From an uncultured bacterium (GTDB lineage: Bacteria; Zhuqueibacterota; QNDG01; DTFT01): DNA of 64,000 nt. Numbering within the stretch: position 1 is the first letter of the stretch; each line of letters starts with the position of its first letter. This document shows, piece by piece, positions 1-64,000 of this stretch. Position numbers and translations under genes: made by a program. Location of the stretch: assembly GCA_963736115.1 (NCBI GenBank), contig CAVTNR010000014.1, positions 192,001 through 256,000 of the forward strand, written 5' to 3'. The notes under the pieces were generated by a model. That model was not told the origin of the DNA. It was given only the letters and a program-made list of their open reading frames with translations, and did no database searches.

Positions 1-1
1 T

Positions 2-3000
2 TCCGCGGTCCGGCTCCCGGAAGCATCGGGATTCACGATCGACACCTGGTTCCGCCCCGTGCTGACCCAGACCGGACGGAAAACCATTTTCCGTCTGGCT
101 CAGGGCGAACGCACGATTTTTGAACTGGGCATCAAGGACCTGACGGCCGCGAAGCGCGGCTTGTACGGCCTGACCATGCCGGTCGCGGGCGAGCCGGTCG
201 AGGTCGTTTCAGACACCGCGCACGCCATCCTGACTCCGGACTGGAACCATGCCGCCCTGGTGTTCAAATCGAACAACCGTCTGATTCTCTACGTCAACGG
301 CGATCCCGTGGATACCCTGGAAGTGGCCATCCCGATTCCGAACACCGGTATGACCGGCACGCTCGGCGCCGCGGACAGCGAGAACGGATTCGACGGTTTT
401 CTGGACGAATTCCGGATCTCCGGGGTTGCGCGGGATGCGTGGGAATTCAACGTCAGCACGGGCCGCATTCAACTGGCCGCGGAAAGCATCAACTTCGGGA
501 AGGTGCTGGTCCGTTACTCCCGGGTCCAGTACTTTGATATCCGGAACCGCGGCGCGGGCAAGCTCTGGGTGACGGGCATCAACGCCACCAATGCGCAGTT
601 CACGGTGTCGCCCTCCGTTTTTGCCATCGGACCCGGCGGCCGGGTGACGGTGCAGGTGCGGTTCTCGCCCCAGACCATGGGCGTCTTCAACGCGCTGATG
701 AATATCCAGTCCACAGACCCGGTCAACGGCGGACTGCGTTCCGTTCTGCTGACCGGTACCGGATACGAGCAGACCGCGGTCAGCCACTATGAGGTGGACG
801 GATACACCACCGGTCTCTGGCACATGGACTGGGTGAGGAGTGACACCGCGGTGACGGACACCTCGGCCAGCGGCATCACCGGATTTCTGCGCAGGCCCGG
901 CGTGTCCAGGAACATCCTTTTCCCGCGGTACGGCGCTTCCTCGCTGTATTTCGACGGAACCACGGGATGGATGGAACTGCCCTATCACGCGGCACTGGAC
1001 TTCGCCGCTTCGGCATTCACAATCGAGACCTGGTTCCGCGCCACTTCGCGTCCGGCAGAGGGCGATTATGACGTGCTCGTCCGGCGCGGCCGGAACGCCT
1101 CCTGTCAGTACGAAATCCTATACGGCGACAGCCTGAATCCCAGCCGGGGACTGGTGGCCCGGGTCTACAATGCCCAGGGTCAGCCGGTCGTTCTGTACGG
1201 GCCGCCGGATTCCACGATGAATGCCACCTACTACAATGTCGGCCTTTCGTGGGACCTCAACAAACTGCGGCTGTATCTGAACGGCGTGTGCGTGGATTCC
1301 ACGGCCCTGACCGGCGGCCTCCGGCCGTCCTCCGAATCCATGGCCGTGGGCGGCAATTACGGCCTCAATCACGGGTTCAACGGATATATCGATGAATTCC
1401 GGATTTCCTCAGTCGCCCGTCAGTACTGGGAGTTCAATGTGACCGGTCCCAAATTCTATTCGACCACCGCGGGCCTGTCTTTCAGTCAGATCCTGCTCGG
1501 TTTGTCCGAGACGGCGTCCTTCCAGATACTCAACACAGGCGACCAGCCTTTGAAGATCACGGCGATTCAGTGGAAACGGAACGTTTTCAGCGTGGAACCC
1601 CGGGTGTTTGAAATCCCGATGGGGGGAAGCCGGACCGTGTCCGTCACCTTCACGCCGACAGCGGCCGGGTCCCAGCCGGATACGCTGGTCCTTTCATGCA
1701 ACGATCCGTCCCTGCGCACCAAGACCATACCGATCGCCGCCACCGCGGTCGATTACCGCGCCAAGGTGCCGTATACGGCGGACGACCACACGCTGGCCCT
1801 GTACCATTTCAATGAAACCACGGGCGTGACGGTCAGCGACGCCAGCGCGAACGAGTTGACCGGAACGGCGGTGAACGGACCGGAACGGGTCGACGGCTAC
1901 TTCAAGCCTTCTTCCGCCGCCGACCTGGCGCTCCGTTTTAACGGGACGAATCAGCTCGTGTCCGTTCCCATGACCGACCAGGAAGATGAAACGGTCTTTC
2001 ATCCGGCGTCCGACAGCTACAGCGTTGAGTGCTTCTTCAGAACCGATACGATCGGGCAGGCGATCTTCTACATGGACGTGCAGAGCGGGACGGACCGGTG
2101 GGGCCTGTCCATCGACGACGCCGGGTTCCTGACCGTCACCGGATTCGGCACGGGCAATGGATGGGTGGCCGACAACGCCTGGCACCATGCCGCGTTCGTG
2201 TACGACCCGTCGGTCCTTCGCGGGACGCTCTACGTGGACGGGTCGATCCAGTTCCAGGGACCCTGGCTCGGTGGCGCGTCCGACACCCGAACGCTCCGCG
2301 CCCTGGTCATCGGCGCCCGGCCGACGGGCACCAACCAGTTCACGGATTATTTCGAGGGCTCCATCGACGAGCTCCGCATCTCGGACGTCGCGCGCAAGCC
2401 CTGGGAATTCCTGTTCGCCGGAAGCGGCATGGAATTGAGCGTCCAGGGCACGCCGGTCGCGGGATCCGGCCAGATCGTGGACGTGAACGTCGCCGCGGAC
2501 ACGGACGAGAAAACCATCACCCTCTTCTACCGGACCACGGGCGATTCCGTCTGGAGTTCGGTTCAGACCACGACGGCCGACCGCATGCGGTACCGGGCCA
2601 CGGTTCCGGCGGCTGCGGTCACCGCGTCCGGCCTGGAACTGTACGCCCGCAAGACCAAGGGGACTGTGTCGGTCACCCAGCCGGTCTTCGATCCGGTGAA
2701 CCGGCCCGTTTCCGTCGCCGTTCGTTTCCGGTCCCTGATTCCGGAAATCACGCTTCCGGCGAAGAAGTATTCGATGGTCTCCGTGCCCGGCAATCTGTCC
2801 CGTCCGTCGGTGCGCGACGTGCTGCGCGACGACCTCGGCGCCTACGACCCCTATGAATGGCGCATGTTCGCGTGGAAGGACACATCGTACATCGAGTATT
2901 CGGACACCCTGTCCGAGGCGGACAGCGCGTCCTTCAACTTCACGCCCGGACGCGCCTACTGGGTCATCACGTCCGCGGCGAAGACCTTTGACGTGGACAG

Positions 3001-4054
3001 CGGCCTGAGCGTGCCGGTGTCGCCCGCGAGACGGACGCTCCAGGCCCAGTGGAACATGGTCGGCTCTCCGTTCCCGTTCCCGGTGTCCTGGGACGACTGC
3101 GCCCTGTCCTCCGATGCGATCGGCACACTATACGCCTACGACGGCACCGGATACCGGCTGGACTGGCCGACCCTTGAACCTTGGAAGGGGTATTTCGTCT
3201 ATAACAATCGGACCGCGCCTTCGACGATTTATGTGCCGCCCCGGAAGGCCAAAGGCGGCCAGGCGCTGACCAAGCGCGGCGTTCTCCACGAACTGGCTGA
3301 TGGCGAGTGGATCCTGAAGCTTTCCGCCCAGACGCCCGACGCCAAGGACCTTGATAATTTCTTCGGCGTCCGCGCCTCGGCCGCCGAGACCTGGGACGGC
3401 ATGGACCGCGTCGAGCCGCCCCCGATCGGCGATTATGTTTCTCTGTACGCCACGCACGCCGACTGGTCCGAGAATCCGGGAGCGTACGCGGCCGACATCC
3501 GTCGGCCCGGAGCGCCCGGGTATGTCTGGGACCTGACTTTGGAAACCCGCCTGGCCGGACGGACCGTGGACCTCTCCTGGTCCGTGAGCCGGACCCTTCC
3601 GGAAGGGTGGGTGGCCTATCTCGTGGATGTGAACGAAGGCACGTCCGTCTGCCTCTCCGAGAAGGACGGCATCCGCGTGGAAACCGGCAAAACCGTGCCG
3701 AACGTGAGGCGTTTCCAGCTTCTCGCTGGAAGCCGCGAGTTCGTCGAATCGAGAAGCGAGGTTCCGCTGCAGCCCGTGGCGTTCGGCCTCTCCCAGAACT
3801 ACCCGAACCCGTTCAATCCCGTGACGTCGATCCGGTATTCGCTCCCGAAGAACGGCCGCGTCCGGCTCACCGTGTACAACCTGATGGGCCAGCGGGTGAA
3901 GGTGCTGATCGACCGGGAGGAGAAGACGGGCAGCCATGAAGAGATGTGGGACGGAACCGACGACCGCGGACTTCGCGCGGCCAGCGGCATCTATCTCTAC
4001 CGGCTTGAATTCCTGGACAAGGTCGCGGTCCGGAAACTGGTCTTTGTGAAATGA
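2..4054 (+). CDS. Large secreted multidomain protein, 5'-truncated: LamG/Ig-like alternating repeats, C-terminal FlgD-Ig/T9SS-type sorting domain
   Basis: Frame is open from base 2 (GFTIDTWFRP). It has three LamG ends (DEFRIS..ARxxWEF) and two Ig-like modules (NFG..IRNRG..STDP; NTGDQPL..CNDP). C-terminus is QNYPNPFNP..WDG..ASGIYLYRL..RKLVFVK. Confidence 0.85.
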   Translation, partial: SAVRLPEASGFTIDTWFRPVLTQTGRKTIFRLAQGERTIFELGIKDLTAAKRGLYGLTMPVAGEPVEVVSDTAHAILTPDWNHAALVFKSNNRLILYVNGDPVDTLEVAIPIPNTGMTGTLGAADSENGFDGFLDEFRISGVARDAWEFNVSTGRIQLAAESINFGKVLVRYSRVQYFDIRNRGAGKLWVTGINATNAQFTVSPSVFAIGPGGRVTVQVRFSPQTMGVFNALMNIQSTDPVNGGLRSVLLTGTGYEQTAVSHYEVDGYTTGLWHMDWVRSDTAVTDTSASGITGFLRRPGVSRNILFPRYGASSLYFDGTTGWMELPYHAALDFAASAFTIETWFRATSRPAEGDYDVLVRRGRNASCQYEILYGDSLNPSRGLVARVYNAQGQPVVLYGPPDSTMNATYYNVGLSWDLNKLRLYLNGVCVDSTALTGGLRPSSESMAVGGNYGLNHGFNGYIDEFRISSVARQYWEFNVTGPKFYSTTAGLSFSQILLGLSETASFQILNTGDQPLKITAIQWKRNVFSVEPRVFEIPMGGSRTVSVTFTPTAAGSQPDTLVLSCNDPSLRTKTIPIAATAVDYRAKVPYTADDHTLALYHFNETTGVTVSDASANELTGTAVNGPERVDGYFKPSSAADLALRFNGTNQLVSVPMTDQEDETVFHPASDSYSVECFFRTDTIGQAIFYMDVQSGTDRWGLSIDDAGFLTVTGFGTGNGWVADNAWHHAAFVYDPSVLRGTLYVDGSIQFQGPWLGGASDTRTLRALVIGARPTGTNQFTDYFEGSIDELRISDVARKPWEFLFAGSGMELSVQGTPVAGSGQIVDVNVAADTDEKTITLFYRTTGDSVWSSVQTTTADRMRYRATVPAAAVTASGLELYARKTKGTVSVTQPVFDPVNRPVSVAVRFRSLIPEITLPAKKYSMVSVPGNLSRPSVRDVLRDDLGAYDPYEWRMFAWKDTSYIEYSDTLSEADSASFNFTPGRAYWVITSAAKTFDVDSGLSVPVSPARRTLQAQWNMVGSPFPFPVSWDDCALSSDAIGTLYAYDGTGYRLDWPTLEPWKGYFVYNNRTAPSTIYVPPRKAKGGQALTKRGVLHELADGEWILKLSAQTPDAKDLDNFFGVRASAAETWDGMDRVEPPPIGDYVSLYATHADWSENPGAYAADIRRPGAPGYVWDLTLETRLAGRTVDLSWSVSRTLPEGWVAYLVDVNEGTSVCLSEKDGIRVETGKTVPNVRRFQLLAGSREFVESRSEVPLQPVAFGLSQNYPNPFNPVTSIRYSLPKNGRVRLTVYNLMGQRVKVLIDREEKTGSHEEMWDGTDDRGLRAASGIYLYRLEFLDKVAVRKLVFVK

Positions 4055-4089
4055 CCAACGGCCGTCACCCTGTCTCGAAGGGGATTCCC

Positions 4090-5256
4090 ATGATCAAACA
4101 CAGAACCATGCGGATGTTCGGACTGCTGATGCTTCCGGCGCTGGCGGCGGCCCAATGGGCCCCGCCGCCGGCCGGCCCGCGGGGCGGATTCGTGAATACG
4201 GGCCTGTCCTACCAGCAGTGGTCATTCGAGGACGTGGACGAGGGCCTGCAGGAAGTCTGCGCGCCGACCACCGCCTACATCCCGGTGCGGCCGGACCTGT
4301 CGCTTACCATTTCAGGAACGCCGGGCTCGGCGTCCTGGGATCAACTCAAGCTGAGCGGCATGTCGGACACCTGGATCCGGGGGACCTACCGCGTCCCCGG
4401 CGGGCGAACCATGCTGCACGCGGGCCTGGGCCTTCCGACCGGTAAAACGAAGCTCAAGATCGCAGCCGATTCGCTGGGCATGGAGGAGTTCGATCTCTCC
4501 CGCATCATCGGTCAGAACATCTTCCGTTTCCGGCTTCCCGTTTTCGGCCAGGGTCTGGCCGCGAAAATCGGGGCGGGGGCCGCGTTTCCCGCAGGCGAGA
4601 ACGTGGTGATCGGCGCGGGCGCGCATTACATCTACCATGGTTCTTTCGAGCCGGTGGACGCCGACTCATTCGACTACCAGGCGGGCGGGGAAGCGGCCCT
4701 GTTCGGCGGCGTGGACGTGCAGGTCTCGCCGACCGCGAAATGGTCCGTGAACCTCAGCTATACCCTCTACGGCCGGGATAAATTGAACGATGAAACCGTG
4801 TATGCCTCCGGCGAAAAACTGCTGATCAACAGCTCCTTTACGGGGAAGCTGGGACCCGGCACCCTGACCGCCTGGCTCAACTGGCGTCAGAAGGGTAAAA
4901 ACGAATACTGGATCCATACCGGGACACAGACCGAGAGGCAGACGGAAAAGAAGAATTCCAACGGACCGCAGACCGAACTGGACGCGGCCTGGCGCATCCC
5001 GTGGCGCCCGCAGGCGGCGTTCTCCATTCTCGCTACCGGGCGTTTCTACGGCCAGAATGACTACCGCACCGGAGGGGCCGACGTTTACGGCGCCGGAGCG
5101 GGCGTGGACGCCCGGGTGTCTTCACAGCTCTCGGTTTCCCTGAGCCTGATCGGGCTCACGGGCAAGACGAAGGACTGGAGCGAGGCGGCAGAGAAAACGG
5201 TCCGGACCGGACTGACCAGTTTCGATCTCCTGGCCGGAATGACGTACGGATGGTAA
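4090..5256 (+). CDS. Putative outer-membrane beta-barrel protein (copy 1); alternative start 4051 overlaps the upstream stop (ATGA)
   Basis: Signal peptide (..LPALAAA|Q), amphipathic beta strands, SDTW..G and GLGLPTG motifs, C-terminal aromatic residue (GMTYGW). Confidence 0.7.
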   Translation: MIKHRTMRMFGLLMLPALAAAQWAPPPAGPRGGFVNTGLSYQQWSFEDVDEGLQEVCAPTTAYIPVRPDLSLTISGTPGSASWDQLKLSGMSDTWIRGTYRVPGGRTMLHAGLGLPTGKTKLKIAADSLGMEEFDLSRIIGQNIFRFRLPVFGQGLAAKIGAGAAFPAGENVVIGAGAHYIYHGSFEPVDADSFDYQAGGEAALFGGVDVQVSPTAKWSVNLSYTLYGRDKLNDETVYASGEKLLINSSFTGKLGPGTLTAWLNWRQKGKNEYWIHTGTQTERQTEKKNSNGPQTELDAAWRIPWRPQAAFSILATGRFYGQNDYRTGGADVYGAGAGVDARVSSQLSVSLSLIGLTGKTKDWSEAAEKTVRTGLTSFDLLAGMTYGW

Positions 5257-5276
5257 TCGGGCTTTAGGAGGAACCG

Positions 5277-6650
5277 TTGATGAAAGGGAGAATGCTGGCC
5301 GCGCTCGGCGCGCTTATTCTGTTCAGCGGCTGTGCCGCTTCCCGGCACGGGCTCGCGGAAGGCCAGTTGAAGCGCGGGGAGTACGTCCAGGCGCTGCGGT
5401 CCTATCTGAGAGGACTGGAACCGCATGCCCGGGACGGAAAGCGGTTCATCTACTACGAGCGCGAGGCGGTCACAGGCCTGGGCGTGACGTACTGGAATAT
5501 GGAACGGTACGAAACGGCTCTGAAGATTCTCCGGCTGGTCGCGGAGAAGGATCCGGATTACGGAAAGGCCTATTTCTACATGGGCCTGGCCTACGAGAGT
5601 CTCGGAGACGAGGCCAACGCCATCGCCATGTACCGCCAGTACACGAAAATCGACCCGGGGGATCCCTTCCGGCAGGCTCTGGCCGGCCGTTATGATTTCC
5701 TGGCCAAGCGTAAGATCACACATGATATCGAGACGGCGCTGAAAGACGAAGGACGGCTGGACGCCTCCTCGACTCCGGAACGCAGCGTGGCGGTTCTCAC
5801 ATTCCTCAACCTCGGAGACAACCGGGAGTGGGAGCCGCTGCAGAAGGGGCTCGCGGACATGGTGACCCGGGATCTGTCCCGGGTGGAGGGGCTGACCGTC
5901 GTGGACCGGACGAAACTGGATCAGATCCTCTACGAGCTCGGCCTGAATGCGTCGAGTCTCGGGGATTCGGCGGCCGCGAGGCGTGCGGGCATGCTCGCCG
6001 GGGCCCGGTATCTGGTCAAGGGATCCTTTCTGGTCATGCCGGATCTGAAGATGACGCTGGACGCCGGGGTTCATCCCTTTCAGAAGGCGAACCAGCCCAC
6101 GACTTTCAGCGAAGACGGAAACCTTTCCACGATGTTTCAGATGGAGAAGCAGATCGTCCTGAGGATCGTGGATTATTTCGGCATTACGCTGACCACCCGG
6201 CAGAAAGAGGCCGTGCTGGAGATTCCCACGGAGAACGTGTCGGCCTTCCTGCATTACTGCCGCGGCCTGGACGCCCAGGACCAGGACGACTACCGGTCCG
6301 CGGTCGCGTATTTCCGGCAGGCGGTGCGGGAGGATCCCGATTTCCGGATGGCCCGGGACTGGCTCATCGTCCGGGAGCTCTGGGACGCGACGCATGCGCA
6401 GAACCTGCGCCGGGTGGACCGAGACGTCGCTTTTCTGACACGGCGGGGCGCGCGGGCGCGTCTGTCGGCGGACAATCAGCCGGAACTTTTCTCCACGTCC
6501 GGCCGTCTTCAGTGGATGAGCCTGAGGCAGAACGCCGGTTTTCTGCCGGGCACCGATTCAAGAAAATCCTTCCAGGAAGCGGGCCTGTCCGGGGCGTCCC
6601 TCCTCCCGCAGAGGCTGGGAGAGCCCCCGGTTCCGCCTCCGGCCCGGTAG
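5277..6650 (+). CDS. Lipoprotein with TPR repeats and a central CsgG/HfaB(TolB_N)-like domain
   Basis: Lipobox LFSGC; TPRs (AYFYMGLAYESLGD); VAVLTF..GLADMVTRDL..LTVVDR..LDQILYEL..AGARYLVKGSF; Pro-rich tail; RBS aggagg. Confidence 0.8.
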   Translation: MMKGRMLAALGALILFSGCAASRHGLAEGQLKRGEYVQALRSYLRGLEPHARDGKRFIYYEREAVTGLGVTYWNMERYETALKILRLVAEKDPDYGKAYFYMGLAYESLGDEANAIAMYRQYTKIDPGDPFRQALAGRYDFLAKRKITHDIETALKDEGRLDASSTPERSVAVLTFLNLGDNREWEPLQKGLADMVTRDLSRVEGLTVVDRTKLDQILYELGLNASSLGDSAAARRAGMLAGARYLVKGSFLVMPDLKMTLDAGVHPFQKANQPTTFSEDGNLSTMFQMEKQIVLRIVDYFGITLTTRQKEAVLEIPTENVSAFLHYCRGLDAQDQDDYRSAVAYFRQAVREDPDFRMARDWLIVRELWDATHAQNLRRVDRDVAFLTRRGARARLSADNQPELFSTSGRLQWMSLRQNAGFLPGTDSRKSFQEAGLSGASLLPQRLGEPPVPPPAR

Positions 6651-6724
6651 GCGGCACGGAGACGGGCCGGCTGCCGCGCCTGAACACGGCCGGCCGCGCG
6701 CCGGACGGCTTTTGACGCATTTAT

Positions 6725-6985
6725 GATTGAAGCTCCCCGCGGCCCCGCTTTGCGGGACCAAGCAATTAGATTTATAAATTATTGAAGACAAGCCGCGGGC
6801 CTTCAATAATGTACTAAATAGGGTAGCATGGTGCCGCCTTGCGGCGAATCTTCAATCGGTATTGCTGTATTGTACAAAATATATTATATTCGCTCGCTTA
6901 CCCCGCCGCCCGCTTCGCGGGATCAAGCTACTTGATGTCTTCTGGTTGAAGACAAGCGGCGGGAATACGCGAGCGATCAGATTCA
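6725..6985. repeat. REP/MITE-like palindromic element, copy A, with two nested ~45-bp inserts (6744-6789, 6910-6953)
   Basis: Shares GATTGAAGCT..GAATCTTC..TATATTCGCTCGCTTACCCCG..CAGATTCA with 46848-46977. The inserts also recur at 44594-44682. Confidence 0.8.
6862..6890 (+). promoter_or_regulatory. Putative sigma70 promoter for the 7060 gene
   Basis: TTGCTG-17bp-TATATT; the same -10 hexamer occurs with 17-bp spacing at 41835 and 58630. Confidence 0.45.
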
Positions 6986-7059
6986 CCCGATCCGTCCCGG
7001 ATCGTTTCAGTCACCGGAGGGGCGGATCCACGCAACGGGACTCGAGGAGAAACTGCACG

Positions 7060-10000
7060 ATGCGAAAATGGATCGTTCTCGGATGTCTGTTCGGATCGAT
7101 CGGATGGGCGGCCGCGCAGCCAGCGGCCAACGTCAGCCGTCTCGGGCGATGGGCACTCGGACAGTGTGAAGTCGTCCACCGGCGGGCGGGATTCCTGTTC
7201 GTCAGCAGCGGCCCGATGCTCGAGGTGTATCAGAACAAGCACGGAGAATACACGAAATCCGACAGCATTCTGATGCCCGGGCTCGTCAAGGGCGTGTGGG
7301 TGAAGAATACACTCAGCCACGCGTACATTGCATGCGGCGACGCCGGACTCCGGGTGGTCTCGTTTGACGCCGTGGACGGCCGTTTCGGCGATGTCGTGGG
7401 AAGTCTCGACACGCCGGGCTCGGCTGAAGGCGTGATGCAGTATGGGAACACGGCCTATATCGCGGACGGGCCCGGCGGCCTGGCCGTCGTCGACGTATCC
7501 GATCCCGCGCAGCCCACTCTGCGGGGCACGCAGGCCACCGCCGGCGCCGCCCGGGGCGTGTGGGTGGTCGCGAATACGCCGGCCATCGACAACACCATGG
7601 TGCTCGTGGCCGCCGATTCGGCCGGGCTCTATTCCGTAAACGTCACCAATCCCACGGCTCCGGCGGTCTATGACCGTCTGGCCTTCAATACGGTTTACCC
7701 GGGCTTCCAGGTCCCGGCCCCCCGTGCGATCCAGGTCACCGTGATCGACACCGTGGCCTATGTCGCGACCGGCTACGGCAGCCTGCGCACAGTGGATATC
7801 CGGAATCCGCGCCTGATGACCCAGATGGGCGTGTGGATGAACAGCCCCTACACCGAAGTGCTCGGAATGGACGTCACCTGGGAAACCGTCGGGGGAAAAC
7901 CGGCTCCGCAGTACGCCTACCTGGCCACCGGCGCCAAAGGCGTGTTCTGCCCGATCAATATTCAGAATCCCAGGGATCTCAAGGGCCCGCCCTATCAGAA
8001 TGTGGACACGCGCGGCACAACGACGCGCATCGTCGTTTCCACGGAGGCGGATTCGCTTTTCATCGGAAGCGCGCTGATGCGTTTCAAGGCAGGAGAACTG
8101 CTCTTCGTGTCCGACCGGGAAAACGGGCTCCTTTTCATCGACGCCCGTGAAAGCTATCAGCCGTCCGTGATCGATTCGATCCGGACCGGCGGAGATGTCT
8201 GCCGGGACGCCGATTGGTCCGGCCGGTACGCCTATGTCGCGGCGGGATGGGCCGGCGTCAAGATCGTGGACACAACCGGAACCGCGGCAGACCCCGACAC
8301 CGACCGTCTGCCCCTGAGGGGCACGATTGACACCGGCGGTCAGGCCAGGGGGCTCCGGGTGGTCGGTTCCAGGCTGTATGTCGCCAACGGCGTGAAGGGT
8401 CTGGGGATCTACAGCATCAGCGATCCGGTGAATCCGGCACTGTCCGGCCGGTTCACGGCCGTCACGGACACCGTTCACCGGGTCGATCTGCTTTCCGGTT
8501 CCTATGCATTTCTCGCAGCGGGCCGGGACGGTATCCGGATCGTGGACATCAGCGGGAGCATTTTCGAAACGGGCCAGAGCCCGCTCCGGACGGCCGGACC
8601 GGCTCTAGATGTGAAGATACGCGGTTCGAAGGCTTACGTCGCGACACCCGGCGCTGTATATGTATACGCGCTGACCCAGTCGGGCGGAGCCCTGACCGGC
8701 GTTTCTCTGACCGACTCCCTGACGGCGGGCGCCGCGCTGCCGATGGACGCCCGCGCATTGGACGTCATCGGCGACTCGGTTTTCGTCGCGAACGGCAGGC
8801 ACGGCCTGATCCTCTGGAAAACCTCGAACGACGCCGTTCTCGTTAAAAATGTCGGCGGCACGGTCACCGGCATCACGGTCCGGGAGAAGACACTGTACGT
8901 CAGCGATGCGGTCAACGGGTTTCGCATCTACGACGCGTCCACCGCGGGGGAAATCAAGGAAGTCGGGTATTATCGGACTTTGGGCGAAGCACTGGGACTC
9001 GGCATCTCCGACTCGGACGGAAAGGCTGTCATGGCCGACGGTCGGTACGGATTCTGGCTGTTCCGAAGCCGCATCAGCCCGGCCATCACCATCACGCCGA
9101 CGACCCTGAATTTCGGGCTCGTTCCGCCGGATTATTCCCGCTCACTCACCGCCCTGATCCGGAACACCGGCACATCGATCCTGAAGGTGACGAATATCCA
9201 GAGCAAGCGCACCACGTATTCATTCTCCGCCACGCGTTTTGAAATCGCAGCCGGCGACACCTTCCGGCTTGTCATCCGTTTTGCGCCGTCCTATGACACC
9301 TGGCCGTTCCGTCAGGACGACCGCATCGAGATCAGCACCAACGATCCGTCCAACCTGACGGCCTATATCAACCTGCAGGCCGAGGTCACCGCCCTGGTGA
9401 CGGAAGGCCCCTATACGCCGGACGATTTCACGGTCGGACTCTGGCATTTCGACGAGGCCGACGGTGTTCTCACGGCCGCGGACGGCTCGGGCAACAGCCT
9501 GCACGGCCAGCTGGCCGGAACGCCCTTCCGGGAAAACTCGGCCCGTTCCGGTTACGGCCGCCAGATCGGCTTCGACTCGGAAACCGACCGGGTTCTCGTT
9601 CCGCAGAATCCGCTCTTTAACTTCAGCGAGAAATCTTTCACGGCCGAATGCTGGTTCAGCATGGACGCGCTTCCCACGGATCACTATGTCCTGATCCGGC
9701 ACGGAAGCGAAACCCAGGCGCAGTTCGAACTGGCACTGGGGTCGGGCGACGTGGGGCTCATCGGCCGTGTCTGGGACAGCTCCGGCGCGCGCACCCTGAC
9801 CTCCGGATCCATTGACCTGTTCAATGTCAATCAGTGGTATCACGCGGCCCTGACCTGGAACGGCGATTCGTTGAAACTGTACCTGAACGGCGTCCAGAAG
9901 GCCGGCCTGCGGGTCCGGAACCGGCTGAAATTCGTGGCCACCGAACCGCTGGCCATCGGCGCCAACCAGTACGGAACGGCCGTGTTCCGGGGGCGCATGG

Positions 10001-13000
10001 ACGAAGTGCGGCTTTCCAGCATCGCCCGCGAATCCTGGGAGTACCATGTCACGCGCTCGAGAATCGCGGTCTCCCAGTCCATCGTCCAATTCGGGAACGT
10101 TCTGGCCAACCAGACCCGGACCGTCCCTCTGGCCATCTCCAATCTCGGCAGCCAGCCGCTGGTGGTCCAGTCCGTGACGAGCGGGAACGCGCATGTGACG
10201 GTGAATCCGTCCGGTCCGTTCACTCTGTTCGTCGGACAGACGGACACACTCGATGTCTCCTTCTCGCCGGTCGGCGTGGAGGTGCTGACGCAGGGCAGTC
10301 TGCTCCAGATTCGGAGCAATGATCCCACCTATCCGGTCCTGGCCGTCCCGCTCCGGGGAAGCGGCATCAATTCGCTTCCGGCGGGGCCCTATGCGGCCGA
10401 TCCGATGACGCTGGGTCTGTGGCATCTCGACGAAACCTCCGGTCTGGTCGCGCGCGATTCCTCCGGTAACGGCATGAACGGAGCCCTTTCCGGATCCGTG
10501 GCCCGCGAAACGGTGACGCGCAAATTCGATCCGGGATCCGCTCTCCGTTTCGACGGTCAGAGCGGACTGGTTTCCGCTCGGCCGCCCGCAGGTGTGAAAA
10601 TCGAACCGACTTGGGGCGGACTCACCGCCGAAGCGTGGTTCTATCTGCAGGGCCTTCCGCTGGGCAGGGGCACCCTGATGCGCCGCGCCTCCGGCGCCGC
10701 ATCCCAGTTCCATCTCTACGTAGACAGCACGGCCGCCCTGGTGGGGCAGTTTTTCAATACGCAGCAGCAGGCCTTCTCCGTGACCAGCGCCTCGATGGGC
10801 GCGCTGAAGATCCGGCAGTGGTACCACGCCGCTGTCGTTCTGGAGCGGGACAGCCTCCGGCTCTACGTCAACGGCAATTCCGTCGCGGTCCGCCCCTTCA
10901 CGGGAACGCCCGCGGGCGGGGGCAGCCCCGCCGGAACCGACACGATGTCCGTCCTGATCGGATCGAGCTGGAACCGGAGCACGCCCTTCTACGGCGTGTT
11001 GGACGAGATCCGCCTGTCTTCGACGGCGCGTCAGCCATGGGAATATAACGTGAACCTGGCGAGAATCGGCCTTACTCCGGAATTGCTGGCTTTCGAGAGC
11101 GTTCTGCTCGGACAGAGGCGGACCCTGGCGCTGACGGTGGGGAACACGGGCATCGACAACCTGGTCGTGACGGACATCGTTTCCTCGCTTCCGTCGGTTT
11201 TCTCCGTGGACACCACGCATTTCACGGTTGCATCCGGCGCAAGCCGGAGAATTCATGTCACCTATCATCCGCAGTCCACGGGCGCCGTGACCGCACAACT
11301 CACTTTCCGGAGCAACGACCCGTTCTGGCCCAACCGGGCGGTTCCTCTGACGGGAACGGGCCTGGCGGAACGGTCGTTCGTCCGGTACGCGGCGGACGCA
11401 TTCACCCTCGGCCTCTTCCACATGGATGAGGCGGCCGACACCTCCAAAACCCTCTGGGATTCATCCGCCGTGGGCCTCCGGGGCACCCTTGAGACGGGCG
11501 TGACGCGCACGGATTCGGGCCGCTTCGGCCGGGCCTTGCGCTTCGCGAACGGATCCGTCCGGATTCCGACAGCGGGCCGGATGGCGATTCCGGATGATGC
11601 GTTTACCCTGGAATTCTGGTTCAACATCCAGACGCTTCCGGGAACATCCGCCGTTCTGCTCAAGCAGGGGAACGGCGATACGGCAACGGTCGAGATTTCG
11701 CTCGTCAACGCCGCGTCCGAAGGCCTGACGGCCCGATTCTGGAACGGGCAGGGCGTTGCCACCTCCCTGAAAACGGGAAGCATCTCCGCCACGCCCCGCA
11801 ACCAGTGGATGCACGTCGCGGTGACCTTCACCTCCGATACGCTGAAACTCTATTTGAACAATATTCTCCGCGACCGGAAGGCATTTACCGGGCCGCTGCG
11901 TCAGGCCCGGGCGTCCGTTCTGCGGCTCGGGTCCGGCCTCAGCAAGGAGAACCCCTTCACCGGCATGCTCGACGAGCTGCGCATTTCGCGGATCGCACGG
12001 GCCTTATGGGAAATTCATGTGGTTCCGCCGGTGATCGAGGCCGCTCCCGTCTCTCTGAATTTCGCATCCGTGCTGAAGACGGAAAAACGCGCCTTCCCGT
12101 TCTGGGTCTGGAACGCGGGCGACCAGGATCTGGTTGTTTCCTCGATCTCGGGGATGACCGCCCAGTTCACGATCCCCGATTCGGTCCGCACCTTCACTCT
12201 GAGGCGCCTGCAGACCCGGATGGTCACGGTCACGTACAGCCCGGACACAGTCAACGTGACGCAGACCGCCGTGCTCACGGTCGCCAGCAACGATCCGAAA
12301 ACGCCCGCCGTGAACATCCAGCTCGAGGGCAGGGGCGCTGAATTCACCGGCCGGAAGGAATACGCCGCGGACGCGCATACGATCGCCCTGTATCACATGA
12401 ATTCCGCGGAGAGCGACTCCGCGGAGGACGCCTCCGGAAACCGCCGCCACGGAATTCTCCAGAACGACGCGATCTGGGCCTCCGATGGATTTTTCGGCCG
12501 CGCCATCTGGCTCGACGGAGACGGGGACCGTATCCTGGTCCCGGCCGATTCGGCCCTGATCATGGACTATGACCGGCGGAGTTTCACGCTGGAATGCTAC
12601 TTCAAGACGGACACGCTGTCACAGACGATACTCTCCCTCGGGTATACGGACAGCCGCCGCTCGCGGAATTTCGGCCTGGACATCGATTCGGAGGGGCGTC
12701 TTTCCGTCGAACACTTCGGTTCGGGCGGCCCCCGCGTCAACGACGCGGCATGGCATTTTGCGGCCTTCTCCTACAATCATCTGCTCAAGCGGGGCCGGCT
12801 GTTCATCGACACCCTGCAGGTCTGGGAAAGGCCCGTCACCCCCTATGCGTCGCGGCAGGAATTCCTCCCGCTGGTCATCGGCGCGGCCCAGGCGGACTCA
12901 GTGTCGTTCACGGGACATTTCAAGGGCGCGGTTGACGAGGTCCGGATCTCCGACATCGTCCGGGAGTCCTGGGAATTCCAGGTCATCGACTACGGCATAC

Positions 13001-14646
13001 GCGTCCAGTCAATCGTCCCGGACCCGCCGACCGCCGGATCGATGATGACCATCGTATTCGCCGTTCCGTCCGCGCTTCAGGCCCAGCAGGTGATTCTGTA
13101 CTACCGGCAGGGCGGGCAGACCGGCTACCGGTCGGTTCAGACGGAGCGTCAGACGAATTCCGTGTATAAGACCGTGATTCCCGCCGAACAGGTGACCGAG
13201 CGCGGGTTTGAATACTGGCTCGAAGTCCGGACCGACAAGGGCGACGTCACCGTGCCCGGAATCGATCCGGAACAGAACCCGATGTCCCGGAGCGTGCGGA
13301 CCGTAGGCCTCAGATCCGGCGTCACCTTCCGCGCCCGGGAGTTCCAGATGTTCTCGATTCCCATGAAGCTTGACACCGCCACGGTGCGGAGCGTGCTTGA
13401 GGACAGGGACGATTTCGGCTCCTATGATCCCTTCCAGTGGCGGCTTTTCTGGTGGCATCGCCTCCGCCAGCGGTACATCACCTACAACAACACGGATACG
13501 ACGCGGTTGTATTTCGATTTCTCCCCGTCCCGCGCCTACTGGCTCGTGTCCTCGACTGAGAAGAACTTCGATCTCGGGAACGCGCGCACCGTCTCTCTCG
13601 ATACCGTTTTCCGGGTACCCGTGGATCCGGGGTGGAACATGATCGGCAATCCCTTCAATTTCACCGTCCGGTGGCAGGATTGTTCGCTCTCTTCGGATTC
13701 CATCGGAACCCTCTACTCCTACAATCCGGAGGAGGGATACGGCCCCGACTGGCAGACCCTGGATCCTTGGAAGGGGTACTGGATCTACAATGCGGACACG
13801 GTGTCGCACGCCCTGTTCATCCCCCCGAAATCGCGCGGTTTCGGCAAGACGGGCGGGAAACGGCCCGGACTCGCGGAATCGCTCGGCAGTGGAGAATGGC
13901 TGCTGCAGCTGTCGGCGGCCACGAAGCGCCAGAAGGACGGCCTCCAGTACGCCGGCGTCAAGAAAAACGCCCGTGACGGGTGGGACATATGGGACAGGCC
14001 CGATCCGCCTCCGGTCGAACCACGGATTTCGGCCGGATTCGATCACGGCGACTGGGGACGGCATTCCGGCACCTATGCGGCGGATATCCGGAAAAGCGGG
14101 ACGGAGGGCCATGTCTGGAGCCTGTTCGTCGAGACCCAGAATCCGGAAGAGGCGGTGACGCTGGCATGGAAATGGATTTCGACCATGCCGGAGGGATGGA
14201 AGGCTTTCTTGTTCGACCTCGCCGAAGGCACATCCGTGAACATGACCGAGCTCGGGGTGAAATCGTTCATGAGCGGTTCAACGGCACCGGATGTCCGGCT
14301 GTTCAAACTGGTTGCCGGCTCCGAAGCTTTCATCCGGGCCGAGAGCGAGGGCATTCCCCTGGAACCGGTCGTTTTCCATGTCTTCCAGAATTATCCGAAT
14401 CCGTTCAATCCGGAGACCACGATCCGCTACCGTCTGCCGAAGAACGGAAACGTCGAAGTGTCGGTCTTCAATGCGCTCGGGCAGAAAATACGCATTCTGG
14501 TCGACGCGACCCAGAAAACGGGTGAACAGTCGGTGGTATGGGACGGCAGCGATGACTCAGGCCGGCCCGTTCCCAGCGGCCTTTACATCTCCCGGGTGAA
14601 AACCCGCGAATCGACGTCCACCCGAAAGATGCTGTTGGTCCGATGA
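7060..14646 (+). CDS. Giant secreted protein (~2528 aa): LVIVD-type repeats, 4x[Ig-like + LamG], C-terminal FlgD-Ig/T9SS-type domain
   Basis: RBS gaggag before ATG 7060; signal peptide MRKWIVLGCLFGSIGWAAA; AYIADG..GLAVVDVSDP repeats; four DExRxS..ARxxWE LamG ends; QNYPNPFNP CTD. Paralog of 2..4054. Confidence 0.88.
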   Translation: MRKWIVLGCLFGSIGWAAAQPAANVSRLGRWALGQCEVVHRRAGFLFVSSGPMLEVYQNKHGEYTKSDSILMPGLVKGVWVKNTLSHAYIACGDAGLRVVSFDAVDGRFGDVVGSLDTPGSAEGVMQYGNTAYIADGPGGLAVVDVSDPAQPTLRGTQATAGAARGVWVVANTPAIDNTMVLVAADSAGLYSVNVTNPTAPAVYDRLAFNTVYPGFQVPAPRAIQVTVIDTVAYVATGYGSLRTVDIRNPRLMTQMGVWMNSPYTEVLGMDVTWETVGGKPAPQYAYLATGAKGVFCPINIQNPRDLKGPPYQNVDTRGTTTRIVVSTEADSLFIGSALMRFKAGELLFVSDRENGLLFIDARESYQPSVIDSIRTGGDVCRDADWSGRYAYVAAGWAGVKIVDTTGTAADPDTDRLPLRGTIDTGGQARGLRVVGSRLYVANGVKGLGIYSISDPVNPALSGRFTAVTDTVHRVDLLSGSYAFLAAGRDGIRIVDISGSIFETGQSPLRTAGPALDVKIRGSKAYVATPGAVYVYALTQSGGALTGVSLTDSLTAGAALPMDARALDVIGDSVFVANGRHGLILWKTSNDAVLVKNVGGTVTGITVREKTLYVSDAVNGFRIYDASTAGEIKEVGYYRTLGEALGLGISDSDGKAVMADGRYGFWLFRSRISPAITITPTTLNFGLVPPDYSRSLTALIRNTGTSILKVTNIQSKRTTYSFSATRFEIAAGDTFRLVIRFAPSYDTWPFRQDDRIEISTNDPSNLTAYINLQAEVTALVTEGPYTPDDFTVGLWHFDEADGVLTAADGSGNSLHGQLAGTPFRENSARSGYGRQIGFDSETDRVLVPQNPLFNFSEKSFTAECWFSMDALPTDHYVLIRHGSETQAQFELALGSGDVGLIGRVWDSSGARTLTSGSIDLFNVNQWYHAALTWNGDSLKLYLNGVQKAGLRVRNRLKFVATEPLAIGANQYGTAVFRGRMDEVRLSSIARESWEYHVTRSRIAVSQSIVQFGNVLANQTRTVPLAISNLGSQPLVVQSVTSGNAHVTVNPSGPFTLFVGQTDTLDVSFSPVGVEVLTQGSLLQIRSNDPTYPVLAVPLRGSGINSLPAGPYAADPMTLGLWHLDETSGLVARDSSGNGMNGALSGSVARETVTRKFDPGSALRFDGQSGLVSARPPAGVKIEPTWGGLTAEAWFYLQGLPLGRGTLMRRASGAASQFHLYVDSTAALVGQFFNTQQQAFSVTSASMGALKIRQWYHAAVVLERDSLRLYVNGNSVAVRPFTGTPAGGGSPAGTDTMSVLIGSSWNRSTPFYGVLDEIRLSSTARQPWEYNVNLARIGLTPELLAFESVLLGQRRTLALTVGNTGIDNLVVTDIVSSLPSVFSVDTTHFTVASGASRRIHVTYHPQSTGAVTAQLTFRSNDPFWPNRAVPLTGTGLAERSFVRYAADAFTLGLFHMDEAADTSKTLWDSSAVGLRGTLETGVTRTDSGRFGRALRFANGSVRIPTAGRMAIPDDAFTLEFWFNIQTLPGTSAVLLKQGNGDTATVEISLVNAASEGLTARFWNGQGVATSLKTGSISATPRNQWMHVAVTFTSDTLKLYLNNILRDRKAFTGPLRQARASVLRLGSGLSKENPFTGMLDELRISRIARALWEIHVVPPVIEAAPVSLNFASVLKTEKRAFPFWVWNAGDQDLVVSSISGMTAQFTIPDSVRTFTLRRLQTRMVTVTYSPDTVNVTQTAVLTVASNDPKTPAVNIQLEGRGAEFTGRKEYAADAHTIALYHMNSAESDSAEDASGNRRHGILQNDAIWASDGFFGRAIWLDGDGDRILVPADSALIMDYDRRSFTLECYFKTDTLSQTILSLGYTDSRRSRNFGLDIDSEGRLSVEHFGSGGPRVNDAAWHFAAFSYNHLLKRGRLFIDTLQVWERPVTPYASRQEFLPLVIGAAQADSVSFTGHFKGAVDEVRISDIVRESWEFQVIDYGIRVQSIVPDPPTAGSMMTIVFAVPSALQAQQVILYYRQGGQTGYRSVQTERQTNSVYKTVIPAEQVTERGFEYWLEVRTDKGDVTVPGIDPEQNPMSRSVRTVGLRSGVTFRAREFQMFSIPMKLDTATVRSVLEDRDDFGSYDPFQWRLFWWHRLRQRYITYNNTDTTRLYFDFSPSRAYWLVSSTEKNFDLGNARTVSLDTVFRVPVDPGWNMIGNPFNFTVRWQDCSLSSDSIGTLYSYNPEEGYGPDWQTLDPWKGYWIYNADTVSHALFIPPKSRGFGKTGGKRPGLAESLGSGEWLLQLSAATKRQKDGLQYAGVKKNARDGWDIWDRPDPPPVEPRISAGFDHGDWGRHSGTYAADIRKSGTEGHVWSLFVETQNPEEAVTLAWKWISTMPEGWKAFLFDLAEGTSVNMTELGVKSFMSGSTAPDVRLFKLVAGSEAFIRAESEGIPLEPVVFHVFQNYPNPFNPETTIRYRLPKNGNVEVSVFNALGQKIRILVDATQKTGEQSVVWDGSDDSGRPVPSGLYISRVKTRESTSTRKMLLVR

Positions 14647-14687
14647 AACGGCTTTCGAACCGCAACTCACGAGCGCGAGGTGCATGC

Positions 14688-15851
14688 ATGAGAGGAAAAG
14701 CCTGGATCGGGTTCGCGGCCCTTCTGCCGTGCATCCTGTCCGCCCAGCCCGACGTTTCGTCCCGGGAACCCATGGCATCGCTGACGACGTCCTGCTCCGT
14801 CCAGATGTGGCGGATGGAGGCCGGGGATCACCGGGTCGTGAATCAGGTCTCTTTTCCAGTCCTGCTCACCGCGCCCGTGGGTCGGAATATCCAGCTCGCG
14901 ATCCAGCATACACCCGCCATGAGCCGGTGGTACGGCGACTACAAGATCAACGGGACATCGGACACTTGGATTCAGGGATCCTACCTGCATCCGAACAAGA
15001 CACTTCTCCTGAACTTCGGTCTGGGCGTTCCCACCGGGAAAACCCGGCTGAACAATCAGGAGTTCGAACTCGGCCAGATCATCAGCCAGAATTTCTTCCG
15101 CTTCACGCTTCCGGTGTACGGACAGGGTCTGTGCGGCAGGGCCGGCGCCGCGGGCGCGTTCCCCCTCGGCGAAAGGGCGGTTCTCGGAGTCGGGGGCCAG
15201 TACCTGATGCGGGGCCAATACAAACCGGTTGAATACCGGTATGAATTCGACGGCATCGTCAAAATCGCGGACGCGTCGTACAAGCCCGGGGACGAGGCGA
15301 CCGCCCAGCTTGGCCTGGACGTCCGGCTGGACGATCATTTCAAGCTGATGGCGGACGCGGAATACACGTTCTACCAGAAGGATCTGCTCGGCGATCGGGA
15401 GATTTTTCAGGCCGGGGCGAAAACCACCGCCAGCATCGGATTGTACCGCGAATTCGACCGGCAGTACTGGATGGCCCTGATTACGGCCCGTTTCAACGAC
15501 AAGATTCAAACGCTTCAGGGACTCAAACTCGAAGAGGCGCCGGGCAAGCCGCAGGGAAGCCAGATCGAGATGAACGCCGTTTACAAGGTCGTCGCCTTCC
15601 GGGAGGGCGGTCTCTTTCTGCTCGCAGACGCCCGCTATTATTCCCGGCAGACCGTGAAGGTGCTTTACGAGACCCGTTCCGAGCTTGACGGTTTCGCGGC
15701 CGGCGCCGGTGTCGGCGTGCAGTTCACCCTATGGGAAAACGCGCTCGGCGACATGCGCGTCAAGTTTCTCGGAGGCAATCTCGAAACCAACGGGAACCGG
15801 AGCGGACTTTTCGGCATGGATGCCGGATTCGGGGTCAAGATTCTGCTCTGA
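14688..15851 (+). CDS. Putative outer-membrane beta-barrel protein (copy 2); alternative start 14643 overlaps the upstream stop (ATGA)
   Basis: Paralog of 4090..5256 (SDTWIQG, GLGVPTGKTRL, QNFFRFTLPVYGQGL); signal peptide. Confidence 0.7.
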   Translation: MRGKAWIGFAALLPCILSAQPDVSSREPMASLTTSCSVQMWRMEAGDHRVVNQVSFPVLLTAPVGRNIQLAIQHTPAMSRWYGDYKINGTSDTWIQGSYLHPNKTLLLNFGLGVPTGKTRLNNQEFELGQIISQNFFRFTLPVYGQGLCGRAGAAGAFPLGERAVLGVGGQYLMRGQYKPVEYRYEFDGIVKIADASYKPGDEATAQLGLDVRLDDHFKLMADAEYTFYQKDLLGDREIFQAGAKTTASIGLYREFDRQYWMALITARFNDKIQTLQGLKLEEAPGKPQGSQIEMNAVYKVVAFREGGLFLLADARYYSRQTVKVLYETRSELDGFAAGAGVGVQFTLWENALGDMRVKFLGGNLETNGNRSGLFGMDAGFGVKILL

Positions 15852-15876
15852 TCCTTTTTCAGCATATCCCGTCTTG

Positions 15877-15900
15877 ATCGCCCCCTCCCCAGGGGGCGAT
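15877..15900 (+). terminator. Hairpin after barrel copy 2
   Basis: Perfect 10-bp stem ATCGCCCCCT-cccc-AGGGGGCGAT; weak U-tract. Confidence 0.5.
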
Positions 15901-15986
15901 TCTGTATGGGGGTTCGGTCGGACGTTTCCGGGACCGGGCCGACGAAAAACCGGAACGGGATCCCGGGACAGTCGGGAGAAAGTGTA

Positions 15987-16667
15987 TTGCGGTTGAAAGC
16001 CCAGTTCGTCATTTCCTGCCACGCGGATACCGGATTCCGCAGCCACCGGTGCCGGAGAGAGAAAGGCGGAAAAGTCTATTACGGCCACATGGATAATTTC
16101 GCGGGTGTACGGGCCGTCATGGACGCTTTTTTCAGCGGATCGCTGGACCGGGAAGGCGTACGGATCGAATTGACCTACGGTGAAGAAACGGATTTCGGAG
16201 GCGCCAAAGCGGTCCGTCGAACCCTATCAAAGGAAGACACTGTCGTGGTCGTGGACGTAACCGGCGCGAAAACCCGCGCGGACATCACGATTGAAAAATG
16301 CGCGGATCCCGAAACCGGGCGTTTCGTCCGGAAGGCGCTCGCCGGCATGCCGAAGGTCGAAATATTCACCGGATGCCCCGATCCTGTGTCGGATTCGGAT
16401 GAGACGGACGTGTACCGGGGACGCGCCAGGCGCGTGTTCTTTCTCGGCATCCCGTGTTCAGGGGGGGACTACAACGCCGGAAGGGTCCGGTGCAGAAAAA
16501 AGAGCCTGACGATGGCGGCCCGGGCGCTGACGCGTCTGGCCCGGGCGCATCTTCGTGAAGTGCAGGCCGGAAATCCGGCCCTGCGGAAGTTGCCCGGAGC
16601 GCCTGAGGGCGGAACCGGCCGGAGTCGCCGGACCATACGGACAGGCGCCCGCGGCCGTAAACGGTAA
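15987..16667 (+). CDS. Small M28/M42-like metallohydrolase (start uncertain)
   Basis: CHAD, GHMDN, YGEE and VVVDV match the order of clan MH zinc ligands; ggag precedes TTG 15987. Confidence 0.5.
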   Translation: MRLKAQFVISCHADTGFRSHRCRREKGGKVYYGHMDNFAGVRAVMDAFFSGSLDREGVRIELTYGEETDFGGAKAVRRTLSKEDTVVVVDVTGAKTRADITIEKCADPETGRFVRKALAGMPKVEIFTGCPDPVSDSDETDVYRGRARRVFFLGIPCSGGDYNAGRVRCRKKSLTMAARALTRLARAHLREVQAGNPALRKLPGAPEGGTGRSRRTIRTGARGRKR

Positions 16668-16829
16668 TGGATATGGAACCGCGACCGGACGGCCGCGTCA
16701 TGGCCGGAGGGACCGCCGGCCTTCCCGTTTTTCCCGTTGTATTTTTGATTTGATTTTCTTATCATTTCCGGACAGTCCTGTCCGGCCGCGGCGAGCGGTA
16801 TTATCGGGAAACCCCCGTTTCGGATAAAT

Positions 16830-18188
16830 ATGTTCTGGCCAGAGAAGAAAACACCGAAAAAAAAGCGAAAAAAGGGGATCTCCCACTGGATCGTGCTGGG
16901 CGCATCCATCTGCACCATTTTCAGCTCCGTTCTCGTCTTCCTGCAGTACATCTATCCGGTCATGAAACACCGCGACGTCAGCAGTCCGCAATGGGTTTCC
17001 GGCGGCGGCCCCGCGTTTCCGGACGAAACGCTGATCCTGATTGCGGATTTCGAGGGCCTCGGGACACTGCGTTTCGATGTACAGGACCGGATTGTGGAAA
17101 CCCTCCGAAAGGAATTCCGTTCCTACCCGGGTATCCGCATCGAGACCTGCCCGTTGAAACTGCCGGACGAAGAAACGGGTCCTGCCTACGACCTGGGCTG
17201 GCAGGCGGATGCCTGGATGCTGTTCTGGGGCCGTTACGACGATGCGGGCATTTTTCCAGTGTTCGCCATGCCCCAGACGCTCGGCCGCTATCCGCCGGAA
17301 GCGTCGGATTCCCTGGCCATCCTGCAGATGCGGATCGCGGGAGAGATCGGCCTGACGGACCCGTCCGGCTCCGCTTTTCTTTTCAGGGATTTCCCGATGC
17401 AGGGCGCCGGGGTTCAGGAGACAGTGCGTGACCTGCTGCCCAGGCAGGCCGTTTTTCTCGTGTCCCTGGTGGCGGGGCTCCGGTATTTTCATGAAGGAGA
17501 CACCCTGAACGCGCGGCGCGCGCTGGATCGGTGCATTTCCGGGTCCGGAAACGCGTCGATCCAGCTCGGGCTGTCCGCCGCGCATGCGGCACGGGGCCGG
17601 CTCCGGATCAGCCAGGGGCGGATTCAGGCGGCGGATGAGGATCTGACGTCGGCGCTTGCATCGGACGAGCGGAACACGACAGCGCGGCTGTACCGGGCAT
17701 ATGCCCGTTTTCAAAGGGGTGACTATGCGGCCGCTTCGGAGGACGGAATCCGGTCGATCGCTGAAATGACGAAAACCGACTCGATCCTCCTGCCCGGTCC
17801 GGCGGACCGCGCATTTCTGCTGAGAATCACGGGACTTTCCGAGATCCGATCCGGCAGACCGGCAGCCGGCATCCCCCGGCTCGAAGAAGGTCTGGCCCGC
17901 CGTGATTCATCCGACGGACGTCTGGTATCCGAAGGGTATTCCGACCTGGCGGCTCATTACACCGGGCTTCAGCGTTTTGCCCAGGCGGAACAGGCGTGCC
18001 GGGCCGCCATGGCAATCGATTCCAATGCGGCCTGGATTCATTACCGACTTGCCCTGCTGACCGCCGGGGCGCGGCAGGATACGCTTTCCGCCTGCCGGTT
18101 CCTGAATAAGGCGCTCACACTGCCGACCGACAGCGTTTTCCGGTCCACCATCCGGGAGCGGATGACGGAATTCCGCTGTCCCCGATGA
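16830..18188 (+). CDS. Membrane-anchored tetratricopeptide-repeat protein
   Basis: Lys-rich N-terminus, one TM helix, ILIADF domain, C-terminal TPRs. Confidence 0.65.
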   Translation: MFWPEKKTPKKKRKKGISHWIVLGASICTIFSSVLVFLQYIYPVMKHRDVSSPQWVSGGGPAFPDETLILIADFEGLGTLRFDVQDRIVETLRKEFRSYPGIRIETCPLKLPDEETGPAYDLGWQADAWMLFWGRYDDAGIFPVFAMPQTLGRYPPEASDSLAILQMRIAGEIGLTDPSGSAFLFRDFPMQGAGVQETVRDLLPRQAVFLVSLVAGLRYFHEGDTLNARRALDRCISGSGNASIQLGLSAAHAARGRLRISQGRIQAADEDLTSALASDERNTTARLYRAYARFQRGDYAAASEDGIRSIAEMTKTDSILLPGPADRAFLLRITGLSEIRSGRPAAGIPRLEEGLARRDSSDGRLVSEGYSDLAAHYTGLQRFAQAEQACRAAMAIDSNAAWIHYRLALLTAGARQDTLSACRFLNKALTLPTDSVFRSTIRERMTEFRCPR

Positions 18189-18207
18189 ACCGGGGGAGAG
18201 ACGGTTC

Positions 18208-18633
18208 ATGGAAGGAAATCCGCATATGCCCGACCATGCGTTCCTAGTTTTGCTCGGTGTGACCGCCGGGCTTTTCTTTCTTCTGGATGCGGCCTGGCTC
18301 GGACTGGCTGCCCGGACTTTTTACCGGAGACAGCTGGGGCATCTGATGGCAGAAGGATTCCGCTGGCCCGCGGCCGTTCTGTTTTATATTCTATTTCCCG
18401 CCGGTCTCCTCCGTTTTGTCATCCTGCCCATGGCCGGCGCGGGCTCAGCCGGTCAGGCCGCTCTCAACGGCGGCCTGTTCGGGCTGGTGGCTTATTCCAC
18501 CTATGAACTCACCAATTTGGCCACGCTCCGGAAGTGGCCGGTTCTCGTCACGGTCGTGGATATTCTCTGGGGCATGACCCTGTCCTCCGCGGTTTCCATC
18601 GTCGGCTGGCGGATCAGCGGGGTCATCCGGTAA
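18208..18633 (+). CDS. DUF2177 family membrane protein
   Basis: LDAAWLG..FY..QLG, AYSTYELTNLATL..WP..VDILWG. Confidence 0.85.
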   Translation: MEGNPHMPDHAFLVLLGVTAGLFFLLDAAWLGLAARTFYRRQLGHLMAEGFRWPAAVLFYILFPAGLLRFVILPMAGAGSAGQAALNGGLFGLVAYSTYELTNLATLRKWPVLVTVVDILWGMTLSSAVSIVGWRISGVIR

Positions 18634-18770
18634 TATGATCCGGAGAAGGCGGGGGAGGAGTGACCGGGAATCACGGATCGGAGAATGACGTTCATGAAGG
18701 CAGGGCGCCGGTGCGGGACAAACTGCCGTGCGTCAGGCCCGGCTGAAGGATCTCTGCGGCAGGAAGAATA

Positions 18771-19274
18771 TCAGGGATCCGATGGTCCCCCGTTTCGCTT
18801 CCCCCCGAAAAGCGCCATCCATTCCTGCATTTCCCGGTCCGACATGGGCCGGTCGGTCCGTGTGTTCGAATCCGGAGGACCGGACTGACGTTCCATGGCC
18901 TGCGCGAACGTCTGCGAGTATTCGACCTTCACGCCGCAGAGACGCGCATAGTCGCCGATGTCCCGGTCGGACGAAACAAGAATGAGTTCCTCCCCCTTTT
19001 TCCGCTCGGAAATCATCTTTTTGATTAGCGGATCGGCTTTCTCCGGTGGCCTGGAGAAGCGGACGCGGACGGTTCTTTTTCGTGAAGGGGCCGGATCCGG
19101 CTCCCCGGATCCGTCGAACACCACGGAAACCTCCGCGCCTTTCGCGAGAGAAAAACCCGTGAGCCGCGCCAGCAGGGACTCTCGCGCGTTTTCCAGATCA
19201 TATTCCATTTTCCGCCGCAGTTCCGGAAACTGGTGGAGAAGGTTGTAGCCGTCGACCAGGTAAACGCGTTTCAC
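18771..19274 (-). CDS. NYN (YacP-like) PIN-fold ribonuclease
   Basis: LVDGYNL, VVFDG, ADPLI, VSSDR motifs; GTG start overlaps the dapF stop. Confidence 0.8.
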   Translation of the reverse strand: MKRVYLVDGYNLLHQFPELRRKMEYDLENARESLLARLTGFSLAKGAEVSVVFDGSGEPDPAPSRKRTVRVRFSRPPEKADPLIKKMISERKKGEELILVSSDRDIGDYARLCGVKVEYSQTFAQAMERQSGPPDSNTRTDRPMSDREMQEWMALFGGKRNGGPSDP

Positions 19275-20107
19275 GGTAAGATGCTCCAGGAAGCCGGGCG
19301 CAGAACGCCTTCGAATACGGTGACCGCGGGTCCCGACAGCACGACGGTTTCCCATCGGGGATCGAAATCAACGGTCAGAAGGCCGCCCCGGGTGCGCACG
19401 GAAACGGGCGGAGCGGCTTTTCCGACCGCGGACGCGATCAGGGCCGCCGCCGTGGAGCCTGTTCCGCAGGAAAGGGTTTCACCTTCGACGCCCCGCTCAA
19501 ATGTGCGGACCCGGACTGCTCCGTCCGCGGTCCAGGCGGCGAAATTCACGTTGGTTCCCCCCGGGAAGGCCGGATGATGACGGTAGAAAGGCGCCTCGGC
19601 CTCGATGTCCAGGGCTTCAAGCGCGGCCTCGTCGTCCAGAAACAGGACGAGATGAGGAACGCCCGTGTTGATGAATCCGGTTTCTCGGAAGCGGGGATCA
19701 CATGCCACTGCGGGAGATCTCGTGAATGCACCGGGTTCGACCATGCGCAGGCGGACGGTTCCGGCCTGGACTTCCATTTCATGGTTTCCGTCCGAAGCCT
19801 CAAGGATGAAGCGCCGCTCCTCCGTGAAGCCCTTTTCATAGGCGAATCGGGCCGCGCAACGGGCGCCGTTCGCGCAGAAGGCGGCCGCACCGCCGTCCGC
19901 GTTGAAATACCGCATCCGGACCGGAGCCGAGGCTCCCCGGTCCGCGAGAATGACGCCGTCCGCGCCGACCGAATGCCCCCTGCGGCAGACAGCGGAAAAG
20001 AATGCGGATTCATCACCCGTGAATCGACCGTCCCGGTTGTCAAAAACGACGAAATCGTTTCCCGTTCCGGACATTTTCGTAAATGGAATGAGATCCGTCT
20101 CTTTCAT
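19271..20107 (-). CDS. dapF: Diaminopimelate epimerase
   Basis: FTKMSGTGNDF, GADG, FCANGARC, NTGVPH, ERGVEGETLSCGTG. Confidence 0.95.
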   Translation of the reverse strand: MKETDLIPFTKMSGTGNDFVVFDNRDGRFTGDESAFFSAVCRRGHSVGADGVILADRGASAPVRMRYFNADGGAAAFCANGARCAARFAYEKGFTEERRFILEASDGNHEMEVQAGTVRLRMVEPGAFTRSPAVACDPRFRETGFINTGVPHLVLFLDDEAALEALDIEAEAPFYRHHPAFPGGTNVNFAAWTADGAVRVRTFERGVEGETLSCGTGSTAAALIASAVGKAAPPVSVRTRGGLLTVDFDPRWETVVLSGPAVTVFEGVLRPASWSILP

Positions 20108-20796
20108 GCCGCATCATCCTGCCGGCCGCGGTCGCGGCCGGACATGAACTTCCGCAGAACGTCCGGCGTTGCTTCCCGCTTCAGCGCTCCATAGAAACGG
20201 GTGAGCGGGAACCCCACCACATTGTAGTAGCAGCCTTCGATCCGGTCGACAAATAGCCCGCTCCGGTCCTGAATTCCATATGCGCCGGCCTTGTCCATGG
20301 GCGAGCCTGAGGTCACGTAATCATCGATCTCCCATTTCTCCAGGGACCGGAACGTCACGGCGGTGCGTTCGGTGTCCGAACAGCGCCTGCCGGACAGAGC
20401 CTGAATCAGCGTAAAACCCGTGAATACGTCGTGGGTTCTGCCGGAGAGCCGACCCAGCATTTCCGCCGCATGGCCTGGGGAAGAGGGTTTCCCCAGTATC
20501 TCCCCATCCAGAACGACAACCGTGTCCGCTCCCACGATCCATCCATCCGGGGCAGCGCGCAACACCGTCTCCGCCTTTCCTGCGGACAGGGCGGAGACGA
20601 GCGTTCGGGGATCGCCGCGTTCCGGCATGTTTTCCTCGAGGCCCGGTTCCATAATGTCAAAGACGAAACCCATACGGCGGAGCAGTTCCGCGCGGCGCGG
20701 CGAACGGGAAGCCAGAATGAGCCGGGGCGCAGGCTCCGACGACCCGGGCCGGCCGTCTGCCGACGGAAACGGAGCGGACGGAGATCGGGTGTTCAT
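20104..20796 (-). CDS. maf: Maf nucleoside triphosphate pyrophosphatase
   Basis: LILASRSPRR, GADTVV, DKAGAYGIQ, NVVGFP. Confidence 0.95.
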   Translation of the reverse strand: MNTRSPSAPFPSADGRPGSSEPAPRLILASRSPRRAELLRRMGFVFDIMEPGLEENMPERGDPRTLVSALSAGKAETVLRAAPDGWIVGADTVVVLDGEILGKPSSPGHAAEMLGRLSGRTHDVFTGFTLIQALSGRRCSDTERTAVTFRSLEKWEIDDYVTSGSPMDKAGAYGIQDRSGLFVDRIEGCYYNVVGFPLTRFYGALKREATPDVLRKFMSGRDRGRQDDAA

Positions 20797-21242
20797 GCGC
20801 CGTCCCGCGAATCCAGGATGACCGTGACCGGCCCGTCATTCACGAGTTCAACGTCCATGCGCGTGCGGAATACGCCCGATGCGACGGAGAGACCGCTCTC
20901 ACGAAGGCGGGCGATCAGCTTTTCGATCAGCGGTTCGGCCTCCTCCGGCCTGGCCGCGGCCGTAAAATCCGGCCTCCGTCCCCGGCTGCAGTCTCCCAGC
21001 AGAGTGAACTGGGATACCACGAGCGCCTCGCCGCCTGTTTCCATCGCGGATCTGTCAAAGCGGCCGGTCTCATTCTCGAAAATCCTCAGTTCGGAGCACT
21101 TTTTCCCCAGCCATTCGGCGTCCCGGTCCGTGTCGCCGCTCTCAACTCCGGCCAGAATCAGGAGGCCGTGTCCGATGGCCCCCGCGGGCCGGCCCTCCGA
21201 AAGAACCGAAGCGCGCCGGACGCGCTGAACGACGGCGCGCAT
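20793..21242 (-). CDS. dtd: D-aminoacyl-tRNA deacylase
   Basis: MRAVVQRV, VSQFTL, NDGPVT. Confidence 0.95.
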   Translation of the reverse strand: MRAVVQRVRRASVLSEGRPAGAIGHGLLILAGVESGDTDRDAEWLGKKCSELRIFENETGRFDRSAMETGGEALVVSQFTLLGDCSRGRRPDFTAAARPEEAEPLIEKLIARLRESGLSVASGVFRTRMDVELVNDGPVTVILDSRDGA

Positions 21243-22099
21243 CAGGGATTTCCGCCGAAGAAAACTGCGGCCAGACCGGCCAGCATATCCGCTTTCATCC
21301 AGACCGCAAGCCTGCCCAGATGGCCGGGCTCGGGCTTTCGCCACATGGAGACAATGAAAACGAATACCACGGCATCCACACCGACGGCCACGATCCAGAG
21401 ATAGGTTTTCGAGAACCAGCCGAGGCGGTAGGGAAGAACCGTGGCCGCGGCCAGGAGAAGAAGAACGACGGTGACGAGGACCAGGGAAGCCCGGATTCCG
21501 AACCGGATGGGAAATGTGTCCGCCCCCTGGGTCCGGTCGCCCTCCATGTCGTCCACATCCTTGAGTATTTCCCGGGCCAGGTTGTACAGGAACGAGAAGA
21601 GACCGACCACAGCCGCGTTCCGTATGCCGCCGACCGCGAGTCCGCCGTAAACCAGGGCGAGGCCGAGCATGAAAGCCACTGTCAGGTTTCCCAGCAAAAC
21701 CGTCTTTTTCAGGGAGCGGCTGTACAGGACAAGCAGGACCGCGGAAACCAGGGCGATTGAAAGGCAGACCGTATTGATGAACGCGGCCACCGCGATGCCG
21801 GCCAGAAATGCGAGGGTTGCGAAAATCCGAGCGTCCCTGCGGGTCAGGAGACCGGAAGGAAGTGGACGGTTCGGCTTGTTGATCCGGTCGATTTCAAGAT
21901 CGTAATAGTCGTTGATCGCATTGGCGCCGGCGCCCAGGAATACGCCGGACATGGCCGCCAGCAGGAGGGGAATCCATTTCAGCTCGGCCCCGGAAACGAG
22001 GCCGCCGACAAGGATTGCTGGAAAAGCGATGGCGAGATTGTTCGGCCTCGCCAGAAGCCAGAAGCCCCGGATCCGGTCCGGCCGGAAGGCGGCGTTCAT
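21242..22099 (-). CDS. UbiA-family prenyltransferase, DGGGP-synthase-like
   Basis: NDYYDLEIDRINKPNRPLPSG and REILKDVDDMEGD motifs; multiple TM helices. Confidence 0.85.
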   Translation of the reverse strand: MNAAFRPDRIRGFWLLARPNNLAIAFPAILVGGLVSGAELKWIPLLLAAMSGVFLGAGANAINDYYDLEIDRINKPNRPLPSGLLTRRDARIFATLAFLAGIAVAAFINTVCLSIALVSAVLLVLYSRSLKKTVLLGNLTVAFMLGLALVYGGLAVGGIRNAAVVGLFSFLYNLAREILKDVDDMEGDRTQGADTFPIRFGIRASLVLVTVVLLLLAAATVLPYRLGWFSKTYLWIVAVGVDAVVFVFIVSMWRKPEPGHLGRLAVWMKADMLAGLAAVFFGGNP

Positions 22100-22749
22100 T
22101 CGGACCGGAATCCCGCGGCCGTGTGTGAGCCGTCACAGAACGGATGGTTCTTTGAAGCGCCGCAGCGGCAGAGTACCGCGCGTTCGCCGCGGAAGCCGGA
22201 GCGGCCGTCGGAATCAGATATTTCCATCGGCCCGGAGAGGATTAAGGGGCCGTCCGGGGTCAGCCGGATGCGGAGAACGCCCTTCACTCCCGGATCGCCG
22301 ATCATGTGTTCCCGGATGCGGCCGCGTTCCTCGAAATCCACGAGATCGTGACGGTTGTCGCAGAAGGGTTTAACCTTCGAAGCGCCGCACCGGCAGAGGC
22401 CGATGCGCGTGTCGCGGAACAAAGGCGTTCCGTTCGCGGCTTCGATCAGGAGATCGCCCCGGGCGTACAGGGGGCCGTTCTGCTCGACCACCAGCCGGTT
22501 TCGTTCCGGGACGGATTCTTCAGGCCCGCCGTCCAGTCTCTTGTAGTGGAGCGCGCCTGTGGGACACCGTTCGATCACTTCCGCGACTTCGTCGGGCGAC
22601 GCCGCGTCCGGGGAAATCCAGGGCTGGCGTCGCGTGTCGAACACGTCCGGCAGCCCGATGAGGCATTCTGCGACGTGGGTACAGCGGTCAATGGTGAACC
22701 GGACAATGATTTGTCCGCCTCGATAGGGGATGATCCGTTCCCGGCGCAT
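22096..22749 (-). CDS. Divergent 4Fe-4S domain plus two CDGSH iron-sulfur domains
   Basis: CTHVAEC..CPTGAL; LCRCGASKVKPFCDNRH; LCRCGASKNHPFCDGSH. Confidence 0.9.
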   Translation of the reverse strand: MRRERIIPYRGGQIIVRFTIDRCTHVAECLIGLPDVFDTRRQPWISPDAASPDEVAEVIERCPTGALHYKRLDGGPEESVPERNRLVVEQNGPLYARGDLLIEAANGTPLFRDTRIGLCRCGASKVKPFCDNRHDLVDFEERGRIREHMIGDPGVKGVLRIRLTPDGPLILSGPMEISDSDGRSGFRGERAVLCRCGASKNHPFCDGSHTAAGFRSE

Positions 22750-22887
22750 GCAGTGCTCCTAATGCTAAGTATTTATAAATTAATACATTTTTTCCTTAAA
22801 ATCAAGGATAGTAAGGGATCAAATAATGATTTCGAATCCGAAGTTTTTACACTATCTTACGGATAGCAGGCCACCTGCAGAAGGAGA

Positions 22888-24432
22888 ATGAACATGAACC
22901 GGACCATCTCTGACCGTTTTAATCCGGCGCTCAAGACCGTCCTATTTCTCATGAGAACCGTGATCGGCTGGCATTTCCTTGTGGAGGGAATTGCGAAGCT
23001 ATATACACCGGGCTGGACTTCATCGGGATACCTGGAAATATCCAGATGGATTCTGAAGGACGGATTTCACTTTATCACCGCGCATCCGGCCGTTCTGCAT
23101 GTTGTGGACTGGATGAACATGCTGGGGCTGACGGCCATCGGTCTCGGCCTGATTCTCGGCGTCTTCGTCCGGACCGCGTCGGTCGCAGGCGCCGTCCTTC
23201 TGGCGCTCTATTACGTGGCGAATCCGCCCCTCCCGGGAATGGATTTCGGCGCTGTGACCGAGGGGAATTACCTGGTGATCGACAAGAATGCGGTCGAATT
23301 CTTCGCGCTCTGTGTTCTGGTCTTTCTGCCGAAGGGCTTCCTGGCCGGGCTGGAGAACCTGGGGTCCTTTTCCCGAAAAGTGCGGAGGGATTCCGCGGAG
23401 AAGCCGTCCGAAAGCTGTTCCCCTCCGGTTCCGGAATCGCAAAGCCGCCGGGAATGGATCCGGAACTGTGCCGGGCTTCCTTTTCTCGGCGCCCTGGGAT
23501 TCGCGGTTGCCGGGAAGAGAGCCTGGGAAAGCTACGAAGAGAGGAACCTCACCGACGCGACGACAAGCGCCACCATCCGGACGTTCAATTTTTCAGGTTT
23601 GAAAGAATTAAAAATGAAGGTCCCCTCCACGCGGATCGGGAATCTCGAAGTGAGCCGGCTGATCCTCGGCGGGAACTTGATCGGAGGTTGGGCGCATTCA
23701 CGGGATCTTATCTACGTCTCCAGCCTCGTTAAGAAATACCACAGCCGCGACAAGGTGTTTGAAACCCTCCTCCTGGCTGAAAAGTGCGGCGTCAACACGC
23801 TTCTCACCAATCCCTCCCTCTGCCATGTGATCGAGGATTACTGGAGGCGGGATATCGGGAAGATCCAGTACATCTCCGATCTCGGATATTCCGAGACAGT
23901 GTCCGGACTTGTCGAGTCCGTGAAGAAATCCGTCGATCGTGGAGCCAGGGCCTGTTATATACACGGCGGGACGGCCGATTTCTTTCAGGCGAAGAAAAGG
24001 ATCGCTGAATTGGGGCAGGTGGTTGAATTTATCCGCCGGACGGGTGTCCCTGCGGGCATCGGCGCCCATTCTCTCGATACCGTCCGGGATTGCGTGCGGG
24101 AAGGTGTCTTTCCCGATTTCTGGATGAAAACCCTGCATCACCACCGTTACTGGTCCGCCCGGATCCGCGAACGAAACGACAGTGTTTTCTGTGAGACGCC
24201 TGAACGCGTGATCGAATTTATGCGGAAACGGCCGGAGCCGTGGATCGCCTTTAAAACTCTGGCCGCGGGGGCCATACCGCCCACGGATGGATTTGAATTC
24301 GCCTTCCGGAACGGGGCGGATCTGATCTGCGCCGGTATGTACGATTTTCAGATCGTCGAAGACGTGAATGCCGCGCAGGCCGCGTTCGCGGCCATACGCA
24401 GGGAGGGGAGGGAGAGGGAGTGGAGGGCTTGA
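22888..24432 (+). CDS. DoxX-like membrane domain fused to an aldo/keto-reductase-like TIM barrel
   Basis: RTVIGWHFLVEGIAK (DoxX); internal SRREWIR motif; IGNLEVSRLILGGN, IGAHS, IAFKTLAAG. Confidence 0.7.
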   Translation: MNMNRTISDRFNPALKTVLFLMRTVIGWHFLVEGIAKLYTPGWTSSGYLEISRWILKDGFHFITAHPAVLHVVDWMNMLGLTAIGLGLILGVFVRTASVAGAVLLALYYVANPPLPGMDFGAVTEGNYLVIDKNAVEFFALCVLVFLPKGFLAGLENLGSFSRKVRRDSAEKPSESCSPPVPESQSRREWIRNCAGLPFLGALGFAVAGKRAWESYEERNLTDATTSATIRTFNFSGLKELKMKVPSTRIGNLEVSRLILGGNLIGGWAHSRDLIYVSSLVKKYHSRDKVFETLLLAEKCGVNTLLTNPSLCHVIEDYWRRDIGKIQYISDLGYSETVSGLVESVKKSVDRGARACYIHGGTADFFQAKKRIAELGQVVEFIRRTGVPAGIGAHSLDTVRDCVREGVFPDFWMKTLHHHRYWSARIRERNDSVFCETPERVIEFMRKRPEPWIAFKTLAAGAIPPTDGFEFAFRNGADLICAGMYDFQIVEDVNAAQAAFAAIRREGREREWRA

Positions 24433-24437
24433 AGCAG

Positions 24438-24599
24438 GTTCCGGGTTCCGAGTTCCGGATTGATGATCGAGGGGTGGTGTCATCCCCACATTCTTCAAGC
24501 GGGGATCCAGGGTGGGGTGGGAGATAACATATCCTTGCGAAAACGGGCATATTCAAACTTGCATCCTGGGATCATGAACTGGAACTCGGAATCCGGAAC
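24438..24599. repeat. Element bounded by ~21-bp inverted GTTCC-heptamer arms, enclosing a REP-like hairpin (24479-24510)
   Basis: gttccgggttccgagttccgg (24438-58) versus ctggaactcggaatccggaac (24579-99); GTCATCCCC..GGGGATCCAG lies inside. Confidence 0.6.
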
Positions 24600-24649
24600 A
24601 CGTAACTCTTTTCTTCTTTGAACTTTGAACTCAAATACGCGGAGTCTTT

Positions 24650-25627
24650 ATGCGTCTTTTTTGGATCCTGTTCCTGACTTTCCTCTTCGCCGCAGGTGCG
24701 GCCCGATCCGTCGAACGGCAGAAAGTGATCCTCGACTGCGACCTGGGCGGGGATATCGACGATGCGTTCGCGGTCGGACTTCTTCTGGCGAGTCCCGAAT
24801 TCGAGATACTTGGGCTGGTCATGGACCACGGCGACACGCCGGGACGCGGCAAGATCGCCTGCCGGCTTCTGCATGAAACAGGAATGGAATCAGTTCCGGT
24901 GATCCTCGGAAGGCCTACGCCCGTGATCGTCGGCGTGGACACCGTTCCGGCGGGGCCTTCGCACCAGTTTTCCTGGGCCGAGGGATTCAACCGGCTCCGG
25001 CCGCGAAAGGGCGACGCGGCGAATTTCATTCTGCGGGCGTTGAACCGATATCCCGGCGAGGTGACCATGTTCACGGTGGGTCCGGTCTGCAACATCGCGG
25101 ACCTGCTCGACCGGGATCCGGGCGCGCTCAGAAAGGCTCGCCGGGTCATCTCGATGTTCGGTTCCTTCTTCGTCGGATATGACGGAGGCCCAACGCCGGA
25201 CGCGGAATGGAACGTGCGCGCGGATGTGCGGTCCGCTCGCCGGCTTCTCGCGTCGGGCGCCGACCTCACTCTGGCCGGGCTGGATGTCACGGTCATGGTT
25301 CAGCTGGGGGAGGCGGACCGGCAGCAGATCTTTCTCCGAAGGTCTCCGCTGACGGACGCGTTTTCGGGCCTGTACAGCCTGTGGCGTTTCGAGACCTGGT
25401 CACGGCCGGATCCGACGCTTTTCGACGTGTCTGCGGTCGGCATGGCGCTCTGGCCGGAGCTCTTCACCACGCGGGAGGCCCGTGTGGAAGTGACGGATAC
25501 GGGACATACGGTGATCGACGAATCCGGTCCACCCAATTGCAGGATCGGCGTCACGGTGGATCACGAAGAATTGAATCGACGGATGAAGTATCGGCTTCTG
25601 CACCAGAATATGGGGCGTCGACCGTAA
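24650..25627 (+). CDS. Secreted nucleoside hydrolase (IU-NH family)
   Basis: Signal peptide; VILDCDLGGDIDDA, GPVCN, AEWNV, LFDV. Confidence 0.85.
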   Translation: MRLFWILFLTFLFAAGAARSVERQKVILDCDLGGDIDDAFAVGLLLASPEFEILGLVMDHGDTPGRGKIACRLLHETGMESVPVILGRPTPVIVGVDTVPAGPSHQFSWAEGFNRLRPRKGDAANFILRALNRYPGEVTMFTVGPVCNIADLLDRDPGALRKARRVISMFGSFFVGYDGGPTPDAEWNVRADVRSARRLLASGADLTLAGLDVTVMVQLGEADRQQIFLRRSPLTDAFSGLYSLWRFETWSRPDPTLFDVSAVGMALWPELFTTREARVEVTDTGHTVIDESGPPNCRIGVTVDHEELNRRMKYRLLHQNMGRRP

Positions 25628-25763
25628 GGGATAGGTTAAATCAGAATTTAGATATCATGCTAGGCTGTAATTTTGCCTATTTTACAACATCGAACAAATC
25701 CATCGGTTTCTCCAGAGCTTTAAATTCCCGAACTCGAAATTCCAGGCCGGCACAGTCGATAAG

Positions 25764-25787
25764 CGCAGCCTGAAGGCTACGGCTGCC
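25764..25787. repeat. Degenerate GTAG-type REP-like hairpin
   Basis: CGCAGCCTGAAGGCTACGGCTGCC between convergent genes. Confidence 0.4.
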
Positions 25788-25815
25788 AACACATATAAAC
25801 ACGCATTCCGGAACC

Positions 25816-27500
<1,685 letters not shown>

Positions 27501-27584
27501 ATTCGAATTCGCTCCTTCGTCTGTGAACGGAATCGGGATGTGAGAGAACCGGCGTCCGGGTTCGAGGCCGGAGCGGGTCGGGCG

Positions 27585-28097
27585 TTATCCGGCGGACGGG
27601 CCGTTGCGTCCGAGTTTGTTGCGGACCTGGAGGATCAGACCGCCGGCGTCGAGGATCTCCATGACCATTGGCGGAAGGGCCGGAAAGCGGAGTTCGACAT
27701 CCCGCGTCCGGATCAAGCCGGCTTCGAAATCCACGGAAAGAACATCCCCGGTTTGAATCCGGTCCGGGGCGTCAGTGCTTTCGACAAGCGGGAGCCCCAG
27801 GTTGATGGCGTTTCGGAAGAAAATTCTCGCGAAGGATTTCGCCACGACGCAGGCCACGCCCGCCTGCTTCAGGCAGGTCGCCGCCTGTTCCCGGGACGAA
27901 CCGCATCCGAAATTGGAGCCGGCCACCAGAATGTCGCCTGGCTGAAGTTTTTCCGGAAATCCGGGATCCACGCCTTCGAGGGCATGACGGGCCATTTCAG
28001 CCGGATCGAGAATCGGAAGGTACCGGCCCGGATAAATGACATCCGTATCCACCTGGTCGCCGAGTTTCCAGACCCGGCCTTCAAAATGCTTGTTCAT
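27585..28097 (-). CDS. leuD: 3-isopropylmalate dehydratase/homoaconitase small subunit
   Basis: [40 protein letters not shown]. Confidence 0.85.
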
Positions 28098-28975
28098 CTG
28101 TTTTTCCCCGGATTGGTTTTCAGAAGGCTCAGTCCGGAACGAAGGACAGCCGTCAAAATCAGGAGCCATCCGAGCACCGGGAGCAGCGGCCGTTGCTGGC
28201 CGGATGCGCCGTATTTCGAGAAATAACGGTAGAAGCCCTGGTGGCTTCTCCAGATTTTGAGAAAGGGCTCCTGGTTCACGCTGGCGCCGCGGATGTGTTC
28301 CACGGAGGCATCGGGGAGAAAGACGATGCGCCATCCGGCCGTCCGAATGCGCCGGCACCAGTCCACGTCATTGAAAAACAGCGGAAATCGTTCGTCCATC
28401 GGCCCGACCGCATCGATTACGCGGCGCCTGAGGAGGAGGCACGTCGCCTCCGGCTGTTCCACATCGGCGGTCCGGTCATGCCGGAAATCGGGCATCTTCC
28501 ATCGGGGCGTGAATCGGGATGGCCACAGCCGCGGCAGTCCGCTCATTTCCAACAGCACGTCCCGTAATACGGGGAAGCGCCGGCAGGATGGAAGGGTGAG
28601 GCCCTCGGCGTCCGTCAGCCGGGGGGCCGTGACGCCGACGCCGGAATGACGTTTCAGGAAACGGATCATCCGTTCCAGGGAACCACGGCCCATCCGGGTG
28701 TCCGGGCCGAGCAGGCATATCCAGTCGCCCTTGCAGGAACGGAGGCCGAGATTGACGGCCGCGGCATAACTCTTCGGTTCGCGGCCCGGAATGACGCGGA
28801 CGCGGCGGCCTTCCAGACCGCGCGTGAAGATCCCGATGCGGGCCCGTGTTTCAACGGACGGACCGTTGTCCACTACGCAGACTTCGATCCCTCCGTCCGC
28901 CGTCCCGGGCAGGGAAGCCAGGCAGGGGCGGATATGACGTTCACTGCGGTAGGTGACGATCAGGACGGATATCAT
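28094..28975 (-). CDS. Glycosyltransferase family 2 (alternative start 29029)
   Basis: [31 protein letters not shown]. Confidence 0.85.
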
Positions 28976-29047
28976 GGCCGCTGGTTGTCCGGGTCGCGGG
29001 GCAATGGGATCGGGCCGGCAGATGGTCAACGCCAGCCGGCAGGCATT

Positions 29048-30529
29048 TCATTTTCCGGATGATTCCTTCAGTCTCTTTTGCAGGTCCGTGATTTTGTCCT
29101 TGTACCGTGTTTCATTGGGCGATTTTTCTAGAAGGGCTTCATAGACTTCGATCGCCTTTTCGAACTGGCCCTGTGCGGCGTATATCTCGCCGAGGGTGGA
29201 AGTCACGATCTTCAGGTCGGAACGGTCATCCGCCTTCGGGGGCGGCGCGGACTCGGCTGTTCCGGCGGCAGCCGCTGCTTCCAATCGCGGGGGAACAGCC
29301 GGGATCTGCGGAGCCGTGGGCGGCGCGGTCGGGCCGGATTGTTTCTCGGCCTTGAACCAGGGAACGGGCTTGGCGGACTCCGGCGCCGGTGTATTCCGAG
29401 GGGGTTCCGGCGCAGGCGGATTCACAGGCGGTTCCAGTTCAGACGGGCTCAGGAACCCCTCAGGCTCCTTCTTTTCGAACAAGGCAGGCGCCTGCGGTTC
29501 CGCCGGTCGGGGCGGAGTTCCGGCCTCGTCCCCGGATGCCGGCGCCTCGAACTCCAGGATTTCAAGCTCGAGGTCCCGTGATTTTTCGTCGGCCGGGTTT
29601 TCCTCGGTCTTCTCCTCCTCCGGGTTGTCGAACGAGGACAAATCGAACCAGTTCTGGGTGAAATCCACCATTTCTTCGGCGTTTTTAACCGGTTCAGGCA
29701 CTGCCGCGGCCGGTGGACCGTCCAGGGCGGAAGGCACCGGCGTTTCCTCGAGGTCCGGAAGAAGGGATTCGAGTTCGTCGATAGAATCCGTTTCCTCCGC
29801 GGCCGGCTGCAGGGCCGTTTCCTCGGTTCCGGGACCAGTCAGCAAATCCACGGGAGGGGCCGAAAAATCGGGACGGCCGGCTGTCATCGGGACCGGCAGA
29901 TCAATGTCTTCCGGGCTGAATTCCCGTATCTGTTCGGTCCAGTCAGAGTCAGAGTCCGAGTCATCGGAGGGAACCGGGACAATCGATTCCCTTTCCGGGG
30001 TCGGCATGACCGGCTTGACCGGCGGCGCGGCGGGTTCGGCGTCCGGTTCCTCCAGGGAAGGCGGCTCCGGTTCAGGCAGTGCAGTCGGTTCCGGGATGGA
30101 GACGGGCTGGGGTTTCGGACGGTCCGCGGGCACGGAGTACCGTTTCATCAGATCGCGGACTTTATCCTCCATGGGATCGGCGTCGATCACGCTGGCGTAA
30201 TGTTCGGAGGCAGCCGCTTCCCAGCCGGTCTTGACGAGTATGTCGCCGAGCAGTTTCTGCGCGGACAGGTATTGCTGGTCATGCGACAGCACTTTTTTAA
30301 GGGCCGCTTCCGCCTTGTCGTATTCCTTGCGGAGAACGTGGGTTCTGGCCAGCAGGAAGTATCCGGTGGTGTAATAGGGGTGATGTTTCACGCCCTCGGT
30401 GCAGAGAACCAGCGCGTCGTCCGAATTGCCGCGCTTCAGGTACTGATCGGCCAGCCGCGCGAACAGAAGCGATTTCGGGTTGTCCCGCAGACGGGACTCC
30501 AGATAGTCGAACAATTCGTCTTTTTCCAC
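29048..30529 (-). CDS. TPR protein with long acidic/Pro-rich linker and C-terminal TPR
   Basis: NPKSLLFARLAD N-terminal TPRs; VTSTLGEIYAAQGQFEKAIEVY C-terminal motif. Confidence 0.8.
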   Translation of the reverse strand: MEKDELFDYLESRLRDNPKSLLFARLADQYLKRGNSDDALVLCTEGVKHHPYYTTGYFLLARTHVLRKEYDKAEAALKKVLSHDQQYLSAQKLLGDILVKTGWEAAASEHYASVIDADPMEDKVRDLMKRYSVPADRPKPQPVSIPEPTALPEPEPPSLEEPDAEPAAPPVKPVMPTPERESIVPVPSDDSDSDSDWTEQIREFSPEDIDLPVPMTAGRPDFSAPPVDLLTGPGTEETALQPAAEETDSIDELESLLPDLEETPVPSALDGPPAAAVPEPVKNAEEMVDFTQNWFDLSSFDNPEEEKTEENPADEKSRDLELEILEFEAPASGDEAGTPPRPAEPQAPALFEKKEPEGFLSPSELEPPVNPPAPEPPRNTPAPESAKPVPWFKAEKQSGPTAPPTAPQIPAVPPRLEAAAAAGTAESAPPPKADDRSDLKIVTSTLGEIYAAQGQFEKAIEVYEALLEKSPNETRYKDKITDLQKRLKESSGK

Positions 30530-30652
30530 GTCAGAGCTCCGGCCGGTTTCGGTGAATGTTCTTTCCGGCGCGCGTCCTCCGGCAGTTTCAGCGGAGGCGC
30601 ACCGCGGGCGCGATTAAATATAACAAAAAACGGATTTTAATTCAACCGGTTT

Positions 30653-31201
30653 CTACCAGGTCGAAACCATCCGGTTGACGATTTCCGTTTTCAGCTTGTC
30701 CACGGCTTCGTCGATTCCCTCATTGCGGTCTTCCGAATAGTTGCCGAATGCGGTGAACGGGCCCTGCCAGATCACGACGCGCTTCCGCATATCCTCGAAG
30801 ACCGCCTGGACGGACAGCGTAATCCGGAACGTGGACGCCTCTTCATTCTGGTTGTATTGGCCGGCCCTGTCCTCGACGCGGTTCAAGGTGCACCGCAGGA
30901 TGCAGTCGGCGGATGCGGGTTCCGCGATCTTGAGCGTATTGTCACGGGTCACGGCATCGATCACCGCGTCCGTCAGCGTCTGATCGATGCCGAATTCCGG
31001 AGTCCGGTTCTCGAACAGGGGGATGGCGACCGTTTTCAGATGCGGCGGGAGGGATGCCCCGGAAAAACTGTAGGACCCGCAACGGCTCAGCGCGGCCGCA
31101 AGCGCGAGAACCGCCGTGGCCCGGACCGTCCGGGAGAGGGGGGAAACGCGGCGGGAAAGGGCCTTCCGCTCCGGTGTCGCGGCCCGGTCATTCAATTCCA
31201 T
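30653..31201 (-). CDS. lptE: LPS assembly lipoprotein LptE family
   Basis: CGSYSFSGASLPPHLKTVAIPLFENRT; downstream of the sigma54 ATPase. Confidence 0.75.
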   Translation of the reverse strand: MELNDRAATPERKALSRRVSPLSRTVRATAVLALAAALSRCGSYSFSGASLPPHLKTVAIPLFENRTPEFGIDQTLTDAVIDAVTRDNTLKIAEPASADCILRCTLNRVEDRAGQYNQNEEASTFRITLSVQAVFEDMRKRVVIWQGPFTAFGNYSEDRNEGIDEAVDKLKTEIVNRMVSTW

Positions 31202-32330
31202 ACTCCTTCAGTTTCCGGTACAGGGTGCGTTCCCCGATACCCAGCGCTTTCGCCGCCTTTCTCCGGTTTCCGGCGAACCGATCAATCGCGCGCTCGATCT
31301 GCTGTTTCTCCAGCTCCTCCAGATTGAAGTCCCTCGGGAGGGTTTCCACAACAGGCGCCTGTTCCTGCGGCACGGGCGTGAGCGGGGTCCTGACTCCGGA
31401 GCCGCGGACCAGCAGGCGCCGGATCTCCTCGATGGCCATCCGGATGTCCAGCAGCGCGCGGACCAGAAGCTCCCGTTCCGCCTGTTCGGCGCTCCTGTGC
31501 GTGACGACCGGAAGGTTGCGTTCGAATTCAAGCCCTTCGCCGAGATGGCTTTCGAGCCGGGCGCGATCGATGCGCTGTCCCTTTTCCAGAACGATCACGC
31601 GTTCGATCACGTTCCGCATCTCGCGGACGTTTCCGGGCCAGGAATAGCTTTCGAGCAGTTCCAGCGCGTCCTCGGTGAACCCCTCGAAGGGGATGTGGTT
31701 GCTGCTGCACACCGCATCGGCGAATTGGCGCGCGAGTTCGCGGATGTCCGGGCGGCGCTCCCGAAGGGGAGGCACAACAATTTTCACCGCGTTCAGGCGG
31801 TAGAACAGGTCGCGCCGGAATTCGCCGCGGGAGACGGCCGAATCCAGATCCTTGTTCGTGGCCGCGATCACGCGGACATCCACACGTTGCAGGCGGCTTC
31901 CGCCCACGCGCATGAATTCCATCGTCTCGAGCACGCGGAGAAGCTTGACCTGCGTACCGAGGGGCATTTCCCCGATCTCGTCGAGGAACAGGGTCCCGCC
32001 GTCCGCCAGTTCAAAGTAACCCCGTCTGGCATCGGTCGCGCCCGTGAAAGAGCCCTTTTCATGCCCGAACAGCTCGCTTTCCAGCAGGCCCTCGGGAATC
32101 GCGCCGCAGTTCACGTTCAGGAGCGATTTCTCCCTGCGCGGGCTCATCGCGTGAAGCGCCCGGGCGACCATGTCCTTGCCGGTTCCGCTCTCTCCCGTGA
32201 TGAGCACCGTGATCTGCGTCGGGGCAACCTGCTTGACCAGCTCCCAGACCTGGAGAAAGGCCTCGGAACGGCCGACGAGGCCGTGATCCTCCGGACGGAT
32301 TTCAGGCTGTTGTGGCTGTGTCTGGCTCAT
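31188..32330 (-). CDS. Sigma54-interaction AAA+ ATPase with Fis HTH, no receiver domain
   Basis: GESGTGK, ESELFGHEKGSFTGA, LFLDEIGE, DLFYRL, ERTLYRK. Confidence 0.9.
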   Translation of the reverse strand: MSQTQPQQPEIRPEDHGLVGRSEAFLQVWELVKQVAPTQITVLITGESGTGKDMVARALHAMSPRREKSLLNVNCGAIPEGLLESELFGHEKGSFTGATDARRGYFELADGGTLFLDEIGEMPLGTQVKLLRVLETMEFMRVGGSRLQRVDVRVIAATNKDLDSAVSRGEFRRDLFYRLNAVKIVVPPLRERRPDIRELARQFADAVCSSNHIPFEGFTEDALELLESYSWPGNVREMRNVIERVIVLEKGQRIDRARLESHLGEGLEFERNLPVVTHRSAEQAERELLVRALLDIRMAIEEIRRLLVRGSGVRTPLTPVPQEQAPVVETLPRDFNLEELEKQQIERAIDRFAGNRRKAAKALGIGERTLYRKLKEYGIE

Positions 32331-32345
32331 GATCCGGAGTCCAGC

Positions 32346-33263
32346 CTACCGGTCCCTGAAATAATCAACCGTGCGTTTCAGACCTTCCTCAAGCCCGACG
32401 CGAGGTTCCCAGCCCAGGACGTCCTTGATTTTCCGGTGGCTGATCACGCTGCGGATCTGTTCCCCCGGCTTGGCGGGGCCATGCTGTTCGGAGGCCTTTC
32501 CGCCGGTGTGGCGGTTCAGAAGATCGAATATCCGATTGACGTCCGTTTCGACGCCCGTGCCCACGTTGAATGCGTCATTCTCCGTGTGTTCGAGCGCCTT
32601 GAGATTGGCCTGCACCACGTCGCCGACGTAGACGTAGTCCCTCGTCTGTTTTCCGTCTCCGTTGATGACGGGCTGTTCTCCGGAAAGCAGGCGGCTGGCG
32701 AATATGGCAACCACACCGGCTTCACCGTGCGGATTCTGGCGGGGGCCGTAGACATTGGCGAACCGGAGCACGGTGTACTTCAGGCCGAATTCCAGGGCGT
32801 AATAGAAGAGGTACTTTTCAACGCACAGCTTGGTGATGCCGTAGGGCGACACGGGTTGGGTCGGATGGGTTTCGTCGCACGGGAAGACTTCCTGCTCGCC
32901 GTACACCGCGCCGCCGGTCGAGGCGAAGACCACTTTTTTAACGCCCGTCCGGACCGCGTTCCGGATCAAATTCAGGGTGCCGAGGACATTCACGCCCGCG
33001 TCAAAAATGGGATCTTCCACGGACCTGCGGACGTCCATCTGGGCCGCCAGGTGGAAGACCGCATCGAACCGGCCGATGTCGAAAACCTTCTCGATTTCCG
33101 TCGCCCGGATGTCCATCAGGTAAAATCGAGCGGCTTTCGGCACGTTTTCCATGCGGCCCATCAGCAGGTTGTCGACGACGGTCACGTCGTGTCCCTTTTC
33201 GATGAGCGCTTCCGCGATGTGGGATCCGATGAATCCGGCGCCGCCGGTGACTAAGATTTTCAA
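32346..33263 (-). CDS. NAD-dependent epimerase/dehydratase (UDP-glucose 4-epimerase-like)
   Basis: LVTGGAGFIGSH, SPYGITK, NVYGPRQ. Confidence 0.9.
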   Translation of the reverse strand: MKILVTGGAGFIGSHIAEALIEKGHDVTVVDNLLMGRMENVPKAARFYLMDIRATEIEKVFDIGRFDAVFHLAAQMDVRRSVEDPIFDAGVNVLGTLNLIRNAVRTGVKKVVFASTGGAVYGEQEVFPCDETHPTQPVSPYGITKLCVEKYLFYYALEFGLKYTVLRFANVYGPRQNPHGEAGVVAIFASRLLSGEQPVINGDGKQTRDYVYVGDVVQANLKALEHTENDAFNVGTGVETDVNRIFDLLNRHTGGKASEQHGPAKPGEQIRSVISHRKIKDVLGWEPRVGLEEGLKRTVDYFRDR

Positions 33264-33285
33264 CGAAGCCTCCTGATTTTGCTTG

Positions 33286-33409
33286 AGTTCATAGTTGATG
33301 GTTCATTGTTCATAGTTAAATACGTAATCTGGAGTTTCATTTATTCTTTTTCAAACTATGAACCATGAACTATGAACCATGAACTTTTTTTATCTATGAA
33401 CTATGAACT
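33286..33409. repeat. Inverted heptamer array (NGTTCAT)n / (ATGAACY)n, copy 1
   Basis: 32-bp arms at 33286-33317 and 33354-33385; extra units at 33394-33409. Confidence 0.85.
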
Positions 33410-34308
33410 TCTTTGACGACTTGATTCCTCAGCGTCCCCAGACCGTCGATCTCGATTTCGATCACGTCGCCCGGGCCGATGGGGGAGACGCCTTCGGGCG
33501 TACCCGTGGCGATCACGTCGCCGGGCTGAAGCGTCATATACTTTGAGACAGCGGAAACCAGGCGTTCGACCGGGAAAATCATGGAAGCGGTGCTGGCCTG
33601 TTGTTTGGTCTCTCCGTTCACCGTGAGGCGGATGTTCAGCCGGTTGGGATCGGGCACGTCTTCGGCAGGCACGAAATAGGGCCCCATTGGGCAGAATGTG
33701 TCGATGCTCTTCGACCGGAACCACGGGTTCCCGGCCGCGATATCCTCCTTCTGCAAGGCCCTGGCGGTGACGTCGTTGACGATGCTGTATCCGGCGACAT
33801 AATCAAGCGCTTCCGCTTCCGAAACGTTCCGGCACGGTTTTCCGATGACGAGCGCCAGCTCCGCCTCGTGATCGACTCGGGAATCGAGCCAGTCGGGAAT
33901 GACGATGCCGGTTTCGTGCGGGATGAGCGCTGAAGGCGACTTGCAGAAAAAAACGGGCTCGGTCGGGATTTCGTGCTGAAGTTCCCGTACATGGGCCAGA
34001 TAGTTGCGGCCGATGGCCACGATCTTGGATGGACGCTGGATCGGAAGACCGAATTCGAATTCCTGCGGCAGGCGGAGATCAGCGGATTTCGCGCGGACCC
34101 ACGGATCTTCCATGATTTTGCGGATGGCGGAGGCGGATCCGTAACCCAGTTCCACCATTACCTGGATAAAAGCGAAGGTAACCGGCTGTCTGACCCGTTT
34201 GGCCTGTTGGTAAATCTCAAAAGCGGCGGTGAGATTGAACGGTCCTTCCGGTGTTTCAACCCCGATACCGAATGAGCCATTGGGCAATTGGAAAGAAAAG
34301 AGTCGCAC
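33394..34308 (-). CDS. Fumarylacetoacetate hydrolase family protein
   Basis: KIVAIGRNY, DHEAEL, NDVTAR, SKSIDTF, GDVIATGTPEGV. Confidence 0.92.
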   Translation of the reverse strand: MRLFSFQLPNGSFGIGVETPEGPFNLTAAFEIYQQAKRVRQPVTFAFIQVMVELGYGSASAIRKIMEDPWVRAKSADLRLPQEFEFGLPIQRPSKIVAIGRNYLAHVRELQHEIPTEPVFFCKSPSALIPHETGIVIPDWLDSRVDHEAELALVIGKPCRNVSEAEALDYVAGYSIVNDVTARALQKEDIAAGNPWFRSKSIDTFCPMGPYFVPAEDVPDPNRLNIRLTVNGETKQQASTASMIFPVERLVSAVSKYMTLQPGDVIATGTPEGVSPIGPGDVIEIEIDGLGTLRNQVVKEVHSS

Positions 34309-34399
34309 GGTTTCCTCGTGATAACTTATATAATTTCAATATTATAACAAATTTGGCGGAAATATGCAAGTCTAAAAATGCAATTTTGGCAGAAATACC

Positions 34400-34455
34400 T
34401 GCGAAAACGTTTTTTGCATTTATTGCTTGATTTCCAGGATTATTATTCATATCTT
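34400..34455 (+). promoter_or_regulatory. Putative LacI-type operator and promoter
   Basis: Palindrome TGCGAAAACGTTTTTTGCA (34400-18); TTGATT-17-TATCTT (34427-55). Confidence 0.5.
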
Positions 34456-34516
34456 GCTATATCGGTTTAACAAACATATAAATATTCGATCGTAAACACT
34501 TGATTTAAAAGAAAAT

Positions 34517-35632
34517 ATGATAAATCAAAACCGTTTTAAAGAAAAAGTGACTATCGATGACGTTGCTCGTCTGGCGGGTGTTTCCAAATCAACGGTCTCG
34601 TTTGTTCTGAACAACCGCCCGAGCATTTCAGCCACCACACGGGACCGCGTGCGGGAAGTCATCCGGAAACTGAATTATCAGCCGAATCAGATCGCCCGAT
34701 CGCTTTCTTCGCGCCAGACCCGGAGCATCGGACTGGTGGTGAAACAGATCGACAATCCGTATTTCACCAAGATCATGCGCGGCGTATTCGAATATTTCAG
34801 CGGATGCGGATACACGGTCCTGCTCGGCAGTTCGGAGCTCCAGCCGGACCGTGAAAAGAGCAGCATCGAAGCCCTTCTCCGTCAGCGCGTCGACGGTCTG
34901 ATTCTATCTCCGCTTCAGGGGGCGGATGCGGATATGTCGCATCTCTCACTGATCTCACAGAACCAGGTGCCCCTCGTCCTGCTCGAGAAAGTGGCCAATA
35001 TCGCGGCCAATGTCGTCGATATCCGGAATGAGGGCGCGGCATGCGAGGCGGTTTCCTATCTCATCGGTCTCGGACACCGCCAGATCGCCTATTATTCCGG
35101 TCCGGACTATTCCATGCACAACCGGGAGCGTTTGACCGGCTACCGGAGGGCCATGATGGAACACGGACTTCCGTTCTCCGCGTCCGGTATCCGGCCGGCG
35201 GGCGTTTATCTCGCCGACGGGTACGCAGCCGCGAAGGCGCAGTTTTCCGGAGCGGGCGAGCGGCCCACGGCCGTTTTCTGCTTCAACGATCTGGTGGCCA
35301 TCGGCGTCATGAATGCGCTGATGGAACTGGGCGTCCGCATCCCGGAGGACGTGTCGGTCATCGGTTTCGATGACATCGAATTCTGCGGATCCGTCCGCGT
35401 TCCGCTGTCCTCGATCCGGGTGCCCGCTTATGAAATGGGGAAGGCGGCCGCGGATCTGCTGATGCAGCAGATCGGCAAAACCGATTCCATGATCCGCAAG
35501 ACGGTGGAGCTGGAGGCGACTCTGATCCCCCGGGCGTCCTGCGCGAGAGCGGACGGCAGGCCGGCGGGCGGCACCCAGAAGAAAAAAAACACGAGTCCGG
35601 ACGGACTCCGAACGGCAGGAGGCATGACATGA
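34517..35632 (+). CDS. LacI-family transcriptional regulator
   Basis: TIDDVARLAGVSKSTVS HTH; FCFND; PEDVSVIGFDD. Confidence 0.95.
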   Translation: MINQNRFKEKVTIDDVARLAGVSKSTVSFVLNNRPSISATTRDRVREVIRKLNYQPNQIARSLSSRQTRSIGLVVKQIDNPYFTKIMRGVFEYFSGCGYTVLLGSSELQPDREKSSIEALLRQRVDGLILSPLQGADADMSHLSLISQNQVPLVLLEKVANIAANVVDIRNEGAACEAVSYLIGLGHRQIAYYSGPDYSMHNRERLTGYRRAMMEHGLPFSASGIRPAGVYLADGYAAAKAQFSGAGERPTAVFCFNDLVAIGVMNALMELGVRIPEDVSVIGFDDIEFCGSVRVPLSSIRVPAYEMGKAAADLLMQQIGKTDSMIRKTVELEATLIPRASCARADGRPAGGTQKKKNTSPDGLRTAGGMT

Positions 35633-36405
35633 ATGTGCAGGATTGGTTCGGATTGAAGGGAAAGACCGCGGTGGTCATCGGCGGGGGCGGCGTTCTTGGA
35701 AGCACCATGGCTGAGGGCCTCGCCGGTGCGGGAGCCGACGTGGCGATTGTGGATCTGGACAGAGAAAAAGCCGAGGCCGCGGCCGGCCGTGTCGAAAAGT
35801 CCGGTGTCCGCGGTCTGGCGGTTGCGGCGGACGCTTCGTCCAGGACAGAACTGGAACGCGCGGACTACGAAATCGCGGCCGCGTTCGGCGGCGCCGATAT
35901 CCTGATCAACGCGCCGGGCGTGAACTCCGCCACCCCTTTCCTCGACATCGCGGAATCCGAATGGGACCGCATTCTCAACATCAACCTGAAATCCATGCTG
36001 TTCGCGTGCCAGATATTCGGCCGCCGCATGATCGACCGGAAAAAGGGCGGCAGCATCATCAATATTTCCTCGGCTTCGTCCGGACCGCCCCTGTCCAAAG
36101 TTTTCACCTACGGCATCTCGAAGGCCGGCGTCAACAGCCTCACCCAGTTTCTGGGCCGCGAATGGGCCCAGCAGGGTGTCCGGGTGAACGCGCTTCTGCC
36201 CGGATTCTTCCCCGCGGAGCAGAACCGTAAACTTCTCACGCCTGAGCGCACGGCTTCGATTCTCAATCACACGCCGATGGGACGCTTCGGAAACGCGGAT
36301 GAACTCGTGGGCGCCGTCGTCTGGCTCGCTTCGGAAAAGGCTTCCTCCTTTGTCACGGGCGCGTTGATCCGGGTGGACGGCGGGTTTTCAGCGATGACGA
36401 TTTGA
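35629..36405 (+). CDS. SDR oxidoreductase (mannonate/gluconate dehydrogenase-like)
   Basis: GGGGVLG, YGISK, RVNALLPGFFPAEQNR. Confidence 0.85.
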   Translation: MNVQDWFGLKGKTAVVIGGGGVLGSTMAEGLAGAGADVAIVDLDREKAEAAAGRVEKSGVRGLAVAADASSRTELERADYEIAAAFGGADILINAPGVNSATPFLDIAESEWDRILNINLKSMLFACQIFGRRMIDRKKGGSIINISSASSGPPLSKVFTYGISKAGVNSLTQFLGREWAQQGVRVNALLPGFFPAEQNRKLLTPERTASILNHTPMGRFGNADELVGAVVWLASEKASSFVTGALIRVDGGFSAMTI

Positions 36406-36408
36406 AAA

Positions 36409-36505
36409 GGTTCTGGTTCATAGTTTCATTGTTCATAGTTAAAAAAAATTATCGGCTTTCCCGACCCTTCTTTTTCTATGAACTATGAACAATGAACTAT
36501 GAACT
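36409..36505. repeat. Inverted heptamer array, copy 2
   Basis: ggttcatagtttcattgttcatagtt ... ctatgaactatgaacaatgaactatgaact. Confidence 0.85.
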
Positions 36506-36554
36506 GTGAAAGATCTTCCGGAATACTGATGTTTATACCAGTAAAGGGACTCCA

Positions 36555-37967
36555 ATGAGCAAGAAAGACATCGGCATCGTCGGCCTGGGCGTGATGGGCG
36601 AGAACCTGGCCCTCAATTTCTCCAACCACGGCTATTCGGTAGCCGGCACGGACCTGGACGCGGGCAAGCGGAACCGTTTCGCGGAACGCACCGCCGGACG
36701 GAACGCAGCGGCGCATCCGGACCTTGCGTCCTTCTGCGTCGACCTGTCCGTGCCGAAAAAAATTTTGATGATGGTTCCGGCCGGAAAAGCCGTGGACCAG
36801 CTGATCGACCAGTTGAAACCGCTTCTGAAACCGGGAGATGTTCTGATCGACGGCGGTAATTCCCTGTTCCTGGACACGGAGCGGCGGATCCGCTCCCTGG
36901 AGGGCACAGGGATCCTCTATGTCGGCACCGGGGTCAGCGGCGGGGAGGAAGGAGCCCTCAAAGGGCCCTCCATCATGCCGGGAGGCAATCCGGACGCCTG
37001 GCCGGTCGTCAAACCCCTTTTTCAGGCCATTGCGGCGAAAACGCCGGACGGCACGCCCTGCTGTGAATGGATCGGGTCCGGAGGCGCGGGCCATTTCGTG
37101 AAGATGGTGCACAATGGCATCGAGTACGGCGATATGCAGATGATCGGGGAATCCTTCGCCCTTCTTGAAACCCTGCTCGGCATGAAAACGGAGGAGATGG
37201 CGGGCGTTTTCGACGAGTGGAACCGCGGCGACCTGAACAGTTATCTCATCGAGATCACGGGCCGGATTCTGAAGCAGAAGGACCCGGAGACCGGGAAGCC
37301 CATGGTCCATGTCATACTCGACGCGGCCGGCCAGAAGGGAACGGGAAAATGGACAAGCCAGACCGCGCTGGATCTGGGCGCTCCGGCCCAGACTATCGCT
37401 GAGGCTGTTTTCGCCCGGTGCCTGTCGGCGTTGAAGGATGAACGGGTCGCGGCCTCCGGAATACTCGCTGGTCCTTCCAGCCGCTTTTCCGGCGATCGCG
37501 CGGTTTTCGTCGGAAACGTGCGGGAAGCCCTGTATGCCTCGAAAATCTGCTCCTACTCGCAGGGCTTCCAACTGCTCCGGGCCGCGGACAAGGAGTACAA
37601 ATGGCGCCTGAATTTCGGCGCCATCGCCCTGCTCTGGCGCGCGGGATGCATCATCCGGGCCCAGTTCCTCGACAAAATAAAGGAGGCGTTCGACGCCGAA
37701 CCCGGACTGAAAAATCTGCTGCTTGCGCCGTATTTCCGGTCCGTGATGGCCGGCTGCCAGGATTCCTGGCGGACCGTGGTCAGCGAAGCCGCGAAGACCG
37801 GCGTTCCGGTCCCGACCTTCTCGAGCGCGCTCGCCTATTACGACGGCTACCGGTCCGCGGTTCTGCCCGCGAACCTGCTCCAGGCCCAGCGGGATTTCTT
37901 CGGCGCGCACACGTATGAGCGCACGGACCGGCCGCGCGGACAATTCTTCCATACGGAGTGGACATGA
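36555..37967 (+). CDS. gnd: NADP-dependent 6-phosphogluconate dehydrogenase
   Basis: GLGVMG, VKMVHNGIEYGDMQ, GQKGTGKWT, QRDFFGAHTY. Confidence 0.97.
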   Translation: MSKKDIGIVGLGVMGENLALNFSNHGYSVAGTDLDAGKRNRFAERTAGRNAAAHPDLASFCVDLSVPKKILMMVPAGKAVDQLIDQLKPLLKPGDVLIDGGNSLFLDTERRIRSLEGTGILYVGTGVSGGEEGALKGPSIMPGGNPDAWPVVKPLFQAIAAKTPDGTPCCEWIGSGGAGHFVKMVHNGIEYGDMQMIGESFALLETLLGMKTEEMAGVFDEWNRGDLNSYLIEITGRILKQKDPETGKPMVHVILDAAGQKGTGKWTSQTALDLGAPAQTIAEAVFARCLSALKDERVAASGILAGPSSRFSGDRAVFVGNVREALYASKICSYSQGFQLLRAADKEYKWRLNFGAIALLWRAGCIIRAQFLDKIKEAFDAEPGLKNLLLAPYFRSVMAGCQDSWRTVVSEAAKTGVPVPTFSSALAYYDGYRSAVLPANLLQAQRDFFGAHTYERTDRPRGQFFHTEWT

Positions 37968-39220
37968 CCGCCGTCGCCATGCGCCGCGAGACCGGGCCCG
38001 GCCTCGGCCGGCCGGACCTGGAGGATTTCTGCCGGCGGACTTTCGAAGGCCGGTCCGTGGAAGGCAGGCGGCTCCTGTTCGTCGTGCCGGATTCCACGCG
38101 GACCTGCCCGGTCGGGGACCTGTTCCGCATCCTTCATGATCTTCTCGGACCGAGCGCGGCCGCCCTGGATTTCCTCATCGCGCTCGGCACGCACCCGGCC
38201 ATGCCGGAAGAATGCATCCTGCGGCATTTCGGAATCGACCGTTCCGAGCGGGAGGGACAGTTTGCTAAAGTCGGGATATTCAACCATGAATGGAACAACC
38301 CGGACGCCCTGACCGAGGTCGGGGTGATTTCCGGACGCGAGCTGGCCGGTTTATCCGGGGGCCGGATCGACCGGGATGTGCCCGTCCGGGTGAACCGCCG
38401 TCTGTTCGACTACGATCTTGTGACCGTGGTGGGCCCGGTTTTTCCGCATGAAGTGGTCGGATTTTCCGGCGGCAACAAGTACTTTTTCCCGGGGGTCGCG
38501 GGAGCGGAAATTATCGACACCTTCCACTGGCTGGGCGCGTTGATCACCAACCGGGAGATCAACGGCACCCGCGACACGCCTGTGCGGCGCGTCATCGACA
38601 GGGCCGCATCCCTGCTGCCGTTCGAGAAGCTCTGCCTGGCGCTCGTCATGGAAGGGAAGACGGTGCGGGGCGTTTTCTCCGGATCTCCGGAGGACGCTTT
38701 CCATGAAGCGGCCGGACTGTCTGACCGCGTCAATGTGCTCTACAAGGAGAAGCCCTTCCGCCGCGTCCTGTCCTGCGCGCCGGAGATGTACGACGATCTC
38801 TGGACCGCGGGCAAGTGCATGTACAAGCTGGAACCGGTGGTTGCGGACGGCGGCGAACTGGTGATCTACGCGCCGCACGTCAAAGAAGTGTCAGTCACGC
38901 ACGGCGCGATTCTGCGCAGAATCGGCTATCATGTGCGCGACTATTTCACGGCCCAGCCCGGCCGTTTTGACGATATCCCGGGGGGCGTCATGGCCCACTC
39001 GACCCATGTCAAGGGCGTCGGGACCTATGCGGACGGCGTTGAAACGCCCCGCATCAAGGTAACCCTGGCCACCGGCATACCGGAATCCGTATGCCGGGAA
39101 ATCAATCTCGATTACCTGGATTGGAGAAGCGTCCGCGTCGATGACTGGAAAGACCGTGAACAGGAAGGCATCCTGCTGGTTCCGAAAGCCGGAGAAGTCC
39201 TGTTCAAGCTGAAGCCGTGA
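37964..39220 (+). CDS. LarA-like (lactate racemase domain) epimerase
   Basis: VPDSTRT, IALGTHP, NHEW, PHEVVGFSGGNK; ATGA overlap with gnd. Confidence 0.85.
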   Translation: MTAVAMRRETGPGLGRPDLEDFCRRTFEGRSVEGRRLLFVVPDSTRTCPVGDLFRILHDLLGPSAAALDFLIALGTHPAMPEECILRHFGIDRSEREGQFAKVGIFNHEWNNPDALTEVGVISGRELAGLSGGRIDRDVPVRVNRRLFDYDLVTVVGPVFPHEVVGFSGGNKYFFPGVAGAEIIDTFHWLGALITNREINGTRDTPVRRVIDRAASLLPFEKLCLALVMEGKTVRGVFSGSPEDAFHEAAGLSDRVNVLYKEKPFRRVLSCAPEMYDDLWTAGKCMYKLEPVVADGGELVIYAPHVKEVSVTHGAILRRIGYHVRDYFTAQPGRFDDIPGGVMAHSTHVKGVGTYADGVETPRIKVTLATGIPESVCREINLDYLDWRSVRVDDWKDREQEGILLVPKAGEVLFKLKP

Positions 39221-39325
39221 ACCGGATTTACGGCGTCGGCTCCCCGGCAGACAGCCCGCCGCGAGTCCGGCCGAGTCAACAACCGCTCGCGAAGTGCGGA
39301 GTTGAAAGTTCATTCAAAATCACAC

Positions 39326-39360
39326 GTAGGGCGCCCGTGAAACGGACGCCCTATTTCTTT
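39326..39360 (+). terminator. Hairpin/terminator after the sugar-acid operon
   Basis: TAGGGCGCCCGT-gaa-ACGGACGCCCTA followed by TTTCTTT. Confidence 0.65.
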
Positions 39361-39382
39361 ACAATTGTTTACATTAAATGAA

Positions 39383-39411
39383 TTGACAAGAAATCCTTTT
39401 TCCCGTACTTT
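39383..39411 (+). promoter_or_regulatory. Sigma70 promoter of the GH3 gene
   Basis: TTGACA-17-TACTTT. Confidence 0.6.
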
Positions 39412-39526
39412 GATCGGGGACAGAAGCGTTCCCGGATGGGATGAGCGGTCAGGATTCGGGGGCAGGGAAGAGCCGGCGCCTCAGGCCGCCGGCCCGCTGG
39501 ACGCATCGATTGAAAGGGAACCCGAT

Positions 39527-41707
39527 ATGCGTATGTTCGGAATGAGAGTCACGGCGGTCGTGGTTGGACTGATCTTCGGAGCCCCGTTGTCCCGGATCGC
39601 CGGTCAGCCGTCTTTTCCCTTTCAGAATCCGGATCTCCCCGTTCAGGAACGGGTGGAGGACCTGGTCTCGCGTATGACCCTCGAGGAAAAAGCCTCGCAG
39701 ATGCAGGACTGGTCGCATGCGGTCCCCAGGCTCGGTATTCCGGAATACGGATGGTGGAATGAATGCCTGCACGGCGTGGCCCGGGCCGGGATCGCGACGG
39801 TTTTTCCCCAGGCCATCGGTCTCGCCGCTACGTTCGACACGGACCTGATGCTTCAGGTCGCGACCGCGATCTCGGACGAGGCGCGCGCCAAGCACCATGA
39901 ATTCGTCCGCAACGGCAAACGGAAACGGTATCAGGGACTGACCTACTGGTCGCCCAATGTCAATATTTTCCGGGATCCCCGGTGGGGAAGGGGCCAGGAG
40001 ACATACGGAGAGGATCCCTACCTGGCGGCGCGGATGGGCGTGGCGTTCGTTGCCGGGCTTCAGGGGGACGATCCGGAATACCTGAAGCTGGTGGCCACAC
40101 CCAAACACTTCGCCGTGCACAGCGGACCCGAACCGGAAAGGCACCGTTTCGACGCGGCCGCGGATCGCAGGGATCTCTATGAAACCTATCTGCCGGCCTT
40201 CAAAGCCGCTGTGACCGAAGCCGGGGCCTGGTCGATCATGGGCGCTTACAATCGCACCAACGGCGAGGCCTGCTGCGCGCACCGGCAGCTGCTCGGCACT
40301 ATTCTGCGCGGCGAGTGGGGATTCAGGGGCTACGTCGTCTCCGATTGCGGCGCCATCGAGGACATCTGGCGGGGACACCGCCTCGCGCGGACCGAGGCTG
40401 AGGCTTCCGCTCTGGCCGTGAAAATGGGCTGCGATCTCGACTGCGGCCGGGAATACCATTCCCTGACGGAGGCCGTGAAAACCGGGCTGATCCAGGAGGC
40501 GGAAATCGACGTCGCGGTCAAGCGGCTCTTCGAGGCGCGTTTCAGACTCGGACTATTCGATCCGCCGGAACGCGTGGCCTGGGCGCGGATTCCCTATGAA
40601 AAGAACGACAGTCCCGAACACCGGAGCCTCGCGCTTCAGGCAGGCCGCAAATCCATCGTTCTGCTGAAGAACACGGACGGCCTGCTGCCGCTTTCCAGGA
40701 GCCTGAAGCGTGTTTTGGTGACCGGACCCAATGCGGACGAGGCTTCGGTGATGTACGGCAATTACAATGGCACACCCTCCTCCGCCGTGACACCCCTCGA
40801 GGGAATCCGCCAAGCTGCGTCTCCCGGCACGACCGTGATGTACGCGCCCGGATGCGACTGGACGCGTGAAGACGCGGCCGCGGCTGCCGCGGCCGTCAAT
40901 TCCGCGAAGAAAGCGGACGTGGTTGTTTTCGTCGGCGGCATTTCACCCCGGCTGGAAGGCGAGGAAATGCGCGTGGACGCGCCGGGATTCCTGGGTGGCG
41001 ACCGCACGGACATCCGTCTGCCGGCGGTTCAGACCGGCCTGCTCCAGGCGATTGCCGCCACTGGCAAACCCGTGGTGCTCGTTCTCCTGACCGGCAGCGC
41101 GATCGCGATTCCGTGGGAGCACGATCACCTGCAGGCCGTTCTGGTGGCCTGGTATCCGGGCCAGGCCGGCGGAACAGCACTGGCCGACGTCCTGTTCGGG
41201 GACACCAATCCAGCCGGACGGCTGCCCGTCACATTCTACCGCTCCAACGAACAATTGCCGCCGTTCGAAGACTACCATATGGAGGGCAGGACTTACCGGT
41301 ATTTCAAAGGCGAACCGCTGTATCCGTTCGGATTCGGACTGAGCTATACGACTTTCGAGTATGCCGGGCTCGCGGCGCCGAAAACAGCGGTGCCCGCGGG
41401 ACAGAATGCCGAGATAGCGGTGTCCGTACGCAACACTGGGAAGGTCGCGGGAGAAGAGGTGGTCCAGTTGTATCTGAAGGACATCGAAGCAAGCACGCCC
41501 AGGCCCATTCGGTCCCTGAAGGGGTTCCGTCGCGTGCATCTGAATCCGGGCGAGTCGAAAACCGTCTCCTTCGCGATCACGCCCGAGGATCTATCCATGA
41601 TCGACGCTTCCGGCAGATGGACCGTGGAGCCCGGCGTTTTCGAAGCAGCTGTCGGGCCTTCCTCCGCGGACCTGCGGCTCAAGGCCGAATTCACGGCAGG
41701 GGAATGA
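39527..41707 (+). CDS. Glycoside hydrolase family 3 (beta-xylosidase/glucosidase)
   Basis: WWNECLHG, RDPRWGRGQETYGEDP, KHF, VVSDC, YPFGFGLSY, FnIII-like C-terminus. Confidence 0.95.
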   Translation: MRMFGMRVTAVVVGLIFGAPLSRIAGQPSFPFQNPDLPVQERVEDLVSRMTLEEKASQMQDWSHAVPRLGIPEYGWWNECLHGVARAGIATVFPQAIGLAATFDTDLMLQVATAISDEARAKHHEFVRNGKRKRYQGLTYWSPNVNIFRDPRWGRGQETYGEDPYLAARMGVAFVAGLQGDDPEYLKLVATPKHFAVHSGPEPERHRFDAAADRRDLYETYLPAFKAAVTEAGAWSIMGAYNRTNGEACCAHRQLLGTILRGEWGFRGYVVSDCGAIEDIWRGHRLARTEAEASALAVKMGCDLDCGREYHSLTEAVKTGLIQEAEIDVAVKRLFEARFRLGLFDPPERVAWARIPYEKNDSPEHRSLALQAGRKSIVLLKNTDGLLPLSRSLKRVLVTGPNADEASVMYGNYNGTPSSAVTPLEGIRQAASPGTTVMYAPGCDWTREDAAAAAAAVNSAKKADVVVFVGGISPRLEGEEMRVDAPGFLGGDRTDIRLPAVQTGLLQAIAATGKPVVLVLLTGSAIAIPWEHDHLQAVLVAWYPGQAGGTALADVLFGDTNPAGRLPVTFYRSNEQLPPFEDYHMEGRTYRYFKGEPLYPFGFGLSYTTFEYAGLAAPKTAVPAGQNAEIAVSVRNTGKVAGEEVVQLYLKDIEASTPRPIRSLKGFRRVHLNPGESKTVSFAITPEDLSMIDASGRWTVEPGVFEAAVGPSSADLRLKAEFTAGE

Positions 41708-41811
41708 CCGTGCCGGCCGGGCCCGCCGCGGAAAAACAGGAATCAGGCAGTTGACCTCACAGCCGCCGCGGACGCTCCGCTGGCGGCTGTTTATTTCCGG
41801 CTTGAAATTCA

Positions 41812-41840
41812 TTGCGTCTTTCAGGCGCGTTGTTTATATT
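41812..41840 (+). promoter_or_regulatory. Putative sigma70 promoter
   Basis: TTGCGT-17-TATATT. Confidence 0.5.
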
Positions 41841-41907
41841 GAACGTTGGGCATGCGCAAAGCGCTCTCCCATCCGGAACCCGTCATTTATCAAGAGAAGG
41901 AAACCCC

Positions 41908-42609
41908 ATGAACGGCAAACGGCTCATCGCGCTCGTCTTTCTCTGCGCCGCGTCCCTTTTCGGCGGAGAACGGAATGTTTACTACCTGCATACGGGCACC
42001 TCCATGCCTCTGGCACCTGAGGCTTTCAAGGACTCCTACTCCCAGGGTTTCAACGTCGGTCTGGCGGCCGGAAGGCGCCTGACCCGCAGCTTCGAAGTCC
42101 AGACCATGCTCCATCTGAACAGCGCCGCTTTTGACAACCGGGGCTACATGAACGCAGACCCGGACATTGTCGCATTCACGGTCGCAAACGGCGCGGATCC
42201 GGATGTGGATATAGAAGGAGGCGACGCCACGGTCTGGAACCTGACTTTCAACGCCAAGCTGGCTTTTCCGTCCGGAAGCGGCGGCAAGGCGGAGCCTTAC
42301 ATCATGGCCGGCGCCGGTCTGTTCGGCCTGCGCAAGGGGAAGATCGAAATCAACGATTACCAGCAGCAACTGCCCGAATCGACCGGACGCATCGTACGCC
42401 CGGCGGCAAGCGAAACGGTTCTCGGCGTCACCGCCGGCTTCGGCGTCGAGGTGATGCTCGACCGCCGTTCGAACTTCTTCTTCGAGCTGTCGCCCTGTAT
42501 CGGGTTTACGTCCGGGGATCCGACCGTCCTGGTCCCCGTGAAATTCGGAATCTCGGTTCACGGAAAAACCGCGGTCGGCATCCAGGTGACGAATCCGGAC
42601 TATCCATGA
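41908..42609 (+). CDS. Small outer-membrane beta-barrel protein
   Basis: Signal peptide; EPYIMAGAGLF, GVTAGFGVEV, PVKFGISV strands. Confidence 0.65.
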   Translation: MNGKRLIALVFLCAASLFGGERNVYYLHTGTSMPLAPEAFKDSYSQGFNVGLAAGRRLTRSFEVQTMLHLNSAAFDNRGYMNADPDIVAFTVANGADPDVDIEGGDATVWNLTFNAKLAFPSGSGGKAEPYIMAGAGLFGLRKGKIEINDYQQQLPESTGRIVRPAASETVLGVTAGFGVEVMLDRRSNFFFELSPCIGFTSGDPTVLVPVKFGISVHGKTAVGIQVTNPDYP

Positions 42610-42650
42610 CGTCGAAGTCCGACACGCACCCATTCGGAAAGGCCATTGCC

Positions 42651-44336
42651 ATGTCGAAGAACATCGCTTTTTTTGCGGCGTCGATCTTGATGGCTGCCGC
42701 AGTCATGTTCCTGTCCGTTTCCGCCGTCGGCCAGACCCGCCTGACCTGCGTCGGCAACAGCATCACTGAGGGAGCCGGTTTGAGCAATCCCCAGACGGAC
42801 AGTTATCCGGCCCAGGCCGCGGCCATGCTGGGTTCGACCTGGTCCATCCGTAATGCGGGCGTCTCCGGCCGCACCATGCTGAAGCAGGGTGACTATCCCC
42901 TCTGGGTGGAAACCAAGTTCAATCAGGGGCTGAACTTCAATCCCGACACAGTCACCATCTGCCTCGGGACCAATGACAGCAAACCGTACAACTGGGTCTA
43001 CAAGGACCAGTTCACCGCCGACTATGCGGCGATGATCGATACCTTCCGGGCGCAACCCGCCGGTCCGCTTGTCTATGTCTGCATCCCGCCCCCGGCTTTC
43101 AGCCCGGCATACGACATCAGCGACTCGGTTCTCACGAACGACATAATCCCCATGATCCGGCAGACCGCCGCAGACAAGGACTGCCCGATCATTGATTTCC
43201 GCGCGCCCCTGCTGGGCCGTCCGGATCTGCTGCCGGACGGGATCCATCCCAATATCGAGGGATCCGGGATCATGGCCAAGGTGCTCTGGGAAACGATGAC
43301 CGGACGGAGCATCGTACGGGTGAAGGACGAAGACGCGGCCGCGGGCCGGCCCGTTGCTGCAAGCGGCTCCGTCGATCCGGCTCTATACGGCGCTGCCAAC
43401 CTGGTGGACGCAGATGACCGGACTTTCTGGGTCGCAGTCGGATTCCCCTCGCAGGTCGTGGTGGATCTGGGTTCCGTCCAGACGGTCGACCTGTTCCGGG
43501 TGGGATTCGGTGACGCGGCCGGAACGGGTCTCGGCTACACGGTCGAAACCGCCGTCGCATCCGGCGTCTGGTCCGAAGCCGTGGACCGGTCCTCGCGGAC
43601 CGACACCGCGGCCGTGGCGCTCGACCAGACGGATCCGGTCCAGGCTCGGTACGTGCGGCTCACCGTGACCGGCGCGTCCCATCCGGACGGCGACACGGTC
43701 CGCGTATCGGACTTCCGTGTGCTCAAGGAGAACGGAAGCGCGCATGCGCCTGTGTTCTACACCCGCCGGACGTCCACGACGGCCACGACCATGAAATTCG
43801 ATGTTCATCTGGTTTATCCGAACGGGGCGGATGGATGCAGCATGTTCTTCAAGCAGGCCGGGGAGGACGCGGCATACACGGCGCTGTGGGGATTCAAAGC
43901 AGGCGCTGACTACCGGTACCGGGACACGATCCGGCTCGGCAAGAAGAACGGATATTTCGCGATCTCCTTCCGCGACGGCGTGGAGGTGGTTTCGGACACG
44001 GTCTGGGCGGAAGCCAGGACGAGCGGCGTGGAGGAGAGCCGGGAGAGCTCGAAGCCGTCCCGATGCGTTCTGCACGAAGCCTACCCCAATCCCTTCAACC
44101 CCAGCACAACCGTGACCTGGGAACTCCCGCGTCCTGCGGATGCGTCTGTCCGCGTATTCGATGTGAGCGGTCGTGAGGTGGCGGCTCTGGCGAACGGGCC
44201 CGCGGATGCAGGCAGACACCGTACGATATGGAACGGACAGGATGCATCCGGACATCTCGTCCCAGCGGGCGTTTACATTGTGCGTTTGTTTGCGGACGGA
44301 GCTGCGCAAAGCAGGAAAATCGTACTGGTGAAGTAA
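42651..44336 (+). CDS. Secreted SGNH/GDSL esterase + discoidin (F5/8C) domain + FlgD-Ig/T9SS-type CTD
   Basis: CVGNSITEG, NAGVSG, LGTND, DGIHP; ARYVRLTV; YPNPFNP..RKIVLVK. Confidence 0.88.
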   Translation: MSKNIAFFAASILMAAAVMFLSVSAVGQTRLTCVGNSITEGAGLSNPQTDSYPAQAAAMLGSTWSIRNAGVSGRTMLKQGDYPLWVETKFNQGLNFNPDTVTICLGTNDSKPYNWVYKDQFTADYAAMIDTFRAQPAGPLVYVCIPPPAFSPAYDISDSVLTNDIIPMIRQTAADKDCPIIDFRAPLLGRPDLLPDGIHPNIEGSGIMAKVLWETMTGRSIVRVKDEDAAAGRPVAASGSVDPALYGAANLVDADDRTFWVAVGFPSQVVVDLGSVQTVDLFRVGFGDAAGTGLGYTVETAVASGVWSEAVDRSSRTDTAAVALDQTDPVQARYVRLTVTGASHPDGDTVRVSDFRVLKENGSAHAPVFYTRRTSTTATTMKFDVHLVYPNGADGCSMFFKQAGEDAAYTALWGFKAGADYRYRDTIRLGKKNGYFAISFRDGVEVVSDTVWAEARTSGVEESRESSKPSRCVLHEAYPNPFNPSTTVTWELPRPADASVRVFDVSGREVAALANGPADAGRHRTIWNGQDASGHLVPAGVYIVRLFADGAAQSRKIVLVK

Positions 44337-44489
44337 AGCACCAAGCACAAAGCATAGAGCTTCAGTCAGTGATTTGAAGAATATCTGAGAGTTGGGATTG
44401 CTTCGATCGGGAGTCCAGAAGCCTGGTCATTCTGGTTCCAGTTTTCCTGGATGATCGAAGATTGGGTTTCTGACCGCTCCGACGGGTCG

Positions 44490-44700
44490 GATTCTCCGGC
44501 CCCGCGATGCGGGAACAAGCTGCAGATGCGGGCTAATGAAGACTTCGCCGGACCCAGTAATGAGATTTGTTCATTAGTGAAGGCCCTCCGCTTGTCTTCA
44601 ACAAGCAGGGATATAATAGCTTGATCCCGCAAAGCGGGGCCTTCAAACAGAAGCCATATAAAAGATTGGTCCCGCGAAGCGGGCGACGGAGTTCTTCATT
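44490..44700 (-). repeat. REP-like cluster, copy C, with two tandem ~45-bp units (44594-44638, 44639-44682)
   Basis: Reverse complement matches the inserts at 6744/6910; 44490-44514 matches 46870-46894 at 24/25 in inverted orientation. Confidence 0.8.
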
Positions 44701-44750
44701 ATCGAAAGGCCTGGATTCGGATTGGATCGGATCCGGGCCTTTTTATGTGT

Positions 44751-46460
44751 TTACCGCGCCGTTTTCCCTATCACCCGGAAATTGAATTCGTACGAGAGAC
44801 TGCGGCTCCAATTTTCGTCGAACAGCGTGTTGAACCGCGTCCCGTCATTGGGGCCCACGGGCTTGCCGTACGTGAAGAACCAGTTGATCACCGGGCTTCC
44901 TGAATAGCACAGCACCATCCAGTACCGTCCGGCCGCCAGTTCCGGGGCGCGCCCGGAGAAAGCGAAATCCATCCAGTCGTAGCCCGCGGCCGGTTTCATG
45001 GATCCGACAGGGATCAGGTCGCTCGTTTCAATGAGACCGCCGGGTTTTCCCGCTCCGTCGTCCCGAAGCACTTCCAGCCAGAGACTGCCCGATCCCCCGA
45101 ACGGGTGCAGGGCGAGTCCGATTTGCTCGATCCGCATGGGCCGGTTCAGAATAAAGGTCTGTGCGTACCGCTCGCCGCGGCCGGTGACGTATTCCGCGGT
45201 TTCCACCACGAAGCTCCGGTTGATTGTGAACTCATCGTCCGAGCCGGAACCCCGGGCCTGCCGGAATCCGGAGAAATCCTCGCCCCTGGGATATTCCAGA
45301 TTGCCCGTCGTGTCCGGCATGCTAAAATCCGGACGATCGGCCGGAACCGGTTCCGCGACCGGAGCGGCTTCCTGTTCGGGGACGAATGCGACATTTTCGA
45401 ACCCGGCTTCGACGGCCGGTGAGAATAGCAGTTTTTTCGGACCGTAGGACTGCCGCGCGGCGAAGAGATCCACCCGGTCCTGAACGAACTCGGCGTCCAC
45501 AATCTCCTGGAACAACGGCATTTGAAGGCTGCCGGGGGAGCGTTTCCAGCGGATGGAACCGTCATTGACGGTCTCTTCGTTGTCCAGGCCGGTTTCCACC
45601 CGGATGAAACGGTTGCTCACGAACAGTTCGCTCTGCTGGGGGTCGAAGGGCACCCACCCGAGGTCCGGGAAATACACCTCGATCCAGGAATGCCGGCCCT
45701 GGGCCATGCGCATGGCGAATGTCCCGCCGGACATTTTCATATCATAGGGTTGTTTCAGCGTCACGCCGTTCACGATCCGGACGGGAATGCCGACGGCGCG
45801 CATCATCGTCGCGGCCAGATGGCTGTAGTTCTGGCAGTTGCCTTTTCCTGTTTTCAGGGACCAGACGGCGTCGTAACGCTCCGGATTCTGGACGTAATTC
45901 ACGCGGTCCACGAGCCAGGAGAGAATGCGCTGGACCGCGTCGAATTCGGTCCGGCTGGATGCGGTCAGGCGGCGCGCCTGCTTCAGAATTTCCGGGTGCG
46001 CGCTGGGTATCATCTTGGTGGGTTGAAGGTAAGGCCGGACATCCGGAGCGAGGCCGGTCAGGGGAAAGGGCGCCGACGCCTTCAGGGGTTTCAGGTCCGT
46101 CCGATTGACGGCTGTGCAGGTCAGGGTCGCGCGGACCGTGTTCCGCGGATTTTCCCATTCCACTTCAAGGATCTCATTGCCTCTTGAATCGATCCGGTTT
46201 TTCCTCGAAGACGGCGGGACCGAGAAACGGATATCAAAATCCCGGATGACCTGGGTATAGCCGGGGGAAGTAAAACTTTTCGGCGTCACATAACTCATCA
46301 CGAGCCGCGATACGCCGTCTCCCGGCATGAAATTCTGGGTCATGACATAGCGGATCTCGGAGGACTGACCGCCGTTGAGAAGATACTGCTCGGCATATCC
46401 TGCGGAGCAGAACGCGAGCATCCAGGCTATCAGCAGGTTCAGTCTCATGGGGTCTCCCAT
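44751..46460 (-). CDS. Secreted transglutaminase-like domain protein
   Basis: Signal peptide; Cys-His-Asp triad GNCQNYS / HSWIEV / FDP. Confidence 0.85.
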   Translation of the reverse strand: MGDPMRLNLLIAWMLAFCSAGYAEQYLLNGGQSSEIRYVMTQNFMPGDGVSRLVMSYVTPKSFTSPGYTQVIRDFDIRFSVPPSSRKNRIDSRGNEILEVEWENPRNTVRATLTCTAVNRTDLKPLKASAPFPLTGLAPDVRPYLQPTKMIPSAHPEILKQARRLTASSRTEFDAVQRILSWLVDRVNYVQNPERYDAVWSLKTGKGNCQNYSHLAATMMRAVGIPVRIVNGVTLKQPYDMKMSGGTFAMRMAQGRHSWIEVYFPDLGWVPFDPQQSELFVSNRFIRVETGLDNEETVNDGSIRWKRSPGSLQMPLFQEIVDAEFVQDRVDLFAARQSYGPKKLLFSPAVEAGFENVAFVPEQEAAPVAEPVPADRPDFSMPDTTGNLEYPRGEDFSGFRQARGSGSDDEFTINRSFVVETAEYVTGRGERYAQTFILNRPMRIEQIGLALHPFGGSGSLWLEVLRDDGAGKPGGLIETSDLIPVGSMKPAAGYDWMDFAFSGRAPELAAGRYWMVLCYSGSPVINWFFTYGKPVGPNDGTRFNTLFDENWSRSLSYEFNFRVIGKTAR

Positions 46461-46847
46461 TGCATTTATTGCACCGGGTTTCGCGTCGGATCGGATGCCG
46501 GATGATCATTCGACCGTCCAATGGAGCAGGACGGTGCGTATCGACGCGTTTTATCCCGTAGATTACACATTCATGGACATTTTCGCAAGCCGTTTGTTCG
46601 TCTTCGACCGCCAATCTGTATTTTAATCTGGCATTTGTGACGAATTTTAACTATATTTTCAGGATAATAACGGCTTTATGCGTCTTTTCGCATCGCGTTT
46701 CTCCGGACTCAGGGACGGCTGCGGACAGGGTATGTGCATTGGGCCGCTGGATCCCACGCTCCGCAAGGCGGCGCGGCGTCCGGCAAACGGTTCTTTCGGG
46801 CGGTGCGTTCCGCCATCACAGTCCAGCGGCGTTCCGGTTCCCGGCAG

Positions 46848-46977
46848 GATTGAAGCTGCCCGCGGCCCGTCCCGCATCGCGGGGCCGGGGAATCTTCTAT
46901 CTGTAGAGAACAGACTATTTATATTCGCTCGCTTACCCCGGGGCAAGCCCCGGGGTAAGCGCTCGCTGACAGATTCA
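46848..46977. repeat. REP/MITE-like element, copy B, with an uninterrupted 15-bp palindrome
   Basis: CGCTTACCCCGGGGC-AA-GCCCCGGGGTAAGCG (46930-61); 21-nt identity of 46920-40 with 6885-6905. Confidence 0.8.
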
Positions 46978-47014
46978 AGGAGGGAGGCCTTGACCAGCGG
47001 ACGCGGATGGAAGG

Positions 47015-47998
47015 ATGATGATGATACGAGGTTTGTCAGGAAGGGCCGCGGCGATCGTCTGTCTGCAGGCGCTTCTGCTCCTGTCCGGATGCGGAGAATC
47101 GCCCCGACGCATTCTCTATCTCAATTCCTATCATGAAGGATACGCGCCGAGCGACGAGAAGATGCTCGCCGTCCAGCAGGCCGTCGCCGCCCGGCCCGAC
47201 CTTGTCCTGAAGATCTTCTTCCTGGATGCCCAGAGACAACGAGACGAAAAACACCTTGAGGCCAGGATCCGGGAAGCGCTGGAAACCGTGGAGGAGTTTA
47301 ATCCGGATGTGCTGATAGCGGCGGACGACGACGCGGTGAAGCACATCATCGCGCCGCATTTCAGGAAAGGCCGCATCCCCGTTGTTTTCTGCGGCGTGGA
47401 TTGGACCTGCCAGCAGTACGGGCTGCCGACCGCGCAGGTGACGGGCATTCTTGAGATCCCTCCCGTCCGAGAGACCGTTCGCGCGCTGCGGGACAATGTC
47501 CCCTCGGTCCGTAACTGTTTCGTTCTTTCCGGAAATTCCGTGAGCGATCGTAAAAATGCCCGGACCCTCGAAACCCTTCTCCGGGGGGAGGGGCTCCATT
47601 CGGAAACGCTACTGGTGAATGATTTCAACGAATGGAAAAGACACTTTGACGCGGCCAACAACACCGCCGACGCCGTGTTCCTTCCCTCCATGGGCGGTAT
47701 CGACGGCTGGGACGACACGAAAGCCTTTGAATTCGTATTCCGGACCATCCGCAAGCCGGTCTTCACCTGCGAACGGTCCATGATGCGTTACGCGGTCTTC
47801 GGTTTCACCATGGTCGAAAGCGAGCAGGGACAGTGGGCGGCCCGGACCGCGCTGGAGATCCTGTCGGGCAAATCGCCCGTCGATTTTGCCGTGGCCGTGA
47901 ACCGGGAGACCCGCGGGTACATCAATCCGGTCCTCGCCGACAGGATCGAACTGAAATTCAATCCGCAAACCCTGGCGCGGCTGGAGCCGGTGAAGTGA
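47015..47998 (+). CDS. ABC-type substrate-binding lipoprotein
   Basis: Lipobox LSGC; LNSYHEGY, PDVLIAADDDA, PVVFCGV. Confidence 0.8.
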   Translation: MMMIRGLSGRAAAIVCLQALLLLSGCGESPRRILYLNSYHEGYAPSDEKMLAVQQAVAARPDLVLKIFFLDAQRQRDEKHLEARIREALETVEEFNPDVLIAADDDAVKHIIAPHFRKGRIPVVFCGVDWTCQQYGLPTAQVTGILEIPPVRETVRALRDNVPSVRNCFVLSGNSVSDRKNARTLETLLRGEGLHSETLLVNDFNEWKRHFDAANNTADAVFLPSMGGIDGWDDTKAFEFVFRTIRKPVFTCERSMMRYAVFGFTMVESEQGQWAARTALEILSGKSPVDFAVAVNRETRGYINPVLADRIELKFNPQTLARLEPVK

Positions 47999-48155
47999 CG
48001 GCCGTGTCCGTCGCCGGCTCCCTCATCCGTCATCCGGACGGACGGCCGCGGGCTGGGATCAGACGGAGGGGCCTGTCCTTGCGTGCCGGGGATAGGCCAT
48101 CCGGATCGGCGGCCTGCAGCGCCGCGTCACCCAATGCGTGAGCCGGAGCCTTTTC

Positions 48156-48476
48156 ATGCACATCATCCAGCCTGAAACGGTGCGTCGGGTCATTGCGCTC
48201 GCGGAAGCGATGGAGACCCGGAGCGCCCCGGATGACGGAATGCCCGGGCCCTCGGAAGCACTGGAGGCGGCTCTTGCCGGCATGCCCCACCACGAGATCG
48301 TGGAACTGGTGGCCATGATTTCCGTGGGGCGCGGGGATCCGGGATCGGACCGTTTCGAATTCATCCTGGGGAACATCTATATGACCAAGGAGAAAGCGAT
48401 CCGGTATCTGATGGATAAGCAGCATCTGGCGGAGTATCTGAGCAAGGCGATGATCAAGCTCGGCATGGAAACCTGA
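48156..48476 (+). CDS. DUF3775-like protein
   Basis: ELVAMISVGRGD..YLMDKQHLAEYL; ggag RBS. Confidence 0.55.
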   Translation: MHIIQPETVRRVIALAEAMETRSAPDDGMPGPSEALEAALAGMPHHEIVELVAMISVGRGDPGSDRFEFILGNIYMTKEKAIRYLMDKQHLAEYLSKAMIKLGMET

Positions 48477-48524
48477 CCGTTCCGCCGTCCGTAGATGCCG
48501 TTTCACAATCGATTGGGGCTTCCC

Positions 48525-50105
48525 ATGTCAGCCGAAAAAGAACGCGTTCTGGTCATGGACACCACCCTGCGGGATGGTGAACAGATGAAGAACGTCAGCT
48601 ACCCGCCCGACGAGAAACTCGCCATCGCCAAGATGCTTCTGCGGGCGGTGGGCGTGGACCGCGTGGAAATCGCCAGCGCGCGCGTCAGCAAGGGCGAGGA
48701 AGCGGCCGTGCGCCGCATCATCGAGTGGGCGAAATCGGAGGGCCTTGACGACCGCGTCGAGATTCTCGGCTTCGTGGACGGCGGCAAATCGGTCGACTGG
48801 CTGGTTTCCCAGGGCGCCCGGGTGATGAACCTGCTCGCCAAAGGGTCCCTGAAGCACTGCGTCAATCAGCTGAAGAAAACCCGGGAGGAGCACGTCCGGG
48901 ACATCCGCGATACGCTCGCGTACGCCGCTTCCCGGGGGGTGGCCTGCAATCTGTACCTCGAGGACTGGTCCAACGGCATGCTGCACTCCCCGGAGTACGT
49001 CTATTTCCTGCTGGAACAACTCGACGGATCCACCGTGAAGCGGTTTCTCCTGCCGGACACGCTCGGCGTTCTGTATCCCCGCCAGGTGTTGACATTCGCT
49101 TCGGATGTCGTCAAACGATTCCCCGGCCTGTGCTTCGATTTTCACGGGCACAACGATTACGGACTCGCCGTGGCCAACACGCTGGCGGCCGTGGAGGCGG
49201 GAATCCGATGCGTTCATTGCACGGTGAACGGAATGGGGGAAAGGGCGGGGAACACGCCGCTCGACGAGACCGTGATCGGCATCCATGATTTTCTCGGCCT
49301 CTCCACGAACGTGGACGAGAAAGAGCTGTTCCGCGTCAGCCAGGCCGTCGAGGCCTATTCCGGATGCCGCGTTCCGTTCAACAAACCCATCTCCGGATCG
49401 AATGTGTTCACCCAGACGGCCGGCATCCACGCGGACGGCGACAAGAAGGGCAATCTCTACCACACCCGGCTCATGCCCGAGCGGTTCGACCGGAAACGCC
49501 AGTACGCGCTGGGCAAGCTCAGCGGAAAATCCAGCCTGGATTACAACCTGGAAAAGCTGGGCATCACCCTGACCCCGGAACAGAAGCGGACGGTGCTGGA
49601 CCGCATCGTGGAGCTCGGCGACCGCAAGGAAAGCATCACGGACGACGATCTCCCGTACATCGTCACCGACGTGCTCGACACGCCGGAGGAGAAGCGGTTC
49701 ACCTTCCGGTCCTGCGTCATCGTCACCAGCATGGACCTCAAGCCCATGGCCACGATCAAGGTCATTGTCCGCGACCCGGATGACGGGAGCGAACAGGAGC
49801 TCGAGTCCAGCGCCCAGGGCGACGGGGGATACGACGCGTTCATGAACGCCCTGCACGGCGTGGCCCACCGGATCGCCTTCCCCCTTCCGAAACTGGTGGA
49901 TTACGCGGTGTCCATCCCGCCCGGCGGGAAAACGGACGCGCTGGTCCGGTGCGCCATTACCTGGCGCAGTGGCGAGGCGCTGTTCATGACGAAGGGCGTC
50001 AATTCTGACCAGGTCATGGCCGCGATCGAGGCCACCGAGAAGATGATGAACCTGACCGCTCTGCAGAAGGGGAAAACGGATGGGAGGAAACAGCCGGCGC
50101 CCTGA
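48525..50105 (+). CDS. cimA: (R)-citramalate synthase (Leptospira-type LeuA-family)
   Basis: DTTLRDGEQ, VDRVEIASARVSKGE, HGHNDYG, GERAGN, C-terminal regulatory domain. Confidence 0.85.
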   Translation: MSAEKERVLVMDTTLRDGEQMKNVSYPPDEKLAIAKMLLRAVGVDRVEIASARVSKGEEAAVRRIIEWAKSEGLDDRVEILGFVDGGKSVDWLVSQGARVMNLLAKGSLKHCVNQLKKTREEHVRDIRDTLAYAASRGVACNLYLEDWSNGMLHSPEYVYFLLEQLDGSTVKRFLLPDTLGVLYPRQVLTFASDVVKRFPGLCFDFHGHNDYGLAVANTLAAVEAGIRCVHCTVNGMGERAGNTPLDETVIGIHDFLGLSTNVDEKELFRVSQAVEAYSGCRVPFNKPISGSNVFTQTAGIHADGDKKGNLYHTRLMPERFDRKRQYALGKLSGKSSLDYNLEKLGITLTPEQKRTVLDRIVELGDRKESITDDDLPYIVTDVLDTPEEKRFTFRSCVIVTSMDLKPMATIKVIVRDPDDGSEQELESSAQGDGGYDAFMNALHGVAHRIAFPLPKLVDYAVSIPPGGKTDALVRCAITWRSGEALFMTKGVNSDQVMAAIEATEKMMNLTALQKGKTDGRKQPAP

Positions 50106-50152
50106 TCCCGGTGTCTGATCGGGGCGGCCTCTTTCGGGGGCGAACGGCTACA

Positions 50153-50188
50153 GCCTCACGGACCCATGCGGTTCCGGGAGGCTTTTTT
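50153..50188 (+). terminator. Intrinsic terminator between convergent genes
   Basis: GCCTCACGGACCC..GGTTCCGGGAGGC followed by TTTTTT. Confidence 0.6.
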
Positions 50189-50190
50189 GT

Positions 50191-51618
50191 CTAGAAGAAA
50201 ATCCAGGAGGTGAGGATGAATACCGGGATCAACACAACCAGGGAATAGCCCATGTATCCGAAGAAACTCGGCATGCGGACGCCGCTTTCCTCGGCGATGG
50301 AGCGCACCATGAAATTCGGCGCGTTTCCGATATAGGTGTTGGCGCCCATGAATACGGCGCCGATGGAGATGGCTTTCAGGTATTCGGCATTCTCTGAAAT
50401 GAGCCGGCCGACTGCCAGAGGCTCCGGCATTCCGGGCGCAAAACGGCCGATGGCCGTATTGAAAAAGGTCAGGTATGTCGGGGCATTGTCGAGAAAGCTG
50501 GACAGGAGGCCGGAGGCCCAGAAATAGTGCGCGGGTGTACGCACGGCCCGGATCAGGCCGGCCAGGGCTCCCTGTTCCCCGGCTTTCAGAATGGCCACGG
50601 CCGGTATGATCGTGACAAAAATGCCCGCGAAAAGGATAGCCACTTCACGGATGGGGCCCCAGGTGAATTCATTCCGGGTGCGGATGTCCCGTGATGTGGT
50701 CATCCAGGACAGAAAGACAATCAGGAGCAGAAGGCCGTCGCGGATCAGATTCTGAAGGGGGATGTGCACGCCGGCAACATTCACTTCCGCGAGATGCCAG
50801 AAACCGCTGACCAGAACCGCGGCGACGATGCCTGCCAGGTAGATGAAATTGTGGCCGCCGGAAAGCCTGAGGCCGGCCGGGCGGCCCTGGTCCGGCGGCA
50901 CGGTGTCCGTTGGGAGATCCTTTTTCTCTCTCCGCCACAGCCGGGTGTCCCAGAGAAAGAAAACTGACAGCAAGATCACGGTTACAAAAGCCATTTCAGG
51001 AAAGAGTCCAAGGGTCCAGAAAAACGGGACGGAATGCAGAAAACCGAGAAACAGGGGCGGATCTCCCAGCGGCGTGAGAGCGCCTCCGATGTTGCTGACC
51101 AGAAAAATGAAGAAAACCACGATGTGGGCTTTCGATTTCCGGTTCGCATTGGCCCTCAGAACGGGACGGATCAACAGCATGGACGCGCCCGTGGTGCCGG
51201 TCCAGGAAGCGATGGCGGTTCCGGCCAGGAGGAGAATCGAATTGAGCAGGGGCGTGCCCGTCAGATTGCCTTCCAGACAGATACCCCCGGATACAGTGAA
51301 AAGTGCCCAGAGCAGTATGATAAAAGGAAGAAAATCGACCAGAATGACATGTTTTAATTCGATCCAGGCAGAGGAACCGAAGGCGGCGAGCATGGGAATA
51401 GTCAGACAGGCAGCCCAGAAGAGTGAAATTTTCGGGAAATGATGGTGCCAGAACCGGGGTTTAAAAAGGGGCAGTAAAGCAATTGAAAGCAGGATCCCGA
51501 CGAATGGAATAATGCTCCAGACCGGCAAAGAGGAACCGAGAGAAGCATTTACGGGTTCGGATGAAAACAATGGCGATGTTAACGTAAACAACGAAAAAAC
51601 AACAGATTTACGTTTCAT
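50191..51618 (-). CDS. Putative Na+/H+ antiporter (ion-transporter superfamily)
   Basis: SNIGGALTPLGDPPLFLGF, SSFLDNAPTY, GANTYIGNAPN; many TM helices. Confidence 0.85.
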   Translation of the reverse strand: MKRKSVVFSLFTLTSPLFSSEPVNASLGSSLPVWSIIPFVGILLSIALLPLFKPRFWHHHFPKISLFWAACLTIPMLAAFGSSAWIELKHVILVDFLPFIILLWALFTVSGGICLEGNLTGTPLLNSILLLAGTAIASWTGTTGASMLLIRPVLRANANRKSKAHIVVFFIFLVSNIGGALTPLGDPPLFLGFLHSVPFFWTLGLFPEMAFVTVILLSVFFLWDTRLWRREKKDLPTDTVPPDQGRPAGLRLSGGHNFIYLAGIVAAVLVSGFWHLAEVNVAGVHIPLQNLIRDGLLLLIVFLSWMTTSRDIRTRNEFTWGPIREVAILFAGIFVTIIPAVAILKAGEQGALAGLIRAVRTPAHYFWASGLLSSFLDNAPTYLTFFNTAIGRFAPGMPEPLAVGRLISENAEYLKAISIGAVFMGANTYIGNAPNFMVRSIAEESGVRMPSFFGYMGYSLVVLIPVFILTSWIFF

Positions 51619-51804
51619 TTGGGTCCTTGATTTTATTGATATGCATTTTAATAAAATTGCAGGGTGAAATCAATCAAAAATTATTGTCAATAGATTCAGA
51701 ACGGTTTATAGAATTTTTTAAAATTTTGATATTTTACAATAAAGGCATGGAATTTGCTAGGATTGTGTCTAAATGTTCATACTCTCGGAAAAGGAACATT
51801 TCTC

Positions 51805-51833
51805 TTGACATTGATTTAATAAATATATAGATT
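51805..51833 (+). promoter_or_regulatory. Sigma70 promoter in an AT-rich divergent region
   Basis: TTGACA-17-TAGATT. Confidence 0.6.
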
Positions 51834-51915
51834 AAACCATAATTCAGGAAATCTCCTGTTTTATTTTATGTATTATAGACGTATTCCGAAACGAAACCAT
51901 TGGGAGGTAAGTCCC

Positions 51916-53067
51916 ATGAAAAAACTGTTAATGGTTCTGTTCGTACTGTTGTTCGCGGTGAGCAGTTACTCGGCCGTGAACATGCGGCTGGTTAAGACGT
52001 TTCATTCTGATGATGGAACGAATGGAGTCATCCGGGTGGCGGTTCAGGCTTATGCGTCATTCGGTTATAATATCTACCTGTTCTCAGGTCAGTTCTATGT
52101 CGGGGACGACCTTCGGGATCTCACTCCGACTGTGATTCAGAATGACCCGGATTATTTTCCGGATGGTGATTATTTGAAGAACAGCGGTTACGATGACGGC
52201 ATCTGCTATTTTGAATTCATTTCCGCCTATGATGACGGCACGTTCCTGAAGAAAATTTCCAAATCCACCTGGGAAACGATTTATACCTATGAATATCAGT
52301 ATTCATGCACTCCGGGTTTCAGGACCACATTCGAATGGTCCTCTGACGGCTCCTTCCCTCTCTGGGAAGTCGATGCATGGAATTCCGTGCTCGGCGAACC
52401 CTACATCCAGACCGGAACCCGCGCATCCATCCCCGCGGATCTGACCGATGTCTCCCTTCCCGTCCAGATGCAGCGTTTCATCGGCGAGTACGCTTACGAT
52501 GCGGGCGTGAAACTCAACTGGACCACGCAGAGCGAAGTGAATTCCGCCGGATTCCACATCCTGCGCAGTGAAAATCCGGACGCCGAAATCGGCTCCTGGA
52601 AGCGTGTTTCAGGCGCCATGATCCCCGGACAGGGCAACAGCTCTTCCGCCATGGAGTATGCCTTCAGCGATCCCAATGTGGGATGGGACAAGACCTATTA
52701 CTACCAGATCCATGAAATTTCCACGGTGTTCGGCGACACCAGCAAGTCCTACTACGGCCCGCTGGCTGTCACCACCAAAGCGGCGCCTCAGGGCTTCCGC
52801 CTGTCGCAGAACTATCCGAACCCCTTCAACCCAACGACTCAGTTCGATTACGAAATCCGTGACGCGGCCCAGGTGAAGATCACGGTCTTCAACCTGCTGG
52901 GCAAGGAAGTCGCCACTCTGGTGAACGGCCACAGGCCCGCCGGCATCTACACGGTTTCGTGGGACGGCAGCGATGCGGCCGGGCGGCAGACGGCATCCGG
53001 CATCTATTTCTACCGCATCCAGGCGGGGGACCGGACCGACATCCGCAAGATGACGAAGATGAAATAA
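51916..53067 (+). CDS. Secreted protein with FlgD-Ig/T9SS-type CTD and unknown N-terminal domain
   Basis: RBS ggagg; signal peptide; LPVQ..LNWTTQSEVNSAGF; QNYPNPFNP..RKMTKMK. Confidence 0.85.
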   Translation: MKKLLMVLFVLLFAVSSYSAVNMRLVKTFHSDDGTNGVIRVAVQAYASFGYNIYLFSGQFYVGDDLRDLTPTVIQNDPDYFPDGDYLKNSGYDDGICYFEFISAYDDGTFLKKISKSTWETIYTYEYQYSCTPGFRTTFEWSSDGSFPLWEVDAWNSVLGEPYIQTGTRASIPADLTDVSLPVQMQRFIGEYAYDAGVKLNWTTQSEVNSAGFHILRSENPDAEIGSWKRVSGAMIPGQGNSSSAMEYAFSDPNVGWDKTYYYQIHEISTVFGDTSKSYYGPLAVTTKAAPQGFRLSQNYPNPFNPTTQFDYEIRDAAQVKITVFNLLGKEVATLVNGHRPAGIYTVSWDGSDAAGRQTASGIYFYRIQAGDRTDIRKMTKMK

Positions 53068-53087
53068 GCCTCATCCAAAGGCAGTTC

Positions 53088-53119
53088 AAAGGCCGGTTCA
53101 AACGAACCGGCCTTTTTTT
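53088..53119 (+). terminator. Intrinsic terminator
   Basis: AAAGGCCGGTTC-aaac-GAACCGGCCTTT followed by T4. Confidence 0.85.
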
Positions 53120-53139
53120 ATCCAAACTCCAGAAAACGC

Positions 53140-53189
53140 TTGACGAAGCGCTTTTTTTTCCCTATTTTGCTACTATGAATAGAAACAAA
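53140..53189 (+). promoter_or_regulatory. trpR promoter with candidate operator palindrome
   Basis: TTGACG-17-TATTTT; imperfect palindrome TTTGCTACTATG|AATAGAAACAAA (53166-89). Confidence 0.5.
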
Positions 53190-53204
53190 CGGGAAAGAGG
53201 GGGC

Positions 53205-53486
53205 ATGGAGGACCGCGAGCTGATCGAAGTGTTCGCGGCCATCCGCGATCCGGCGACCATGCGCCGGTTTTTCCGGGAAATCTTCACCCGGTCGGAAATC
53301 GCGGATCTCTCCCTGCGCTGGAAGCTCATGAAGATGCTGAAATCCGGCATGCCCCAGAGGCGGATCGCGCAGGAACTGGGCGTCAGCCTGTGCAAGATTA
53401 CCCGGGGCGCGCGGCTCATCAAGGATGCGTCCACCGTCACCAACCGCTACATCGGAAAACCGAAGTCCAGGAGGAAACATGCGTGA
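53205..53486 (+). CDS. trpR: Trp repressor family protein (alternative start 53175)
   Basis: [29 protein letters not shown]. Confidence 0.85.
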
Positions 53487-54843
53487 TGAGAAGAAGATAT
53501 TCCTGACCGAGAAGGAGATGCCCGGTCAGTGGTACAACATACAGGCGGATCTGCCGAAACCGCTTCCGCCGGCCCTTCATCCCGGAACCGGCAAGCCGAT
53601 CGGGCCGGACGATCTCGCTCCGATATTCCCCATGGGGCTCATTCAGCAGGAAGTCAGCCAGGAGCGGTTCATCGACATACCGGAGGAAATACAGGACATT
53701 TACCGGATCTGGAGACCCTCGCCCCTGGTCCGGGCCCGGAACTGGGAAAAAGCCCTCGATACGCCCGCGAAAATCTATTATAAATGGGAAGGCACCAGCC
53801 CGGCGGGCAGTCACAAGGTCAACACCTCGGTTCCCCAGGCCTATTACAACATGAAGGAGGGCGTGAAGCGCATCGCCACGGAAACCGGGGCCGGCCAGTG
53901 GGGCAGCGCCCTGGCTTTTGCCTGCAACCTGTTCGGGATCGAGTGCAAGGTGTACATGGTCAAGATCAGCTTCAACCAGAAACCCTACCGCCGTCTGCTC
54001 ATGGAAACCTGGGGCGCTAAATGCATACCGAGCCCGAGCACGGAAACGGAATCGGGACGGAAAATCCTCGCGGAATATCCGGATTCCCCCGGCTCCCTCG
54101 GCATCGCCATCAGTGAAGCCGTCGAGGACGCGGCCAAACGCGATGACACGAAATACTCCCTGGGGTCGGTTCTGAACCACGTCATGCTGCACCAGACGAT
54201 TATCGGGCTCGAGGTCAAGAAACAGTTTGAAAAAATAGGGGAGTATCCGGACATCCTGATCGGATGCGTGGGAGGCGGATCCAATTTCGCCGGTTTCAGC
54301 ATCCCCTTCGTGCGCGATAAGATCGTGGACAAGAAAAAGACGCGCATCATCGCCGTCGAACCGCTTGCCTGTCCGTCCCTGACCAAGGGCCTGTACCGGT
54401 ACGATTTCGGCGACTCCGCGGGAATGACCCCGCTTCTTCGCATGTTCACGCTGGGCCACAATTTCATGCCGGCCCCGATTCACGCGGGCGGGCTCCGGTA
54501 TCACGGAATGGCGCCGATCGTCAGCCACCTGTACGATCTCAAGCTCATCGAGGCGGTGGCCGTGCATCAGCGGCCGGTATTCGAAGCCCTGATCAGCTTC
54601 GCCCGCACCGAAGGCCATGTGCTGGCGCCCGAAACCGGCCATGCCGTCCGTACCGCGATGGATGAAGCGCTGAAATGCAAACAATCCGGAGAGAAGAAGG
54701 TGATTGTTTTCAACGCCAGCGGACACGGGCACTTCGATATGGGATCCTACGAGCGCTACCTCAGCAACAATCTCGAGGATTATGAGTACCCGGACGAACT
54801 GGTCAAAGAGGCGCAGAAGAGCCTTCCTGTTGTGGCGGAATAA
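53479..54843 (+). CDS. trpB2: Tryptophan synthase beta chain, TrpB2 type
   Basis: [47 protein letters not shown]. Confidence 0.93.
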
Positions 54844-54866
54844 GCAATCTCGGAAATAGAATCATT

Positions 54867-54898
54867 AAAAAGCCCCTTCGCGATGAAGGGGCTTTTTT
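54867..54898 (+). terminator. Intrinsic (possibly bidirectional) terminator
   Basis: AAAAAGCCCCTTC-gcgat-GAAGGGGCTTTTTT. Confidence 0.88.
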
Positions 54899-55024
54899 CT
54901 ATTTCAGACTGTCGTCGACGGCGGAACAGGCCGGCTGAACAACTCCGGCGGCCGGTTCGGCGACAGCCGGGATGGAACAGTTGAAGGCTGTTGGTTTTTT
55001 CGAAAAACCGCCCTAACTTACCGT

Positions 55025-55885
55025 ATGATTCTCAAACCATCGATTCCCGAACGATCCGCATGGTCCGAAATTCAGCCGCTCAAGGTGATATCCGCGAGCC
55101 GCAGAACGGAAATGCCGGGATTTTTTTCGGACCGGCTGGTCCGCATGCTTGAATCCCGCTGTCCTTCGGAACGCGTGCAGTCCGTGGTACTGTGGTCCAA
55201 GCGGCCGGGGCCCATTCTGGAAAACCGCGATCTGGCCCGATGCCTCGGACGGTATGGACAGATTTTTCTGCACCTCACCATCACAGGCATGGGCGGCAGT
55301 TTCCTGGAGCCCGGTATTCCGCGGGCGGACGACGTGCTCCGCATGTTACCGGAACTGGCCGGCCGGCTCGGAACGGCCCGCAGACTGACGATCCGTTTCG
55401 ATCCGATCGTTCATCTGCGTCTTCCGGGCGGTGAACGGTACAGCAATATCCGTCATTTTCAGAGGGTGGCAGAGACAGCCGCGGCATGCGGAATTGAAAG
55501 GATGGCGGTCAGCTGGATGCAGTCGTACGCGAAAGTCATTTCCAGGCTGGAACGACTCGGCATCCGGCCGGAGGAGCCGTCCGACGCGGAAAAGGAAGCG
55601 GAAACAGGACGCCTGTCCGAAACCGCGGGCGGACTGGGCCTGACACTGAACGGCTGCTGCGTACCCTGGCTTCCGGTTTCGGCCTGCATCGACGGCGGGC
55701 TCCTGTCCGATCTGCATCCGACGCGGAAACCGGCTTCAATAAAAAAAGCAGCCGGGCAGCGGCCGGCCTGCGGTTGTACGGAAAGCTGGGACATCGGGTG
55801 GTATTCTCCATGCCCGGGCGGATGCCTGTACTGCTATGCCAGGCCTGAGACCGCGCTCCGCCTGATCGGACCTCCTCCCGAATGA
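55025..55885 (+). CDS. DUF1848 family protein
   Basis: ISASRRT, WSK, LEPG, RFDP, CGC..S.DIG.Y..CPGGCLYCYA. Confidence 0.85.
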   Translation: MILKPSIPERSAWSEIQPLKVISASRRTEMPGFFSDRLVRMLESRCPSERVQSVVLWSKRPGPILENRDLARCLGRYGQIFLHLTITGMGGSFLEPGIPRADDVLRMLPELAGRLGTARRLTIRFDPIVHLRLPGGERYSNIRHFQRVAETAAACGIERMAVSWMQSYAKVISRLERLGIRPEEPSDAEKEAETGRLSETAGGLGLTLNGCCVPWLPVSACIDGGLLSDLHPTRKPASIKKAAGQRPACGCTESWDIGWYSPCPGGCLYCYARPETALRLIGPPPE

Positions 55886-55993
55886 CTGCGGCGATGCGCC
55901 TGCCCCGGGTCGCGTAGTGGGATCGGCGTTCATCGCCGCGATCCGTAAAGAATGCCGGGAACCGGCCCGGGAGTCCGGATCCGGTCCCCTGAA

Positions 55994-57640
55994 CTAGTAA
56001 ATCCCCTTCATCGCGATGGGCATGCGCCGGCCCGATCCGAAGGCCTTGGGGAAGAGTTTGAGGCCGGGCGCGGCTTGCCGCCTTTTGAATTCACTTGCCG
56101 TAATCGCGGTCATGACCCACCGGACCGTCTCCGGAGCAAAGCCTTTTAAAATTATTTCGGATCCGGACAGGCCTTCCTCCAGGACATGATGCAGAATCGC
56201 ATCCAGGGTCTCGTACGGCGGAAGCGTGTCCTGATCCTTCTGGCCGGGCCGGAGCTCGGCGGACGGAGGCCTTGTGAAGCAACGGCGCGGGATGATCTCC
56301 CGCTTTCGGTTCACATATTCCGCGAGACGGTACACCCGGGTTTTGGGGACATCCGCGATGACGGAAAGCCCGCCGCTCATGTCTCCGTATAATGTGCAGT
56401 ATCCGACGGACAATTCGCTCTTGTTGCCCGTGGACAAGGTGAGGTGTCCGAACTTGTTGGAGAAAGCCATGAGCAGATTTCCGCGTATCCGCGCCTGGAT
56501 GTTCTCCTCGGCCGGACCGGACGTCGTGCCGTGGAACGGTTCCGAAAGGGCGTCCTGATACGCGCGGACCAGGCCGGAGATCGGAATCACCCGGTATTCC
56601 ACGCCGAGGCCGGTTGCGAGCAGTCGCGCGTCCTCCTCGCTGTCCGGAGAGGAATAATCAGACGGCATGGCGACGCCGAGCATATTCTCCGGTCCGAGCG
56701 CCTCGGCGGCCAGACTGCACACCAGCGCCGAGTCAATGCCGCCAGACAGGCCGAGAACCGCTTTCCGGAAGCCGCATTTGTTGAGGTAATCGCGGATGCC
56801 GAGAATCAGGGCGTCGTGCATGGAGGAGACGGAATCCGGGGGGACGAAATCGCCGCAGCGGCCGGCTGTCGTCGAATCCACCACGGCCAGGTCCTCTGAA
56901 AAACCGGCCAGCTCGGCCATGAGTCTCCCGTCCGGGGAAAGGGCCAGGCTGCGGCCGTCGAAGATCAGTTCGTCGTTGCCGCCGACCTGGTTGACCAGAA
57001 AGAAGGGAAGCCGGTGCCGCATCGCATGTCCCCGTGCCAGTTCCCATCGCGCGGTTTCCTTGCCGATGTAGAAAGGGGACGCCGACAGGTTGATGAGTAT
57101 GGTGGCGCCCTTTCCGGCCAGCCGCCGGACCGGGTCCAGCGGGTACGTCCGGCCGCCGGGCAGGGCCGTTTCGCACCAGGCATCCTCGCATATCGTGATG
57201 CCGAGCGTTTCCCCGTCCATGCGGAAGACATCGGTGTCCGCGGCCGGTTCGAAATAACGGCTTTCGTCGAAAACATCGTATGTGGGGAGGAGTGTTTTAT
57301 CCTGCCGGAATTGGACGCCGCCGTTGCGGATCAGGAAGGCGGAATTGGTAAGGGGCTTTCCCGTCTTTTTCAGGGAACGGCCGACGGATCCGATCAGCAG
57401 ACCGGTATCCGGAAAATTCCTGGACAGAACACAGCAGGCGGCCAGCGCTTTTTCCGAAGCTTCGAGAAAAGCGCCCCGTTCCAGCAGATCCCTCGGCGGA
57501 TAACCGGTCAGGCACAATTCCGAGAAAACAACCAGCTGCGCGCCGGCCGCGGCCGCGCGTTCGGCCGCATCCCGGATCCGTGCCAGGTTGCCCTCCATGT
57601 CCCCGACCGTCGGATTCAATTGGGCCAGGCCGATATTCAC
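55994..57640 (-). CDS. nadE: Glutamine-dependent NAD+ synthetase
   Basis: Nitrilase domain (ELCLTGYPP, ICED) plus LSGGIDS, ENIQAR, GNKSE. Confidence 0.95.
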   Translation of the reverse strand: MNIGLAQLNPTVGDMEGNLARIRDAAERAAAAGAQLVVFSELCLTGYPPRDLLERGAFLEASEKALAACCVLSRNFPDTGLLIGSVGRSLKKTGKPLTNSAFLIRNGGVQFRQDKTLLPTYDVFDESRYFEPAADTDVFRMDGETLGITICEDAWCETALPGGRTYPLDPVRRLAGKGATILINLSASPFYIGKETARWELARGHAMRHRLPFFLVNQVGGNDELIFDGRSLALSPDGRLMAELAGFSEDLAVVDSTTAGRCGDFVPPDSVSSMHDALILGIRDYLNKCGFRKAVLGLSGGIDSALVCSLAAEALGPENMLGVAMPSDYSSPDSEEDARLLATGLGVEYRVIPISGLVRAYQDALSEPFHGTTSGPAEENIQARIRGNLLMAFSNKFGHLTLSTGNKSELSVGYCTLYGDMSGGLSVIADVPKTRVYRLAEYVNRKREIIPRRCFTRPPSAELRPGQKDQDTLPPYETLDAILHHVLEEGLSGSEIILKGFAPETVRWVMTAITASEFKRRQAAPGLKLFPKAFGSGRRMPIAMKGIY

Positions 57641-57668
57641 GTCTGTCCGCTCCGGACTGCCTGCAGGC

Positions 57669-58433
57669 TCATGACTGCTTCACCTCATTCCAGACCGCGT
57701 CCATTTCCTCGAGCGTGCGGCTTTCCAATGAAAGCCCCTTCTCCCGGAAAACGGCCTCCATCCGTCTGAACCGGTCCATGAATTTGTCCACAGCAGCGGA
57801 CAGGCATTCTTCGGGGTGGAGGCGCAGGAAACGGGACAGGTTGACCATGGAAAAGAGAAAGTCACCGAATTCCTCATGGATGCGGTCCGGACGGCCCGAC
57901 TCCATTTCCGCCTCGAGCTCGGCCAATTCCTCCCGGACCTTGCCGAGGACGGGTTCCGGGGATTTCCAGTCAAATCCGACTGTCGCGGCTTTCTGCTGGA
58001 CCCGGTAGGCGCGGAGCAGGGCAGGCGCGGTCCTGGGCACGCCGTCCAGCACGGAGAATTTGCCTTCCTGTTTCTTGATCTTCTCCCAATGACGGGTCTG
58101 CTCCTCAGCGGTCCGGATGTCCGCCTCAGCGAACACATGCGGGTGGCGCCGGACGAGTTTCTCGTTGATGCCCCGGATCACGTCGGTCATTGTGAATCCG
58201 CCTTTTTCCTCCGCGAGGCGGGAGTGAAAAACGATTTGCAGGAGAAGATCGCCGAGTTCTTCGGCCAGGCCTTCGCCGTCCGGCCGGTCGATGGAATCGA
58301 GCACCTCGTAAGCCTCTTCCAGCAGGTACGGTTTCATGGACGCATGGGTCTGTTCTCGGTCCCAGGGGCATCCTTCAGGGCCGCGGAGGATGGATACGAT
58401 TTCAACCAGTCTTTCGAATTCCTTTTGAGCCAA
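57669..58433 (-). CDS. mazG: Nucleoside triphosphate pyrophosphohydrolase MazG
   Basis: GCPWDREQT, EEAYE, EELGDLL, RRHPHVF, second EEFGD. Confidence 0.95.
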   Translation of the reverse strand: MAQKEFERLVEIVSILRGPEGCPWDREQTHASMKPYLLEEAYEVLDSIDRPDGEGLAEELGDLLLQIVFHSRLAEEKGGFTMTDVIRGINEKLVRRHPHVFAEADIRTAEEQTRHWEKIKKQEGKFSVLDGVPRTAPALLRAYRVQQKAATVGFDWKSPEPVLGKVREELAELEAEMESGRPDRIHEEFGDFLFSMVNLSRFLRLHPEECLSAAVDKFMDRFRRMEAVFREKGLSLESRTLEEMDAVWNEVKQS

Positions 58434-58606
58434 GCGGATCTCCGAAAAATGAAGAGAGCGTGAAGGGGCCGGTTTCAGGCGGAATATAACCCAACCGGAG
58501 GAGAGCGCGGCATGCTTGAGACTGTTCGCTCCAGCCTGATGTCAATTTCGCTAAAATCGCACCGGATTGCAAGCGGATTTTGACCTTGTTCTATGCGGAA
58601 TGCGGC

Positions 58607-58635
58607 TTGATTCTTTGCAAGGACTTGTTTATATT
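58607..58635 (+). promoter_or_regulatory. Promoter predicting a leaderless transcript
   Basis: TTGATT-17-TATATT ending 7 nt before ATG 58642; no SD sequence. Confidence 0.55.
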
Positions 58636-58641
58636 GGGTTG

Positions 58642-59280
58642 ATGAAAAGGCGGAAGCAAGACAGCCCGGTGCGCCAGTGCATGGCCTGCAGGAAACACGA
58701 TTCGAAGCCGAACCTGCTCCGCATCGTACGCAGACCGTCCGGAGTGATTGAGTTTGACCCGGAACAGAGCCAGGACGGCCGCGGAGCGTATGTATGCGCT
58801 GAAGCGCGGTGCCTCTCCGGATCGCGCGAAGCCGGCCTGATCGGCCGGCACCTCAAGCGGCCGGATGCGGCCGCCGTGTATCTGGCGGCGGCGGAGCATC
58901 TAAAAAAGCGCAGGCCCGTATCCGCGGAAAGCCTCATCGGGTTCGCGGTCCGTTCCGGCAGTTGTTCCTTCGGTGTCGAAGCCGTGGAAATCGAAGCCGC
59001 GCGAAACAAGATCCGTCTGTTAGTGCTGTGCCCGCACGCGGGTTCAGACACGCGCCATAAAATGCAATCACTCGCTGAGCGCGGCTCCGTTCCGCTGATC
59101 TTTTTCAACGGGAAACGGACGCTCGGCGATTCTGTCGGAAAGCCCAATTGCCGGATTCTCGGCGTCCGCGATTCCGGATTCGCGAAGGCCATTCTGGCGG
59201 CCGCTTCCGCTCCTGTTCCGGGTAAAAAACCGATCCAGGACCCGGTCCGGGAGCGCGATGAAAGGTCCGATGAACGGTAA
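58642..59280 (+). CDS. YlxR(DUF448)–YlxQ/L7Ae fusion protein
   Basis: PVRQCMAC..LLRIV..GRGAYVC followed by LIGFAVRSG..FGVEAV..LGDSVGK. Confidence 0.75.
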   Translation: MKRRKQDSPVRQCMACRKHDSKPNLLRIVRRPSGVIEFDPEQSQDGRGAYVCAEARCLSGSREAGLIGRHLKRPDAAAVYLAAAEHLKKRRPVSAESLIGFAVRSGSCSFGVEAVEIEAARNKIRLLVLCPHAGSDTRHKMQSLAERGSVPLIFFNGKRTLGDSVGKPNCRILGVRDSGFAKAILAAASAPVPGKKPIQDPVRERDERSDER

Positions 59281-60979
59281 AATCCACATCCTTCCCGAAC
59301 AGGTCATGAAGCGCATCGCGGCCGGGGAAGTCGTGGAGCGTCCGGCCTCCGTGGTCAAAGAACTGGTTGAGAACGCCCTGGACGCAGGCGCCTCGTCCGT
59401 GACCGTCGTGCTCAAGGGCGGAGGCCTGGAACGCATCCAGGTCACGGATGACGGCGAAGGCATGAGCGAGGCGGACGCCATGGCCTGCACCCGGCGGCAC
59501 GCCACCAGCAAAATCACCAGGGCGGAAGATCTGGAGGAGATCCGCACACTGGGTTTCCGGGGGGAGGCCCTGGCCAGCATCGGGTCCGTCTCGCGAATGG
59601 AAATCGTCACGCGCACGGAACCGGACGAGGAGGCCACACAGGTCGTGCTCGAAAACGGCGAGATCCGGGACGTCCTCAAGGCGGGAGCGCCGCGAGGAAC
59701 ATCAGTCATTGTCAAGGATCTCTTCGCCTTTGTCCCGGCCCGGCGGAAATTCCTGAAAAGTCCGCCCGCCGAACTGCGACATGCGGTGACGGCGGTGCGC
59801 CGTCTCGCGCTTTCGCACCCGGCGACCGGGTTCTCCCTCTTCATCGAGGGGGACAAGGTGCTTGACGCGGCTCCGGAATCCCTGCGTGATCGGGTGCGGC
59901 GCATGCTGGGAGAGGAGAAGGCGGCGCGCCTCGTCCCGGTGCGGGGCCAGTCGCCCGGCCTCGGCCTCGAGGGCTTCGTGCACAAACCGGGCATGGGAGG
60001 CCGGACCCGGGATGATCAGTTTTTCTTCATCAACCGGCGTTTTTTTCAGAGCCGCAACCTGCTGCATGCCGTATCCTCCGCGTACGGGACGCGGCTTTCA
60101 CAGGGCGAATTCCCCTTTTTCATCCTTTTTCTGGAGATGGAACCGTCGCGGTTCGATGCGAACGTCCATCCGACGAAAATCGAGGTCCGGTTCGCGGACG
60201 AACGCTTTCTGCATGACCAGGTCCGGCATTGGGTGGAGGAGGCGCTGAAGACGCCTGAATCCGCGGCTGAACTGCGCCTGGTCACCGGACTCCGCGGCTT
60301 TCCGCAAGCCGGACGGCGTCCGGCCGCTCCGACCGACTACGGACAGCTCTCCCTGGCCGTTCAGGCGCAGACTCCGGCCCCCGCCGGCGAGAAACCCGGC
60401 CGGACCGAGGAGCCCTCTTTCTGGCAGATTCAGAACCGCTATATTCTGTCCCGCATCCGAAGCGGATTGATCCTCATCGACCAGCACGTCGCTCATGAAC
60501 GCATCCTCTATGAACAGGCGATGAAATCCATGTCCGAGCGCGAGGGGCTTTCGCAGCAGTTGCTTTTTCCGACCACCGTCGAGCTCGCTCCGGATGACTA
60601 TCTCGCCTTGACCGAGATCCTGCCCGCACTCCAGCGCATCGGTTTCGGGATACGGGAATTCGGAAGAAACACCGTGGTGATTGAATCCGTGCCCGTGGAG
60701 GTGCGCGGCGGGGACGAAAAGTCTCTGCTCGCGGAGTTGATCGCCCAATACCGGGAGGAAGCGGCATCCGGAGAGCCGCTTTACGAGCGCATCGCCAAGG
60801 CTTATTCCTGCAAATCGGCGGTGAAAGCGGGGGAGAAGCTCAGCGCCGTTGAAATGGAGTCCCTGGTCGACCGGCTGTTCGCGGCCGAAAACCCCTATTT
60901 CTGCCCGCATGGCCGGCCGGTGGTCGTGAACCTGACCGTCGAGGAGATCGACCGGCGTTTCGGCCGGAATCCGCAATGA
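59270..60979 (+). CDS. mutL: DNA mismatch repair protein MutL
   Basis: IAAGEVVERP, GFRGEAL, NVHPTK, DQHVAHER, CPHGRP. Confidence 0.97.
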   Translation: MNGKIHILPEQVMKRIAAGEVVERPASVVKELVENALDAGASSVTVVLKGGGLERIQVTDDGEGMSEADAMACTRRHATSKITRAEDLEEIRTLGFRGEALASIGSVSRMEIVTRTEPDEEATQVVLENGEIRDVLKAGAPRGTSVIVKDLFAFVPARRKFLKSPPAELRHAVTAVRRLALSHPATGFSLFIEGDKVLDAAPESLRDRVRRMLGEEKAARLVPVRGQSPGLGLEGFVHKPGMGGRTRDDQFFFINRRFFQSRNLLHAVSSAYGTRLSQGEFPFFILFLEMEPSRFDANVHPTKIEVRFADERFLHDQVRHWVEEALKTPESAAELRLVTGLRGFPQAGRRPAAPTDYGQLSLAVQAQTPAPAGEKPGRTEEPSFWQIQNRYILSRIRSGLILIDQHVAHERILYEQAMKSMSEREGLSQQLLFPTTVELAPDDYLALTEILPALQRIGFGIREFGRNTVVIESVPVEVRGGDEKSLLAELIAQYREEAASGEPLYERIAKAYSCKSAVKAGEKLSAVEMESLVDRLFAAENPYFCPHGRPVVVNLTVEEIDRRFGRNPQ

Positions 60980-61923
60980 CCCGGGCGGGCCTGCGTCGAC
61001 CGGCCGTCCCGATCATCGTTGGACCCACGGCCTCGGGTAAAACCGGGTTGTCTCTGATGGTGGCGCGGCGGATTCCCGCGGAGATCGTGTCCGCGGACTC
61101 GCGCCAGGTGTACAGACGGATGGACATCGGGACGGCCAAACCGGATCCGGACGCCAGGCGCATCGTTCCGCATCACTGCATCGACATCGCGGATCCTTCC
61201 GAGTCATTCAACGCGGGACGGTTCGCGGACGCAGGGCGGGCCATAGTGGCCGATATCCTGTCCCGGCAACGTCTGCCCGTGGCTGTCGGCGGGTCGGGTC
61301 TTTACCTCCGGGCGCTCGTGGACGGGCTGTTCGACGGCGGGTTCCGGGATCACGGCCTGCGGAGCCGGCTGACCCGCGAGGCGGCCGAATCCGGAACAAC
61401 CGGGCTTCACAACCGTCTTCGCATCGCCGATCCGGAAGCGGCGGAGAGAATCCATCCGAACGACCTCAAGCGCATCGTCCGTGCCCTGGAAGTGGCGGAA
61501 CTGTCCGGCCGGCCGATGTCCCGGATTCAGCGGGAGGAAACCCGGCCCGCTGATTTCAACGCGCTCTGGTACGGAGTCCGTTGGCCGCGAGACGATCTCA
61601 ACCGGCGTATCGACAGGCGTGTCGACCGGATGATGGAGGCCGGTTTTCTCGAAGAGGTCCGCGGCCTCCTGGCATCCGGCCTGACTGCGGCGGATCCTGC
61701 CATGGATGCGCTCGGGTACCGGGAACTGACGGCCCATCTTCAGGGCCGTCTGACTTTGGACGATGCGGTGGAGGAGATCAAAAAGCGAACCCGTCAGTTC
61801 GCGAAACGGCAGATGACCTGGTTCAGGCCGGACGGCCGTATCCGCTGGTTCGATGTAAATGACGAATCGGATTTCGAGGCATTGGCGGAAATCATCGTGC
61901 GTGAAGCCGGCCGATCCGGCTGA
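60976..61923 (+). CDS. miaA: tRNA dimethylallyltransferase
   Basis: GPTASGKT, DSRQVY..DIGTAKP, AKRQMTW. Confidence 0.97.
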   Translation: MTRAGLRRPAVPIIVGPTASGKTGLSLMVARRIPAEIVSADSRQVYRRMDIGTAKPDPDARRIVPHHCIDIADPSESFNAGRFADAGRAIVADILSRQRLPVAVGGSGLYLRALVDGLFDGGFRDHGLRSRLTREAAESGTTGLHNRLRIADPEAAERIHPNDLKRIVRALEVAELSGRPMSRIQREETRPADFNALWYGVRWPRDDLNRRIDRRVDRMMEAGFLEEVRGLLASGLTAADPAMDALGYRELTAHLQGRLTLDDAVEEIKKRTRQFAKRQMTWFRPDGRIRWFDVNDESDFEALAEIIVREAGRSG

Positions 61924-62030
61924 ACGGAAACGGGCTGGTACGGCCCGAAAAAACCGCCGGACCGACTGTGATTGCGCGGTGTCCTGCGGTGTTTGGAAAA
62001 ACGGACAGTCATCTTAATGAGAGGTGTGCC

Positions 62031-64000
62031 ATGAAAACCGTCATGGGTAAAATCCGGTATTTCGCGGTGCCGGCCTTCCTGATCCTCTTCCTGCCCTGTG
62101 TCGCGGACGAGGGGATGTGGTCATTCGACAATCCGCCGCTCAAGCCGCTCAGGGAAAAATACGGTTTTGACGCCGGCCAGGAATGGCTCGACCACGTGCG
62201 CCTGGCCAGCGTGCGGTTCATGGACGGCGGGTCGGGATCTTTCGTGAGCCCGAACGGGCTGGTGCTGACCAATCACCACGTCGCGGTCGGACAGCTCCAG
62301 AAAATGTCCACGCCGGAGAAGGATTTCGTATCCGTCGGCTTCTACGCCGAGAAGCCGGAGAATGAATCGCCCTGTCCGGACCTCGAGGTCAACGTGCTGG
62401 TCTCCATGGAAGACGTCACCGGACGCGTCCGTTCCGCTGTCTCGGACGGGATGAACGCCGAGCAGGCGCTGAAGGCACGGGAGGCCGAAATCGCGGCCAT
62501 TGAAAACGAGTGTCAGGAGAAAACCGGTTTAAAGCCCGAAGTGGTTCGGCTGTACCACGGAGGGGAATACTGGCTCTACCGCTATAAAAAATACACCGAC
62601 ATCCGCCTCGTCATGGCGCCGGAGCGCATGGCGGCTTATTACGGCGGAGACTCGGACAATTTCACCTTTCCCCGTTACGATCTGGATATGGCCTTCTTCC
62701 GCGTTTACGAGAACGGACAGCCGGTGCGTCCGGAGGCCTGGCTGAAATGGAACGCTGCCGGCGCAGGCGAGGAGGAGCTGGTGTTCGTGTCCGGGCATCC
62801 GGGCTCGACCGACCGGCTCTACACACTGGCCCAGCTCGAGTATCAGCGGGATCTGCAATATCCGATGACCCTCACGTACATCGGCCGCCGCATCGACATC
62901 CTGCACGAATACATGAAAGCCGGACCGGAACAGCACCGCCGCGGGTTGATCCAGCTTTTCGGCCTGGAGAATTCGAAAAAGGCGCTCACCGGGGAATACC
63001 AGGGACTGCAGGACCCGTCCTTATTCGTCAAGAAAAAGGCGGAGGAGGACGCGCTCCGGAAAACGGTCGCGTCCAGGCCGGAATGGAAGAAAGCGTATTC
63101 CGGCGCATGGAAAAACATCGAAAAAGCCGTCTCCAAACAGAGGGAAAGGGCGCGATTCAACTTTTACAGGAGGATTTTCGGATCCCGCATGTACGGAATC
63201 GCGAATCAGATTGTTTTTTATGCCGGCGAAACCGTGAAACCCGAATCCGAGCGTCTGGACGGATATCATGCGTCCCAGCTGGAGGAACTGAAATTCCATC
63301 TCTTCTCTCCTGCTCCGGTTTACAGGGACCTCGAGGAGGCGAACCTGGCCGGATGCCTGAAGCTGTCCCTGGAGGAGCTCGGACCGGACGATCCGTTTTT
63401 AAAGATCGTGCTGAACGGTCAAACTCCGGAGGCGGCCGCTTCGGATCTGATCCGCGGGACCGGATTGGAATCCGTGGAAATGCGCAGACGGCTCATCGAA
63501 GGGGGCCGGTCGGCTGTGGATACCTGCCGGGATCCCCTCATCGTCCTGGCCCGCAAACTCGAGCCGACCGCCCGTGAAGGCATTCAATGGCGGAAAAAGA
63601 ACGTTGAAAGCGTTATGTCCGCGGGCACGGAACTGATCGCCCAGGCCGTGTTCGCGGCTTACGGCAAGGACCAGTATCCGGACGCGACTTTCACATTGCG
63701 TCTTTCCTACGGAGCCGTCCGCGGATTCCCGATGAATGGCACGCTCGCGCCCTATAAAACGACGCTTTACGGACTGTACGACCGCGCGCTCAGTTTCGAC
63801 CGCAAGGGCGATTTCGATCCGCCCATCCGCTTCTGGGAGCGTCGAGACAGTTTGAACCTGGCCACACCCGTGAATTTTGTCTCCACATGCGACATTATCG
63901 GCGGCAATTCCGGATCGCCTGTTCTGAACCGCTCCGGAGAGCTGGTTGGGCTGGTTTTCGACGGGAACATCGAGAGCTTGGTCGGACGTTTCGTGTACGA
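62031..64000 (+). CDS. S46 family dipeptidyl peptidase, 3'-truncated (missing from the ORF track)
   Basis: Partial manual translation: signal peptide, ADEGMW, GSGSFVS..TNHHV at the start and DIIGGNSGSP..FDGNIES in the same frame at the window end. Confidence 0.92.
   Translation, partial: MKTVMGKIRYFAVPAFLILFLPCVADEGMWSFDNPPLKPLREKYGFDAGQEWLDHVRLASVRFMDGGSGSFVSPNGLVLTNHHVAVGQLQKMSTPEKDFVSVGFYAEKPENESPCPDLEVNVLVSMEDVTGRVRSAVSDGMNAEQALKAREAEIAAIENECQEKTGLKPEVVRLYHGGEYWLYRYKKYTDIRLVMAPERMAAYYGGDSDNFTFPRYDLDMAFFRVYENGQPVRPEAWLKWNAAGAGEEELVFVSGHPGSTDRLYTLAQLEYQRDLQYPMTLTYIGRRIDILHEYMKAGPEQHRRGLIQLFGLENSKKALTGEYQGLQDPSLFVKKKAEEDALRKTVASRPEWKKAYSGAWKNIEKAVSKQRERARFNFYRRIFGSRMYGIANQIVFYAGETVKPESERLDGYHASQLEELKFHLFSPAPVYRDLEEANLAGCLKLSLEELGPDDPFLKIVLNGQTPEAAASDLIRGTGLESVEMRRRLIEGGRSAVDTCRDPLIVLARKLEPTAREGIQWRKKNVESVMSAGTELIAQAVFAAYGKDQYPDATFTLRLSYGAVRGFPMNGTLAPYKTTLYGLYDRALSFDRKGDFDPPIRFWERRDSLNLATPVNFVSTCDIIGGNSGSPVLNRSGELVGLVFDGNIESLVGRFVY

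Follow-up and report, generated by a model that had tools for sequence, protein, structure and literature searches.

The genome of this uncultured bacterium and those of its congeners carry repeats that are built on two levels. Units of about 45 nt are placed at the tips of hairpins in larger composite repeats, the composites form length ladders with the number of units they hold, and related genomes differ by the presence or absence both of whole composites and of single units. These two-level repeats are abundant in the four genomes of the genus that were searched. The reading that we prefer, with a probability of about 0.45, is that they form a system of hairpin-rich, non-autonomous repeats, both levels of which are processed as single-stranded DNA hairpins by a Y1 HUH enzyme acting in trans. 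The window, the whole 64,000-nt stretch of DNA that was analyzed, is G000:C14:192001-256000. G000 is a MAG of 3.34 Mb with 60% GC, 87% complete and in 31 contigs. Its congeners G001-G003 are ~90% identical to it in the locus flanks; the compared genomes are all fragmented, incomplete MAGs. The repeat loci of the window are listed in Table 1.

Table 1 Repeat features of the window (positions counted from the first nucleotide of the window)
Feature	Position	Strand	Basis
Family I composite, three units	6726..6983	+	alignment to G001, G002, G003; HSP adjacency
Composite left end ATTGAAGCT and hairpin 1 left arm CCCCGCGGC (6735-6743)	6726..6743	+	sequence reading
Unit 1, 46 nt, at hairpin 1 tip	6744..6789	+	nhmmer E=6.3e-11
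Loop remnant and hairpin 1 right arm, AAGCCGCGGG	6790..6799	+	sequence reading
Degenerate reversed unit, tail-to-tail with unit 1	6800..6846	-	sequence reading
Linker and outer/inner left arms of hairpin 2 (..TTCGCTCGCTTACCCCGCCGC)	6847..6909	+	sequence reading
Unit 2, 44 nt, at hairpin 2 tip	6910..6953	+	nhmmer E=2.0e-12
Hairpin 2 right arm and composite right end AAGCGGCGGGAATACGCGAGCGATCAGATT	6954..6983	+	sequence reading, congener alignment
Family II-type composite, four units (two tandem, two reversed)	44406..44700	-	end motifs, profile matches
Tandem unit A	44639..44682	-	nhmmer E=3.5e-11
Tandem unit B	44594..44637	-	nhmmer E=4.7e-12
Two reversed units: 42-nt type, then 5'-truncated 41-nt one	44502..44584	+	sequence reading; weak nhmmer E=5.5, 1.2
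Family I composite without full units	46849..46975	+	congener alignment, HSP adjacency
Head-only nested hairpin TCCCGCATCGCGGGG in hairpin 1 of the unit-less composite	~46870..46884	+	sequence reading
Empty hairpin 2, CCCCGGGGCAAGCCCCGGGG = CCCCGGGGC AA GCCCCGGGG	46936..46955	+	sequence reading

An earlier note on this DNA had described units inserted in palindrome loops in empty, single and tandem states, and most of this description holds. Removal of 6744-6789 restores CCCCGCGGC joined to AAGCCGCGGG, and removal of 6910-6953 restores CCCCGCCGC (6901-6909) joined to AAGCGGCGGG (6954-6963), in agreement with its coordinates. The empty homologous site that it reported was found as the hairpin CCCCGGGGCAAGCCCCGGGG at 46936-46955, and its head-to-tail pair on the minus strand as units at 44639-44682 and 44594-44637. 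The unit ends are fixed as it had claimed: the window has 4 matches to GCGGGAYCAAKC-N14-26-TTGAAGRC, and none was found in any of 100 dinucleotide shuffles. The reversed units at 6800-6846 and 44502-44584 and the head-only hairpin at ~46870-46884 had been overlooked. The arrangement with the degenerate reversed unit recurs at G000 C14:258548-258747 and in other copies, and the composite left-end motif TTGAAGCTCCCCGC occurs 104 times in G000 when up to 2 mismatches are allowed. In the computed single-stranded DNA fold, 6726-6980 forms nested hairpins (-59.8 kcal/mol, z-score -6.3), and unit 2 (6910-6953), with nested hairpins in this fold, has a 3' mini-hairpin of its own (GTCTTC..GAAGAC). The 6726-6983 composite lies just upstream of a very long ORF (6862-14646, 2594 aa); an ATG at 7061 follows the repeat.

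The genome-wide search for the unit ends was performed on G000 with nhmmer and a unit profile built from 24 exact-motif seeds. It gave 200 matches (104 with E<1e-5, 57 from 1e-5 to 1e-2 and 39 weaker). Counting those matches with E<=0.05 that cover 30 or more model positions gives 169 units in 107 clusters, of which 63 contain one unit, 29 two, 12 three and 3 four. The unit is 42-47 nt long and reads 5'-[T/C]CCCGC-NNN-GCGGGA-YCAAGC-(AT-rich core)-ATTGAAG[G/A]-3'. The consensus of 142 aligned units is CCGCTKCGCGGGAYCAAGCWATTATAT...ATTGAAGRC, both ends being near-invariant. The cores of the four units cited in the earlier note do differ, as it stated. Genome-wide, however, the cores are subfamily variants of one sequence and not free sequence, because core positions A21, T22, A26, T27, T31, T34, T37 and T38 are conserved among the 142 aligned units and the core subtypes are few and recurrent, one of them with its own 3' hairpin G[C/T]CTTC..GAAG[G/A]C. 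Cores that are copies of one sequence had been named in that note as an observation that would speak against it, and the subfamily variants come close to this.

The head of the unit is a 5-7-bp stem in which C-G to G-C swaps are found. In 94 distinct heads the share of paired stem positions is 76%; 500 shuffles gave 70% on average and 72% at most. The unit is a short, GC-rich, imperfect palindrome present in high copy in intergenic DNA, as REPs are. The GTAG or CGTC tag is missing from it; YCAAGC follows the stem and TTGAAGRC stands at the far end. Orthologous comparisons revealed neither terminal inverted repeats nor a target-site duplication at the unit junctions. An attC-like reading was dropped after reading the sequence, which appears to lack the attC core.

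The position of a unit is precise: it follows the left arm of a hairpin and precedes the loop, or else stands at the hairpin's 5' foot, on either strand and with 0-4 units per composite. The preference for hairpins is supported by the 57 of 154 arrays that have perfect complementary arms of >=6 bp, compared to 34 of 3000 random sites; many further arrays have arms with a mismatch or stand at a hairpin 5' foot. The palindromic tip of hairpin 2 holds units in either orientation, each on the strand-matching side (C3:92874, C14:112107). Many of the two-unit clusters are tail-to-tail with the 9-nt spacer CCGCSGCTT, and 15 head-to-tail pairs occur. Head-only nested hairpins, which correspond to the first ~17 nt of the unit without its tail, were seen at 46870-46884 of the window and at G000 C27 ~13980 in comparison with G001 (L172). 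Genome-wide, neither orientation relative to GC skew is favoured among units (74:79). Among Family II composites an orientation opposite to the local G-rich strand prevails (31:57 for left ends, p=0.007; 11:32 for right ends, p=0.002), and for Family I there is a trend only, but the skew is weak (median 0.025), several tests were run and no weight is placed on this bias.

Most units lie in two MITE-like composite repeats, Family I and Family II, with base forms of 113 bp and 155 bp and two GC-rich hairpins each. Family I has the order ATTGAAGCTCCCCGCSGC[slot]AAGCSGCGGGGAATCTTCTATCTGTAGAGAAGAGACATCTGATATTCGCTCGCTTACCCCGCGGC[slot], followed by AAGCCGCGG[reversed slot]GGGAATGCGCTCGCTGWCAGATTC, and Family II follows the same plan with other linkers and ends. 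Composite ends are of the type 5'-(ATT)GAAG-NN-hairpin ... GATT-3'; the likeness between the two ends is weak (TTGAAGCT compared to the reverse complement TTGAATCT), with a 2-3-nt TT/ATT ambiguity. The Family I ladder runs 113, 157, 202, 247 and 291 bp, with end-to-end lengths of 113-114 (8 copies), 155-158 (12), 201-205 (7), 246-250 (7) and 288-294 (4); 38 of 58 paired copies are on the ladder and 20 off. The Family II ladder runs 155, 200, 245, 293 and 335 bp, with lengths of 152-155 (20 copies), 198-202 (4), 245-246 (3), 292-294 (2) and 335 (1); here 30 of 32 paired copies are on the ladder and 2 off. The 169 units are distributed over Family I (91), Family II (28), I/II (5), REP3 (8), REP2 (6), REP4 (4), FamV (4) and other places (23). 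Units are found in at least 6 unrelated palindromes, and these hosts together with the 44-45-bp ladder steps bear out the picture of a discrete module. A Family I copy and a Family II copy share one unit without any mismatch, and 34 unit pairs between the two families have <=3 mismatches. Runs of CGGAACY or GAACTTT-type heptamers adjoin hairpin repeats in intergenic DNA (G000 C22:158238-158438 and many flanks); at one orthologous site the run is of unequal length in G000 and G002, by 62 nt.

At both Family I loci of the window it is the whole composite, be it with or without units, and not the unit, that has been gained or lost. The flanks of both loci are directly joined in the three congeners. 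For the first locus G001, G002 and G003 read ..GCATTTsGGAwT^CACCCGATCC with abutting flanks, and the insertion is 255 bp long, spanning 6729-6983 or, given the ATT ambiguity, 6726-6980. The second is a 124-bp insertion (46852-46975). The earlier note's view of the unit as the mobile entity at these loci is not supported by these 255-bp and 124-bp differences. Alignment of repeat loci of the relatives to G000 covered 60 further loci and gave 69 intergenic gap pairs, 21 of them one-sided and 39 with sequence on both sides. Among the 21 one-sided gaps 16 are clean whole-composite differences (10 Family I, 6 Family II). Empty Family I sites, the two window loci counted, read TTCA in 7 of 12 cases and TCA in 10 of 12. 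Composite insertion takes place at TTCA-like sites, and the only junction repeat is the 2-3-nt TT/ATT ambiguity.

Unit-only differences were found as well. Among the 39 two-sided gaps 5 are clean differences of 43-46 nt, exactly one unit each, either gained in the one genome or lost from the other. These indels at orthologous hairpins uphold the earlier claim of a discrete, array-forming module. Hairpin 1 of Family II accounts for three of them, a FamV hairpin for one, and the remaining one is an additional tandem unit. Their boundaries are identical, with an insert of the form [T/C]CC(C/G)GC...TTGAAG(G), which is placed after the last base of the left arm and ahead of the loop (..CCG^CAAG, ^CTTG, ^CACA) or else immediately 5' to the hairpin (GTCAT^CCCC). 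No direct repeats stand at the junctions of these five orthologous differences. A sixth case (L172) shows two units in one genome and only the head hairpin in the other. The composites that host the unit-only differences are common to just two of the four genomes. Unit targets have only ..G/T^C.. in common, and TT^CA is found for composites in 7 of 12 sites.

It is possible, though we lean against it, that only the composites move and that the units are passive modules like boxB, changed by gene conversion, unequal recombination or slippage, with reshuffling among the ~200 copies of the composites that might, for instance, follow cleavage and repair of a hairpin. The whole composite differs at both Family I window loci and in the 16 further clean cases, certain unit pairs are met again in several composites, and identical adjacent units are present in relatives (pairs on G002 C70, C116 and C136). 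Host family and head subtype of the units are correlated, in line with units that propagate together with their host. BOX arrays vary likewise, and two S. suis frames have one boxB, as far as the available text of that study describes them (PMC3049150). Several observations speak against passive modules. Units reside in at least 6 unrelated hairpin hosts, of which FamV, REP2, REP3 and REP4 offer only ~20-40 bp of homology; the differences of exactly 43-46 nt lack a flanking direct repeat; and both orientations of the unit are found in palindromic tips, each on the side that matches. Furthermore, the tandem neighbour is the closest relative of a unit in 0 of 15 pairs in G000, with a median identity of 0.69 within tandem pairs against 0.93 to the best match elsewhere. 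Neighbours that are never closest relatives argue against simple slippage in G000.

In the preferred reading, the two-level system driven by a Y1 HUH enzyme, composites would move as whole pieces into TTCA-like sites and units would insert at hairpin tips or 5' feet, also in unrelated REP-type palindromes. A RAYT-type Y1 HUH enzyme would act in trans on the single-stranded hairpin DNA of both levels, cutting and rejoining it at several cleavage sites like TnpA-REP on BIMEs. Repeated insertions may then build head-to-tail arrays; such arrays would grow because insertion leaves the target intact. If single-stranded DNA circles are involved, the unit circle would carry the junction ATTGAAGG^TCCCGC. 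The unit junctions (G^TCCCGC, GAAGG^C) differ from the composite junctions (TT^GAAG, GATT^), so that one enzyme would need several site types. TnpA-REP has been described to cleave on both sides of iREP and in linkers and to exchange strands, and excision and integration of ssBIME circles have been proposed for it, according to the accessible text (PMC3333891). More tentatively, the unit may be mobile in its own right, as one of the smallest self-contained mobile DNAs known. Such a 'parasite of parasites' would enter as single-stranded DNA at the 5' side of REP-type hairpin loops, leave its target intact and stack, driven in trans by a Y1/HUH enzyme or some other enzyme; we hold this to be doubtful but worth stating.

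Cognate RAYTs are normally flanked by their own REPs. Three RAYT genes are present in G000 (on C17, C2 and C19), all above the NF047646 cut-off, as well as one IS110-family gene (C14:88161-88577). The window itself holds neither a Y1 nor an IS110 gene, as the earlier note had said. The HUH/RAYT or IS110 mobilizer that it proposed gained no support from gene neighbourhoods: 0 of 44 loci (43 RAYT, 1 IS110; G000-G004, G023, G026, G028) are flanked by units or composite ends, and the mobilizer is an enzyme that we infer. In L023 a unit is found 1.4 kb away from a RAYT. REPs of other kinds flank the three G000 RAYTs, among them REP2 and REP3 at two of the genes. Each of the three loci, C17:73572-76862 (L001), C2:70017-73277 (L002) and C19:56121-59366 (L003), has its own flanking REP family (GGGAGTGCCGCGCCCCAGCGCGGC; GGTAGCCGCAGCC..GGCTGCG; GTAGGTCCGAAAKGCC...), and the L001 RAYT gene has one REP copy inside. 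Of the 31 genomes of the order 27 encode RAYTs (as many as 14 matches per genome), and co-occurrence of units and RAYTs is therefore uninformative. No IS200/IS605 TnpA other than the RAYTs was found. In the search for an autonomous copy, composite ends 400-8000 bp apart enclose no recognizable transposase frame, and the genes between neighbouring unit clusters are ordinary ones (pectate lyase, subtilase, TyrRS, methyltransferase, DUF4097). Counting against the Y1 HUH reading are the 0 of 44 unit-flanked loci, the missing GTAG/CGTC tag, the host-linked head subtypes and the lack of strand bias.

Insertion of the unit into REP tips by an IS110-type (bridge-RNA) or other non-HUH recombinase, in the way of IS110- and IS3-family elements, appears decidedly improbable. 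G000 does encode one IS110-family gene and REP-targeting IS elements are documented (PMC1525189, PMC12288879, accessible parts). However, the IS110 locus has no unit or composite end, and a single IS110 gene in G000 stands against 33-82 unit copies per genome in four genomes. To our knowledge, known IS110 ends do not resemble a 45-nt cargo with a 5' hairpin and without inverted ends.

Exact-pattern searches of 31 genomes of the order gave 82 matches in G000, 54 in G002, 46 in G001 and 33 in G003. Outside these four there were 14 in G026, which belongs to another family, 2 each in G005, G023 and G028, and 1 in G004; the 22 other genomes of the order had 0 exact-pattern matches, and the reversed-pattern control had 0 in all 31 genomes. 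In G026, G023 and G028 the unit is fixed inside a different repeat, AATGAAGTC..GTTCTTTTCTTCAGAAGAAAAGAACCC[unit]AAAAGAACCGGCCTTTTTGCC, and an empty form of this G026-type repeat was looked for and not found. The repeat (L205-L218) has an AT-rich hairpin, and the unit within it is bordered on either side by the 9-nt direct repeat AAAAGAACC. In a scan of a public genome collection with a gap range of 18-26, which leaves 44-nt units outside the range, the matches listed were mostly chance; at least 2 unclassified MAG records among them contain genuine unit copies.

Conservation of the GCGGGAYCAAGC and ATTGAAGRC blocks in other families of the order, within a different repeat (G026, G023, G028), favours a host function, in which the unit would be a selected module (a site for a DNA-bending or nucleoid protein, a structured RNA or a promoter piece) recruited into several repeats. 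ATCAAGCWATTA, the T-variant of unit positions 13-24, would fit the IHF consensus core. This putative fit may be set beside reports, in the text available to us, that REPs recruit IHF (PMC3479197, PMC3333891). We regard such a function as unlikely. ATCAA rather than ACCAA is present in just 49 of 142 units, and Rfam 15 gave 0 matches at the gathering score over the window and 0 even at E<=1 over 6600-7100. No clear preference of gene context, orientation included, is apparent from a rough, GC3-based gene call (Family I 23, 15, 4 and 7; Family II 14, 6, 3 and 8). Free presence and absence between 90%-identical genomes, moreover, argues that the unit is dispensable.

An assembly or binning artefact is very unlikely indeed. 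G000 is a MAG of 87% completeness in 31 contigs, but these repeat families were recovered from four genomes assembled independently of one another, as well as from contigs of four public runs, and the junctions are exact and reproducible. The G000 strain was absent from the public read runs (best word share 0.19), and the four runs gave contigs of relatives and of the repeats only. A 29.6-kb contig of X4 has position 6660 joined to 7022 with 101 other letters between.

The repeats described here are a nested variant of mosaic repeats known from other bacteria, with BOX and BIME supplying the modular plan. REP tags are defined as GTAG or CGTC by the stem, and nesting of REPs in small palindromes, with empty targets, is a side remark in the available text of Di Nocera et al. 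(PMC3733652). Targets in T. roseum fit CCGSSCC(n3-4)GGSSCGG and are also present unoccupied in hundreds of copies, and the dimers of A. variabilis and H. neapolitanus lie within longer palindromes (PMC3733652). The likeness is that of a small hairpin repeat inside a small GC-rich palindrome. Compared to these nested REPs, as far as that text (PMC3733652) describes them, the insert here is 45 nt long and consists of a hairpin, an AT-rich tail and a TTGAAG end without a GTAG/CGTC tag; units are arrayed up to 4, sit in at least 6 host palindromes and show differences at orthologous sites.

BOX of S. pneumoniae and S. suis shares the plan of two end modules with a variable inner tandem (Croucher et al. 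2011, PMC3049150, in part). The inner module is ~45 nt here as well, with ladder steps of 44-45 bp in two frames. The available text has the BOX inner module fold apart from the frame, with boxB shared by two S. suis frames, and proposes slippage or recombination as the way in which BOX arrays change (PMC3049150). Unlike BOX, tandem neighbours are dissimilar here (0/15) and units stand exactly at hairpin tips, also in unrelated REPs. The alternating-orientation hairpin mosaic with variable tandem number resembles the E. coli REP/BIME, at least as the accessible text of Ton-Hoang et al. presents it (2012, PMC3333891). Module maps, ladders and congener differences indeed show BIME-type conserved linkers and variable copy number per locus. 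TnpA-REP is a Y1 enzyme which cuts several sites around the hairpin; the BIME/TnpA-REP model, as set out in that text, does not include insertion at the tip of a second hairpin (PMC3333891). Unlike that system, the units lack a GTAG tag and a unit-flanked cognate RAYT.

The REPIN-RAYT system has short hairpin repeats as inverted doublets, in high copy between genes, as described in the accessible text (Bertels & Rainey 2011, PMC3116915, PMC3337134). Many units here stand in tail-to-tail pairs, but singlets and head-to-tail arrays are common too, no unit-flanked RAYT was found among the scanned loci and units are nested in other repeats. REP-targeting IS elements likewise use REP hairpins as specific targets; according to the parts available, these are full insertion sequences with transposase genes (Tobes & Pareja 2006, PMC1525189; ISPpu9, PMC12288879), while the insert here is a non-coding 45 nt. 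A DDE-type MITE differs from the unit, which is without terminal inverted repeats or target-site duplication. PATEs derived from IS200/IS605 have subterminal hairpins and neither inverted ends nor a duplication, and they insert beside a fixed target of 4-5 nt; the unit has a hairpin and lacks inverted ends and duplication, and its targets share only ..G/T^C... In a limited search of open-access papers no description was found of a 45-nt module stacked in the hairpin tips of several REP families; one may exist elsewhere.

For this uncultured group, the ladders make the loci usable as strain markers. If the units are passive, they add one more modular repeat family. If they truly hop into hairpin tips, they provide a natural series of empty, single and stacked states, within one genome and between 90%-identical genomes. 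Such a series would be usable to work out the cut-and-paste of REP-type DNA, and it could show how BIMEs and BOX elements gained their modularity, which has so far been argued from in vitro data.
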